Assembly: GCA_907165135.1 (NCBI GenBank)
Contig: OU015568.1
Location: 7,006,001-7,070,000, forward strand
DNA from: Oikopleura dioica
Taxonomy: Eukaryota > Animalia > Chordata
DNA length: 64,000 nt
Reading direction: 5' to 3'
Below are positions 1 through 64,000 of the stretch, piece after piece (positions within the stretch are counted from its first letter, which is position 1; every line of letters starts with the position of its first letter). A program made the position numbers and the translations under genes. The notes beneath the pieces were generated by a model. The model searched no databases. It saw only the letters and a program-made list of their open reading frames with translations, and had not been told where the DNA came from.

Positions 1-1450
1 TTCTTCTTGCGATCAGACTTCTCTTTGCGCAGCTTGGCATTCCTAAATTCATCATTTGATTTTGAGTTTTCCCCTTTTTCAGCTTTAGTTTTAACCGAGT
101 TAGCGTTTATCCGATGCCCCTCTCGAGGGATCTTTCTTTTCTCGCCTCTTTTGTGAATTATTAATAAAGGGCGAAGGAAATAATCAGAAATCGCTTGTTC
201 TTTCAGCAAATGTGTTGATTCAACAAATGATTGATTCACTGAAACATGAACTTACTCTGTTTCCAGCTTTAGAATTTTTCCCTTGAACTCGGAAATCCGC
301 TCGCTGAGCCTGGACTCCCAGTTCTTTCGCTGCCGCTCGTGCTCGCTCGTCGCCGATGTCAGCGTGCCCTTGAGACTCGAGATGCAAACATCCTTTTCTT
401 CTATTAGCTTCTTGCGCCGCGCCAGTTCCGCGTTCATCTCCTTGATCTTCAACAACAAGTCGTTCACCTGCATACTTGCGCTGGTGTGCTCGTCCACTTG
501 CATCGTCTCGACGACTTCTTTTTCCGAGATTTTGAGGTTTTCAATGATTGATTCTGAGGTAATAGGAGCGGCGATCGTCTTCACTTCTGTTGGATCATCA
601 ACATGTTTGACCGCTTTTTTCTTCGATTTTTCCTTCGCCTTTTCTTTTGACTTGTCGCTGGAACTCTTTTTTGGTGGCTTGATCTCTCCATTTTGTAATT
701 TAGGCTTTGTATTTTCCTGCTCTTTGGAAGATGTGACTCCTAATTTGGTCTTTCTCTTTTCTCTGAAGGTGCAAATAAAACACAGTGTCAGCCCATTGAT
801 TTTTTCGATTTTTCCACCTTCCCAAGCGGCCTAATAAAATTGCTCAATAACTGCTCCATGCTGTTCAATAAAAGAAGCAACAAATACATTACCTTGACTT
901 TGCACTTTTCGCAGGACTTGGGCTTGCCGTAATTTTGAATGCAGTAGTCGCAGCGGCGGCAGACTTTGGAACCGCGCTTCGTTTTGAAACTCGCTTCAAG
1001 TTTACAAAGCGTACAATGGACCGGCTACAACAAAAATCTATTCAAGTGATCATTATTGAAATCAAGGAAGAACGATCAAGGAAACTTTATAAATTATAAT
1101 GAAGAAAAAGTTAAGAGAAAAGTTACCAGTTTATCTATTGATCGAAAATTACCAGAAAGTGGGACTCACCGGGCCATATTTGAGCTGCAACTTGGTACAG
1201 TTTTCGCACGTCACAGAGGTCGGTTCTTTTCCATTTTCAGGCAGCGGCAAGTTGCCCCTACACCAGCGGCACTAGAATAACGCCCGTCAACAAACCCGAT
1301 CAATAATGAATTCTAGAACTGTACCTTTGCGCCCCTGGCTGAAGGGCTCTTAGCACATCGCACGCAGAAAGAGTTCTTGGCAGTTAGTTCATCCCGAGGA
1401 AACCAGCGCAAACATTTACAACAGGGTGATTTATTTGGCGCAGTTGACAT
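1..1450 (-). CDS. FAM76: FAM76A/B-like protein (Cys-rich N-terminus, C-terminal coiled coil); 3' end runs off the window
   Basis: Manually spliced: MSTAPNKSPCCKCLRWFPRDEL...CVRC..AK|CRWCRG...CENCTKLQLKYGP|PVHCTLCK...CRRCDYCIQNYGKPKSCEKCK|..KINGLTLCFICTF, then a coiled coil (ORF 252-584). Matches the FAM76 CxxC repeat pattern with YGxP motifs. Confidence 0.85.
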
Positions 1451-1574
1451 ATACGATTTCCACTGAACAAAAATTCCAAATCAGTCTCTCTTTTTCTGTG
1501 AACTCTGTTTGATTAAAATGGGAAAAACAGGCTCGAACAGAAAGATCTTCTTTTCTTTCTTTTCTTGAACTTTT

Positions 1575-3069
1575 TCACTTCATCATGACGATTCCGGCGG
1601 TTTCGTCGTCTTCCTCGAGCTCTCCTCTTTTGTACTTTTCTATCCTCTCCAGCTCCTCCTTGTCCGTCTGCTCTAGCTTCGCCTTTAACTCCTCAGGAAC
1701 TAATTCAGATCGCGAAAAATCCACTTTCATTTTTGAAATTTCCAGTATTTTGGAATTTTTGGAGACCTTTTCCTTCGACTTTTGATAATTCGCTTACGTC
1801 GGGGTCATCGCCGATCAATAAATCGATTAGCTGCTGGATAGCTCGATTATTCTCACTGCAATTTTAATTTGATCGTGAACTGTGGAATGAACTGTTCTAC
1901 CTTTCAGCTTCCAGGGACATTTCAAACTTGTGCAGCTCGCGCAGGATCACGTAAGTGTTCTTTTCTGGTAAAAGAAAGTTTGTTAATGATAATTGAAGGT
2001 CATTATATGGTTGTTTCACATCAATTTTAGGGCGTTTCTTTTACCTCGAATATACTGACGATCTTCTTTTTTGTTACAAAGTAAATGAATAGCTTCTACA
2101 AGCATTTTTCTGATATCAGGATCAACCTACAATGATGATTATTTTTGCCGAGGAGAAACAAAAAACCTCTCTTTCTTTCGTCTCTTCTAAAAACTGCAAA
2201 TCATCTGGTAGTTTATCCATGTCATCCATGTCCAAATTCGCTATTTCCGGTCCTCCAGCGAGGGGCAATAGCAACGCGGGTAAAATGTCGACGGAAGGGC
2301 CGAGGAGCCAGTTGTTGTCGTCGGAAACGAAGCAGATGTTCTTCAAAAGAATCGCTGCTGCGCCTCTTCTGACGATGTTTTCGTGCGTAAGAAAAGGAAG
2401 CAGCTTTTGAATGTTGAGCTTTTCTTTGTCGAGGAAGAAGAGACGTCCATTTGGCACCTTTGAATGAAGAAAAGGGGATGAGAAAGTGGATACCTGTGTC
2501 AAATTGGCGAGCACCTGTCCAAGATAATCGAGCGTATTCCCAACTGAGTTGTAGCTGATCTTGAGATAGATGCCAAACAGCAAGTTTAATCCTTCTTTTC
2601 CAATTTTCTCAAAGACCAGCGTTGCGTGCCGACTGTTCCGTGTTAAATTCGAGAGAATCGAACAAAATTTATCGGCATGAATAGATTTTGCGTTTGTAAT
2701 TTGTTTTACGAAACTAGAATCAAATAAAGGAATGTTGATTAAAAAGGCTCTCACGTGTCAACGACTTCGTATTGATTCAATAAAATTTCGCAGAAAGGCT
2801 CGTCTGTTGTTAAATTGACGAGTTCTAGAACCGCGTCCAGCTGTATTCTACCGCTCTCGGCAATGTTCGACAAGATCAGTTCTACCTACAAATTCTAGGA
2901 AAGAGAACACTAGCCGTTGTCTCACCAGTTTCCTATGCTGGCGAATAAACAGGCGGCCCTCAGCACTGCCCGTCAGCGCTAGAACTTGATTCGAAGCGGT
3001 GAGACGGACATCAGCTCGTACGTCTTTTTTGAACATGGCGCACAGATCGTCGATCATTTCTTCCCCCAT
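1575..3069 (-). CDS. HGH1: HGH1 homolog (FAM203, eEF2 chaperone)
   Basis: VRADVRLTASNQVLALTGSAEGR, DYLGQVLANLTQ, RRGAAAILLKNICF, DILPALLLPLAG, LIDLLIGDDPD...VPEE; multi-exon. Confidence 0.9.
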
Positions 3070-3248
3070 ATTCCCGTTTTCTGCGCTTTTTCTTAACTTT
3101 ATAAAATCGTGGTTTTGTGAATTAGGATGAGTTGCCTTAGAAACGCGCCTTGGCAAACATTTTAAAAACGAAACTAAATGTAACTAGAATTTTTTATTGC
3201 GGATAGGAATTTTTAGATGATTTTGAACAGAAAGGAAGATATATTTTT

Positions 3249-4109
3249 TCAGATTGAGAAAAGCGATCGGTCCATAAAAGCATTGTCGCCCATCGAGTAG
3301 ACTCTGACGTCTCCATTTCCGAAAATACGAACATGCGTGACTGAGCCGTGGTTGAGTCCGAATCTGAGCCAGGCAGAGCCATCGACTTGCATCAGGCGCA
3401 TCATAAAATAGCGGATCACATTTGCGTGGCAGACGATTATTGCTACTTGATTCTCGCCCTTCTCTTCGGAGGCGTAGCCACGGTGGATGTATTTTCTGAA
3501 GCCAGCTGAATACGAAATGTCATTTTCTGAGCTTACACCTAAATCAAACCTTCGATGCGGCCGCCATCAGCATGCAAATATCTTTTATATTCGTCGCTTT
3601 CGTAGTGCTTCCTTTTGGGAATCGGTGCAGTCGGCGGAGCTCCTTCCTCGACCATCTCTGTTCGATGAATGACATCTTCTGAGACTAAATCGCCCATTTC
3701 TGCGAGAATGTTTTCGGCAGTTTGTTTCGCTCTTGGCATTGTAGAAATGATGAACTCGGTTGGTTTGATTTGACGATTTCTGAACCACTCGCCAGTCGCA
3801 TGAGCTTGTTTGTGGCCCAGTTCAGTTAGCAGCTTGTCTTCGCGCTTCTTTTCTTTCACGTGGTACTGCCCGTGTCGAACCAAATAAATATCTCTAAAAA
3901 GCATGAATACAAAATCTTCTTTGATTAAAATTTCACCTGTATCCAGATCGAGGTTTAAGTTTATCCCACTTGAGGTCAAAATCGTGCTCTAATTTCGGAC
4001 TAAGCAGGTATTCCTTGGCTGCAACTGGTCTCTTCTTCTGACGATTTCGGAAAGTGACAAATGAAGTTGCAATTCCAGCAGAAGCGATCGACAGAACTCG
4101 CCTATTCAT
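3249..4109 (-). CDS. PGAM5: PGAM5 mitochondrial Ser/Thr phosphatase (histidine phosphatase fold)
   Basis: IYLVRHGQY, LTELGHKQA, STMPRAKQTA, EEGAP, DGGRIE; C-terminal THVRIFGNGDVRVYSMGDNAFM; N-terminal KWDK motif. Confidence 0.92.
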
Positions 4110-4583
4110 TCTAAAACGAAATTGACTGGTTTTGGATGTCTTGACTTGGTTTGTCAAAGAAAAAAAAATAGGTTTTTGAAATTTTCAAATCGCCCTTTGG
4201 TTGACAAGAAATTTTGCTGTCAGCCAAAAGGCGATTCAAGAATTTCACGGTAAAGAAAAACATGAATCTTGTTTTCAATTTTTGGATAAGGAAAACAATC
4301 AATCAGACGTTGATTGAATGTCTTCAAGTGGCAGGAAAATTGTGACTAACTGAGAAAGAGGATAAATGAAGAAAGTAAAGATTCGGACATTATTTTTAGA
4401 CCGTCAAAATATCATCCGAAACTTTGGTTCTAACGAACCGATGGCAAATCACAATTTCCCCTCGTTTTTTTTGTTGTTTTTTACTAACAACTCATTCATT
4501 TCAAGTTCGTGATTTACCATCGGGCAGCTAGAACCGCACGGGATAAGATAGATAACTGTAAGTGGATCATCAGAAAGGAGCCT

Positions 4584-7500
4584 TTAGAAGTATCCTTGTC
4601 GGTTGCCCCCGAAACCTCCTCGACCTCGAAAGCCTCCGCCTCTATTCCCACCGAACGAGCCTCTGTTGCCTCCAAATGAGCCTCGATTACCACCAAATCC
4701 TCGGCCTCTGTTGCCGAATCCACCGCCTCTTCGTTCCATGCCGAAGTTAGCGGGAAGAATGCCACCTCTTCCTCCTCCCATCGGCCTTGGACTTGAAAAG
4801 TTGCCACCTCCACGGGCTCCTCCAAAGCTGCCTCCTGGAGAACCTCTCTGCGGAGTCCAAGACCGTCCGCCTCCTCCAGGGCTGCCACCAGAAGCACCAC
4901 CTTGGAAACCACCTCTTGCAAATTGCTTCGGAGGTGGAGCACCCATGCCAAAACTCTCAAATCGGTCCATTCCTCGGATTGATTGATGACAATCTTGCAG
5001 TGAAGAAGAGCTATTTAAATTGAAGTGAAAAACTATTTTGAAAAGAAGCAAAAACCTTGGAATCGCGAGAGGAGAGGATACTTTCGTGATGATATCGATG
5101 AGCATCTTGTCTTCATTTCCAAAAGATATCACATTTTCTGGATTACTGACGCTCGTGATGACGATTCCGTCAATTTCCGATTTCAGCGAGCAAAGATAAG
5201 CAGCATTTTCTGGCTTCATCTGAAAGAATCGATGATATTTCAATAAAATAATCTCTCGTAATTACCGCGATTGGAATCCACTCATCGACGGTAACGATTC
5301 CATCGGAGACCGCCACAGATTTCGACGAAAGAACAAGTTGAGCAGCCGTTACATTTGTCGTTTGCCTGGCAGTGACACATTTGGTTCGCACTTTTTCCGA
5401 AAACATGAACGCTTGATGAGGAAAGACGACTCCTTTGTTGCCGAAGGGGCAGTTGGCCGAATGTTTGTGAAGCAGCGCTTGCTTCCCATCAACAATCACT
5501 TTTCGGCCATCGGTATGAATTGCTACATTTGGTGCGAGAGCCAGAGCGAGTAGAGTGATCGCAGCATCAAGTCGTTCGTCCTCTTGGCTGTTCGTGATTC
5601 CTTTGGGTACTAGCGATTCCTCGGGAAAGCCGAAATTGAAGAGAATTTCCATCAGTTGCCGTTTCGCTTCCCAAGTGCACCTCATTGTCGACATATTTAT
5701 CTGTTTGGCATCACACCAGCTCTGCTCTCGGTCTGGGCCGCCCTCTCGTATTCGATTCCAATCGTCAAACAGACAGAGCAAAGCCACATGATCAGAGAAT
5801 CTATCACCCGCGTATTGACGATGCTTGCCAGGCATTCGTTTACCTTCAATTTGAAAAGGCTCGTTGAAGCAAGAAGCCGCGGCAATTGTCGTCATACAGT
5901 CGCCAATTCCGAAGGCGGCGCCGAGAATAAGCATTTTTCCGAGTCTTGGCTCCAGCGGAAGTCGGGCGAGGATCCGGCCGAGTGGTGTCATCTCTCCATT
6001 TTTGTCCAAAGCGTTGAGCTCCTTCAAAGTGTGTTCAGCCTCAATGACGACATCGAGAGAAGGGACTTCAAGAGCTTTGGACAAGAAATCAGCGATGCTT
6101 CCCAAACGCAGGAGCTTGATCGTGAGAGCGACCGAGTGAAGCGGAGTTCGCAAGATTTCAGGAGTAGCTTGCTCGTCCAGTCGATCGTGGCGCTCTTTTG
6201 TGATGAGATTGAAGCAGAAACCCTCACGAACTCGACCAGCTCGACCCTTTCGCTGCTCAATATTTGATTGAGATGCCCACACGGTAGCATAATTTGTCAT
6301 GTTGTTGTGAGAAGTAAACATCTTCATTTTCACTTTACACGAATCAATTACGAACGAAACATCGTCGATCGTTATCGAAGTTTCGGCAATATTAGTTGAC
6401 AGGATGACTTTTGTGACTCCTTCTGGTGGGTGAACAAAAACTTGGTACTGGTCTTCCCTGGGAATTTGAGAATGAAGCGGAAGGATTCGATAACCAGGTC
6501 CGCCGAAAATGTGATGATTGTTCAGATGCCTCATCAGTCCAGATATCGAGGCCCATCCAGGAAGAAAAACTAGAATCGCGCCGGGGACATTCAAACTCTT
6601 GATGTACGAAAGCAGTTGTTCGATGACGCCATAATCGATGAGTGCCTCACTCATTTGAGAAACGGCCTGTCGGGTTTCTGGAGCGTAATCTTCGCTAACA
6701 AGTTCGTTGCAGTTTGTCTTGTCTTGTTGAATAAGCGCGTCCTGATCTTCCGCATTTTCTTCGTTTTGCTCATCGTTGCGCTTCTTTCTCTTTCGCTGCT
6801 TTGAATTCATGATCTTAACTTCCGGGCTGTAGTTGAGCATCTGCACAATATCCTCCAAAAAGTACTGTGTCACCGGAAACGTCCTTCCTGAGACTTCAAC
6901 GACAGGTGCGCCGCCGAAGTATTCTGAGAAGGCACTAGTGTCGATTGTTGCTGACATGAGGATGATTCGGACATTCGGGAACTCTGCGTAAATGTCTCGA
7001 AGGACGACGAGCAAGAAGTCTGTGTTCAAGTCTCGCTCGTGAATTTCATCAACGACGACGTGGCTGACTCCTCGGAGGCCAGATTCTAGCTTTCGAAGAA
7101 GCACTCCGACCGTGCAGAGCATGATCGAACCGTGTGATCTCGGAAAGACAGATTCGAAGCGCACCGAATAGCCGCAAGATTGACCTTGCTCCTCCCCTCG
7201 TTCTTTTGCGATTCGGTCAGCGATTGAAACAGCTGAAATTTTTCTTGGCTGGGTGACAATAACGTTGCATTCGCCACCGCATTTGGCCTCCAAGGCTTGC
7301 TCGAGAATGTATTGAGGTAGTTGTGTTGTCTTTCCACTTCCGGTTGCTCCCTTGACGATTGTGACGGTGTTGTTGTTGATGGTATCGAGCAATTGTTGCC
7401 GAGCATTGAAAATTGGCAGATTGTTTCGTGTTTCGGCGATGGCGGGGTCTATTTGCGAGAGTCGGATTTGTTCCTGCTGCTCAATATCAGCGTTGATCTC

Positions 7501-8805
7501 TTCCATCGAGGCAGACACATAAGGCCCTTCTTCGATGTTCGACCCAGTCCAAGGATTCCAACTGGGCATCGGAGGACACCAAGGAATACAACCGCCAGGA
7601 ACAGGCTCTTGCTCTTCGAATTTAACCATGCTTTCGACATTGAGCGAACCATCTTTGGTGAAATCTGCGACTTGGATGCCCAGCTCCTTGACTGTACTTT
7701 TCAGTTCTGCTGCTAGGTCGTCATTGAAATCGCCGCCGATCGGGTCGAACTCTGTTTCAGACTGTTTCTTCTTTGCTTCGCCAGTATAAGCTGGAATCGC
7801 GCCGAGGTGATAAAGCTGACGGACGATGGAGAGGGAAGCAGATCTTTCCGCAGACTAAAATTTGCTGAAGAAAGGGTTGGGCAAAGATAGAGGTGGTACC
7901 TTTTTAGTAGAAGCAGACTCTCTCGCCTGGAGGCTTCTACGAAGCTTGGGCACGTAGAAGGTCATCTCCGCAAGAAAAGAACGCATGTTATCAGGCCCAA
8001 CAGCGCGAAAACTCGCCTGTGGTGCTTGAATACGATTATCCACACAGAACTGGTTCAGTTGCTGTCGCCCATTTTCGAGCGTCCATCCACCGTGGATTTT
8101 CGCAGTCAAATCGACCCCTTCAGCATTTGCAGTTTGATCTGCTGTTCGCTGGTCTAGCATTTGCTGTCGATTCTGGTAGTCGGCGAGCATTTGTCCTTTC
8201 GCGGAAGCCCCAGCGCCAAATTTGCCATAGCCACCGAAATGCCCGGATTCTTGATTTTGAGGAGTCGCTCCTAGTTTCGTGTGAGGCAGTTGTTTTCCGC
8301 CTGGAAGTGACACCGGTCCTCCTTTTTAAAATAAGAAGATAATGGCAAATAAGAAAGCCTACCTTTGAATCCAGGAGAATTATCGGCGGTGAAACTAGGT
8401 TCGGGGACAACTCCAGCATTTGTAAACGGAAATTCAGACTGGTTAACATGTCCTTCTCGCAGGAGATACTGGCAGAAATCGAAAGCAGCGTGAGCTTGAG
8501 AATCTTTCTTTGAGCCAGCGTTTCCAACTCCGATGTAGCCAAAGCTTGATGCTCGAAGTTCACACTTGAAACGAACTTTTCCTCGACCGGGAGCTAAAAT
8601 AACGATTTTTATTAAATAAAAATAGATCGAATTAGTTTAAAATATACTGATATGACTAAAAATAGACTCAAAAGTTAATAAAAAAATACATTTTCATTAT
8701 TTCTAAAGTTATCTTTGTATTACCAGGTCTTATGTCATAATTAGGGTGGATTTGTTTTCTCTGCAGCCAAGAATTAAGCCAGGCTTTCACATTCGTATCT
8801 GTCAT
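4584..8805 (-). CDS. DHX9: ATP-dependent RNA helicase A (two dsRBDs, DEIH helicase, HA2/OB, C-terminal RGG tail)
   Basis: MTDTNVKAWLNSWLQRK (dsRBD1), IHGGWTLENGRQQLNQF (dsRBD2), GATGSGKTTQ, DEIHER, MSAT, QRKGRAGRV, RGG/GGNRG repeats at the C-terminus. Confidence 0.96.
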
Positions 8806-9001
8806 TTCTTCTTCTTAGAAATATCTCTTACTGTATTCTTTTTCCCTTCTCTTTATTCCAGGAAGTGAAAGATGGGCGAGAAAGTGAGTAATCTGGGAAC
8901 GCAGATTTGAGCGCCGATTGGCCGAGCGCGACTTTCTTTTTCCCTTCGAGACCGAACCATTTTCGAAGCAATCCGAGAAATTGAAAATTGAAGAAAAGAA
9001 A
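8806..9001. promoter_or_regulatory. Probable bidirectional promoter between DHX9 (minus) and TMBIM4 (plus)
   Basis: 196-nt gap between divergent ATGs containing CAGGAAGT (ETS-like), AAGATGG (YY1-like), GATTGG (CCAAT) and GC-rich GCGCG. Confidence 0.55.
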
Positions 9002-11023
9002 ATGGCGAAAGGAGAAATGGAAGAACCGCTGATTGATTACAAAGAGAATCCCCAGAAGAATAGAAGTTCTATCGGTAGGCTTACCGGACTAAAATTCGGC
9101 CAATTTTTCTAGCTTAGTTGTGGGGTCCTATGACACATATTTGGAATGCTTAAAAGCTGGGCTTTCATTTGAGCCCAAAATCAAGGGGTCTGGGTCATGC
9201 CCGAAAGGCAAATTTTGGGACCGGAAGTTCCCAAATAAGCACTAGAACTCTTTGATCGATATTTTCGATTGGTTTGGGATCTCAAGGGCAATGGAGAGTG
9301 GGTGAATTAGAAAGTGTAGACTCTGAGCTTTCTTTAGAGCCAATAAAAGCTTGCCGCCCTCGGGTTTAACGCACTCTAGTGGCCAGAGAACTTGGGAATA
9401 TGGGTATTTTTCGACAGAAACTCGGGAAAAAATGAGAAACAACCTCCCAGATCAACCGTGGTTCAATGTTCTAAGACTCATTTATTGTTTATAGTTGTTC
9501 AAGAAACGAAATAAGTAGGTTTAGAATTCGAAAATTTTGAGTCGAAACCTGAAGTTTCCAGACTAAAGCACTGTCCATTTCAACTTCTAGGGCCATTAGA
9601 GGGCGCTAGACCAACGGGCGGCAAAATTTTATTGGCTCTTAACCCCTGCCCGCACGGAAAATTTGTTACCCCTGCCCGCATATCGACCTACGCGTAGGTC
9701 GGGCCCTTTAAGGGTCTTTGAGTCGTGATAAAATTTTCGAAAGGACTTGAATGGAAAGATAAAAGGCTGAGCTATCTTCTGGACATGATCAAATATCAAA
9801 TGTCAAATGTCAAACGTGAACAAATGTCGTTTTTCCATAAGTATAATTGCGATTAAAAGAAAATTTACCTACGCGTAGGTCGATATGCGGGCAGGGGTTA
9901 AGAAAGCTCAGAGTCTAAGCTTTCTATGTCACCTATTTTTCAAAGCTCTAGATATCCCAAACCCATCGTAAAAATCGGTAGAAGAGTTTTTGTCCCGAAT
10001 TTGGAACTTCCAGTCCCAAAATTTGCCTTCCGGGCATGACCCAAACCCCTTGATATGGTGCCCAAATGAAAGCCCAGCTTCTGGGCTTTCTAATACTGTA
10101 TCATATGACCCCCCAAATAAGCTAGAAAAATGGGCCAAAATTTAGTCCGGTAAGCCTATCTATCGGTACTTTCAAGAGAGAAAAAATAAAAATTTGAAAA
10201 ATGAATTAAATTTCAGAGGATGATTTCAATTATGGCAACAATGTTCTTTCCTCCTCCGCCGAGATCCAAAAGGGCTTCCTTCGTAAAGTCTATGGAATCC
10301 TCACCGTTCAGGTACTTTTCTCACTAATTGAACAGGAGCGAATTAATCTATATGTTCAGATTCTGATGACTATCGGAGTCTCTGCGATCTGCATGGCCTT
10401 TGATCCTGTCAAACTGTTCTTACAAGCAAATCCGGCAATTCCCGGCATCTCCGGTCTTGCCTGTTTTGGCCTGCTCATTGCTCTCATGGTTCATCGACGA
10501 AACTTTCCCGTAATCCTTTTCCAAAGCTTCCTTTCCTAGCCCATTTTTAGACGAATTTCATTCTCCTCGGCGCCTTTACATTCCTCGAAGCCATCTCCAT
10601 CGCCACCGTGGTGACTTACTACCAAGCTACCGTTGTAATCCGCGCTTGTCTCATTACACTTTCCGTCTTTTGCCTCCTCACCAGTTTCACCCTCCAGAGC
10701 AAGAAAGATTACTCTTCATGGGGCGCTGCTCTCTTCTCCTTCCTCTGGATTCTTATGGGAGTCAGCCTCATGCACATTTTCTTCCCGACGGAGATTCTCG
10801 ATTCAGTCATTTCTTTTGGAGGTACTAAATCCAATCTAACTGACAAATTTCGAGCAAATTTCTAGGCGCTGCTCTTTTCTCCCTGTTCATCATCTACGAC
10901 ACTCACCTGCTCATGCGAAGACTTTCCGCCGAAGAGTATATCTTTGCCGCCATCAATCTCTATCTCGACATTCTCAACCTTTTCCTTCATATTCTCCGCA
11001 TTCTCGGAAACGATCGCAAATAA
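9002..11023 (+). CDS. TMBIM4: Lifeguard 4 / GAAP (Bax inhibitor-1 family)
   Basis: Exon 1 [10 protein letters not shown]...RSSI spliced (9075-10218) to EDDFNYGNN...[12 protein letters not shown]; C-terminal [36 protein letters not shown]. Confidence 0.93.
9076..10158. mobile_element. Non-autonomous hAT-like foldback element in TMBIM4 intron 1
   Basis: Terminal inverted repeats TAGGCTTACCGGACTAAAATT (9076-9096) and AATTTTAGTCCGGTAAGCCTA (ends 10158). Imperfect arms of about 300 bp. Exact 8-bp TSD TCTATCGG at 9068-9075 and 10159-10166. No transposase ORF. Confidence 0.88.
9643..9897. mobile_element. piggyBac-like MITE nested in the foldback element
   Basis: TTAA at 9639-9642 and 9898-9901. 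TIRs CCCCTGCCCGCA / TGCGGGCAGGGG. Internal inverted copies of CCTGCCCGCATATCGACCTACGCGTAGGT. Removing it restores the host arm's symmetry. Confidence 0.85.
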
Positions 11024-11200
11024 ATATCCTCCCCAATCACAATTATACCTATCGTAATTTCTGTCAACCAATCTATTGAAATTCTATTATTATCTCATGT
11101 AATAAAAATTCAACGTTCAAAAAAGTATTTTTCTCTTTCTTCTAGAATATTGTTTTCAGAATGCAGAGAATGAGGCTTTTGCAGACTTGGTTTTGGTTAG

Positions 11201-12667
11201 ATGAGCAACAGCTTCGATCGTACACTCCTCTTCCTGGGGATAGCCTGGGTTAGGACTCTGGTAAGAGCAGCTTTTCAAGATTCTAGTGCTCAATTTTCAT
11301 CCTAAGTGTGGTCTGTTTATCGCTACAACATCTATTTCCATCCCCGTCCTCGCCCACAATGTGGACTCTAGTCTCGGCACGACGAGTTGGATGTTCACGT
11401 GTCGCATCTTTGGCGCCTTCGTCGGCGGTGTCCTCGGAAGCACGTTCGCCAAGAAAGCCAATCCCAACAAGCTCTTCGCCGCAGCAACTTTTGTCGCTGC
11501 TGTCGCACTCTACTGGACGCCAAGCATCACCAGTCTCACCGTTCTACTCATCGTTAGCTTTTTATTCGGCGTCATTCATGGACTCATTGACTCGATAGGA
11601 CAGATGATCATTTTGAGTAAGCATTTATCTTCACCATCTTTACTTCAATGTTATTTCAGATCACGCACTAAACCCTGGCCGCTACATTCTCGGCTTTCAC
11701 GCATTGTTCACCTTTGGCTCCATCCTCGGCGCTCTGCTCATCCGAATCTTCCTCGATCCGACTCTAGAGCAGCCCTGTCCAAACGATCCGAGACACTATC
11801 AGAAGCTAATTCTTCTTCCGGATGTCCTCAATTCCTTCCAATACGCATTCATCCTCCCAGCGTACGCTCTTTTCGCCGCTGTTCTGATGCAACTGCTCCA
11901 AGTCTGCCTGAATACTTACGAAAAGGTCGACATTCCGAAGACATCAATGAGCAACAGCAGCATAGTTAACGAGCCAATCAAGCCGTCAAACGTTTTCCTC
12001 TCGTTTTACATCATTACACTTTTCTTCGCCGCAACCAGCTATCAAGTGACGTTTTCGTTTCTCCACCCTTTTACGAGATGCGACCACTTTTTACAGGTTT
12101 CTTCTGAAGAAAGTGCAACGAATGTGATTTGGTACTGGCTAGCCAATATGCTCGGCCGCTTCTTTGTCATGTACCTTTTGCAGAAAAATTACAACGTGAG
12201 GACTATATTCACATGCGTTTCTTCCCGTAAGTACTTTCAACAGAAATCTCAACTATATTTTGTTAATTCTAGTGCTTGTTGTTATTCAACTCTTTCTGGA
12301 ATTCGCCCCTCTGTCCGCCTACGTCTTCATGGCACTAGAAGACGTTTGCGGCTTCCTACTCTCTGGCGTGATCCCACTCTGCATCGTCTACGCCTCCTCG
12401 ATCTTCGACCTATGCGATGGTTACATGTGGACAATCTACGTTGGCTGCAACTTGCTCTGCATGTTCAACCCTGTTGGCATCGGCTTTTGGATGACGATCG
12501 ACACGCGCGGTTTCGTCCATGCTTTGTTGATTTCCTGTTGCTCGTTGTTTGTGTTCCAGCAGTTGATGTTCTGCTCTGCCAAGACTGTGAAGACGCCTCA
12601 TGCTCAAAGTTCAAGTTCAAGCATGAGCCTCAAAGCCGCCTCTTCTGCTCTTTCCATCAAAATATAA
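11201..12667 (+). CDS. MFS transporter, MFSD4-like
   Basis: Multi-exon hydrophobic ORF: SWMFTCRIFGAFVGGVLGS, LFGVIHGLIDSIGQMIIL, NPGRYILGFHALFTFGSILG, YWLANMLGRF. Confidence 0.7.
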
Positions 12668-12739
12668 AGTTCCCTGTTCCAAAATTCAATGTTGAATTCT
12701 GACATTTTAAAAACGCTGCATTCAAATATTGACCCTAGA

Positions 12740-13132
12740 ATGATCCAACGCCACCGAGTTTTAGCGCTTTATAAGCGGGTTTTGAAATGCAACGCGATGC
12801 TTGTTCCCGACATGAGACAGCTTGGCGATGTTTATACAAAAGTCGAGTTTAGGTAGATTTCTTCTGAACTTGAGTGATAAATTATCTTCTGTTTGAATAG
12901 ACAGCACAAAGACGCGAAGCCCCAATTTGTCGAAGAGTTTATTAACCAGTGGACCATGTATTGCGAAGACATCGAAAAAGGCCATATTGGAAAAGGAATC
13001 ACCGAAGATTTATTAGAAAACGATCTATCAGCTGACCAGCAGATGCAGCTCTATGAATTAATGAAAGAGACAACAAAGCCGGCGCCGCAATTCGCCATGC
13101 AAGACCCATTTGGACAGAAGAAACCCTCTTAA
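12740..13132 (+). CDS. SDHAF3: Succinate dehydrogenase assembly factor 3 (ACN9, LYR family)
   Basis: MIQRHRVLALYKRVLKCNAMLVPDMRQLGDVYTKVEFR|QHKDAKPQFVEEFINQWTMY...LSADQQMQLYEL. Confidence 0.9.
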
Positions 13133-13231
13133 ACCTTTCCTTTTCCCATTGCTCTTACTAATTTTATCCTTTTCTGATTCATTTACTTTAAATCTCAAAC
13201 ATTCACTTTCAGACATGACGAAGGAACTTTG

Positions 13232-16200
13232 ATGGCGACGGACTTTGACGAAAAGTTGACAACGCTCTCCAAGAAATTCCACATTTTAGACGTGGGCTGC
13301 ATCCGGGATACGCTAGAAAACTGCGAGGGCAATGTCGACGTTGCATCTGCTTTTCTCAGCTCAATGGTCGAGCCAGCCGAGCCCGAAAAGCCCCAAATGC
13401 AAAGTATGATGCAGGACTCCGATGAGGACGAGGAGCTCAAGCGTGTTCTCGAGATGAGTCAGCGGGAAGAGCGGGAGAAGCAAGCGATCCTTGAGAGCTT
13501 GGAAAAGCCGAGTGCGAACAAAGAAGATCCATTTAAAAAAGCTGACCCGCCGCCAGACTCACCGCCGAATCACTCGCCTCCTTTCCAAGCTCCAACTCCT
13601 CTGCAAACTAGTAGCTCTGCCCCAACAATCTCCTTCGCCCAACAAGCCAAAACTGGCGGTAACTTTCAAGCGGCCCCAAGCAGCAATTCCAATGAGCCAG
13701 TTCCAGCCTCGCAACTCCGCTCCCAAGTCGAAATCAAAGACGGCTACAACTTGTACGTGATGCGCGGTCTCCCAGGCTCCGGAAAATCAACACTGGCCCA
13801 AAGCATCGTAAAATCTTACAACGAAGCTGGCAAAAAAGGCATCATCTGCTCGGCCGACGATTTCTTCATGGACAATCGGGGCAACTACAACTTTGACCCG
13901 ACCCGTTTGTCCGAAGCGCACGAGTTTTGCCGCCAGAAAGCGGATAAATTCATGAAAAAGGTGAGCGCACTTCCTTCTTATCAGAAAATTACATCAATAC
14001 TCAGTGCTTCGAAGCCGTGATAATTGACAATACAAATACCGAAATCTGGCAGATGCTTCCCTACGCAAAAATGGCTCTCAGTTTCCGATACCGAATTTCA
14101 ATTGAAGAACCGAATACTGTTTGGAAACTGAATGTTCGCGAACTCGCTCGGCGAAATCGACACAAGTAGGAGTTCTCCGACTTTGTCTTTCGTCCTAATG
14201 CTGTTTAGTGTTCCTCAGCAACGAATTTCAATCATGAAGCAAAGCTGGGAGATGTGTACGACGACCGAGCTTGTCAAAATCGCGCGCACCACCCTTATGA
14301 CTGGAATGCAGCCCCGTGCCCCTTTCGCAGTGCCTCTTCAACATCCTATCGTCTTTTCCCCCGGCGCCCGCTTGCTGGGCCCTCCACTCGGTCTACCTCG
14401 CCACGTAACTCCAAGAATGCCCCTACGTCCCATGGCTCCTCTGAATCCCCAGCGTTTAAAAACAATGTCAATGAACCCCGCTATGCCCCATTCGCGAATG
14501 CCAATCCCCTCCCCGCCCCAAAGTAAAGTACAGCCACCTGTCAACCCAGCAGCTCCAAATTCGAATAAACCCAAGTTCCAAATGCAAGCCAACGCGGTAA
14601 ACGTCCCTGACACCGTCCGCGAGTCCATGGCTCCTCCACCCGCTGATGACCCAGAAAGATTCCGCTGTCCACCCATCGCCGATCAAGAAGAAGCGCTTGG
14701 AAGATCGAGAACAGTGTCCAAGTCAAACTCGAACGAAGAGTTGATGAATTTAAACTCCCGCGCAGCGTCAAGAAATGAAGAGAAACTTATTCCGACTGAT
14801 TTGCTCATCGAACAAGAATCAGAGGAGACCTTAGTCAATGATTCTGAGGATTCTAGCAGTCAGCAGGTATTGTTACGTGATTCAGAAGGGAAAGTAACGC
14901 AGATTTTGTAGCCAATTGGTTTCGGAAGACGAAATCGAAACCGAAACAGCTCTTCTCATACGCACGACGATGAGACGGAGTTTCCCTATTCGTCGAGTTT
15001 GGCTGATTGGAACATTTCCGGCGGTCTAACCAAATCCGCTTCCCAAAGTGGAGTTTGGTCCGACCAGCCGCTTCAAAAGCCACCTTCGAATAAAAGCGAC
15101 GTTGGAGTTCAAACCGGCGAAGTGCCAAAAACGAAGTCGCGAGTTATCACCGCGACTGGCGATTACGAACCAGCTCAAGGCGCTTTGTTCCAAGGCAACT
15201 CGTGGAATAACATGCAAGACTGGTCAGGCCAAGCTGTAGAGGGCGAAATCCACGAGGAGACTTCGCCTGGCATGATTGAAACGCTGCGCGAGATGTTCCC
15301 CAAGTTATCCGTCGAACAGTTGAGGAACACCTTGTCCGAATGTTGTTTTAACGAAGGTACGCTCTATTTTTCCAGCATCATCTAGAATTTTCTTCTGATG
15401 AAATTTTCCGTCGCGTGATGAAAAAAGGGACAAAGGCTGAGAAGGGAAAAGCACGTGATTCACGTGTTCTATTTGCAGTTATAAAAAGGGAAATGTTCAT
15501 CGGTCTATCAGAGCATCGATTCTATCCTTCTTGAAGGTCACTTTCCATTTACTCTATTTTTACGAGAAAAGTCGAAAACATGAAAATGTTCAGTCCAACT
15601 AAGGAAGGGGTCGCCTTATCAATCACGAGTCTTGTTCACATTGATTCTCACGGAAATTTTGACCGTTTTCTTGTTGAATTCAATTGAATTGGCTATCAGT
15701 TCCGATAGACGGGATTAGCGCTCTCTGTCGATCTCCGATCCCCCTTTTGCTGAGCGCGTGACAGATTTCAAGATTCAAAGCTCAAAAAGTCGAAAACAGG
15801 AAACTTTGCTTGTTTGAAATTTTCAATTATGTTGAATAATTTTTACCCTCGAGAGAAAATGTTTGACCGATCTGAATACATAAAAGAGTTCCAAGCTCGT
15901 TCCCCGGATAGAAGTGAGTTTTTGATCTAGGAATCAGATTGAGATTATCCAACGTTTTTCTCGTAATCTTACCTTACGAAATGTTCAGAGCGCGCGATCG
16001 ACAGCATCCTTTCCAGCCTCTACATGGAAGATGATGTCGAAGAGGACGACTTCGATTTCAACCAAGACGTCATCGACTCGATGAACCGATCGGAGACGTC
16101 GACGCCAACTTCTCACGACAACAACGACGAGCCATTTGTGATTCGCCGTGGAGAAGATCTCATGGAGCAGCTGGCCAAGCGGTTCGGAAAGAGCACCACC

Positions 16201-17420
16201 AACTTGAGCGGCGAGTTCCACATTCCAATGAAGCTAGCGAGAGAAATCATGGAGTGGTGGCCGTCTTCCTCTGGGGACGCTTCTCCTAGGGGCACAGAGC
16301 AGGAACTGAGTGATGAGCAGCTCGCCTTGGCGCTTCAAGAAGCAGAGATGCGTGAACAACAAGAGGAGCTCGAAGAACGGGAAGCACGGAATGAAGAGTT
16401 CCCTTCTTTAATTCCTGGTCAGCAGCCTCGGCAAAAACCTCAAGGCGACTGGAGCACCTGCGACGGCAAGAAGGGACATTTCTCGACAAAGCTGAGCCTC
16501 GAAAAGCTCCAAAAACTCTTCCCCAGCATGCCAAAAGATCGCCTAGAAGACTATCTCCGCGACAACAACTACAACTACACGACTACAGTCAAAACGCTTG
16601 CTCTCCTGTTTGACAAGCAGTTCCCAACAAGCTCCCGTCAAAAGACGAAATCTACTTCAAGTAGCCGTCCGGGATCTGCTGAGCCACACGAGCCACAATT
16701 TATCAATCACACTAGACGATACGACGAGAATCGTAAAGAAGCAGAATTTTATCGTCAAAAGTGGGAGGAATTGAAGAAACGAGCGATGGACGCAGCAAGA
16801 CGAAGAGACGCCGCGGGAGGCGGAGAAGCGGCAAAACTACGCGACGATGCGCAGCATTATTACAATCTCTGGCAAGAAGCGCAAAAAACTGCGGCGGAAA
16901 GACTTTTCCAAAAGAACAACGAGCGCTTCGCTGGAACTTCTGAAGCTAACTATTTCGACTTCCACGGTCTTCACCGCGACGAAGCGATCAAGAAACTCAA
17001 GCAGCTCCTTGCTGAAGTCACCGCGCAAGGCCATTACAGCCACGTTTTCATAATTACTGGCCAGGGACGTCACTCCAAAGGCAATAAAGGTAATAATTTC
17101 ATCCCTTTTTTCTTCATCAATTTCATTATTTTCATTCTTCATCTCCATAGCTCGCAAAAGAATGAAGCCAACAAACCCCTTTGAGTGCACTTGTGTAACT
17201 CTCTGTAAGAAAAAACCAAGTTACAATCATTTATTATCACCATTTACCTCATTTCTTCATTTATCCTTTCGAAAAAGAACTTGAGCTTGGACTCGTAATA
17301 ACTATCATTCTAGCGAAACTGCGCAAAGCTGTTGAGGCCTACCTAAGCCAGCACGACTACAAGTTCAACCCGCACAGAGACAACCCGGGTCTCCTTAAAG
17401 TATTCTTACGAAAAAAGTAA
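13232..17420 (+). CDS. N4BP2: NEDD4-binding protein 2-like (CUE, polynucleotide kinase AAA_33, CUE, DUF1771, Smr)
   Basis: VMRGLPGSGKST, ICSADDFF, AVIIDNTN..WQMLPY, CUE-like LREMFPKLS and LQKLFPSM, FDFHGLHRDEAI, IITGQGRHSKG; last exon LRKAVEAYLSQHDYKF. Confidence 0.92.
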
Positions 17421-18050
17421 CTTTTTCTATTTTTAATCATTTTTATCCTTCGTTCCTGTTTTCTACATTTTATATATGTTTAGCTCGTACGTTAGGTAGA
17501 GTTCAGTTTCACGTATTAATTCACCGAAATCCTTATTAATTATTAATTAATCAGAATTAATTACTACTCTTTTTCTCCTTTGTTCAAAGCGTATTTAAAC
17601 GTTTTCCAAGAAAAATTGTCGTTTATTAGAGCCGATCTATCGGACTTATTTATTATTAAAATCATCTTAAGATTGATAGTAGCATACTTGTTGTATTCAG
17701 TAGTTGTTTTGACTCCCAGCTTATTAATTATATTATTGGGAATGAAAAATTATAAATTATCATATATTGACAAAATACAGTAACAGATTCATATCGACTC
17801 AATCCGCCATTTTCAACGTCTTGAAGCGTTACTTTCTGCGCGTAAAAAAAAAGATGTTGAATATGTTTTGTTTTGTTATCGAGTGTGTTCTTGGTATACG
17901 ATGGTTCATAAAATTGTTTGTTTCAAAAGGCAGGAAGATGAAAATTGAACGTTTGAAAATAGAATAGAAAAAAGAAAGAAAAATGAAAAAGGTTGAGGTT
18001 TCAGAGCAGGTCTGGGTCGAAAGAAGGGGCAAGAATTGGCGCTAGAATCT

Positions 18051-21000
18051 CTAGTTGGTAGTTAAAATATTCACGATGGCGAGCTGGAAGTTATCGCGGG
18101 GCAGGACTGAAACGGGCTCTGGAGCTTTCCAGGCGCCGTCGGGATGCGAGGGCTTGTCAAGCGAGGTCAGCAGGGCAACACTAAAATTCATAAGCAAGCC
18201 TTTTCACGCTCTTTGTTTACCTTCCGCTGTCCCTGGAACCGACCAGGAAAAGACTATTCCTCAACGACACGCATAACGAAAATCCAAGTTGTGGTGGGGG
18301 CTTCAGAATCGTCCACTCGTCAACGCTTGAGTGGTATTGCAAAAGCGTTGGGGACTAGAATTGAACTAATAAGCCAATGTGATCTATTGTATCCTTACCT
18401 TTGTATCGACCAAATAAATAGAATTATGAACTTGCGCCAGGGAGTGGTTCGGAGCAACACGTTGTGGAAGGGAGTTTCTTTTGATCCACATATCACCGGA
18501 AAGAAGAAGCACAGAGGACTCACTGCCAGCTCCACCAGTCACCATTATTTCTCCAGTTCGTTTGAGAACTAAACAGACTTCTATTCAAATTGCTCATTTG
18601 TTGATTTCAAACCTATGGCTCCATATTGACTTCTCGCAGCGGGCAAAACCGAGCCCTTTCTCCAGCGCTGTCTCCTGATGTCGTAAACCTCCGTCGTGTC
18701 CGTACTTGACCACTGATCTGTCATCCCACCGATCGCGTAAAGATTACCATTCAGCGGGAGCAGACAGAAATGACTTCGTCTCTTGCTCATTGCCGGAAGC
18801 GATTCCCAGCTGTGTTCTTTAGAATTGTATCGATGTGCTGTTGCGAGCGTTGATGAGTCGATTCCCAGTCCACCAGCGACGAATACATCGCTAAAAATTA
18901 CAGTATTTTGATGAAAACAAGCTTCAACTGACTCAGCTATCTAGGTCAGTGAATACTTTTGTAGAAAATTTGTTGCCATAAAGTGTCTAATCACGACAAA
19001 ATTGCTGTTTACAGTTGGTCAAAATTATTCAAGAATTACCTGTCAATAACGGATATAGCGAAATTCTTGCGTCGCACAGGCAGCGAGGTGAGTGAGTGCC
19101 AACCGCGCTCGTCGCGGTAATAGATTTGGTTTTGTAAACCATCCTTTCCGCAGCCACCTGCGCAGATGATCGTGCTTTTCAGCTCGTTTGCCTGCGCCGA
19201 GCTATTGCGGCGGCTGGCGGCGATGATTTTCGCCTTCAATTCTGGATTCGCGATGATGAAATCGCTGCTTTGGACTTCCACGAGCTCGCGTGTGTTCATC
19301 TAAAACAAATATCAGTTTGGGTCCTTTTTTTCGGGAAATTTGACCTTTCTGAACTTGATGAGCGCCATGACGCTAGAAAGATGACGCTGGCGAGTGTTGA
19401 CCGAGTACCGTAGCCATCCGGTCAGAGCTTCGAAAAGGTCCATTTCTTGGCGATTTGTGGAAGTTGGCATTAGCCAAATGACGTCTTCTAACGTCAATTC
19501 CTGGATTGATGGATAAGCATTGTTGATTTGATAATTTGGTACCTTGAAATAATCTTGCTTCGAAATTTCAGCAAGGTGAATTCCACAGAATCTTCTTATT
19601 TCTCCTCGAAGTCTTCCAAGATGCAGCTTTTTCGAATGCGTGTACAGTGTGGTCCAGTTTTTCAAGGTCACGAAGTTGCTCAAGCTAGAAAATTTCAACT
19701 TACTGCTCACAAAACATGTCTTACCTGATGCAATTTTCTTCAATATACCGACCGGCACTTTGGGCGACAAAAGTAAGTCCAAATTTCTGTCCATTGATGA
19801 GCAAATCAATAACTGTGATTCTGTCGATTGAAAGCTCGCCTCCATACATGTAGCTAAATTAACAAAATTATTATTATAAAATTGTTATTCTTAAAATTCC
19901 GCTCGACACCTGCAAAAGCGCCTCGTGACAGTTTGAAATATCAAAATGCAAAACGAAACTCAGCTGAACATTTCGAAAGGTCAGCACCGGCACTGGCGCC
20001 TTTGCATTTGGTGGGAAATTGTGATTACCGGATAAGGCACTTGAGGGAGGCGGAGGAGATGTTTGGGATCATGAGAAGGCGGTTGAGGGAACCTTTGGCT
20101 CCGCTTTCGTTATTGTTGTTGTTGTTATTGTCTTCGTCCAGTTTCTTGATCATTTCTTGGAGTTCGGAGGAAGCCGCGGCCAGGACAACTCGATGCGCGC
20201 AGAAGTCGACATCCTGATTCTGTTTGAGAAAAGTTTCTTGGTATTTACAGTCAGGGTTGCAATAAGGGTGGGTTTTTTAAGAAAAAAAATGACCAAAAAA
20301 GCCGCAATTTTGAAGTTTTTTGATGGAAAAAGCCCGAATTGCCCTTACTGTAAATGCATAAAGTAAGCTTTATCTTTCAAACAATGTTCCTTTGCTCTGA
20401 GGGTTATGTCCGTCAGAATTCCACTTTCTCGCAAATGCCGGAGGCCGGAAAGCAGCCCAGGAATACTTCCTGAGCGGTACGCATAAGTAACCTGGTCATT
20501 CCGCGAATTCTTGGCGTCTAACTTGTGCATCAGCTTGTCGAACATTTTCGACAATTGACTGATCCCGAGTTTTTGCGTTGCATCGCGCAGCTTTGTTAGC
20601 GACTCGTTGTTAAACTGGGCTTCAGAATTGTACACGAATCTAAAATGTCGTTTAAAAATTGACAAGTCTTTTTTGACATGCAAACTCGACTAGAGCGGCC
20701 AAAGTGTCTGGGTCTACTCGTTCCGCGGACATGCTGTGCTGCTTTTTCGAGAAGATATCGAGCAGAATCGGGCTCAAAAAAGGCTGAAAGAGGTGTTCTG
20801 ACCCAGAACGAGAACGGGATAAGCCCTTTTCAGCCCCGTTCCTGAGGGCACCAAGTACCACCCGGTGACATCGGATAGTCGTGTCGCCGAGTTTGAAAGT
20901 GACGTCGGTCATCACCTGCCGCGCGCGGAACAGGCGAAGATTGTGCAAAAACTGGCTTGCGTAATCGTCATCCCTTTTTCCGTGCTCGTGGCCGATCGGA

Positions 21001-21209
21001 ATCGAGCGTAAAGAGGTTGTTCTTTTTAAATCATCCAGTCCTTATGAAATGATTTATATCTTGTTCGAATTTTCAAGTTGCGAAAAAAAATTTTTCAATC
21101 ATTTTCCTGAAGGCCTGAAAGAAGTGATCTTCCCAATCGTCGAGACTGATCTTTTGTTGGACGAAATCGGCTTGTCCAGCGCAAAATCTGAGCTGGACCC
21201 ATTTCCCAT
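18051..21209 (-). CDS. Kelch-like protein with two BTB domains, BACK region and Kelch repeats; N-myristoylation-type start MGNGSS
   Basis: BTB1 TDVTFKLGDTTIRCHRVVLG; BTB2 GILTDITLRAK|DVDFCAHRVVLAAASSEL; BACK-like EMDLFEALTGWLRY; Kelch GNLYAIGG..STDTTEVYD...W. Confidence 0.75.
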
Positions 21210-22073
21210 TTTCTTCCTCTCTCTTTCTCTCTCTCTCTCTTTTTTCTGTTCGTGTTTTCTCTTCAAGTGCAAAAATACAAGTGTTGTTGTTATTGAGTTG
21301 GGCGTGTTTTCGGTGCTGGAGCTAGAATCAAGAGGTGCTTCCTAGTTTTTTGGGCTGGAAATAACAACAGATAGCGGCGTTGTGAGAGTGATTGTGAAAA
21401 AACGCGCAAGACTGCTGGTGGTGTAAGATACACGTCCCATCACTTCTAGGGTGCGCCAGACGCCGCCACTGCCCGCTCAGGCACCACCGTATCAAACCAA
21501 TTTACGCCAAGACGCGCTGCAAGAGAATGGTAAGTCGATTAAATTTGCATTGATTTCAACAAACGATTTCGGCATTTCTTGAAGCACTAGAATCTACGCT
21601 GCGCATATTTTCTTTTCAGAAGAACGCTGGTTTCTTTATTTAACCTGCCGCTAGAATTTTCTTTCTAACGGGCAAATTTCGACCAATTCTAGCGCGTAGA
21701 CGAGTGTCACCCGTGAATACAACTATTTGAACTTTGCGATTAAGTGGATCTAGCATTTCAAAAACCACCCTAGCTCACGAATCAACGACCGGTCAAAGGG
21801 ACTAAGGGCGTAGTCAAATAAGTCGCATCGTACGCTGCTCGCTGGCGGTGCAGTAAATTTTAAAGTACCGTTACAATTGGTGGTGTAGTGCGTAACCAAC
21901 TAACTGAGCCCAATCCGTAGTAAACCGAAAACCTGGCCAGGGGCCCTGACGGCCGGATCATCCTGACTGAGCTGGTAGATCAGGCATCTTCAATCCGATT
22001 AGATCAGGAAAAAAAGAGCGATGCTTGTTTGAACGTGAGTCGAATTTATTCGCAAAAATTACAATCAGAAATT

Positions 22074-23030
22074 TTACAAGTAAATAACAGCTGGGTCGTA
22101 TCCTCCATAATAGTCACTATTGTCGTCGCTATCATGACTTCCGTCGCCGCCATCGTCGTCAGAATGCTGCACTTGATCCCCCTCTGAAATATTGGTTCTC
22201 AATACCGGAGTACTCCAAGACTCTGGGCTCGGCAACCTGTATAGAAAACCTGAGTCAGGTAAGGAGGAGGCTAAACGAAAAACCGCGTCGCGGCTATTTT
22301 ATTAAAACAAAGCCGCAGAGCGGCTTCGACAAAATAAGTATTTCAATCAGTCACGATGTTCTTAACCTGACTCACATTTTCTACATATTTTGCCCGGCGA
22401 CAGTTGCCGAACTCAGACCGAAATGCATTCCTGTCAATAGAGACGGGTTTCAGTGACATTTTAAAAGCTCTCAAGATGTCATAGAATCAATATAGACATA
22501 GATATAACTTCAATATGTATATCTACAATTTTAAATGCTCAAATCCATTTTTGGTTCATGATTTTCTGGAACAAAGTATTTTTTGAGATTCTTCAAAAAC
22601 TTACTTTTCTTACTAAGAACCCATGCATGCTTAATACCCTTGTCGTCAAAGAAACAATCCACGAGATCCGCATCATCTGCTTCTGTATCCGAGCCATCGT
22701 CGTCTTCGTCGTCTTCTACCGCTCCGTTTTCGTCGTCCATTCCCCTGTCCATCATACAGTCCATCGCGTCCAAGTCTGCTACAGATGCGAGTTATTTAAA
22801 TCTGGACTTAACAGTTTACTCCAACATGCTCTCATCCTCTTTTCGGGATAGCAATTGATTTTCGGATAAGACGCAGATGACAGAAGTAATCCAAACTTAC
22901 CGATCATATACCGCTCGTCTTCGCTGGAGTCCTCCATGTTTTCTCTGGCAATGATTGTCGCTAACGCCAAATTATTGCTTTGAATTGTGGTCCCTAATGG
23001 CACGATACTTGAAACTTAAAAACTAAGCAT
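22074..23030 (-). CDS. Uncharacterised acidic protein, 3' exons (5' end unresolved)
   Basis: Phase-compatible GT-AG splicing of ...RENMEDSSEDERYMI|ADLDAMDC...HAWVLSKK|KGDQVQHSDDD...PAVIYL-stop; AATAAA about 25 nt after the stop. Confidence 0.45.
22223..22416. mobile_element. MITE family A, copy 1
   Basis: Left TIR CTGGGCTCGGCAACCTGTATAGAAAACCTGAGTCAGG with a degenerate right TIR; internal AAGCCGC..GCGGCTT hairpins. Confidence 0.75.
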
Positions 23031-23211
23031 GCAGAAAAGAACTTATTTGTCACCTTTACAAAGTGTTTCTAAACTGCTTTTACCGTCCATATTTCCCCAG
23101 CCAAAGCAAAATAGAAGTATCGAGTCTTCAAGAGTTCGCAAAAATTTTTAATTATGTTTCCTATTAAAAATAACTAAATGGGATACTATCTTAATTAATT
23201 CTTTTTCACGG

Positions 23212-23376
23212 GAAAACCTGAGTCAGGGTTCGAGAAAAGCTTTCATAAAAGCCGCGCAGCGAATTGTTAAAAACGAAGCCGCAAAGTGCCTAAATCAATT
23301 CTAGCGGAGCTGCTTCTTTTCTCAAAGCTTTTCTCGAACCCTGACTCAGGTTTTCAACTCAGGTTCTTGAGCCCTG
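23212..23376. mobile_element. MITE family A, copy 2 (left end truncated)
   Basis: GAAAACCTGAGTCAGGG...CCCTGACTCAGGTTTTCAACTCAGGTTCTTGAGCCCTG. Confidence 0.75.
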
Positions 23377-23953
23377 ATTTACTGTTTCTCACTCAAACTC
23401 TATACAATTCCAGTCGTTTCTCTCTGCCCAGAGCGTCGCAATTCTCTCTCCGATTCCACTAAATTAAATTGAAAATTAAAATTGTGAAAATTAAAATTAT
23501 AAAATTATCAATTTTTATATAAAAAAAATCGGCGCCGACCTGAGGTTGCAGCAAATGCAACCATTCATAGCCTGGGGAATGAAAAAGAGAAAGGAATTAG
23601 CTGCCTGGTCTGTAATCTTCTCGGAGTCATTCATCCTCGCGCATGAATATATTCCAGTGAATAATAGGATCGAAGACGAGCTTCAGAACGATACTCAATA
23701 AATCATAAATTAAGAAAGTACAGGTGACCATTCATCGACAAATCGAAGGCGATATTGACCATTGTTCCTATCCGACGGCGCCTTCGTCATTAATACTGAT
23801 TATCTATCGGACTCAGATCTCTCCAATACGCCAGTCTATCTATTTAGAATACGTTTGATTCCAAGTAAATTTCGTCTTGAAGGACCTGTCAAAAATTAAA
23901 ACGTTGCTAAAGAAATCTCAGATTATTCAATTGTCAAATTAGTCTATCATCAT

Positions 23954-24165
23954 CTGAGCGTGGCAACCTGTGTAGAAATCTGAGTCAGGGCCTGGAAGAT
24001 ACTGCATGAAAAGCAGCTACAGCGGCTTTTTTTAAATACGAAGGCGCGAAGCGCCTCCGCTAGTTTTTGTGAAAAGATTGAACTTCGCAACTTGGTTCCT
24101 ATAAAAGACCTCATCTAAGGTCTTCAGACCCTGACTCAGGTTTTCAACAATAGTTCCCGACCCAA
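23954..24165. mobile_element. MITE family A, copy 3
   Basis: GGCAACCTGTGTAGAAATCTGAGTCAGGG...CCCTGACTCAGGTTTTCAAC. Confidence 0.75.
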
Positions 24166-24411
24166 GATCTGGTTTGTCTGTGGCGCAGATCCTGCGCTTT
24201 CTAACCGAAACATCCCTATTTTGAACCTCGAAAACTAACGATCTTTCAAACTGCGCGCCATTTTGTAAATTTGGCGCAAAACCCTGACATCAATTTCCTT
24301 CCAAAAACAACCAAAACTTTCGTAAACCTAAAGGAATGTGTCGATTTTATTTGAATTCGGGCAGAGTTCTGTAGCAGAAAAAGCCAGTGGCTTTGGTTTT
24401 TGGTGATTTGT

Positions 24412-24427
24412 GGCCCTAAAAAGGGCC
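24412..24427 (-). promoter_or_regulatory. Histone 3' stem-loop (H3)
   Basis: GGCCCTTTTTAGGGCC followed by ACAAA, downstream of the H3 stop. Confidence 0.95.
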
Positions 24428-24455
24428 GGTTTTGTAAGGCGAAAGCACTTAGAAA

Positions 24456-25416
<961 letters not shown>

Positions 25417-25443
25417 GTCGCCTACAAGCAAGCTTCAAAAACA

Positions 25444-25459
25444 GGCCCTTTTTAGGGCC
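25444..25459 (+). promoter_or_regulatory. Histone 3' stem-loop (H4)
   Basis: GGCCCTTTTTAGGGCC-ACAAA. Confidence 0.95.
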
Positions 25460-26847
25460 ACAAATACCTCAAACAAACTGAACCTGAACCACTGACAACT
25501 GGATCATTAATTATAAAATGTACTCGTTTATAATTCTGTCAAAAGTAGCAGCCATGCTAATACATTAATTAAATTGTGATAAATAAATTACTTTTGAGTT
25601 TCATCTCGAAATTATTGATATTTTCTGCAGGGAAGACACACCAATTTAGATATTATTTTCGAGTTTATTGTAAGAAAAATTTTGAATTTGCACAGAAAGA
25701 TAGGTTTTTATTACTTTTTCCATTCTTTTCCGTTCCAGTTTTTTCTGGGTAAATCGATTTCAGTCTTCGGGAAACCCGAGGAATTGAATCCTTTAGCTGC
25801 CAATTTCTGGCAAGTAATCGCTTTGATAAAACATCAAAACGACCACGGTTTTCTTCGATCCGAATATCGGATCAAACTCCTTAAATAATGTTATTTATCA
25901 ATAATCGTCGCTAAAATTTTACCTCAAATACGCGGCCTTTGGACTTCGGAAAGCCGAAGACTTGATTGAGGGTAAAAATTTAGCCCTGACATCAACAAAA
26001 AATCTAGAGACTTTTCGAACTAAACGGGCTTCTTTTTTACCTCTAGAAAAAAATAACAGGACGTCGATGTCGATTCATTGCATATTGAAATCAGTGTTGA
26101 TTGTCATTGATTTCAGGACCTAATAAAGAAATAATGAAAATCTGTGCGTTTCCAAAGAAATCCATCGTAATTTTTCACCCTTGAGAATGATTGCTCACGG
26201 TAAATTTGAATAATAAATCTGTACTCTGGCTATTTAGGGTCCCTAAATTAGAGACTTTTCAGATTTCATTTCAAATTTTTCAACAAGAAAGGTATACAAA
26301 TTTCAGTGATACTGTATCACTGATACATCGGTAGAATTATACAGTCAGCTTGCCAGTAAATTAACAATATGATGCAACCATGTGATAATAGATTTTCATA
26401 TCGATTAATATTAGCATTCTAAAAGACTAAAACTATATAAAAATGATCTTTCAATAAGAAAACAGCCCTCAATCTGTAACTTGAAGTCCCTTTCACTTCT
26501 CCTCAAAGAAGCACTTATCCCTCCCTGATTATTATTCCCGTTGCAATTTCAAACATAGCTCCCCATGGCGCGAAATCAACCGTAAAAACCGATAATCGTT
26601 TGATCAGGTGACCGCGTTTTCGAGCCGGCGCGCGGGCCAACGGAATTCTCGCGCGCCAACGGAAAAAAAGAGCGCGCGCGGGCACCCTGGCTGGGCGCCA
26701 AACTCAAAACGGCTCGAAAGTTGTCTCCCGCACCGCACCTTCGAGACTATTTATACTACGGAGGCTGCTCATTCCTGATCATAACCAAATAGCGTTTTTA
26801 GCTACAGCACCTCTTCCGTCACCAGAAGACCCGTCAACAGCAAGAAG

Positions 26848-27342
26848 ATGCCCGCCTCACCAAAGAAAGCAACCAAGGCTCCAGCCAAGAAGGCCGAGCA
26901 CCCAACCTTCAACGTCATGATCGTCGCTGCCATCGCCGCCCTCAAGGAACGCTCCGGCTCCTCCCGACAGGCCATCGAGAAGTACATCGTCGCCAACTAC
27001 AAGGGCGTCGAGAAGGGATCCCACCACTTCAAGAAGGCCCTCAAGACCGGCGTCGAGAAAGGCGTCCTCGTCCAGACCAAGGGCGTCGGTGCCAGCGGTT
27101 CCTTCAAGATCAAGAAGCAAGAGAAGCCAGCCAAGCCCGCTGCCGCCAAGAAACCCGCTGCCAAAAAGACTGCCGCCAAGAAGCCAGCAGCCAAGAAGGT
27201 CGCCGCCAAAAAGCCCGCTGCAAAGAAGGTCGTCAAGAAAACTGCGACGAAGAAAGCCGCCTCCCCCAAAAAGGTTGTCAAGAAAGTCGCTGCCAAGAAG
27301 CCAGCTGCCAAAAAGACCGCCAAGAAGACTGGCAAGAAGTAA
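26848..27342 (+). CDS. H1: Linker histone H1
   Basis: Short N-tail; globular domain [30 protein letters not shown]...[10 protein letters not shown]; K/A/P-rich tail. Confidence 0.97.
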
Positions 27343-27377
27343 CTTCTCCAACCACCAAAAAAATCCACAAAAAAAAC

Positions 27378-27393
27378 GGCTCTTTTCAGAGCC
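27378..27393 (+). promoter_or_regulatory. Histone 3' stem-loop (H1)
   Basis: GGCTCTTTTCAGAGCC-ACAAA. Confidence 0.95.
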
Positions 27394-28184
27394 ACAAATT
27401 CCAAAAAAACTCTTCTTTGTAAATATTCTTTCTCCACTGCCTTCACTAAAACATAAAGAATAAAGTATTCAATTCTTACTTCAGCTTTTCATGACTCTTT
27501 ACTAGCAATTTGCATCAAGTCTTAGCAGTAAAGTTTTACAAAAATTAATAATTTTTGTTTTAGTTTACGAGTTTTCGTTGACCATTTTTGAGGATTGTAG
27601 ATTTTCTATTTGGAAGTTTTTTTTGCAAAAGTGACGGTAAAAGACTTAAAGGTTTCTGAATGAGATGAAATCATAAACGACTACATTATCATTGAAAACA
27701 AAATGATATCTTTTCATTTGAACCAAACCAGCTTTTGAAAGTTGCTGGAAATCGAAGGGATGCCCCGTTGCGCGCGAAATCGAGTTGCTAGCCAGGCCGC
27801 GGGCTTCAACGAAAACGCCAAAATCGATACTTCGTGCCGCTGTGTGACACGCTCGACTGAAGATGTAGACGGATAACGTGCTTTAGAAATGGCTCCCTGC
27901 TTGCTTCCTGTTCAAAATCTTCGAAAAACGAGCGATAATGAAATCATTGAAGACAACTTTCAATTCAAGCACCACCAATCAACTCAATTCTACCTTTTCA
28001 ACTACAGTAGCTATTTGCCTAGTCAAATGATACTCTCTTTGAATATCGAATTGATTCTTTGGCTAAGTTTCTTTCAAATTCAAGTTTTGATGAGTCAAAT
28101 TTTATAATAAGATTTATTTTATTCCTAGTCAATCTTTTGGGCAGTGAAAAGTTGTCAAAGACAAGTATTTTTTGGTAAGTTTGT

Positions 28185-28200
28185 GGCCCTAAAAAGGGCC
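28185..28200 (-). promoter_or_regulatory. Histone 3' stem-loop (H2A)
   Basis: GGCCCTTTTTAGGGCC-ACAAA on the minus strand. Confidence 0.95.
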
Positions 28201-28230
28201 GGGTTTGTGAATTTCTCAGTGAAGAGAAAT

Positions 28231-28838
<608 letters not shown>

Positions 28839-29201
28839 ATGGCCGCTACCAAGGGATCGAAGAAAGCTATCGTCAAGAAGGCTCCCCCAGCCGGAGACAA
28901 GAAGAAGCGAAAGGCTAAGCGAAAGGAGTCTTACTCGATCTACATCTACAAGGTCCTCAAGCAGGTCCACCCCGACACCGGTATCTCCTCGAAGGCCATG
29001 TCCATCATGAACTCGTTCGTGTCCGACATCTTCGAGCGAATCGCCAACGAGGCCTCCCGACTCGCCAAGTACAACAAGAAGTCCACCATCTCTTCCCGAG
29101 AGGTCCAGACCGCCGTCCGACTTCTCCTCCCCGGTGAATTGGCCAAGCACGCCGTCTCCGAAGGTACCAAGGCCGTCACCAAGTACACCTCCTCCAAGTA
29201 A
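28839..29201 (+). CDS. H2B: Histone H2B
   Basis: MAATKGSKK...[26 protein letters not shown]...TKYTSSK. Confidence 0.99.
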
Positions 29202-29225
29202 ATTTCGATTTACTTCGACAAACCC

Positions 29226-29241
29226 GGCCCTTTTTAGGGCC
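29226..29241 (+). promoter_or_regulatory. Histone 3' stem-loop (H2B)
   Basis: GGCCCTTTTTAGGGCC-ACAAA. Confidence 0.95.
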
Positions 29242-29939
29242 ACAAATTCTCAAAACTGCCACTGTTTACATTTGATTCTTTTGAACTTATTCTATGAAAT
29301 GATAATCTACTGTGCACTCTTTATGAAAATATGGCCAGTTATAAAGTTAATTACGAAATGAAAATCTTTATGTAAAATTTACATTGCAAATAAAGTGATG
29401 AGTGACTTTACTGAAGTTGTCGTTAGAATTCATTTTTGAAAGCAGGAGCAGTTATTCGCGGGCGCGCGAAAACCGGTTAGATTTAAAAAGCTTGTAATTT
29501 CCCGCCCCGCCACTTCGTGATCGATACGGATCACTGAACTCTTGAATGAAGGGGAATTTGATACGAATCGTCGTTTATTCTCAGTTCTAGGCGCACTTTT
29601 ATCCGGAAAAGCACGGTATTTCTTCTGAGCGATAATTTTAAAAATAAATTTAGAAAATTAGTCCTAATTATTGATTGTAATCAATGTTTGAGATAATTTT
29701 TGCGATCGTAATTACAGTATGCGACATACAGTATCATCGATTTATTCTAAATAATCATCGTTGATTTCAAAAATGATTTCAAAAACATTTTTCAAATATT
29801 CCATGTTTGAGCCTCTTTATTCAGGTCAGAAAAAAGGGATGACTCTGTTCCTGTCGGTCCGCGACCTGCCCGGAGGGCAAGTTCCACGGCCTGTGTCAGA
29901 GTTGTGTTCCATACTTAGCTTGCCTTTTTACCAAAAAGT

Positions 29940-31182
29940 ATGAAAATGGGGATTTTGAGTGAATTAGACAAGGTCGCCGGCGATATTCTCAAAGACACGA
30001 GAGACATTTTGATCTTTATCGGAAGACTGCTGCTGATTTCGACTTTTATCGAGGATGGCTTTAGAATGTGGCATCAGTGGACAGGTAAATTGAGAAAGAA
30101 AGGGTGGAGGTTTATTATTTTGTAGAGCACACGGAATACATTGGAAACACGTGGGACTGGCAGACGGAAATAGCTACAGTCGTTGTGGGGATCAATCTCG
30201 CCGGGCAAGTTTTAGGAGCGATCCTGGTGCTCTTCCGAATTTTAGTCACTCCTTCAGTTGTGCTACTCACGCTCATCGTCATCATCCAGGTTTGATTTCC
30301 CTTTCTTTATTCTTTTTTCGACTTTTTCCAAGACGATTGTTTATTCGATCATTTTCGACATCAAATTCCTGATGCGCCACCTCGCCATGATCGGCGCTCT
30401 CCTCCTCCTCCTCGCCGAGCACAAAGACCGTCGCGCTCAACAACAGAAGCAAAAGACGCCCGTTGGCCTTCCGGTCCTCGATGAGCACAGTCCGTCCAGT
30501 GGGCTTCAATTCTTTGGCAGAATTTTTCTTGTTCTGTTGTTTTGCACGCTCCTGCATTTCTGGGGCTGGTCTCAGGCGGCTGAAAACTTCAAGAATGACG
30601 AAGATGCTTTTGAAGATTTAATAGGGAAGGGTCTTGACTACTGAACTCGGCAAAAACCTGAGTCAGGGTCTGAAAGATCATTTTGGAAACGAAGAATTTG
30701 AAAATAAATTGAAATGTTAACTTTGCGAAGCCGCTTTGCGGCTTCGTTTTAAAGCAGCCGCTATGCGGCTTTTTGCTAAAGATCTTTCAGGCCCTGACTC
30801 AGGTTTTCAAGGCAGGTTGCCGAGCCTAATTTCGAATATATTATGCAGACCCGAATTAAAGGAATCAAGAAAGAAGTCCTCAACGACACCTTCGGGCTTT
30901 TCTTCATCCTGCTAATCGTCGCTGGATGGAAAACTAGACTATGTTCATTAATTCTGATCATTTGGCTTGGCTGCCTCAACTTCTTCGTCAACGACTTCTG
31001 GAGTCATGCAGACACGTCGATGATGTACGACTTCAAGCGCTACGATTTCTTCCAGGTAAGAAGAACCACTGCAACTCACTGTAACACTGTTTTAGACATT
31101 GAGTGTCATTGGAGGGCTGAAAATTTTAATCGCGCTTGGACCTGGCCACTTCTCGCTGGACTATGAGAAGAAAGGAATTTAA
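29940..31182 (+). CDS. SURF4: Surfeit locus protein 4-like ER cargo receptor
   Basis: IGRLLLISTFIEDGFRMWHQW, FLMRHLAMIGALLLLLAE, GRIFLVLLFCTLLHF, GWKTRL, YDFKRYDFFQ|TLSVIGGL...GPGHFSLDYEKKGI. Confidence 0.88.
30641..30828. mobile_element. MITE family A, copy 4 (in a SURF4 intron)
   Basis: CTCGGCAAAAACCTGAGTCAGGG...CCCTGACTCAGGTTTTCAAGGCAGGTTGCCGAG; internal AAGCCGCTTTGCGGCTT. Confidence 0.8.
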
Positions 31183-31317
31183 TTTTTATTTTAAAATTAG
31201 TACAATAAATGTATAACAGTATTTTCCAATCACTTTTCGTCTTCTTTTTCTTTTCTTTTAGATTTAGATTAGTCTCTCAAGGTTCAAGTGAATCGATGAA
31301 TTATTAATTGAGAACTC

Positions 31318-32658
31318 TCAAAGGCAGGAAAGGTTGAACCTGTGCCCATCATAAAGTGACAGCGCTTGAATTATACTCGGGTCCTTTTTCGATCCTTCCA
31401 TGAACTCGGACATCGTCAGGTACCCATCGTCATTCTAGGAGATGAATATAAAGCTGTCCTTTTTTCGTATCGAAACTTGGGCTCGGCAACCTGTGTGGCA
31501 AACCTGAGTCAGGGTCCGAAAGATCGCGGCCTTTCGTAAGAGATTTTCCAGACCCTGACTCAGGTTTTCAACACAGGTTGCCGAGCCCAGGTAAAAAATA
31601 CCTTATCCATCAAGGCAAATATTCTAGCGACCCTCTTCTCAGGCGTATTTTCCTCCTCCGGCAGCGCAACTGTACTTCCCACCATCGAGTAAATCGCTAA
31701 ATATTTATCGAGCGGCATTAAAAATATGTAGAAGGGATTAGTTCTTCAATTTGGCTCCTTGTCAAGAAAAGTGAATAATTCTTGATAAACCTGACAAGTA
31801 AACCTTTTAGTAGATTTCTTTGTTTTGGTAATCCGAAATGCGCAAATACCTTTCACAATTTCCAGCATTTCGTCGCGCGTAATTGAACCATCTCCGTCTA
31901 AGTCGTACAGTCTGAATGCCCAGCGTAATTTGTCGTCCAACGTTCCTCTCGAAGTTACTAAAGAAATTGTTACGATTATTGATAAAAACTTTTAAAAAAT
32001 AGGGCCAAGGATTGTCAAAATATAATATTTCCATTTTATGCTTTCTGATTGGACACGCACCAATTTTAAGCATTCTTATTGGCTGAACGCCATTTTTAAG
32101 CCTTTTGATTGGGTGCGCGCCGTTTTCAGGCCTTTTGATTGGGGGCGCACCATTTTTAAGCCTTTTGATTGGGCGCGCGCCATTTTTAAGCCTTTTGATT
32201 GGGCGCGCGCTCTTCTTGGACGTTTTGATTGGTTGAAAAATTATAAAAATTTCGACTTCGTATGAATTTATTCTGACTTTTACTTGCATCGAATTTGCCT
32301 ATTTTACCTGATAAGGCCATGATAAACTCTTCAAACTCAATTGTTCCATCTTTGTTCTCGTCGAAAACATCAAAAACAAAGCGAGCAAAGGCTTGTGGAT
32401 CACCCTGAGGAAAAAATTGCCTAGCAAAATTATAGCTTTTTTTAAATAATTATTGCATTTACGTGTAAATCTTGCTAAACTCAGCAGCGGAAAGTTTTCC
32501 CGTCGGGCAATCTTTTAGGAATCCTTTGTGCCATTGTTGCAGCTCTTCTTTGCCGACTAAAAGGTCGAGAATTTTACTTTTTCAAAAGACGTACATTTTG
32601 TCTTAGCACTTAGTTCTGCAATGGCGACGGGATTGAGCTTGCTTTTCTTCGCTCCCAT
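31318..32658 (-). CDS. NCS1: Neuronal calcium sensor 1 / frequenin
   Basis: MGAKKSKL (myristoylation), [83 protein letters not shown]. Confidence 0.93.
31477..31590. mobile_element. MITE family A, copy 5 (short; in an NCS1 intron)
   Basis: Near-perfect TIRs GGGCTCGGCAACCTGTGTGGCAAACCTGAGTCAGGG / CCCTGACTCAGGTTTTCAACACAGGTTGCCGAGCCC. Confidence 0.85.
32029..32238. repeat. 30-bp minisatellite, 7 units, in an NCS1 intron
   Basis: Consensus GCCATTTTTAAGCCTTTTGATTGGGCGCGC; units start at 32029, 32059, 32089, 32119, 32149, 32179 and 32209. Confidence 0.95.
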
Positions 32659-33851
32659 AATTTCTCTAAATGTAAAAAAATTGCTCAAAGTTTGTTCAAA
32701 TGTTCAGTTTTCATTTCGTCAATTAAATAATTGAATTCCACGGTATATTCAATATTTGTTAAGCTCTCTTTCTTTCTCTGACTCGTGCGTAATTTTGGAA
32801 GGAACAACTATTTTTTTCTTGGTCGAAAACAGACAATAGCGCTTTCTTTCTTTTTTTGTATTGATCCTTCCATAAGAAACGATATGGGCTGGGAAAGCTA
32901 TAAACTGGATGCCGGGGAAGATAATCGGCTTTTTGCGCGACTACAGTTCTCTCTGTGTGAAATGATTGAGGCTGATTAAAAGCTCCGGTCGGACTCGAGC
33001 AGGACGAGTGGACAATTTAACACAACCACCTGAGGGCTCTCCTCTTTTTACAGTCGCACCGAAGAGAGAGAGAAAGAATCGGCAAACGAGTTCGCCAATA
33101 GTTTTTTTACGATGCTGGAAATGATATTTCCACTAAGCCCAAGTGACATCTGCACTGGCACACAGACATTATCGATCTTACAAGTAAGGTCTTGGTATTT
33201 TTTTTTCAAGAGCCATCTTCTCTTGCTAAAAATGGCTGAAAAAGTTGTCGAAGTCTTGAAAAAGTCTAGTTTTGAAAGAAAAAATCAAAGTGTCTATTGA
33301 TTTTTTTTCTTGGAAATGGCTTTTGATAGAATCTTTTTTCTTTAGAAATTCTTTAGGATCGTGTCTGAACACGTGTTTGTCGTCACAGTTTTGCCATTGA
33401 AAGACTCTCTGAACGCTGGCTTCGTCGAAAATAACCTTTTCATTACTAAAACTACAACGTTACGTTTCTCAAAAACAGTTTATGGCTGGTTCAAACTCAA
33501 GCAAGAGTCAAAGAGTTCAACAAAAAGTCAAGATTTGAACTCTCTCGAAGAGCGAGTACATTTTTGAATAATTTATGTTTGATAATTAATTTCATTCGTT
33601 TAAATATTCATGCTAGAAAATCATCATTGGCAGATTTTTTTATGTAAAAACTTTTAGCACAGAATAAGCAGCTTGCTCGTTGTTTGCAAACAATGAACCA
33701 AGTGGTGCTTCGTGACCTTATCAGTGTTCTGCGACGTTTGTCGTAAAGCCTTGGAACTTGCCGGGGGCTGTTTCGCATTCGCGATGCAGGATATTGCCGC
33801 TCCCTTTTTGAAGCGATAAAGCAAGAGAGAAAAGTACCGCAGCGCTGAAGA

Positions 33852-35394
33852 ATGCGGACTGTTATCTTGAGCAAGACGCTCTTGCGCATTGCGTTTGTCG
33901 TCATTCTTGTTCTAGTTTTGTACAGCTCCCGGAAGGCAAGAGACGTAGCCAGCGAAACCCTGAAAGAAGTGAGCGATGAATTGGCTCTGCTGCAAGAGGG
34001 TGAAGGTTAGCGAGATTTACTGATGAAAAAATAAGGATTAGCAGAGATAGTAGCTAAATCCTGGATTACTGTAGCAAGGAGATTTGATTGCATTGACAGT
34101 ATTTTTAGGTTCAGGCGAGGACAGGGTCGACATCTTGGAGAACATTGACAACTTCTACCACGAAGACTCCGAAGAGATCGAAGAAAAAGACCCGATCCAC
34201 TTCGCTGCTGAAGACAAAAAGTTCCTGCTTCACAACAAGCTCCCCAAATCCGGCTCGTCAACGATGAAATACATCCTCAAAGTCTTGTCGGACAAGAATG
34301 ACTTTTTCTTCGACCACTATCGGGTGAGCCAGTGCGACATTGACAACAACCAGCGACTTGTTCATCACGCAGCCAAGTTGCGAAGACAGCATCCGGACAA
34401 GAAGATTGTTCTGCTGAAGCACCACACTTGGGTGAATTTTACACACAGAGGTTATCCCCAGCCACAGGTCTGAATTCCTCGGAAATTCATTTTTGCAAAC
34501 CATTTTTCAAGTTTATCAACGTCGTTCGCCACCCAGTGACTCAATTCAAGAGCACTTATTACTTTTCACGCTTCGGATGGGGACTTCAAAAAGGAAAGAG
34601 AAAGTCGTTCAGGGCGGGATCTTCTTTTCAATAGATTTTTACAGAGAGATATTTCGGGGTAAGCGAATATAAGCAGATTAAAATCCTAATTGAAAGCGGC
34701 TCACACGAAGACCGAAAACGATCAATTGACGATTGCGTCGCCCAGGGCCAGTATGAGTGCGTCGATTCTATCGGCGTTTTCAACAAGTATTTCTGCGGCA
34801 CGGATCCTGTTTGCATGGATGTAAGTAATTACCGTTTCTCTAACTACCTGATCGATTAATGGAGTCTTAATCACGGGTTAGCAGATTGCTCAATTATTAA
34901 AATTTTTAATCAAGCACCGTACTCATCAACAACAACCCGACGGCAAGTGGGTTCGATTCACCGACCATGAAAAACTGAAGAAAGCAACGGAGCTCAGCAA
35001 GCAAAACATCCTCAAATACAGGCAAATCGGTGTGTTGGAAGAATTTGACTCGACTCTCAAGCTGTTGGAAGTGACTCTGCCCGAGTTTTACAAAGGAGCT
35101 TTGGATGCTTACCATGGACCCTGTAAATATAGTTTCAGTTTGAACTTCCCATTCATAAAAAATTCAGACGTCCAGAAGTTCGTCAAGCTGACCAAATCCA
35201 AGTCGCATGGAAATATGACAGAAGAAACTGCCAAAAAGCTGGAAGAGGTAACAAGCTACTAAAATGCCGCCTTCCCTAATTAGCGATTTTAGATGCTCTC
35301 ATACGACATGGACATCTACAACCTCGCGAAGCAGGTCTTCCACCAGCGCCTCCAAGAAAACGGCATCGGCAACAACGCCGTTGCCCCACTCTAA
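33852..35394 (+). CDS. Heparan sulfate 2-O / uronyl 2-sulfotransferase-like (type II membrane)
   Basis: N-terminal TM (RIAFVVILVLVLYSS); 5'-PSB motif HNKLPKSGSSTM; FINVVRHPVTQFKSTYYFSRFG; GVLEEFDSTLKLLE; YDMDIYNLAKQVF. Confidence 0.85.
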
Positions 35395-35541
35395 ATGACA
35401 GAATGTTCCACAAAAGTTCAAAAATCTTATATTCTGATGCCTGCATCCCAAATCTGCCCATATCAATTTTTGCCTTTGTATAATTTATATTGTATAACAT
35501 ATAAATGTATCCTCATACCACTTGAGTAAAGCTATCACATT

Positions 35542-36720
35542 TTATTTCATTCGGCATTTTCCATTTTTACAGGCTTGGCAAAGTTCGGGGCGATGTCGGT
35601 TTCTAGGATTGCCGGATCGGCGGTCCACGCGTAGTTGGGGAATCAGGTCGATGTCTCCGTAGAAATGGTGGCGGATGCGAACGTAAAGGTTGTGCAGCAC
35701 CTAATAACTCTTTTTGCTGAAAAAAAAAATGAGAGCGGACCTTTGTGACTTCCTCAGGGTACCACATCGCCGTCTCAAATCGGTCTTCCATGCATTTCTG
35801 GCATTTTTGCCCGAACATTGTTGCTACAATAACTCCAACTCTCACATATTGCCCCTGAAAATCATCTTCAACAATTGACAAAGAAAAAGGATTACATTAA
35901 CAATTGAAGTATGAATCGTAATGTTGAAGGTGATCATTCCTCTCATCGAGGTCCAGCCATTTCCGCAAACTGGGCAGCAGAAGCGCACTTTTGCCCAGTC
36001 CCTTAAAACCATCCCGTAGGAATCGTCCTTTGGAGTCGATGATTCGTAGAAGTTCCATTTAGCGATGGGCGAATCTGGCAACTGACAGAAAAACTGATTG
36101 AATTCGCGTTGCCAGACGATTCTGATGAGATCGTCGTAGCTTTCTCCGTTTATCGTTGTTGTTACTTCGTAGCTCTTCTGGTTTAAATTTGAATCAATCT
36201 GGACTGGCATATAGAGATAATTCTACAAGAAGGTAAGGCTTGAAGATTCAATGGAGAACGACCTGGTTATAAAAGGGATGACTCGCTTGGTAATCAGTGA
36301 GAGTCGATGAGTTGAAAGAAATCGGTTGAGTCTGACTCTGTGACTGAGTGGTGAGTTGAGAGCCTGTTCCGTAAGCGGAGCCACTCGCTTCAGCTGGTTT
36401 TTAAAAGTCTGGTTTATCTTTCTCTTTTTGTTTTCCGAACAGGTGATTTTCCCTGGCGGTGCTTTCTCTACGTACCGTACGGTTGCTGAGCTTGGAGTTG
36501 TTGCTGCTGTTGGAGTAGAAGCTGTTGCTGGAGGAGAAGTTGCTGTTGTTGTTGAACAGTAGCGAGATAATACTGAAAACGTACAGTAAAAAAATCGTCT
36601 GTTTCCTCTGTTAGAAACCTGAGGCATGAGAAATTGAGTGATATCTTTTTTCACAGTCTCTTTTGATGAAACCAGCAGGTCTACTGCGGATTTCGTTTGA
36701 GAGCTTTCATCCTCTGCCAT
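35542..36720 (-). CDS. 3CxxC-type zinc-finger protein (RTP/receptor-transporting-protein-like)
   Basis: WQREF, AKVRFCCPVCGNGWTS, MFGQKCQKC, ETAMWYPEEV, HRPELCQACKNGKC; linkage of the S/T-rich N-terminal ORF 36223-36720 is less certain. Confidence 0.8.
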
Positions 36721-37104
36721 TTCTTATTTTTTCTCTGTTTTCTCGCTTTTTGGCCTAAATAGGTTTTCGATGCTCCCAAGGAAGCAGCAGGAAACGACTA
36801 AAATAACATAGACGGATGAAAAAGGGGCTTTGGAGAGACGTGCAAAGTTTTTATGAATTTGAAAATTTAAAGAGAGATGTGATGATATTATGAAAAAATA
36901 AAATGCGACTCGACGTCGATTCTGTCGTTTAAGATACCGCGTGTTATACACATTAAATTGTAAAATAAAATGTCTACTGAAAACTTCACATTGCATTCTC
37001 GACTATAGTGCCCTGACACGGTTTACGATGTATGATTGAATAAATGATTTATTTCTACAAACATGGTATAAATCTGCGTACTGATATCATAATGGAACTG
37101 TTGG

Positions 37105-39229
37105 TTAAAAAGAATAATATAGCACATTGAAGTAAAATGGGTGGCTGGCGTGGCTGAACTCTGGAAACACTACTGAAGGCTTTTTCAGAAGCCAGTAATG
37201 GTGATGACTTTTCGAAGCAACTTCGGAGTGGAAATTCGGAAGACGATCTAAAAACATTTTTTTCGGAAGGAAATTTTTTGAAAGGCAAACCGGCATCTTT
37301 TTCTCAGGGAAGTGAACTCCGTGGACTTCCGTTTTGTCGCCGTTTTGAATTTGATGCAGCTCTTTTTTGTGCGTCGGTGTGATGAATTGCTCGACGATCA
37401 CCTAATTTATAATTTGATAGAGACTGAAAATTTTGGCTTTCATACAAATCCCTTGAGTTTCATAGGAACTTCGATGACTCGATTGTTGACTGCTTGATGA
37501 TCCCAGTCGAGAACGTGGACGTAGAGAGCCATGTAGTCCTTTGAGCGAACATATCGAAAATTACCAGTTGGAATCGCCCCGTCTGGAAGGAACGGTCGGG
37601 TGTGATAGATTCCTTCGCTGTTGACTGACATCCAGGAGCCGAGATCCTTCAAAAGATTGTAAATTGAAGCCTTTATTTTGCTCTTACTTTTAGTCGTTTT
37701 TCTTGAATGGCACTGATAGAGCCATTAGGAAGCGGACCAACATCGAGAAGCAGATTTCCTCCCTTGCTCACGATGTCGATCAACATTCTGACGATATCAA
37801 TACTGGCCATGGTTTCCTTCTCCCCTTCATTTCTGTTGTAGCCAAAGCTAAAGCCGATGCCGCGATTTGTTTCCCAAGGTTGCGTTGTATTCACAACATC
37901 TTCAAATGAAGATATAAATTTTGAACTATTTTTACTTCAAAAGTTACCCATGATTTTGTATTCTGGCGTCATGAAATCTCCGTTGAACCCATTTGGAATC
38001 TTCCATCTGTTATTGACGACGCCATGTCCAGGGCAGACTAAAACTCGGTCAAAATAAGAGTTGTTTGGAAAGAAAAACCTTTGGAATAAAAATGCGCGAA
38101 TACTTCGTAAAGTCGTTCATCTTTTTCGTAATCTGGGTAATTGATATCATTCCATAAAATACAGGGCTTGTAGCGTTCCATCAATTCGTACAAATGCGAC
38201 GTTGCGTAGTTTGAGTACTCTTGAGGATCTGATGGAAGGTTCATTAAGAAATTCAGAGCCGTAATTTCGATGAAAACTGACATCAACGAGGATAATCTAA
38301 ATTCGGAACCCAAGCTTGTGGTTTTCGCGGTCGATACCAGCAATTTTTGCAGTCGCCATCAAGAGAACCGGGAAACGACCAATCAAGTCCTCCTGAGTAG
38401 TAAAGACCGTATTTCAGCCCGGATTTTTTCAGAGCTTTTCCAAGCTCTCCGACAAGATCTCGGTCGAGCCTTGTGTGCGCTGGAGTTCTGTACGGATTGG
38501 GGACGTTCGAAGGCCATAAAGTGAATCCATCGTGATGCTTGAAATAGATTAATTTTCAAAATTAAACCGGTCATGATTACTTTTGTGGTGAGAACGGCGT
38601 ATTTGGCTCCTGCATTTTTGAAGAGAGTCGCCATGTCCTTCGGCTCCCAGTCGCTAATCGCCTTATTGAATCGCGGCACAAAAGCATCCATGTAGCTTTC
38701 TTTGCCGTAGTGCTTCTTGTGGAACTCTCGCGATGGAGAGCCCTTGATTCGATAAGTATTCATGTACCACTCCGCATAAGGGTGATGTTTGAACCAGGTG
38801 ACGTTGTCGACATTTTCCCGCTCGCTGAACATGAAATCGGTCGGTGCAAATCCAGGCACGGAATAGAGGCCCCAGTGGATAAAAATTCCAAGTTTGGAGT
38901 CTTTCCACCAGTTTGGAGCTTCATGCGTTGACAGACTTGATAAAGTTGGCTCGTAGGTCTTTTCCGCGGTTAATTTTATGAGACGAAATTTCGTTTTCAA
39001 GAAAATATTGACACTTGATAAAATTGTTTTTTGCGATATTTTCTTAAAAAACAATGAAAGTTAGCCGTTCCTTGTGGGTATACAAATGAGCAAAGGCATT
39101 GTGGTTAAAATTGTAGCCCTAAAAATTCTCCTTGAAAACTTTCACTTCAAAATATTTTACCTGAAATAGCAAATAGCACAGCGCGAAAGCTGCTATCGAA
39201 ATGAATATCTCTATGCGACAGAGCCACAT
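37105..39229 (-). CDS. Alpha-L-fucosidase GH29, bacterial-type motifs, with N-terminal hydrophobic segment and introns (3' end approximate)
   Basis: KLGIFIHWGLYSVPG, PYAEWY.NTYRIKGSP, TTK|HHDGF, RDLVGEL, YYSGGLDW, LWNDINYP, VNNRW, FMTPEY, RGIGFSFGYNRNEG, VSKGGNLLLDVGP. Confidence 0.92.
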
Positions 39230-39592
39230 TCTGTGACTTGCTGTCTTCTTCTTCTTTTTGTACTGTAAATCAAAATATAGTGCTTTTTTTGGTGCCCAGC
39301 CCCGTCCGGTCCATGAAAATGCCACGGGCGCGGTCATCCCGCACGTTCCAAAGCTGATGTTTGTTGCGGCTTACAACACGAAAAATTGCAAATTTGATAA
39401 AACTGCCTGCCTGCCCCGAATTTTTCCACAAACACGGAGTCCTGACCGAAGGGTCATCATTTTTATTCTGGGAGATGTAGATTTTTGCAATAAAAAGAGA
39501 TGAGAGGCCTTCAATTTCGCCTACTGTAAGCGAATTGAGTTGATAGTTTTTTTTTCGAATGAGTTTTTATTTGAAGTCTTCAAACGCAAGAA

Positions 39593-40417
39593 TCACTTTT
39601 TCGGAGGAAGAATTTTTGGCCAGTTTCTGATATTTTGAATTTTCCACTCAGGCTCTCCAAATGTCAATTTTCCATCTTCATTTCTCGCATACTCGTAGAC
39701 CTAGAAGAGGTTACAGATCATATTGAAGAAAATATGCTTACGAAATCAACAGCAAATCCGTAGAGGTAGATATCGGCATCTTCAGGCAGAACGACATAGG
39801 TGGGCTTTTCTTCGAGTTCGCAGAGGATTATACTTCTCATGTAGATTTCCGCGCAAAGGGCGTTGTTTTCTCGTGGAATGGCAGATTCGAGAAACAGTCG
39901 CGCTGAGACAATGTGCATGTTTTCCGGCTTGATTAGCGACACTATATTTTATCAGTTGAAGAAGAGGGAGGAAACGAAGGCTTACCAATGCGCCTATCTT
40001 TCTCAGAAATTTCTTTCCACTCTTTCTGAACCTGCGCGAGGGAATCATCGTCAGCACCGAAGTAGAACATGTTATTCAAGTCCTTTTTCGACCGACGATT
40101 CGAGCTTTTCAGTGACTCCACCAGCATTGAAAAGGCAAACTTAGTACCCTCTAGAAAGACCGGTTAATCCTCGTAAAAATCTCTTCGAAGAAACCTTTCA
40201 TCGTCGGCAAGTCAAACTCGGGCACTTTCCAGCCCATTTGCTGGAGTCTTGATTCAACGTTGTATTTGTCCTTTGAGTTGAAGATGCCCATCTTCGTCCT
40301 GGCTCCCTGTTTGCGAATGTAGTTCAGAATAAAGTTGTGCTGAGGGACGTACAAGGGCACAATGCCGACTTGACGCGTACTCGTTCTCAGTCTTTGGACC
40401 GATCTCATACTTCTCAA
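39593..40417 (-). CDS. Possible MAIP1 (C2orf47)-like / Tim44-fold mitochondrial protein
   Basis: R/S-rich presequence-like start, GTKFAFSMLVESL, C-terminal VYEYAR...GEPEWKIQNI (cf. MAIP1 YEFQR...PDWTIARI); similarity judged from memory. Confidence 0.5.
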
Positions 40418-40696
40418 AAATGGCTTTTGATAATTTTTCCTTTTTTATTGAAAAGCAGGTCATTGTCCAGTAGTCAAAGAAGAGCCAGCGATCCAAGACA
40501 TAATATATTAGCAACAGTTTCCAACGTGATTTACAGACAGATGATGACAGTACTGAATAGCAGTTGAACTTAATAATTTCGTTTTCAATTACATTTGGAA
40601 TAGAACTTAAATTGCACAATAACCGATAAATGAGACCTAAGGTAGAGAAAAAGAAAGATAAATTGACGCTAAGATGGTTCTCAATTTTTCAATTTT

Positions 40697-42995
40697 TTAG
40701 TTGAGAAGTGATTTGAGATGCTTAAAATACTCCTCAGCATGGGCATCTGCAGAGGGCATTTTCAGATCGTATCCACTGAAGTATTTTGACCAGACAAAGT
40801 CAGCGTGGAAGGCAGCTACAGAAGATGATTTAGGATTGTTGGAATCATGGAGGACTTACTTTGTTGTTCGTTGATGTGAACCTTCACTCCGGCGCTTTTG
40901 AGTCGCTCGGCGAACATGAGACCTTCGTCCTTGAGGGGATCGTATCCGGCGAAGAAGAAGTGTGTTTCTTGAGCTTGCTGGACAAGCGCATCTTTGGGAG
41001 GGAATTAATAAGCGCCTAGAATAAGCTTTTGTTTACCAGATGCGAAGAGAGGAGCGGCGCGGTAGTCGACCAATTTTGAAGCAGTCGTTGGCATCCAATC
41101 GGGAATTTCTTGTGCCATGAAGTCGCCAGCTGGAGGATTCCAGTTCTTACCGTCTGGGTTTTTGAAGGATCCCTCGTCGAAGTATTTGAAGGGGTCGGCC
41201 AAGGCGAACTGGGTCTTGTGCTTTTTCTTGGCTTGAAGATAAGCCGCGCCCTTTACGAATTCTCGGTGCTGGAATCAATGATTAAAATCGGGGGAAAGTT
41301 TTTACAGTACCTTTTGACTGTTCTCGCCGTTGACGTACATGGACCAGTACCAAGCTGTTTGAACTTCAGAAAGGCCAAAGTAACGGCTCAAAGAGTGCGA
41401 GGGAAGCGTCCAGAGAAGCGTTTGAGTGGCTGGGTTTTGCACCGAGACGGCTACAAAGAACAGCGTTAATTTCAGAGAGTTTTCAAGAGTTATGGGAACA
41501 TGCTCTATCTCGCTGTTAGCGAGATGTCCAAGCAAGATCCGTCAAAAATTCACTACATAATGGTGTCAGAAGTAGTAAAATCGTGATTAAACAACGGGAT
41601 TAACATCACCGCAAGTTATATTTTATCGGACTTTTATGGTTAGCAAGCAAGAAGTTCCTTACTGACAGTAATAAACTGAATTTCAACGAAGAAAGCACAA
41701 GTATAAATTACCATTGAAGTCATTCTTTCTAGAACAAAAATAGTTTCTTGTTGAAAAACTATGAATCGTGTTAGTTTGTTATTTTCCAAGTTAGTTGTAA
41801 GTAACTAAACTTTCTTATGTTCCTTGGTTGACGAAAATTTAGACCAAAATGAGTTCAATGACACAGTTCCAAAATGCGCAAGACCCTTACTACAGCTGGA
41901 CAGCTATAAAAGTCGCCCTATTCGTCATGGTTCTCGTCAATTTTATAAGCATTATTCGACTCGCAAAAGAATACAAGTTTTTAGAATGAAAAACTGTCAA
42001 TAAACCTTCAAATTTATCAAAGAAAATTGAAACTACCATTTTCAAAACGGTGTTTTCATTAAATTTTTGACTTACTTTTGAACAATTTCTTCTCCATAGT
42101 CAGCGAAACAGACAAAGCCATGGCAGCGCCAGTTCCATCTCCAGAAAGAACGACATTATTCTACGATAGCAAGATAAGTCGCTTATCAGTAGAATAAGTA
42201 CTTTACCGGGTTGATTTTCAAAGCATCGGCATTGGCAAAAACGTAAGTCGCGGCGTCAAGGCAATCTTCAAAGGGCGCAGGAAACGCGTTCTCTGGCGCT
42301 TGGCGGTAGTTTGGACTTTATCAAAATGGCTCGATAAATGCTTACGATCAAAATTATTATTCTTGGAAAAAAGCCGTAAAAAAAGACTTATTTTTACGGT
42401 AGTGTCTTTCGAGCCAACCTGATAACAACTGATCCAGTTTCTTTGGCCAAGTTCTGGAGGTAAGTTCTGTAGTACTCGACGTCAGCAAAACTCCAACCGT
42501 TTCCGTAGATGTAGAAGATCGCAGGGTTACCTGAAGACTTGGCGTTTGGTGGAGTGAAAGTGTAGAGATTGTAGTTGTTTCGTTCGATGAAATCGTTAGT
42601 TACGCCTTCGACGTCCTGATGAAGAGAGGCAATGCCGGAAAATGCCGATCTGAGGTACGCAACTTCAGTAGACGGGGAAATGATTCGGATGTAGTGGCCG
42701 ACTTTGTAGATCGCTTTTCCGAAGAAAAGGCCAGCACTGCGAGGGTAGCGGTCTTCGATGTTCTCTGGCAGTGGAGTGTAGCACTTGTAGCTCAAGACGG
42801 CGAAGATGAGCGCCCATTCCCACCACGCTGTTCCTTCGTCTTTCTTTGGCTTCTTCTTTTTCTTCTTACCTTCCTAAAACAATCTGGTGAAGACTGAAAC
42901 GGTCACAAATGATGTACCTTTTTAGTTTCGGGATTTTCGGCTCCCTCTTCGGGCTTCTCCTCGACTTCCTGTTCCTTATTTTCCTCCTCTGCCAT
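40697..42995 (-). CDS. AADAC/NCEH1-like alpha/beta hydrolase, predicted catalytically inactive
   Basis: TM segment WWEWALIFAVLS; PAIFYIYGNGW; PNYRQAPENAFPAPFEDC; VVLSGDGTG; AGYDPLKDEG; FHADF. Confidence 0.85.
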
Positions 42996-43047
42996 TCTGA
43001 AACAACTCAAATTCAAGATAGGGCATTAGATTCTGGACAGTGATGGT

Positions 43048-43662
43048 TTATAAGTTCCATTTTATACATCTGGTTTCTTCGTGAGTACTTTTACACTTGA
43101 TTTTGCAGTAAGAAGCGCCGCAAACAACACATTTATATTTCCCATAGTCGCCGCAGACGGCGCAAAGTTTCATCGGAGGGCGAATAGCTGGAGGAGCGGC
43201 GATTGAAAAATATGACGGGGCTGGCTCCTCGGGATTCGGATTTGATTGCTGTTTTCTGGTTCAAAAGGTTTTCAGTGATAAAGAAGAAAAAAGAGGGAAC
43301 CAAACTTTATTCGCTGCTCTTCCTCGGCCATGAGAATTTCAAAAGTCTTTCGGAATCTCGTTTTGAAATGATCGCCTCTGATTGTTTTCGTCTTCTTCTT
43401 GCTCTCCAGCCTCGGTCGTTTTATCATTGGACCCCCTGCCTCTACAATTTCATTTTCAAGCGGCTGAATCTTTCACGCTCCTACCTTTTCGTTCAGCAGC
43501 TCTCATCGCTCGTTCCTTGTCCAGTTGCTCGTACATTTGCGCTAGAACGCCTTCCCTGTCGCCTTGAAAATTGTCGCGATCGAGACTTTCCACGAACTTA
43601 TCCGTTCGTTTCTGCCGAGCGAAATCATCCAGGATTCTTACGTCGCGACGATTTCGCTTCAT
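43048..43662 (-). CDS. ZNHIT1: Zinc finger HIT domain protein 1 (Vps71/p18Hamlet, SRCAP complex)
   Basis: RILDDFARQKR...SLDRDNFQGD; RGDHFKTRFRKTF; CAVCGDYGKYKCVVCGASYCKIKCKSTHEETRCIKW. Confidence 0.94.
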
Positions 43663-43777
43663 CTTCAAAATTGCCTTTTTAAAATTGAGCAAAAGAGTAG
43701 ATAATTGACAGTGTATTTGTCTGTGTAAGTGCAGCAGTGAAATATAAGTGAAGGAGAGGTGTGAGTGTAGAATTTGG

Positions 43778-46661
43778 TCAATAGTTGGTAGAACGAGTTC
43801 TTCGACCCCGTCCACGGCCAATTGAAATGCGTGATGAGGTTTGCAGGTCTGGAAATGGAATGGGCTTTTGGATACTTTTAGAGGAGGACACCTTGTTTTC
43901 CTCGATTCGGATCAGTCTTTCTGTGTCTTCTAGTCGCAGTCTTGCTTTTTTCGGAGTTGAAAACCGGTCTTTTAGTTAAAGAATTATTCTTTAGTTATAA
44001 AAGGTTATAAAGGGTTATAACTCGTTCCTCGGCCACCGCCAGATGGATGCCTTATTATCCAGTTACTCGATGAGGATGATGATGTAGACAGACCCCTTGG
44101 TCGATATGATTTTCTTTCTATGCCCTTTTCGCTTTCTCTATTTTGGAATTCTGAATTTCTTTGATTGGAATTGTAGTCGCCATTTGGACCCAGCTGTTCG
44201 TCGGTAGGATCTTCGTATCGCTCGCTGAAATTCGACTGCAAATTGGTGACAGAGGATTCAAGTCGAGAATAAGACTGGTGATCAGTGCCGTCGGATTCAC
44301 GCTTTATTTTGGAGGTATTCTTTCTGCTTGGTATCATACTATGTTGAGTGCCATTGTAGATCTCGTCCGACGAAAAGCTCGTATTGAACTTTGAACTGCC
44401 GTAATCTGGAATCTGGTCGAATCCAGCTCGATTTCGATCTTCATAAGCAAAGTGTTCGTTTTCATTCTCGTAGTTTTCTTCTTCCTCGTAGTACTTTTCC
44501 GCTTGAGTCTCTGGCTGATAGTACTGGCTTTCACTTTCTTCGTAATTCGGATTTTCATGGTCATAATTTTGATAATGCTCATTCTCGTAATATTCTCCTT
44601 CATTCTCTTCCTGATGATGATTCGATTGAAAGTCGTGATTTCCATTAGTGTACTGACTCTCCTCTTGTCCTCCGTAATTTTCAGCATCATCATATTCTTG
44701 ATAGCGCTCCTCTCCATTCTCATAATACTCTCCTTGCTGTTGTTGATGATGATTAACATGATGATTCCCTGATTGAAAATCATCAACCTCAACTTCTTCA
44801 TAATTTCCATCATAATCGTAATCATAATGCTGATGATTGCTTTCGCTATTTTCATAATACTGAGTACTACTCTCATCATATTCATTTGCGTTGTACGCCG
44901 CAGCATGCTCATTCTGATTCCTCCAGTTTGCTTTCTGATCGTTTACAGATTCTCCAGCTAAGTTCTGAACTAGCGGAGATGGTTGCCTATTGGTAGGCGT
45001 CGCTCCTCGTAGCTGAACATCCGGTAGAGCTTGAATTCTTTGCTGATGCCGACTGGGCACTCCCGTGTTCAGCATGTCAGTCTGGCGCTGCTGTTGCCTC
45101 CTCTCGTAGTTGATTGCCTGCTGTGTTGGCTCATGCTTGAATGTCGTAAATTGACAGCGCGCCTTGCTCAGTTTCGACTCTGGTTCGTGATTGCTCAGGT
45201 CTTCGATTCCGTCCAAATATCCAAGATGCTTCAGATGATCCGTCAGTAAATACGCAGTCCGGTAACAGTCCATTTGGCTGCAGTAATCGCAGTCGATGTC
45301 GTGATGAAAATCGCAGCGAATTTGGTTTCGCGAGAAAAGAGGTTTGTCGAACATTTCTCGGATTTTTTCGCGAGTCGGTATTTCATGCGGATTTCCGGGG
45401 TTCTCTTCATTTCTTCGCCGGTAAAGATTCTTGATGATCTCGAAGAAGTCGATCGGCATGGGAAGCCGCGTTGTGAAATACTTTTCGTTTTCGGGCGAGT
45501 TTTGGGAGAGATCGGTGTAAACCGATTCTGAAACAAGTAAATTATTCGATCAATAAGAAAACAAGCTGTGTTTACCGTGCGTCTGAAGCCACTGAGTACA
45601 ATACTCCGATCTTCCTTTTTGCTCCTCGACGCAGAACGTATTCATCAAAAGATTCTCCTGGTCATCTTGGAGGTACAAAATATCGTCGTCAGATTTAATC
45701 TGACTCTCGTGGAGAAAATCGACGAGTTTGCACCAAATTCCGCTGATGCCGTAATCGTTGATGAGTTTAGCCACTTCGTCCCCGTTGACTGGATTGAACG
45801 GGTCGATGTGATGCGTTTGAGTCGCGTGTTGCCGACATTCCGCCTGGAAAAGCAACGATAGAGGGCTAGAGCATTTTTTGTGTTACCATCATGCCGAGAG
45901 GTGGAGGACCAGGGTCGATTATTTCGTGATAGAAGTTGACTATTCCGTGCTGCAAGGAATAACTCATGATGCACATTTCCATTGGACGGAAACCCTGCTC
46001 GTCGGGATCGTCAAATTGACTCTGGAAGTGAATGAAGAGCAATTCACTGCCTTCGTAGAGAAACGAATCCACATACTCGCTCGTCACCTGACTCGATATT
46101 GCGTCGTTTTTCTTCGTTTCTTCGTCGTAGTCGACGTGGTTCACGACTGAAAAAAATGGTAAGGGCCTCCATCATTTTCTTCATCACCTGGAAGTCCGAA
46201 ACAATTGAGTTTTTCGTGGTCAGGACGGGCGTTTCTTCCGTGCGTCGCGATCTTCCACTCCTCTGCTCTGTCCTCGTACGGCTTCTTTTCAGCTTTGCTT
46301 TTTTCGCGTTACGAACCATAAGTAAAAATTGGCTTTTAATTAACTCTATTTATTTTTCAAAGAAATTATCAGTGATGATGATTGGTCTAGCAAATGCACT
46401 TAGCCTTTAATATGAGGAAATCTTACCGCCCCAGTCTGAGCTACTGTAATTAAAACTACCAACAATATGTCCCTAACTTGGGACGATTTGAATACAAATC
46501 TCAAGAAAGAACACGAGCCTGAGCGCCTTCCAATCAGCTAGTAAATATGGAACTGCCTCTTGTTTGTGATTGATTCGAATGCCCTGTTCTCTCAGTTGAG
46601 GTATGAAGTCGTCCATGTAGAAGTTGAACCCATTTTTGAGATTTTTCTTTACAGGCGGCAT
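43778..46661 (-). CDS. MAEL: Maelstrom (HMG box, MAEL domain, long low-complexity tail)
   Basis: HMG-like KNGFNFYMDDFIPQLREQG..W; PMEMCIMSYSLQHGIVNFYHEIIDPG; ATQTHHI; CDFHHDIDCDYCSQMDCYRTAY (EHHC zinc ligands). Confidence 0.9.
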
Positions 46662-47185
46662 TGTTCTCTGAAACGTCGACTATTTTACTTTAACTCTTAT
46701 AAATAGTATCTAGAACAATGGAAATATCCCTTCCTGGATGAGTCCCAAAGTTAAAACTGAAGGAAATGAATCTACGAGGCATTTGATCAACCATCTGCGA
46801 TGTAAGGATGCAATTTACTTTGCAGAAACGATGAATCTTGTCTTTTATAAATATATTTATTCGACTAAAATTGGGCAGCAGTTGAACAGATTTGAAAAAA
46901 AACATGTCGAAAAGAGTTGTAAAACGAGGGCCGGATGATCACGGCTCTTAATAAATTTAAAAAGTGCCTGCAGTTTAAAATTGCAGCATTTTTGTTTGGT
47001 AAAGCCACAGCTGGAAGACAATAAAATTCGATAATAGAATAGATAAAAAATGAAACGTTTTCACAATGTACGTTTGAAAGAAAAAAAGAAAGTTTTAACG
47101 GCTGTCGATTTGTTCTTTGAAAATGAATTTTAGAGATTTTTGAAATTGAGACTTTTGAGATTGAACTAATGGAAGACGCGAAATA

Positions 47186-47668
47186 TTAAAGTTTGAGGCA
47201 CCAGGACTTGGAGACCCGGCGGGCTGAGCATTTCTTTTGGTGGCGACGAAGGCCGTCTTGGGAAGCGCACGACTTCTTGCATAAAACACAATTGTAGAAC
47301 TTTTTCTTTTCAGGCGTTGGCGGGTGGAGAGAGCCATTTGCTGGCTGCTCGGGCCGTTGGGGTCGATGGATTCGCAGGCCGAAGCGGCGGGAGCAGAATT
47401 TGTGGTGGTTCTTGCGCTCTGTCGCGGTTTTCAGCTTTATATGGCACTAGAACTGGTGTTGATTGTTAATAAAGGGATGAAAACTTACCTTCGGGCAATC
47501 TTTGTGAGTTTTGTTGAGATGCTGAGCAACTTCCAAATGCGATCGGAAAAAGGCATTGCACAAGAGGCACTGCACCTTTTCCACTTTCTTCCTTTCGCTA
47601 TTTCTCTGGGCGCGCACTAATGAGGTATTTCCGAAAATTGGTCGAAAAACCGGCTCATTCTCGCCCAT
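47186..47668 (-). CDS. Small zinc-finger protein (C2H2 plus two C2HC-type fingers)
   Basis: CLLCNAFFRSHLEVAQHLNKTH; CPK|CHIKLKTATERKNHHKFC; YNCVLCKKSCASQDGLRRHQKKC; TTCAG acceptor just upstream of the ATG. Could instead be fused to the upstream gene. Confidence 0.7.
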
Positions 47669-47869
47669 CGATTTCGTATCTGAACAAAGTAAAATGAAAG
47701 CTACGTCAGCTAAAGTTACTGTTATAAATATTGATTGAGCGTGTTTTTCAATGGGTTCGCTGTCCGTAAAAGATAAAAAAAATATAGAAACAGGGTTTGG
47801 CAGTTTGAAAATTAACAAAAAAAATGTGGGAAATAGTGATGAATTGTGAGCTAAGGAGTGTGTTAGAAC

Positions 47870-50800
47870 TTATGAAGCTGAGCATGTGCTGTTTGCTCGA
47901 GCGGGCTTTCCCTCTTCCTCAGCAGCATCAGCGGCTTCTTCCTCGGCTTCTTCCTCGGCTTCTTCATCAGCTTCTTCTTCAGCTTCTGGCTCATCCTCTT
48001 CTTGAACCTGAGGATAGCTAATCTCTATAATGTCTCCAGATTCCATATCCAGCTCTTTTACGACATCATCGCTTTGATTTCGGGTTTGGGACTTGATTTT
48101 TTTTATCACAGGAAGTTGTGTCTTTTTTTAGCTACTAATTGGGTCAATTAGTAAATTTCTGCGAAATAAGAAAAAATAAATTTAAAGAAAATGCTGTCAG
48201 AAAATATCAATCGAGCTCTCTTCGATAGACTCTTTCTTCTGAGCGTCTTGTTGCTTAGTCGGCCGTGAAGGGAGATACCTCGTGAGGACTGAAGCTACCC
48301 GTCTGTTAGAATAGCGCCGGGAGAAACGTCCGTTTACTCCAAGCTCTTGGCGGCGCCCAATGGCGCACCACGCGCGCCGCCGCTCATTTCAAAGTTGAAA
48401 ATCATCTTGGTTCGCTGAATTTACCGCCAAAAGCCCCCTAAACTGCTGGCTACTGTATTTCCCATCGATTGATAGTTGAAGATGTACATTCTACCTCTAT
48501 CTCTTTAATTATTTTCTTTGAGAGAAATCAATAGTCGATGGAATAAGAAATCCAGCTTGGAAAAGAAATCGTAAACTCGATAAAAAATGGTTCGTTCTGG
48601 CATTTTTTCCATCAGTTCTAACAAAAATGGTTCGATCTAACTAGCACTCGACACTCCGCAAAAGTCAGGTGAGTAGCTACAGCATCATCAAACTCGAATC
48701 GAACTAACCGACCTCCAAAGAGGGTCGCGCTCTTTTTCACAATTTGAATTTCAAAAAAAGATATTTGCTTGAATGTTTGATTTATCGACAACCGTTTTTT
48801 TGCGAAAAAACACGAAATAAAATAGAACACGGAATGTTTCTTTGAATTCCAAACCCGATGCCTGGTGCAATCTTCGCCATCAAACTCGAAATTGACGCCT
48901 TCTTTTGGCCATTTTGTCTTCTCGAAGAGCTCAGCAATCGTCATGTTTTCATCGCCATATGCTTTGAATACATCGTCTCGACCTTCGCCTTTTTGGAACA
49001 CTAGAAGCATTGATTACTATTTCTCTAATGAAGTCTTACCAATATGGAAGGATTCCACCACTCTTGGCTTTTTCGTTGGCTTGGTGAGTTTCTCGACGAC
49101 AGGGACTTCTTTAATGACGTTTGTTTGCGCGCTATTCTTCTTGTCGAAAACTAGAATCTTGACCTGCCTGTTATTCGAAGTTATTTGGAAGTCAATGTAG
49201 GACATTTGGTGTTCCGGCCAAATTCTGTCCACTTGTTTTTCTTCGAAATAATCAGTGGCGTCGGTGGAGAAGAAATACATTCGGAGTTCTTTTCCTTTGA
49301 AATCCGGGTTCGACATTTCGACGAATTGCATTATCGCCTTAGCAGAGGTCTCTTTCGTGACATCAATATTGACCCATTCTTCGAACATAGGCATGAATAC
49401 GCTGATTTGGTCCTTCCCAACCGGCTGTTGCTTTTTCGCTGCTGCTTTGCCCCTGCCCTTTCTTTTAGGTGTAGCCTTTTTCTTCTTGCTAAAATAGAGG
49501 GTGGTTATTCTAGCAGGGAAATATTCTAGGATGCGCCTCTTTTCTCATATTTCTAAGACTAGGTAAGTAATACTTACGCGGCAGTGAGTTTCTTCAGTTG
49601 AGCCATGATGGACTTCCTATCCTTTGAAACCTCTGGCGCAGGATCTTTCTTCTTTCTTCCCCGCCTAGCTCTTGTTTTTGGACGACTAGAAGAGCCTTCG
49701 CCATCCTCATTGGCGATGGAATCGTTGGACGATTGCCTGGAAACTGAGGGACCGCTTTTAGCTGATCCAGGAGATGAAGCACCAGAGCGATTTTTGCCAC
49801 GTGTCTTTTTCTTGCTCGCCTCGTTGAAGATCTGCTCCATAACTGAGTCATTGAGCTAAAAAAAAAGAATCAAGGAAGAGAACTTCCGTACTGATTTTTA
49901 CCGAAACATTGAGGCTTGAATTTCCAGGCGACTTTGGTGGCGATTGTGATTTTCCTGGCGACTTTTCTCGAAGACTCTTTCGCAGATCCTTGATGGTCCC
50001 CAAATCGCTCTAAAATGAATGTTCATCTTTACGGTTATCTTGCGAAAAATTACATTTGTTGACTCTGGCGGTTCTTGACTGGGTTGATCATTGTTCTGCT
50101 CTTCTTGATTGGGGATGCTAGAGGAATTATTGAAGAAAGATTCTTCATCGGAAGATTGCAAATCCAGATTCGGCTTTTCGCTTTTCACAGGTGATTTCTT
50201 CTCTTGCTTGACAGAAGTCGGTGATGTCTCCAATTTCGCGGTTTTTCGACGGCCTTTAGCTCCCGAAATTAGCTTATTGAGGTAGTCTGCTTCTTCTTTT
50301 TCGTCCTTTACTTTTTCTTTTACAACTTTTTTAATTTCTTCATCCGTAGAAGTGCTTTCGTCTTCCTCGGAGCTTGATGGTCGATACGCCGGCTTAATAT
50401 CTTTTATGAACAACTAATTCAAGAAAAACGAGGATTTTTAAAAACATACCATGAAATTTCGTTTTCTGCTTGGAACTGGCATTTCCTCTTGAACATGGCT
50501 CTCCGCCGGTACAGCTGCTGGCGAATCCTCTTTGTCCTCACCTTCTCTATCAGTATTTGACATTTGAACTCTCGCTTCTGGTGGAGTGTCAATCAAAGGC
50601 GTCTCAATAAGCTCTGCAGAGTCTGCATCCTCCTCATCAGAGGAGTCGAGAAGAGCGCGCGCTCTCGCTTCTTTCGCCCTTTTCTTTTCTTCTTTTTTTC
50701 GTGCGTTTTCTTTTTCTTCCTTTACTCTTCGCTTTTCGCCCTCTTTTTTTATTCGATTCTCATCCTTGATCTTTTTCTCATCTTTGATCTTTTTCTCATT

Positions 50801-51763
50801 CTTTATTTTTATTTTGAGCTCTTTTTTGTCGTCCTCTTTAGGTGAGTTTCTCGAGTTTTTCTCTTGCAGAACCGGCATTTTCTCTGGCGAAGAACTGTTA
50901 TTCTTATTTGAAACGTCGCTTGGCAGTGTTTTTGGGTTGATATAATCTTCACTTTCGGAGTCGCTTGGTTCCGTTTCAATTTCAGGACGCGGAGTGTCGA
51001 GCCTTTTTGCAGCCTCTGGCTTGATATCATCTGCATCGGAATCGCTGTTTGCTTCCAGCGTTGTTTCGGGGAATGTTTCTGTTTCAGGCAGATTCGGTGA
51101 TTCAGGCTTTCTCACTGGTGTTTCTGGGATTTTTGCAGGCTCTGATGGAGAAACTTTGTCGTTCTCATTCAGTGTCAAGTTTTCGATGTCAGAACAATCG
51201 TCAGAAGACTCAATCGGTACACGATTTTTCACTGGCTTGATCGATGCAGGCTTTGCAGCTTTAGGAATTGGTGGTTCCTCATCTTCATCGCTGGAATCAT
51301 CAAAAATGGCATTGACCTTCTTCATCGTTGCAGCAGAAGAAGAACGCCTCGATTTTAATCTCGTCTGATTTGGTTGGCATGGCTTGCTTGTCGAGGGTTT
51401 TTCTGGATCCCAGTCGCTGTCTGAATCGGAATCGCTATCTACTCGTTTTTGCTCCTTTTTGACTTTGGGAGTTCGTTTTTTCTCTTTTTTCGGAGCCTGT
51501 TTTTGCTCATTTTTCGGCGTGCGTTTCTCCTTCTTGTCCTGGTGAAATTTCAATGCGTCTTGGATTTCAGGATCTGGAGGGATGCATTTGTCTTCGATGA
51601 TCATGCACTCGTCTGGAATGTCATCGCCGACGATCATGCACTCTTCATCAACAGGAACACGGTTTTGCTCATCCTCGCTGCTGAGAATCACGGTGACCTC
51701 TGCTTCCAATTTCGGTTTTTTTGTAGAGCTCGATCGCGAATTTCTCTGTCGTTTTCTCGCCAT
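47870..51763 (-). CDS. SIM-rich disordered protein with C-terminal SUMO-like domains (Rad60/Esc2/NIP45-like architecture)
   Basis: Long K/E/S-rich ORFs with VTVILSSEDE and CMIVGDD..CMIIEDK; Ubl-like ORF 49017-49394; NFEFDGE and KELDMESGDIIEISY (cf. NIP45 DLGMESGDLIEV). Confidence 0.6.
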
Positions 51764-52035
51764 TCTCGATGTCGATTACTCTGAAACATCTTTCGTGATT
51801 TTCTAATTTGATATCTTCCATGTCTCCAAATGCCGTTTTTTGTAGCGAAAAAGTACCATTTTTGTATATTCGTTTTTAGCAGGAAGAATAAAAAATAAAA
51901 ACAAAGTAATTTTCAGAATTCAATTTTTGGCGCTGTCACGCGGAAGTCGCCAGAGTGAGTAAAGCATTAACGTTGACTCAACGGCCCCTGGTCTTCTTTG
52001 ACTTATGCAATTCTTAACTTCTGACTTCTCCATTA

Positions 52036-55000
52036 TCAAGTCACCTTCTCCAGCACAAGTCGTTGGTTCTGTGCCAAGCGCCTCTCCTGATTTCGCCCCA
52101 GCGATGCTTTTATTTCAAATGCTCCCAAATCCTCATCTGTTGAAATCTCATGGATAGAATAGGTGTTTTTATAGTTGAGAGTATTAATGTCATCTTTTCT
52201 TGAGATTAGACACGTCTTTTGCAATTCGGAACACGAAAAAGCACTGAATTATTCTCCAGTACAAAACTTGAAGCCATTTGAAAATTGAAAGGGAATCAAA
52301 AATAGATCACTCGCTCTAAAGTCTGTCTAAACTCTTTCCTACATCGACGTGTATCTTGAAATATCCATGCGCTGAATTCTGAAGAACACTTGAGCATCAA
52401 TAGATCCTGCGCCTTACCATTACGGCTTCTTCCAGAAAGTTATCCAACTTTTCGAAGTCGTTATCCGACAATATTGCAATATCATAATCTATTTGATGAG
52501 TTTTTAATTGGAAAAAACTTGTATTTTTGACCATTTGAAAACTCGACCTCGAAGACTTTTTTGCACCGAACTTGCATTTACGGGCGAATATAAAACCCTG
52601 GTCGCAGAGCACTCGAGTCCTTCAATAATTCTAGCGAGGAACTCATGTTGAAAGGAAGTCCCGTCATCTGACATTCGGATTCTGAGCGCTTTAAAATTTA
52701 AGAATCTAATTCTAAATAATACACGAAGACACACGCGTTCGTGGTGATTCTCAGCTAATTGGTAATTAGCACAATACAACATTCCAAATTGAATATGGGT
52801 GTCTTGCGGGGTCGCTTCTAGGGTAATTTGTGGGGGAATTTTTCCAAGAGCACTGCCTCCCAGTTGACATAGAAAACAGTAAGTCTTCTATGATTTCATA
52901 ATGCACCTTTAATTAGACAATAAAGACCCTTTTAAAGAGGATGTAGAATCTACATTGTAGATATAATTCGTTTGTCAAGTATCTAGTTCCACCAATCACT
53001 AATAATTCATGCTTCTTATATTCATCAAGCTACGAAGCACTCTCAATATGAAAAACTTCAAATTATCTTGAGGTCGGATCGCGTTAATAATTCACTTGAA
53101 ATTAGTTGTTGGGCAGTTCGCCGCTGCGGTAACGGACAAGTTCGATTAGAGCTCGCCCTGGAACTGTTTAGAAGTCAGAGCGAGTTCCGAGCTGCTATCG
53201 AAATTAATGTTTGGGAACATATAGCGGCGCATGTTTTTAGCCGCGCTCGTCAGAATCCAATCCTAAGGCGATGACGACATCTGCCATGCATATTGAAATC
53301 GCAGTTTGACGGTAAATCTCGGCAGTTATCGGAGTCAAGGACGCGCTTTATTCTGAGCCCGGGTAAAAATATACAGAAAAGACCATTTTGAATGGTCGAC
53401 TGAATTGCAGACTCTTTCAATTTTCACTGCAGACTTTGTCGTGTCAAGGGAGCTTTCAAATGATAAGCATCGAAAGGACCTTGACTCAGAATAAAACGCG
53501 CCAATGAAGGGATGAAACCAACAGTGTCCACAAAGATGACTTCAAAATTATCGCCGATGCTGCCTTTGTGAATCTTTTCCTTGGTTTTTCAAGTTGAAAA
53601 TGCTTTTGACAGAGAACTGTTTTTGAAAAAGTAAGGCGGCTAGCCAAATATTCAAGAGACGGTACTAAACATTAAGTATCTTTCTTTTAAAGTATTCTTA
53701 AGTATCCTTAAAGCATTTTAAGTATCTTTAAAGAAATATGCAAAAGTAATTTTGCACTCTTGGAACAGTTGAAACCAATCCTTAGCTGATAGAGTGGTAA
53801 AGAAGTAGTTGTCGATCTGTTTTCTTGGATGGAAATAATTCTGATTCCTTTATAATGGGCGTTGAAGTTTAATAACCTTCGTTATAAGTCTTTTTTTTTT
53901 TTGCAGTCGAACTTTATCAGTAGGAAATGAATATTTATGAAAGAATCTATTATGAAAACGTAATGAAAAAATTGCCACGAGTACTCACAACCTCATTCGA
54001 GAAGGCCTAAATTAATATTTTATCCGAGCTGATTCTTGCATATCTATGGCGCTCCGGAGAGCTCCGGAGAGCCATTCACTTTATTATGTACCTTTTCAGG
54101 TTGCAATGGGCGGTTGAAAGTGGCTCGCCCTGTTCTGAAAAGCCGCTTAGACGACCTTCTATATTACTCCGAGCGCTAATTCTTCATTTATGACACCCAT
54201 TGAAGAGCAGAGAAACAAGTGAGGAGTCAGAAACAATCCAGATTACAAGACAGAGAGAGAAAAAAACAATAAATGACTCCTGCGAAGGAAAAATGACCGT
54301 GTCGGTCCAAGTCGATGTTGAAAACACGAATGTGGAACACTCAACAGCTGCAAATAAAGAGAATTCTCCTGTCACGCCGAGGCCTGTTGAGCAAACGGCT
54401 CTTCTGACAACGGAAGAACAGCCACAGGTTAGAGCGCACTTTTTCGAAATCAAGGAAGAGATTGTTTCAATCGTAATTAAAAATAACAATCTCAGGATGT
54501 ACTCACTTTCATGCAAGGAGCAACGCGAATGCTCGCTCTATGTGGAAGCTTATGTTGCCTTATTGCTTTCACCATGTCAACGCTGTGTTTAGGAAAGAGG
54601 GTCAAAAGAATACACACGAAACTACATTTTTAATAAAAATGGACGCGAGCAAGGGCACACGTACTCGCCCTCGGGACCCTCTGATATAGTTCAGCAAATT
54701 CTGTCCTCAGCAGGATCGCCCTGTATTCCAAATCCGAACAAGTCGGCGAGTGTTCGCTTGTCAATACAAAACCGGTCAGGCGGGCCGGAATCAACAGCGG
54801 AGAAAATCGGACGAATTGAGCGCCTATTTCTTATGGGCACTGGGCTTGATAATTATTCTAAAGTGGGGCAGTGGCGATAGCCATTGAACTCGAATTGCTA
54901 ATTTTAAATATTCAAAGTCGGATTGTTTTCGTAAGGGCCAAATTAGAACGAAGGGGCCCCTTAACTCAAGATAAAGGAATCATCAAAATAGGAATCAAAG

Positions 55001-58000
55001 ATTTATAAAGTCCGGCAAAGGCGTGCTCTGTACAGTTATGATGTGCTTAATATTAATAGCAAAGGCTTCAATAATGAGAAAGAAATTAACTCCATCATTC
55101 AGTTAATTACTTAATAGGCTCGTCATGAGCTTTTTGCAGTGATATATCATACACTATTATTGGATAGTTAATATTGATTCAAGATTGAAGCCTGAGCAGG
55201 GAGTTTCTCCTGTATATACCACTACTGCCTTGAAGATAATAAGGGGAAGAAGACGAGAGCGACATTGTAAAAATAGTGTTTATAAATTTACGACTCAATC
55301 TGCTACAAATCGAACACTGAATAAAACTCCAACGAAATTATTTCCATCCGACCCTGGAGAGTTTCATTTGCAAAATAGTTAACGACAGATGATTTTCCTG
55401 CATTGACGGGTCCGATACAAGTTATAATCGGAGTTCGCTCGATTTTATACTTCTGAAAGAAAGTTTTAAGTTCAAGTTTTAGTGAATTGATAATATGTGG
55501 TTAGGTAAGTAATTGATAACTAAACCTCTAATTTGCTAATGAGATTGGCATTGGAACGTCTTTTCCGTGGGTAGAGAGGCTGTAGTTTAAATTTTAAATG
55601 TCTTTCTAGAAGAATGCCCTTGAATTAGAGATAATACTTCTGCAAGACCCAATCCTGATATCATGGAAGAGTTTTTTGCGCATTTCGTGTGCGACGCGCC
55701 GCTCACTCTGACCCCGCTGCTCAGCTTTATGTTTGAAGTGGTTCGCATAGACGCGGCGACAATCTGCCTCCTCGTCAGTGACGCGCACATCGACGCTATC
55801 TAACCGCTTCAAATGCATTTCGCTGATGACATCACTGGTAAAAGCATTTTCAAGGGAGCGGTAGCGAAACAACTCCAGCAGCACTCGCTCGCGATCCCAA
55901 ATTTGCACTTTCAGTTTCTCGAACGCCAAGGACAGAGTTCGAAATTTTTGCGGCTCCCGGGCAAGGGGGCGGCGGGCGGGCGGGCACGGGCAGAATTTTT
56001 AAGATTCCCGGGGGCAAAAACGGTCACGGGCACAAAAACGAATTTTCCCGCGAGCCAAGCGGGCACGAGCACTATAACAAATTTTCCCGCGGGCAGATAC
56101 GGGCACGGGCATGAATGAGAAGATTCCCGCGGGCATAAACGGGCACGGGCGGTTTGCCCGCGTTCCCGCACGAAATATTCCCGAGGGCAGCCCGGGGGAA
56201 CATTTTTTTCTACTGCTAAATCTCAAGCCTATTTTTCAAAATAAGAAAATAAAATAAAAACGACCCTGAATCAATTCGGATTTTTAAATCGCAAGTTTTA
56301 GGAGCTAGTTAGAAACTACGACCGAATGGTCTCCGTTTCCCCAAGTTGGGCAAACGGCGACTTGGGCAAACTTGGGCAAACTTAAATTGATTGATCATAT
56401 AACTTTGTTGTATTGGCTTCTCCACAGTCAATCCCGGCTTCACCAACTTCAGTCCCGGCTTCAACAACTTCGATTCAAGCTTTTCAGACGTCAATCTTGG
56501 TGGCTCAAACTTGAATCCTGGCATCTCCAGCGTCAATCCCGGCTTCTTCAATGCTGATCCGGGCGTCACTTACTTCAATCCAAGTTTCTCAAACGTCACT
56601 CCCGGCTTCTCAGTTGTCAATCATCGCTTCTCGAATGTCGATCATGGCTTCTTCAAGATAAAATTGGCGTTGAAAAAGCCGAGATGGAGATGGATGAAGT
56701 CGGGATCGACGATGGAGAAATCGGGATTGACGTCGAAGAACCCGGGATGAAGCCATATTTGAAGTCGGTGAATCGAGAATTGGCGATGGAGAAGCCATAA
56801 TTGATATAGTGTCGATGATATTGGAGAAAACATGATTGATGTTGGTGAAGCCAGGATTGGCGTTGAAGAAGCCAGGATTGACATTAAAAAAGCCAAATAA
56901 TGTCTAATGATCAATTAATATAAACTTTTTTCCAGAGTTGCAAATTTTAGAAATTTTTTTCTGAGCAGAGCTAGCTGAGCTGAGGTTGAAACTGAGCTGA
57001 GCTGAGGTGAGCTGTTTTTTTTTTAAAAATTGAGCTGAGCTGGGGCATATTTGAAAATTTTAGAGCTGAGCTGACGATTTCTCAAACTGAGCTAGCTGAG
57101 CTGAGCTGACCGGCTCTAGAATCGACCGGAAGTAGAGTTCTCTAGAATTTTAAAAAGTTTTTGAAATTTTCTGCTGATTCTAAAAAAGTATGGTGTTCGG
57201 GGGTCTATAAGGCGGAAGTGGGCTGGAAAACTTCGTTAACCTTAAAAAAGCACATCTATATGCAAAAATAAACTCATGGACGATGTACAATGCACATTGT
57301 GCATGCTGCATCCAAGTCGCCGTTTTCCCAAATCGCCGTTTGCCCAACTTGGAGAAACGGAGATCTTGGGCAAACTGAGCTAGCTGACCATAAAATTTTC
57401 TGTTGATTAGTAAAGGTATAATGTTCGGGAGTCTACAAGGCGGAAATGGGCTGGAAAACTTCGTTAACCTTAAAAATAGCACGTCATAACAGTTCTGTAT
57501 GCAGATTAGTTTTCAATATACTCCCTCAAGTATTTGGTGTCTATTTCCACGCTATTTAAATAGTTTAAACACTTTTTCATAAGGTGCATTGAATCTGCCC
57601 GTGCCCGTTAAAGCTCGCGGGAATCTTGCCCGTGCCCGAATTTGCCCGCGGGAATATTTTTTATTGTGCCCGTGCCCGCTTGGCCCGCGGGAAAATTCGT
57701 TTTTTTGCCCGTGACCGCTTTTGCCCTCGGGAATCTTCACTTTCTTGCCCGTGCCCGTATCTTCCCCCGGGCAAACGCGGGATTTCGAACTCTGGCCAAG
57801 GAGGTCAAAACTTGTTCAGATTCAGGAATGTAGCCTTCGTTCAAGAGCCAGGCCAAGTTGAGATAGTGGGTCGGAGACAACCGAGGAACGTTGATGAAGA
57901 AAATGTCAGTTTCGTCCCAAATCACGTCATTTTTTAACCTCGTTTGCCAGTCTTTATCGTCTAAGATCGGGAGAAACTCGTCGAAATCTTCGGAAATATT

Positions 58001-58521
58001 GACAGGGTAAATGCCAAAGCTGGTTATTTTCAATCCTGGAATCGTTCTGGCAAGTTTCTTTGCTTCGTCAAGCCGCTCGTAGATATTCCGGTAGCGGGTA
58101 CGATCGAGTTCTTCTGGTTGGAAGATGAAGACTTTCCGATGACGCGTTTCTTCATGCTCCTTTCCAGCGAAATTTCCGAAGTTGCTTTCTTCGTTAATGT
58201 TTTCCAGAACATGATTCGGCGCACCCCAGTTGAAACTTAGAGGTTCATAATTTCCACTCGCCAAAGTCCCCTTGCCAGATGGACGCGGAATTTCGAATTC
58301 CGTTCGGTAGAGAAATTCAATGAATCTTTCTGCCCGCTCATTTGTCTGTTTTCTATTGAGTTCTCTGTTGATAGTCTTTGATATTTTAGCTGTTGGCTTT
58401 CCAACGGTTTAATAAAACATCTATTCAATATTGAGGACTTGAACCTCTGCAATTTTAAAAACCGAGACTTTCTGATTTTTGAACTGAGGAATCTGCAGAC
58501 TCGATCATTACATCGTAACAT
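52036..58521 (-). CDS. GTPBP6: GTPBP6 / HflX-family mitochondrial GTPase, fragmented by long and TE-derived introns
   Basis: LDEAKKLARTIPG; INVPRLSPTHYLNL; VQIWDRERVLLELFR; G1 PIITCIGPVNAGKSS (55354-55452); G2 YFFTTLSAK (53781-53816); G3 IFVDTVGFI (about 53510-53545); AEIYRQT...ADVVIAL; SDDGTSFQHEFLARIIEGL; LDNFLEEAVM. Exon joins are inferred. Confidence 0.8.
53336..53501. mobile_element. 166-bp MITE-like insertion within GTPBP6 coding sequence
   Basis: On the minus strand the ends are GCGCGTTTTATTCTGAG and CTCAGAATAAAGCGCGT (inverted, 2 mismatches), with TCATTG/TCCTTG flanks. Removal restores GFIPSL-TPITAEIY. Confidence 0.65.
54293..54890 (+). CDS. Possible small membrane-protein gene nested antisense in a GTPBP6 intron
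   Basis: MTVSVQVDVEN...EEQPQ|DVLTFMQGATRMLALCGSLCCLIAFTMSTLCLGKR with a GT-AG intron 54430-54498; later exons are uncertain. Confidence 0.3.
56415..56894. repeat. Degenerate 21-bp minisatellite in two oppositely oriented halves
   Basis: Units like GTCAATCCCGGCTTCTTCAAT run forward over 56415-56657 and reverse over 56665-56894. Confidence 0.85.
56962..57109. repeat. GAGCT pentamer-rich tract
   Basis: About 14 AGCT cores, e.g. GAGCTGAGCTGAGGTGAGCT and GAGCTGAGCTGGGG. Confidence 0.9.
57194..57482. repeat. Pair of about 60-bp direct repeats (57194-57253; 57422-57482)
   Basis: TGTTCGGG.GTCTA.AAGGCGGAA.TGGGCTGGAAAACTTCGTTAACCTTAAAAA occurs twice. Confidence 0.85.
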
Positions 58522-58632
58522 GAAATTCTGAACCCAAAGAACATGTTTTATTTCATCCTTTTTCAAAGAATGTATAAAAAAGAAACTGAGAATAAATAAT
58601 CTGAATTTGAACAGGTATGAATGCAGAATTGA

Positions 58633-59654
58633 CTACTTCTTAGATTTGGCTTTCATCATTTCGATATATCGACCAAGATCTTTCTGGACAGACGGCTGAG
58701 AAACCAATTTGACAAAGGCTAAATTTTTAATCATGCTTTGCAGGATCGAATTGAATTAGAACTCACTTTCAATGTCTTGTTCCTTATTGCGTATCAGTTT
58801 ATTGGCAGTTTCCTGACGCAGGAGTTGCTTCGTGATCGCTCGCGCTTTCGGTGGCACTTTTAGCCAGAGCTTGAGATTTTCAATCACTCGCTCCATCATG
58901 TCGTCTGGCTCGACGAGCTCATCCACAAGGCCGATTTTCAGAGCGTGTTCTCCAGAATAAAGATGGCCAAGTTGGAGAGCCCATTCCGTTTCGCGTTGTC
59001 CGATAGTGTTGATCATCGTATCCACGAACTAAATTTTGCATAATTGAATAAATGTATTTGGGTGAATTGTTAATGCTAGAGTAGCTAATTGCAGATTAAT
59101 AACGAAGCTAGCGGCGATGAATAATGAATGCTTCAAGCGTACCCATGTGGGGGCCACGATACCGAGCGCGGTCTCGTTAAGGCCGATGACGATTTTTGGG
59201 TGTTTGGCCATGATGCGGTAATCGCATGACATGGCGATTTGACAGCCGCCAGCTGGAGAAGCGCCATTGATCGCAGCAATAGTAGGAATGGGGCACATGT
59301 AGACGGACAGCCACATATCCTGAAAACACTCAAGATCTTCTATTGTGAAAAGATTGGAACCTGGACGTGCTGCCAGAATTCACGAAGCTCGTCGTCTGTT
59401 TTGCCATACATCGAGAAGATGTCCAAGCCCGAGCTAAAAACGCCTGGCTTGGCAGAGCTAAAGACGATAGCAGACGCGCCATCGGCCACGACTTGATCGA
59501 CAGATGTTTTGATATCGGAGAGGAGCTGCTTGTTCAGCGTGTTAACTGGCGGCGCGTTGAAAGCAAGAGAGGCGACTCCGTGTGGCATCATGTCGACCTT
59601 GACCGAGGAAAGCCGCGAGATCGCCACGCGGTTGAGGACTTGCCGAGACAACAT
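58633..59654 (-). CDS. ECI1: Enoyl-CoA delta isomerase 1, mitochondrial
   Basis: FNAPPVNTL, GVFSSGLDI, AAINGASPAGGCQIAMSCDYRIMA, IGLNETALGIVAP, ALKIGLVDELV. Confidence 0.95.
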
Positions 59655-59671
59655 TCTATCAAAACAGCGCC

Positions 59672-61123
59672 TTAAACTTTAAAGAACGATGAAGCTAAGT
59701 CCAAGATAAAGGCAGTAGTGTTAAAGGTAGTTAGATATCGATCCAGTTGAGGCTATAAGGACTGATAAAATAGGCGCCGAAGACGTCCATTTCAATGCTG
59801 GTGATGACCAAGTTGCTGAATTGCGTGTGAAGCCGTCTTCGTTCGTTTGAAAGCTCATTTGCAATATTCCACTTTCGAATGTGCGATCGAGGATTACGGA
59901 GGTCCCATAAAAACACGTCACCAGTAGTAGAGCCGGCCATTAGACCAAAGTTCGTGGAAGACATGGAGGTGAGCTCAAAAACTTTTCCCGCCGCGGTTCT
60001 GGATTCATATGGATTCTGTGTTTCGTATTTTTGCGCTAGCTCTTTTGAACGCGTATCGTAAAGGCGGACAGTGTTATGACGAGTAGTGAGAATCTCATGG
60101 TCAGAGAAGAATTCCACTTCGCCAAAGGAATGAGCATTGGTCAGCATTCTTACTTGCTTGAGCAAGTCGACTTTGCTGGAGTTTGCAGACTCGACGTCAT
60201 AAAATGCCAGATAGCCTTCAGCAAGCGTTACTGCCAGTTTCTTTCCGTCGGGAGAAAACTTTCCCTTTTTGATTCTCATTTGATTATCCAAAGAAAGTAA
60301 TCTAAAATATGATGATTAGCTGAAGGTCAAGCAAATCATGATGATACCTGTCTAGCCAGTCGCCTTTTTCATTCAATCTCAAAATCTCCAACTTGTCTGT
60401 CGAAGTCACGCAGAAATTCCGCTCCACACAGGAGACAGAATTAATCTCCTCTCCAATGATTTTCTGCATAAAACCCCGCCCGTCCTTTGCTTTTCCAGAG
60501 AGTCTTGCCACGCCAACTTCTCCGTTGTCAAATCCACTCAGCAACACTTTCGACTTGCTGCAATAGTCGAGCGAGGTGAACTTCTTGCTGAATCCTTTGC
60601 CGATTTGCGCGATGAGTTTTGGCTGGAAGCTTGTGTGCTCGCGGAGATGCGCTTTTGGGTACTCGTAGAGTTTGTTGTTCATCACCATGATTAGCAGATG
60701 CTTGGTGTTGATTAAACTGATCGCGCTGGAATTTGAATTGTGAGATTCTGAGTTCTGATCCTTTGCTTTTTTATCGATGACTAATCTGAACTTGTTCCGC
60801 TGCCGCAAGAATCCTTTCTTCGCCCAAGCGTGGGCCAGTCTCAATCGTTCGTACCCTCTCACTCTCGTTTTTCCAATCGGCAAAATTGCCTCTATCGACA
60901 TCTCTTCGTAATGCCGATTCCACAAGTCGGAACTGTTCCTGATCACTCTATTAAACTGCTGCGACACTTGCATCATTCTTCCAAGATCTTCAACTCCCAA
61001 ATATCGCGCCACATTGTGCACCAAAACATCTGGCACTACTTCTTCAGCTCGAGGACGTTTCTTCGCTCTTTTGGCTCTTGAATCGCTGATTTCTTTGAAA
61101 AATTCGAGCGTTTCCGCATTCAT
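59672..61123 (-). CDS. F-box / WD40-repeat protein (3' end approximate)
   Basis: F-box VPDVLVHNVARYLGVEDLGRMMQVSQQFNRVIRNSSDLW; WD-like LLSGFDNGEVGV, HNTVRLYD, AGSTTGDVFLWDLR. Confidence 0.8.
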
Positions 61124-61224
61124 TATTTATTTTTTCTGAAGAAAATGATCTTGAAGAGAGTCGATGTAGACCGATACAATATGATATTGATTGATAGTAG
61201 ATACAGTAGTGATGTTAGAGTGGA

Positions 61225-62541
61225 TTATTTGAACTTGGCCGAGTCGGGCTCATCTTGAATCACGACATGCTCAAACGAGTTTTGCTCGAGCGAACAGTTC
61301 CTTGAACAAGTAAAGATCTGAACAGTGCCAATCGAAAAATTCGCTCCTAGAATGTCTCCAAGCCTCGGCATGAGCTGTAGTTCGAATCCCCTGCTTGCTC
61401 CACACGTATCACATCTTGGCACAGCCGCTCCGTTACTGTATTGCTGCGGATCCAAACTGAGCGGCTTTCCCATCACCTGGTATCGTAAGATTTGGCTTGG
61501 TTGCTGACGCAGCCCCTCGAGAAACTCCTGTACCACTTCATCTTCGTCTTCCTCTACGGAAAGATTATTTTTATTCGATTACGGAAATAACTATAATCCG
61601 TTATCGTCCGTTTCCTCGATGGAAATATTAATTGTTTAAGCTAGAGTATGAGTATTAACATGAGCTTACCATCGTCCGTTTCCATCTCATCGGATGTGGT
61701 ATTTGACTCCATCGCAGCTTGATTCGTCCCTCCCATCGTTTCCTCCAGCATATACTTTTGATAAAGTTCATTTTCGTGTGCGTAATTCTGCTCTGACGAT
61801 TCTGCTTCATAAACTTCAATGAAGAGGCCTTCTTTTATCGTCTTGAAGCTTGATGATTCTCTTTTTTCTTCCTTCTCCATTGCGGACGAATTTTGATTTG
61901 CGATCGAAAGGCCCTATTACAATCGACATGATGTTTTAGCATAAAATCTGTATAAACATAGTAGTCATAGATAAATGCCGGCATAGAACCTGCATCTGTG
62001 TGGCCGCCCAGGATACCGCTTCATCCTCGTTTTCCTCTACTCCCCAGTCATCATCACCGTCATCGCCGAAAACTGCATCTTGGGCGATTACTTGTGCCGG
62101 TTCTTCAGTCCTCAGCTGTCTGATCACTTTCCAACCAGATGCACACTTGTGGTGAGTAGGACAAACTGCGATGAAGATCTTTCGATGCTGACTGCTCGGC
62201 GCGCCTGGAAACGGGCAGTAGACTGAAATAAGTCTGTGTTTCTGTGAATCATAATCTAGAGACACTGGTCTTTTTCCAGGGCGTAAGAAAAGCTTTCACG
62301 AAAAGCTCGCTGAGAGAAACGGATTTCCTTTGACGCCCTGGATAAGCCATGAATCGTGAATTGATTTCTTACTTTGCACTAGAAGAGAACACACCTCCCC
62401 ACACTCTCTACACTTCAACTGATCCTTGCTCGGCGACTCAGCGAGCCACATAGTTTTCCCGAAGCAAACATTGTCATAAACGCCCTGCTGCTGCTGTACT
62501 TCAACGTCGAGGACACCGAACAGAACCGGATTGATGTCCAT
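61225..62541 (-). CDS. PDCD2L: Programmed cell death protein 2-like
   Basis: CRECGEVCSLLVQ|VYCP...HRKIFIAVC...GWKVIR; QILRYQVMGKPL; PRCDTCGASRGFELQLMP; GTVQIFTCSRNC. Confidence 0.9.
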
Positions 62542-62763
62542 CTTCTGCTCAGAACCCTCTCTCAATCAAACACTCAATAACACAATCTTAAAAACATGGA
62601 ATTTCATTTATTTTCATTAACAGAGAGCTTTCGAGCGCAATTAGCGACGTAAAGTTTTTATTCTGGGAAAAGTTGGGAATCAGGGGGCCACGCGTAGGCA
62701 CCGAATTGAACGAGTTGTACCACGGGGCGAATAAATACTTGAATGAAGAGGGGATAGTACAAT

Positions 62764-63663
62764 TTAGATACGTCCAGCGTCCTTCAATTTGGAGATGAGC
62801 GTGTCGACGTCTTCGACGATTTCTCCAGCAGCTCGGACTGGTGGCTCCGCGACTTTGATCACGTTCAAAGTTGGGGCAACGTCCACGCCAAGGTCAGCTA
62901 AAGAAAATTATAGAAAGACAGTTAAAACATTCTTCTGGCTTACCAGGCTTGACGGCCTTGACCTTCTTCTTCTTAGCCTTCATAATGTTGGGAAGAGTAG
63001 CATATCTGGGTTGGTTGATTCGGAGATCAACGGAAAGAACAGCTGGTGTCTTGATCTCATTGGTTTCAAGGCCACCGTCGATCTCTCGCTCGACTGTAGC
63101 GCTATCGCCATTGTGCTGGAGCTAGAAATGGGAATTGAAAGAGAGGATGATCATTTCACGTCTTACAGAGTAAAGGTTGGTAGCTTGGGGCCAGTCGAGA
63201 ATGGCAGCGGTCATAGCGGCGGTCTGACCGTAATCACCGTCGATGGCGAGTTTGCCCATGAGAAGAAGGTCCGCTGCTTCGGTTTCAGCGATCTTGGCAG
63301 CCATTTTGGAGATCTGGAGAGGAGTAAGAGCATCCAGCTGAGCTTGATCAACCTGAAAACGCATCTGTGAGGACGCAACAACGAATCGAATAAAATTACA
63401 TTGACGTGGACGCCTCGATCGCAGCCCATGGCGAGCGCAGTTCGAAGAGTCTCGGCAGACTGCTTTGGGCCGATGGTGAAGGCGACGATCTCCTTGGCGA
63501 TCTTCTTCTCCTTGAGTCGGACGGCCTCCTCGACGGCGATTTCGCAGAAAGGATTCATCGAGTGCTTGACTGAATCCTTGACGACGCCGGAGCCGTCAGG
63601 CTTGACTCGGATCTTGACAGCGTAGTCAATGACTCGCTTAACACCGACAGCAACTCGAACCAT
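62764..63663 (-). CDS. ETFB: Electron transfer flavoprotein beta subunit
   Basis: [72 protein letters not shown]. Confidence 0.97.
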
Positions 63664-64000
63664 TCTATTTCCCGAAACAAATAATTAAAGAAACTAACGA
63701 TTTTCGAATTTAAATCCTATGGACCATAGGCTATGGTTGGAAAGATAAAGCCCGTTTTTATTCTAAAGACTTTTAATAAATAAGTTTGCAAACTTGGATG
63801 CAGAGGGAGAGATCAAGAGAGTGGTTTAGAAAAAGATAAACCAGAATATATATTTGACAGTAGCTTTTCTTTTTAACTCTAACAGAAAGAGGGAAGAGAA
63901 GAAGTTACTTGAGGTGGTTGAAAATATGGTGGGCGACGCAGTGGTCTCGGTGGCCGAGGAAATCGAATTGCTCCTAAAAATAGGTTGGAGGAGAGTTAGC

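What the first reader, a model, noticed from the sequence alone, without database searches (positions are those of the whole stretch)
37105..39229. Bacterial-type GH29 alpha-L-fucosidase with spliceosomal introns: horizontal-transfer candidate
Seen: PYAEWYxNxxRIKGSP, TTKHHDGF, YYSGGLDW, LWNDINYP, VNNRW, FMTPEY and RGIGFSFGYNRNEG. Known, from memory: Thermotoga maritima fucosidase has PYAEWYENSLRIKESP, TTKHHDGF, YYSGGLDW, LWNDMGWP, VNDRW, FKTAEY and RGIGLSFGYNRNEG. Animal FUCA1/2 instead have TSKHHEGF, EWF, WSDG and SWGYRR. The nucleophile Asp and acid/base Glu positions are intact. The gene has at least six short introns, an added N-terminal hydrophobic exon and eukaryotic neighbours, so contamination is unlikely. 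Inferred: a domesticated bacterial gene, perhaps for digesting algal fucans or remodelling the house; tunicate cellulose synthase is a precedent.
Basis: partly seen in the sequence, partly recalled or inferred. Interest (0 to 1): 0.75.

Follow-up and report, generated by a model that had tools for sequence, protein, structure and literature searches.

The report
Bacterial-type fucosidase gene in Oikopleura
The only family-29 fucosidase gene of this Oikopleura dioica genome is a real, intron-rich animal gene. Its protein resembles bacterial enzymes rather than the usual animal FUCA1/2. Its nearest kin are a few other eukaryotes (calcareous sponges, Euglena, marine algae), so a foreign origin is likely but a direct jump from a bacterium is not shown.

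Summary
A minus-strand gene (39229-37185) encodes a GH29 alpha-L-fucosidase with the quoted motifs, both catalytic residues, an N-terminal hydrophobic exon and metazoan neighbours.

- There are 10 exons and 9 introns, seven of them 41-48 nt GT-AG, one GA-AG, one non-canonical.
- The stop codon is at 37187-37185, not 37105.

The gene is already annotated (O. dioica OKI2018_I69 g10362, CAG5083375.1). It is single-copy and the only GH29 locus found in the genome. An orthologue with the same odd introns sits in the Bergen assembly. Spliced transcripts of close relatives occur in marine transcript assemblies.

The protein scores 286 bits against Thermotoga TmFuc and 153 against human FUCA1.

The trees change the interpretation. 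The appendicularian sequences fall in a strongly supported eukaryote-only clade (bootstrap 100, SH-aLRT 99, plus shared indels) with Sycon and a sponge-like contig, Euglena and three alga-like transcripts. That clade sits among bacterial, Acidobacteriota-type enzymes.

So the gene is bacterial-type and not FUCA1/2, but a direct bacterium-to-larvacean transfer is unlikely. Transfer between eukaryotes, or ancient patchy inheritance, remains open: sponge plus appendicularian monophyly was not rejected (AU p = 0.51). Canonical animal FUCA could not be put in the tree.

The parts
39161..39229 (-). Exon 1: ATG plus 23 codons, a hydrophobic signal peptide or signal anchor (MWLCRIEIFISIAAFALCYLLFQ)
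   Evidence: Sequence. 78% identical to residues 1-23 of P0158. Exact substring of the annotated protein P0289. Predicted as an N-terminal helix, residues 3-33, in the AF2 model of P0158.
39119..39160 (-). Intron 1, 42 nt, GT-AG
   Evidence: Gap in the alignment of transcript L084. Ends printed. Equivalent 44-nt intron in the Bergen genome L092.
39071..39118 (-).
   Evidence: blastn of L084 137-186 onto 39120-39071. 87.5% identical to P0158 residues 24-39. Present in P0289.
38959..39070 (-). Intron 2, 112 nt, non-canonical GA-AG
   Evidence: The same GA...AG intron occurs in the Bergen orthologue L092.
38581..38958 (-). Exon 2, 126 codons: start of the mature catalytic domain (IHWG, PYAEWY, LTTK)
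   Evidence: PF01120 2.9e-27. TmFuc 5.6e-28. 85% identical to P0158.
38538..38580 (-). Intron 3, 43 nt, GT-AG
38315..38537 (-). Exon 3 (HHDGF ... YYSGGLDWSFP plus the 18-aa Cys loop GSLDGDCKNCWYRPRKPQ). The 3' boundary is ambiguous by up to 2 nt.
   Evidence: blastn of L084 runs to 38315. The loop is kept in transcripts of three relatives, P0158, P0159 and P0283. TmFuc has 15 residues at this place. The public model P0289 ends this exon at 38369.
38229..38314 (-). Intron 4, 86 nt, non-canonical (reads CT..AG; shifted by 1-2 nt it reads GC..CA or AG..TC). The public annotation instead uses a 140-nt GT-AG intron, 38368-38229.
   Evidence: The Bergen orthologue has the equivalent 75-nt intron reading CC..AG, and it is spliced in transcript L084. 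Not verified with RNA from this lineage.
38079..38228 (-). Exon 4, with the nucleophile Asp in LWNDINYP
   Evidence: Aligns with TmFuc 197-245, Asp on D224. 94% identical to P0158.
38038..38078 (-). Intron 5, 41 nt, GT-AG
37948..38037 (-). Exon 5 (VCPGHGVVNNRW ... GDFMTPEY), with the acid/base Glu and the clade-specific extra Cys
   Evidence: Glu aligns with TmFuc E266. The clade signature is visible in alignment A3.
37900..37947 (-). Intron 6, 48 nt, GT-AG
37688..37899 (-). Exon 6 (RGIGFSFGYNRNEG ... GGNLLLDVGP)
   Evidence: PF01120 6.3e-19. TmFuc 2.9e-17 against human FUCA1 9.5e-6.
37647..37687 (-). Intron 7, 41 nt, GT-AG
37446..37646 (-). Exon 7: end of the barrel and start of the C-terminal beta-sandwich
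   Evidence: 87% identical to P0158 residues 391-457. Beta strands in the model.
37402..37445 (-). Intron 8, 44 nt, GT-AG
37291..37401 (-). Exon 8 (37 codons).
   Evidence: 97% identical to P0158 residues 458-494. Present in P0289.
37248..37290 (-).
37185..37247 (-). Exon 9: last 20 codons (IVFRISTPKLLRKVITITGF) and stop TGA at 37187-37185
   Evidence: 95% identical to P0158 residues 495-514. Present in P0289.
37094..37184 (-). 3' untranslated region
   Evidence: blastn of the relative's transcript L084 1554-1695 onto 37244-37094.

Best explanation
What it is. A functional, single-copy O. dioica gene encodes a retaining exo-alpha-L-fucosidase of CAZy family GH29. It belongs to the Thermotoga TmFuc-like ('bacterial-type') branch.

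How it works.
- An N-terminal hydrophobic exon takes the protein into the secretory or endolysosomal pathway.
- A (beta/alpha)8 barrel binds terminal alpha-L-fucose. The Asp of LWND acts as nucleophile and the Glu of TPEY as acid/base. A C-terminal beta-sandwich follows.
- No other GH29 locus is detectable, so this enzyme probably does the fucosidase work that FUCA1/2 does in other animals. A digestive role is also possible. This step is inferred.

Where it came from.
- It is not an orthologue of animal FUCA1/2.
- It belongs to a small eukaryote-only clade (appendicularians, calcareous sponges, euglenids, some marine algae) that branches among bacterial, Acidobacteriota-like enzymes.
- The likeliest history is one old bacterium-to-eukaryote acquisition. 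Patchy spread or patchy retention among eukaryotes followed.
- The gene was in the appendicularian lineage before the O. dioica cryptic species and several more distant relatives diverged. It then gained about nine introns.
- A direct bacterium-to-larvacean transfer is unlikely.
For: Shown here:
- GH29 family membership and both catalytic residues.
- Fold: the AF2 model of the 87%-identical orthologue P0158 has pLDDT 90. Its best Foldseek matches are TmFuc chains (TM 0.85-0.88); human FUCA1 ranks 13th.
- Gene structure: ten exons map collinearly onto residues 1-514 of a transcript-derived orthologue and exactly onto the public protein CAG5083375.1, apart from one loop.
- Host gene: metazoan neighbours, and an orthologue in Bergen scaffold FN653052.1 with the same GA-AG and non-canonical introns.
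- Single-copy, and the only PF01120 locus in the 64.3-Mb genome.
- Not FUCA-like: 286.5 bits to TmFuc against 152.8 to human FUCA1. The FUCA1/TmFuc score ratio is 0.53, the same as for a cyanobacterial homologue (0.51) and for Sycon (0.46). Human FUCA1 lacks the PYAEWY segment, the Cys insertion and the GDFxTPEY and SFGYNR motifs.
- Searches: the exhaustive representative search and the word searches found appendicularian-like sequences first. Next came Euglena, Sycon and MMETSP proteins together with hundreds of bacterial proteins. No canonical animal FUCA was listed.
- Trees (IQ-TREE, LG+C20 PMSF): appendicularians 100/100; eukaryote clade E 100/99; Acidobacteriota-type sister group 85/92.
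- Three shared indel or motif characters mark clade E in alignment A3.
- The sponge-like member lies on a 79-kb contig beside a BEL/Pao-type retroelement.
Against: - Canonical animal FUCA1/2 sequences could not be placed in the tree, because no referable sequence was available. Non-orthology rests on score ratios, motifs and indels.
- The root is not inferred, and the nodes that nest clade E deeper among bacteria are weak (38-39 / 71-76).
- All eukaryotic branches are long (0.4-1.0), so some attraction between them cannot be excluded. The shared indels argue against it.
- The organisms behind several clade members (P0159, P0283, L086, P0108, P0385, P0013) are not identified.
- Sponge plus appendicularian monophyly is not rejected (AU p = 0.507), so vertical descent within animals with many losses stays possible.
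- Expression in this lineage was not shown. Four RNA runs gave essentially no reads on the gene, and all reads laid were under 90% identical.
- No enzymology was done. The cellular location is inferred from a hydrophobic N-terminus only.
Confidence: 0.7

Rival explanations
1. One reading: a bacterium donated the gene directly to the appendicularian lineage, where it was domesticated by gaining introns and a signal exon.
For: - About 50% identity to many bacterial GH29s (Calothrix, Chloroflexota, Acidobacteriota), with the mature N-terminus aligning exactly at 'TYEPT'.
- Hundreds of bacterial proteins score almost as high as the best non-appendicularian eukaryote.
- The gene was not found in other chordates in these searches.
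Against: - Appendicularians are sister to, or inside, a eukaryote-only clade with 100/99 support.
- That clade shares derived indels absent from all 20 bacterial sequences aligned.
- No bacterial sequence with these signatures turned up among 5.8-15 billion proteins searched.
Confidence: 0.12
2. Eukaryote-to-eukaryote transfer: an ancestor of the appendicularians, a filter feeder on protists and algae, took the gene from a eukaryote that already had it. Calcareous sponges did the same independently.
For: - Clade E holds taxa far apart on the species tree: Euglena, an MMETSP protist, sponges and appendicularians.
- In the free tree, sponges group with the alga-like sequences (94/91) rather than with appendicularians.
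- Both animal groups are microphagous filter feeders (established knowledge).
Against: - The order inside clade E is not resolved. Constraining the animals together costs nothing (AU p = 0.507).
- Donor lineages are not identified.
- Sampling of eukaryotes was limited by the tools.
Confidence: 0.33
3. An old eukaryotic or early-metazoan GH29 paralogue of bacterial ancestry, inherited vertically and lost in most lineages. Appendicularians kept it and lost the canonical FUCA.
For: - The monophyletic eukaryote clade has its own signatures.
- Animal monophyly within it is not rejected.
- O. dioica is known for massive gene loss (established knowledge), and no canonical FUCA was found.
Against: - It needs very many independent losses.
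- No other animal protein appeared among the best hits of three large searches.
- The sponge copy is intronless while the appendicularian copies carry many introns.
Confidence: 0.25
4. A fast-evolving but orthologous animal FUCA that only looks bacterial.
For: - O. dioica proteins evolve fast.
- Language-model features place the protein near animal fucosidase clusters (0.95) as well as bacterial ones (0.94). This is a lead only.
Against: - Divergence would not recreate bacterial motifs and indels such as PYAEWY, TKHHDGF, LWND, TPEY and SFGYNRNEG.
- The FUCA1/TmFuc score ratio equals that of a bacterial homologue.
Confidence: 0.03
5. Bacterial contamination or an assembly artefact.
For: None found.
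Against: - Nine spliceosomal introns of typical Oikopleura size.
- Metazoan flanking genes on a 17-Mb scaffold.
- The same gene, with the same introns, in an independent assembly.
- Spliced transcripts of relatives.

Confidence: 0.01

Closest known systems
Thermotoga maritima alpha-L-fucosidase TmFuc (PDB 1HL8/1ODU; GH29 subfamily A)
   Same: Best solved match by sequence (286.5 bits, residues 40-389 on 7-359) and by fold (TM 0.85-0.88). The nucleophile D224 and acid/base E266 positions are conserved, as are the IHWG, PYAEWY, KHHDGF, NxRW and SFGYNRNEG motifs.
   Different: The Oikopleura protein has a eukaryotic signal or anchor exon plus stalk, an 18-residue Cys-containing loop, an extra Cys before P-x-G-x-[VI]-N-x-R-W and a divergent C-terminal domain that Pfam PF16757 does not recognise. 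Identity is about 36% over the structural alignment.
Acidobacteriota/Bryobacteraceae-type bacterial GH29 (for example the MAG proteins P0178, P0184; loci L007, L039)
   Same: Highest-scoring prokaryotic relatives (45-52% identity) and the sister group of the eukaryote clade in the 69-row tree (85/92).
   Different: They lack the clade-E insertions, carry a recognisable Fucosidase_C domain and have no introns.
Clade-E eukaryotic GH29s: Sycon ciliatum EP00117_P016967, Euglena gracilis EG_transcript_7102, MMETSP Transcript_105111
   Same: Same strongly supported clade and the same signature indels. All have N-terminal membrane anchors or signal peptides.
   Different: Only 37-42% identical to the Oikopleura protein. 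They have long stalk regions. The sponge-like copy has no introns.
Human tissue alpha-L-fucosidase FUCA1 (PDB 7PLS) and animal FUCA2
   Same: Same family and fold, and probably the same reaction (TM 0.84).
   Different: Only 152.8 bits and 26% identity. It lacks the PYAEWY-containing segment and has WSDG and SWGYRR-type motifs instead. It is not the orthologue.
Tunicate cellulose synthase CesA and GH6-1, the accepted bacterial-origin genes of tunicates (PMC10334666)
   Same: A carbohydrate-active enzyme of bacterial type, fixed in a tunicate genome and carrying introns.
   Different: CesA and GH6 are shared by tunicates generally. This GH29 was found only in appendicularian-type sequences among chordates. 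Its closest kin are other eukaryotes, so the route of acquisition is less clear.

Membership tests
CAZy GH29 alpha-L-fucosidase (Pfam PF01120) | Significant match to the family profile | tested here: met
   Exons 2, 3 and 6 each exceed the 25.2-bit cut-off (96.5, 45.5 and 69 bits). The genome scan scored 96.6, 74.5 and 42.9 bits.
CAZy GH29 alpha-L-fucosidase (Pfam PF01120) | Catalytic nucleophile Asp (TmFuc D224, W-N-D motif) | tested here: met
   LWNDINYP aligns with TmFuc LWNDMGWP, Asp on position 224. The column is invariant in A3.
CAZy GH29 alpha-L-fucosidase (Pfam PF01120) | General acid/base Glu (TmFuc E266) | tested here: met
   DFMTPEY aligns with TmFuc DFKTAEY, Glu on position 266. 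The column is invariant in A3. The role of E266 comes from the literature, recalled from memory.
CAZy GH29 alpha-L-fucosidase (Pfam PF01120) | Fucose-binding His of HWG, His pair of KHHDG, E-W of AEWY, Arg of N-x-R-W | tested here: met
   All are aligned and conserved against TmFuc and are invariant or nearly invariant in A3.
CAZy GH29 alpha-L-fucosidase (Pfam PF01120) | (beta/alpha)8 barrel plus C-terminal beta-sandwich | tested here: met
   Tested on the 87%-identical orthologue P0158, not on the window's own product. AF2 pLDDT 90 and pTM 0.88. Foldseek TM 0.85-0.88 to TmFuc over about 480 columns.
CAZy GH29 alpha-L-fucosidase (Pfam PF01120) | Alpha-L-fucosidase activity | not testable with these tools
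   Needs a recombinant enzyme assay.
Animal FUCA1/FUCA2 orthologue group | Closer to animal FUCA than to bacterial GH29 | tested here: not met
   152.8 bits to human FUCA1 against 286.5 to TmFuc. The ratio is the same as for a cyanobacterial protein. No animal FUCA appears among the best hits.
Animal FUCA1/FUCA2 orthologue group | FUCA-type motifs and indels (short segment after SVPAWG, WSDG, SWGYRR) | tested here: not met
   The HMMER alignment of a clade-E member with 7PLS shows that FUCA1 lacks the PYAEWY segment and differs at these motifs. The window has the bacterial-type states.
Animal FUCA1/FUCA2 orthologue group | Groups with FUCA1/2 in a phylogeny | not tested
Direct bacterium-to-appendicularian horizontal transfer | Integrated in the host genome (introns, host neighbours, independent assemblies) | tested here: met
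Direct bacterium-to-appendicularian horizontal transfer | Nearest non-appendicularian relatives are bacteria | tested here: not met
   The nearest relatives are a eukaryote-only clade, 100/99, with shared indels.
Direct bacterium-to-appendicularian horizontal transfer | Absent from other animals | tested here: inconclusive
   Present in Sycon and in a sponge-like genomic contig. No other animal was seen, but the searches list only the best 120-150 hits.

The most novel reading that the evidence does not exclude
Appendicularians lost the canonical lysosomal FUCA and replaced it with a foreign, bacterial-type GH29 picked up from eukaryotic prey. Another group of filter feeders, the calcareous sponges, acquired a member of the same clade independently. 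This would be xenologous replacement of a housekeeping lysosomal hydrolase in a chordate, with food-borne eukaryote-to-eukaryote transfer as the route.
Probability: 0.3. Interest if true: 0.6.

Novelty: new member of a known kind. Interest (0 to 1): 0.45.

Why it matters
The enzyme itself is an ordinary GH29-A fucosidase, and the gene is already in public annotation (CAG5083375.1; UniProt E4XHQ2 for the Bergen strain). Its ancestry is what is unusual. A chordate's only detectable GH29 is not the animal FUCA. It belongs to a small, patchy eukaryotic clade of bacterial descent.

I found no paper that mentions this.

If confirmed, it would:
- add a carbohydrate-active enzyme to the short list of foreign-origin genes in tunicates;
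- give a clean case of replacement of a lysosomal enzyme gene;
- offer a test system for intron gain after transfer, with about nine introns including GA-AG and another non-canonical one conserved between cryptic species.

It also flags a probable error in both public gene models: an 18-residue loop is lost or altered because of a non-canonical intron.

Tried and rejected
- RNA evidence for this lineage. Four RNA runs of the same species label were laid on 36900-39500. There was no useful coverage, and all laid reads were under 90% identical. The pile at 39229-39260 is a spurious partial match of another transcript to an AAG-rich stretch. About one read lay in exon 2. Expression and splicing in this lineage therefore remain unshown. 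They are inferred from relatives' transcripts.
- My first exon model. It had GT-AG introns only, 8 exons and a stop at 37105. It was replaced after the transcript alignment. Its E3/E4 junction (92-nt GT-AG intron) and the long last exon were wrong.
- Pfam and NCBIfam on the C-terminal exons: no hit. The domain was confirmed by fold instead.
- Flanking repeats or insertion scars around the gene: nothing above chance.
- Microsynteny between the window and the relative's contig L086: only the fucosidase matches. A Sulfotransfer_2 gene lies near the fucosidase in both, but the two show no detectable similarity.
- Literature: no paper links Oikopleura with fucosidase. The amphioxus HGT paper and the enchytraeid paper have nothing relevant. 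The GH29 evolution paper does not treat this case.
- ESM Atlas feature search: nearest clusters are animal and bacterial fucosidases at equal scores. It is not informative for ancestry.
- Earlier scan findings by words: nothing.
- Joined model. The 514-aa spliced model of the window's gene was not sent to any search or fold tool. The public protein P0289 and the orthologue P0158 were used instead. In one search the exons were concatenated inside a script only to count length, GC content and stop codons. Nothing was printed or saved.
Full report
**1. What is in the sequence**

The region carries a minus-strand gene. The exon translations hit Pfam Alpha_L_fucos (PF01120) piece by piece.

Exon 2 alone matches Thermotoga maritima fucosidase (1HL8) at 5.6e-28. 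It matches human FUCA1 (7PLS) at only 3.6e-7, over 38 residues. Exon 6 gives 2.9e-17 against 9.5e-6.

The genome is 64.3 Mb in 19 contigs. The gene's product is the public protein CAG5083375.1, 'Oidioi.mRNA.OKI2018_I69.PAR.g10362.t1 [Oikopleura dioica]' (P0289). My exon translations are exact substrings of it, apart from one loop. The organism is therefore O. dioica of the Okinawa lineage.

**2. Gene model**

My first model, using GT-AG introns only, was partly wrong.

The exhaustive protein search with exon 2 found fragments 72-87% identical. One of them led to L084, a 1.7-kb intron-free contig from JGI sample 3300018976. L084 is a spliced mRNA of a close relative.

Aligning L084 to the window gives 10 exons and 9 introns. 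The exon-by-exon comparison with the 514-aa protein P0158 agrees. All ten exons map collinearly onto residues 1-514 at 75-97% identity.

The introns measure 42, 112, 43, 86, 41, 48, 41, 44 and 43 nt. Seven are GT-AG, one is GA-AG (39070-38959) and one is non-canonical (38314-38229).

The coding sequence is 1545 nt, or 514 codons plus the stop codon. The stop is at 37187-37185.

The public model P0289 (496 aa) differs only in removing 18 codons (GSLDGDCKNCWYRPRKPQ) with a canonical 140-nt intron. Three observations favour the 86-nt non-canonical intron instead:
- Transcripts of three relatives keep that Cys loop.
- TmFuc has 15 residues at that place.
- The Bergen genome has the equivalent non-canonical intron, which is spliced in L084.

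RNA runs laid on the window gave no usable coverage. This point is therefore inferred, not shown, for this lineage.

**3. It is a host gene**

- Neighbours are SURF4, Maelstrom, a carbohydrate sulfotransferase and a 3CxxC zinc-ribbon gene.
- GC content (0.46 in the coding sequence, 0.435 in the window) is unremarkable.
- The annotated gene lies on a 17-Mb scaffold.
- The Bergen assembly carries the orthologue (CBY19609.1, scaffold FN653052.1) with the same intron positions, including the GA-AG one.

Contamination is excluded.

The gene is single-copy. It is the only locus in the genome that matches the GH29 profile, so no canonical FUCA was detected.

**4. What the protein is**

The full annotated protein scores 286.5 bits against TmFuc. 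The Asp of LWND aligns with D224 and the Glu of TPEY with E266. The fucose-binding His, Glu/Trp and Arg positions are conserved.

An AlphaFold model of the orthologue P0158 (pLDDT 90) shows three parts: an N-terminal helix, a barrel and a C-terminal beta-sandwich. Its best Foldseek matches are all TmFuc chains (TM 0.85-0.88). Human FUCA1 ranks 13th at 26% identity.

The mechanism I commit to is a retaining exo-alpha-L-fucosidase that enters the secretory or endolysosomal route through the hydrophobic first exon. Its site of action (lysosome, gut lumen or house) is unknown.

**5. Ancestry**

*Hit lists.* After the appendicularian-type sequences (P0158 858 bits, P0159 586, P0160 535) there is a gap. 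Then come Euglena gracilis (301 bits) and hundreds of bacterial proteins at 298-266 bits, many labelled Acidobacteriota or Bryobacteraceae. A scan of bacterial and archaeal genomes gave about 50% identity for exon 2 in Cyanobacteriota, Chloroflexota, Acidobacteriota, Bacteroidota and an Asgard MAG.

*Other eukaryote members.* The exon-2 search also returned eukaryote-derived proteins:
- Sycon ciliatum (EukProt);
- an MMETSP transcript;
- two transcript-like Logan contigs;
- P0298, which lies intronless on a 79-kb contig beside a BEL/Pao-type retroelement and so comes from an animal genome.

*Trees.* I built a careful IQ-TREE (LG+C20+F+G4 PMSF, 69 rows, 476 columns). Results:

| Grouping | UFBoot / SH-aLRT |
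|---|---|
| Four appendicularian-type sequences | 100 / 100 |
| Clade E: these plus Euglena, two sponge-type and three alga-type sequences | 100 / 99 |
| Clade E plus a five-member Acidobacteriota-type group (sister) | 85 / 92 |

A 37-row tree adds L086, a further marine eukaryote contig with two or three exons. It falls as sister of the appendicularians (100/97), and clade E is again 100/99.

*Shared characters.* Alignment A3 shows characters shared by all ten clade-E sequences and by none of the 20 prokaryotic ones:
- a one-residue insertion carrying Cys (x-C-P-x-G) before VNxRW;
- G-D-F-x-T-P-E-Y;
- a longer loop after WNDIxxP.

These argue that the clade is not merely long-branch attraction.

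*Inside clade E.* The order is unresolved. Holding sponges and appendicularians together is not rejected (AU p = 0.507).

**6. Relation to animal FUCA1/2**

I could not place canonical animal sequences in the tree. Indirect tests all point the same way.

- The ratio of the score against human FUCA1 to the score against TmFuc is 0.53 for the Oikopleura protein, 0.51 for a Calothrix protein and 0.46 for Sycon. Clade E therefore has no special affinity to FUCA1.
- The printed alignment of a clade-E protein with FUCA1 shows that FUCA1 lacks the PYAEWY segment and the clade signatures. It also differs at the acid/base and SFGYNR regions.
- The published GH29 survey reports all metazoan homologues in one tight cluster and does not mention this case.

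**7. Verdict**

The gene is bacterial-type, not FUCA, truly integrated, and old enough to be shared by several divergent appendicularian-type lineages.

The immediate relatives are other eukaryotes, so a direct bacterial donor is unlikely (about 0.12). The choice lies between transfer between eukaryotes (about 0.33) and ancient patchy inheritance (about 0.25). The remainder is undecided within the general statement I give as the best explanation.

The gene is already annotated as alpha-L-fucosidase. Its odd ancestry and the apparent loss of canonical FUCA appear not to have been described.

Interest is moderate: a good, testable case of a foreign-type carbohydrate enzyme in a chordate, but not a new kind of system.

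**Limits and disclosure**

- The organisms behind P0159, P0283, L086, P0108, P0385 and P0013 are unknown. 'Appendicularian-type' rests on 64-87% identity to the O. dioica protein (P0158) and on the shared N- and C-terminal exons.
- The large searches list only their best 120-150 hits.
- The joined 514-aa model of the window was not submitted to any tool.

Noticed in passing
window 38229-38368 (minus strand): Both public gene models probably mis-splice here. The Okinawa model (CAG5083375.1, 496 aa) drops 18 codons of a conserved Cys loop by using a 140-nt GT-AG intron. The Bergen model (CBY19609.1) uses yet another junction. Relatives' transcripts imply an 86-nt non-canonical intron (CT..AG here, CC..AG in Bergen).
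   Followed up: partly
window 38959-39070 (minus strand); L092 3621-3752: A GA-AG intron is conserved between the Okinawa and Bergen lineages of O. dioica. The annotators accepted it.
   Followed up: partly
window 39229-39260: RNA reads from all four runs pile up only on an AAG-rich stretch just upstream of the ATG. They carry long unmatched ends on both sides and two small insertions. This is a partial match of some other transcript, not expression of this gene.
   Followed up: partly
window 34084-34470 (+) and L086 10716-11081 (-): A Sulfotransfer_2 gene lies a few kb downstream of the fucosidase, in convergent orientation, both in the window and on the relative's contig L086. No sequence similarity between the two was detected, so this may be coincidence.
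   Followed up: partly
L085 10001-11854 and 13878-16424: The sponge-like clade-E fucosidase is an intronless 617-codon ORF on a 79-kb ENA contig. It lies next to a BEL/Pao-type retroelement ORF (DUF1759, Integrase_H2C2, DUF5641).
   Followed up: no
L017, L037, L040 (Promethearchaeia archaeon ABR15): One Asgard-archaeon MAG carries at least three TmFuc-like GH29 genes on separate contigs. Two of them group together with bacterial sequences in the tree.
   Followed up: no
L084 about 400-555: The metatranscriptome contig has a one-base frameshift relative to the 514-aa cluster representative P0158. This splits the ORF into 161-aa and 367-aa calls. It is probably an assembly or sequencing error.
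   Followed up: no
L092 2001-5733 (Bergen scaffold FN653052.1): The 2010 Bergen gene model fuses an upstream KH / AKAP7-type 2H-phosphoesterase gene to the fucosidase, giving 935 aa. The relative's transcript L084 has stop codons upstream of the ATG, so the fusion is probably a prediction artefact.
   Followed up: partly
window 45869-46144 (-), 30843-31163 (+), 35845-36210 (-): Exons of a Maelstrom-domain gene, a SURF4 gene and a 3CxxC zinc-ribbon gene flank the locus. They were used only as evidence of a metazoan context.
   Followed up: no
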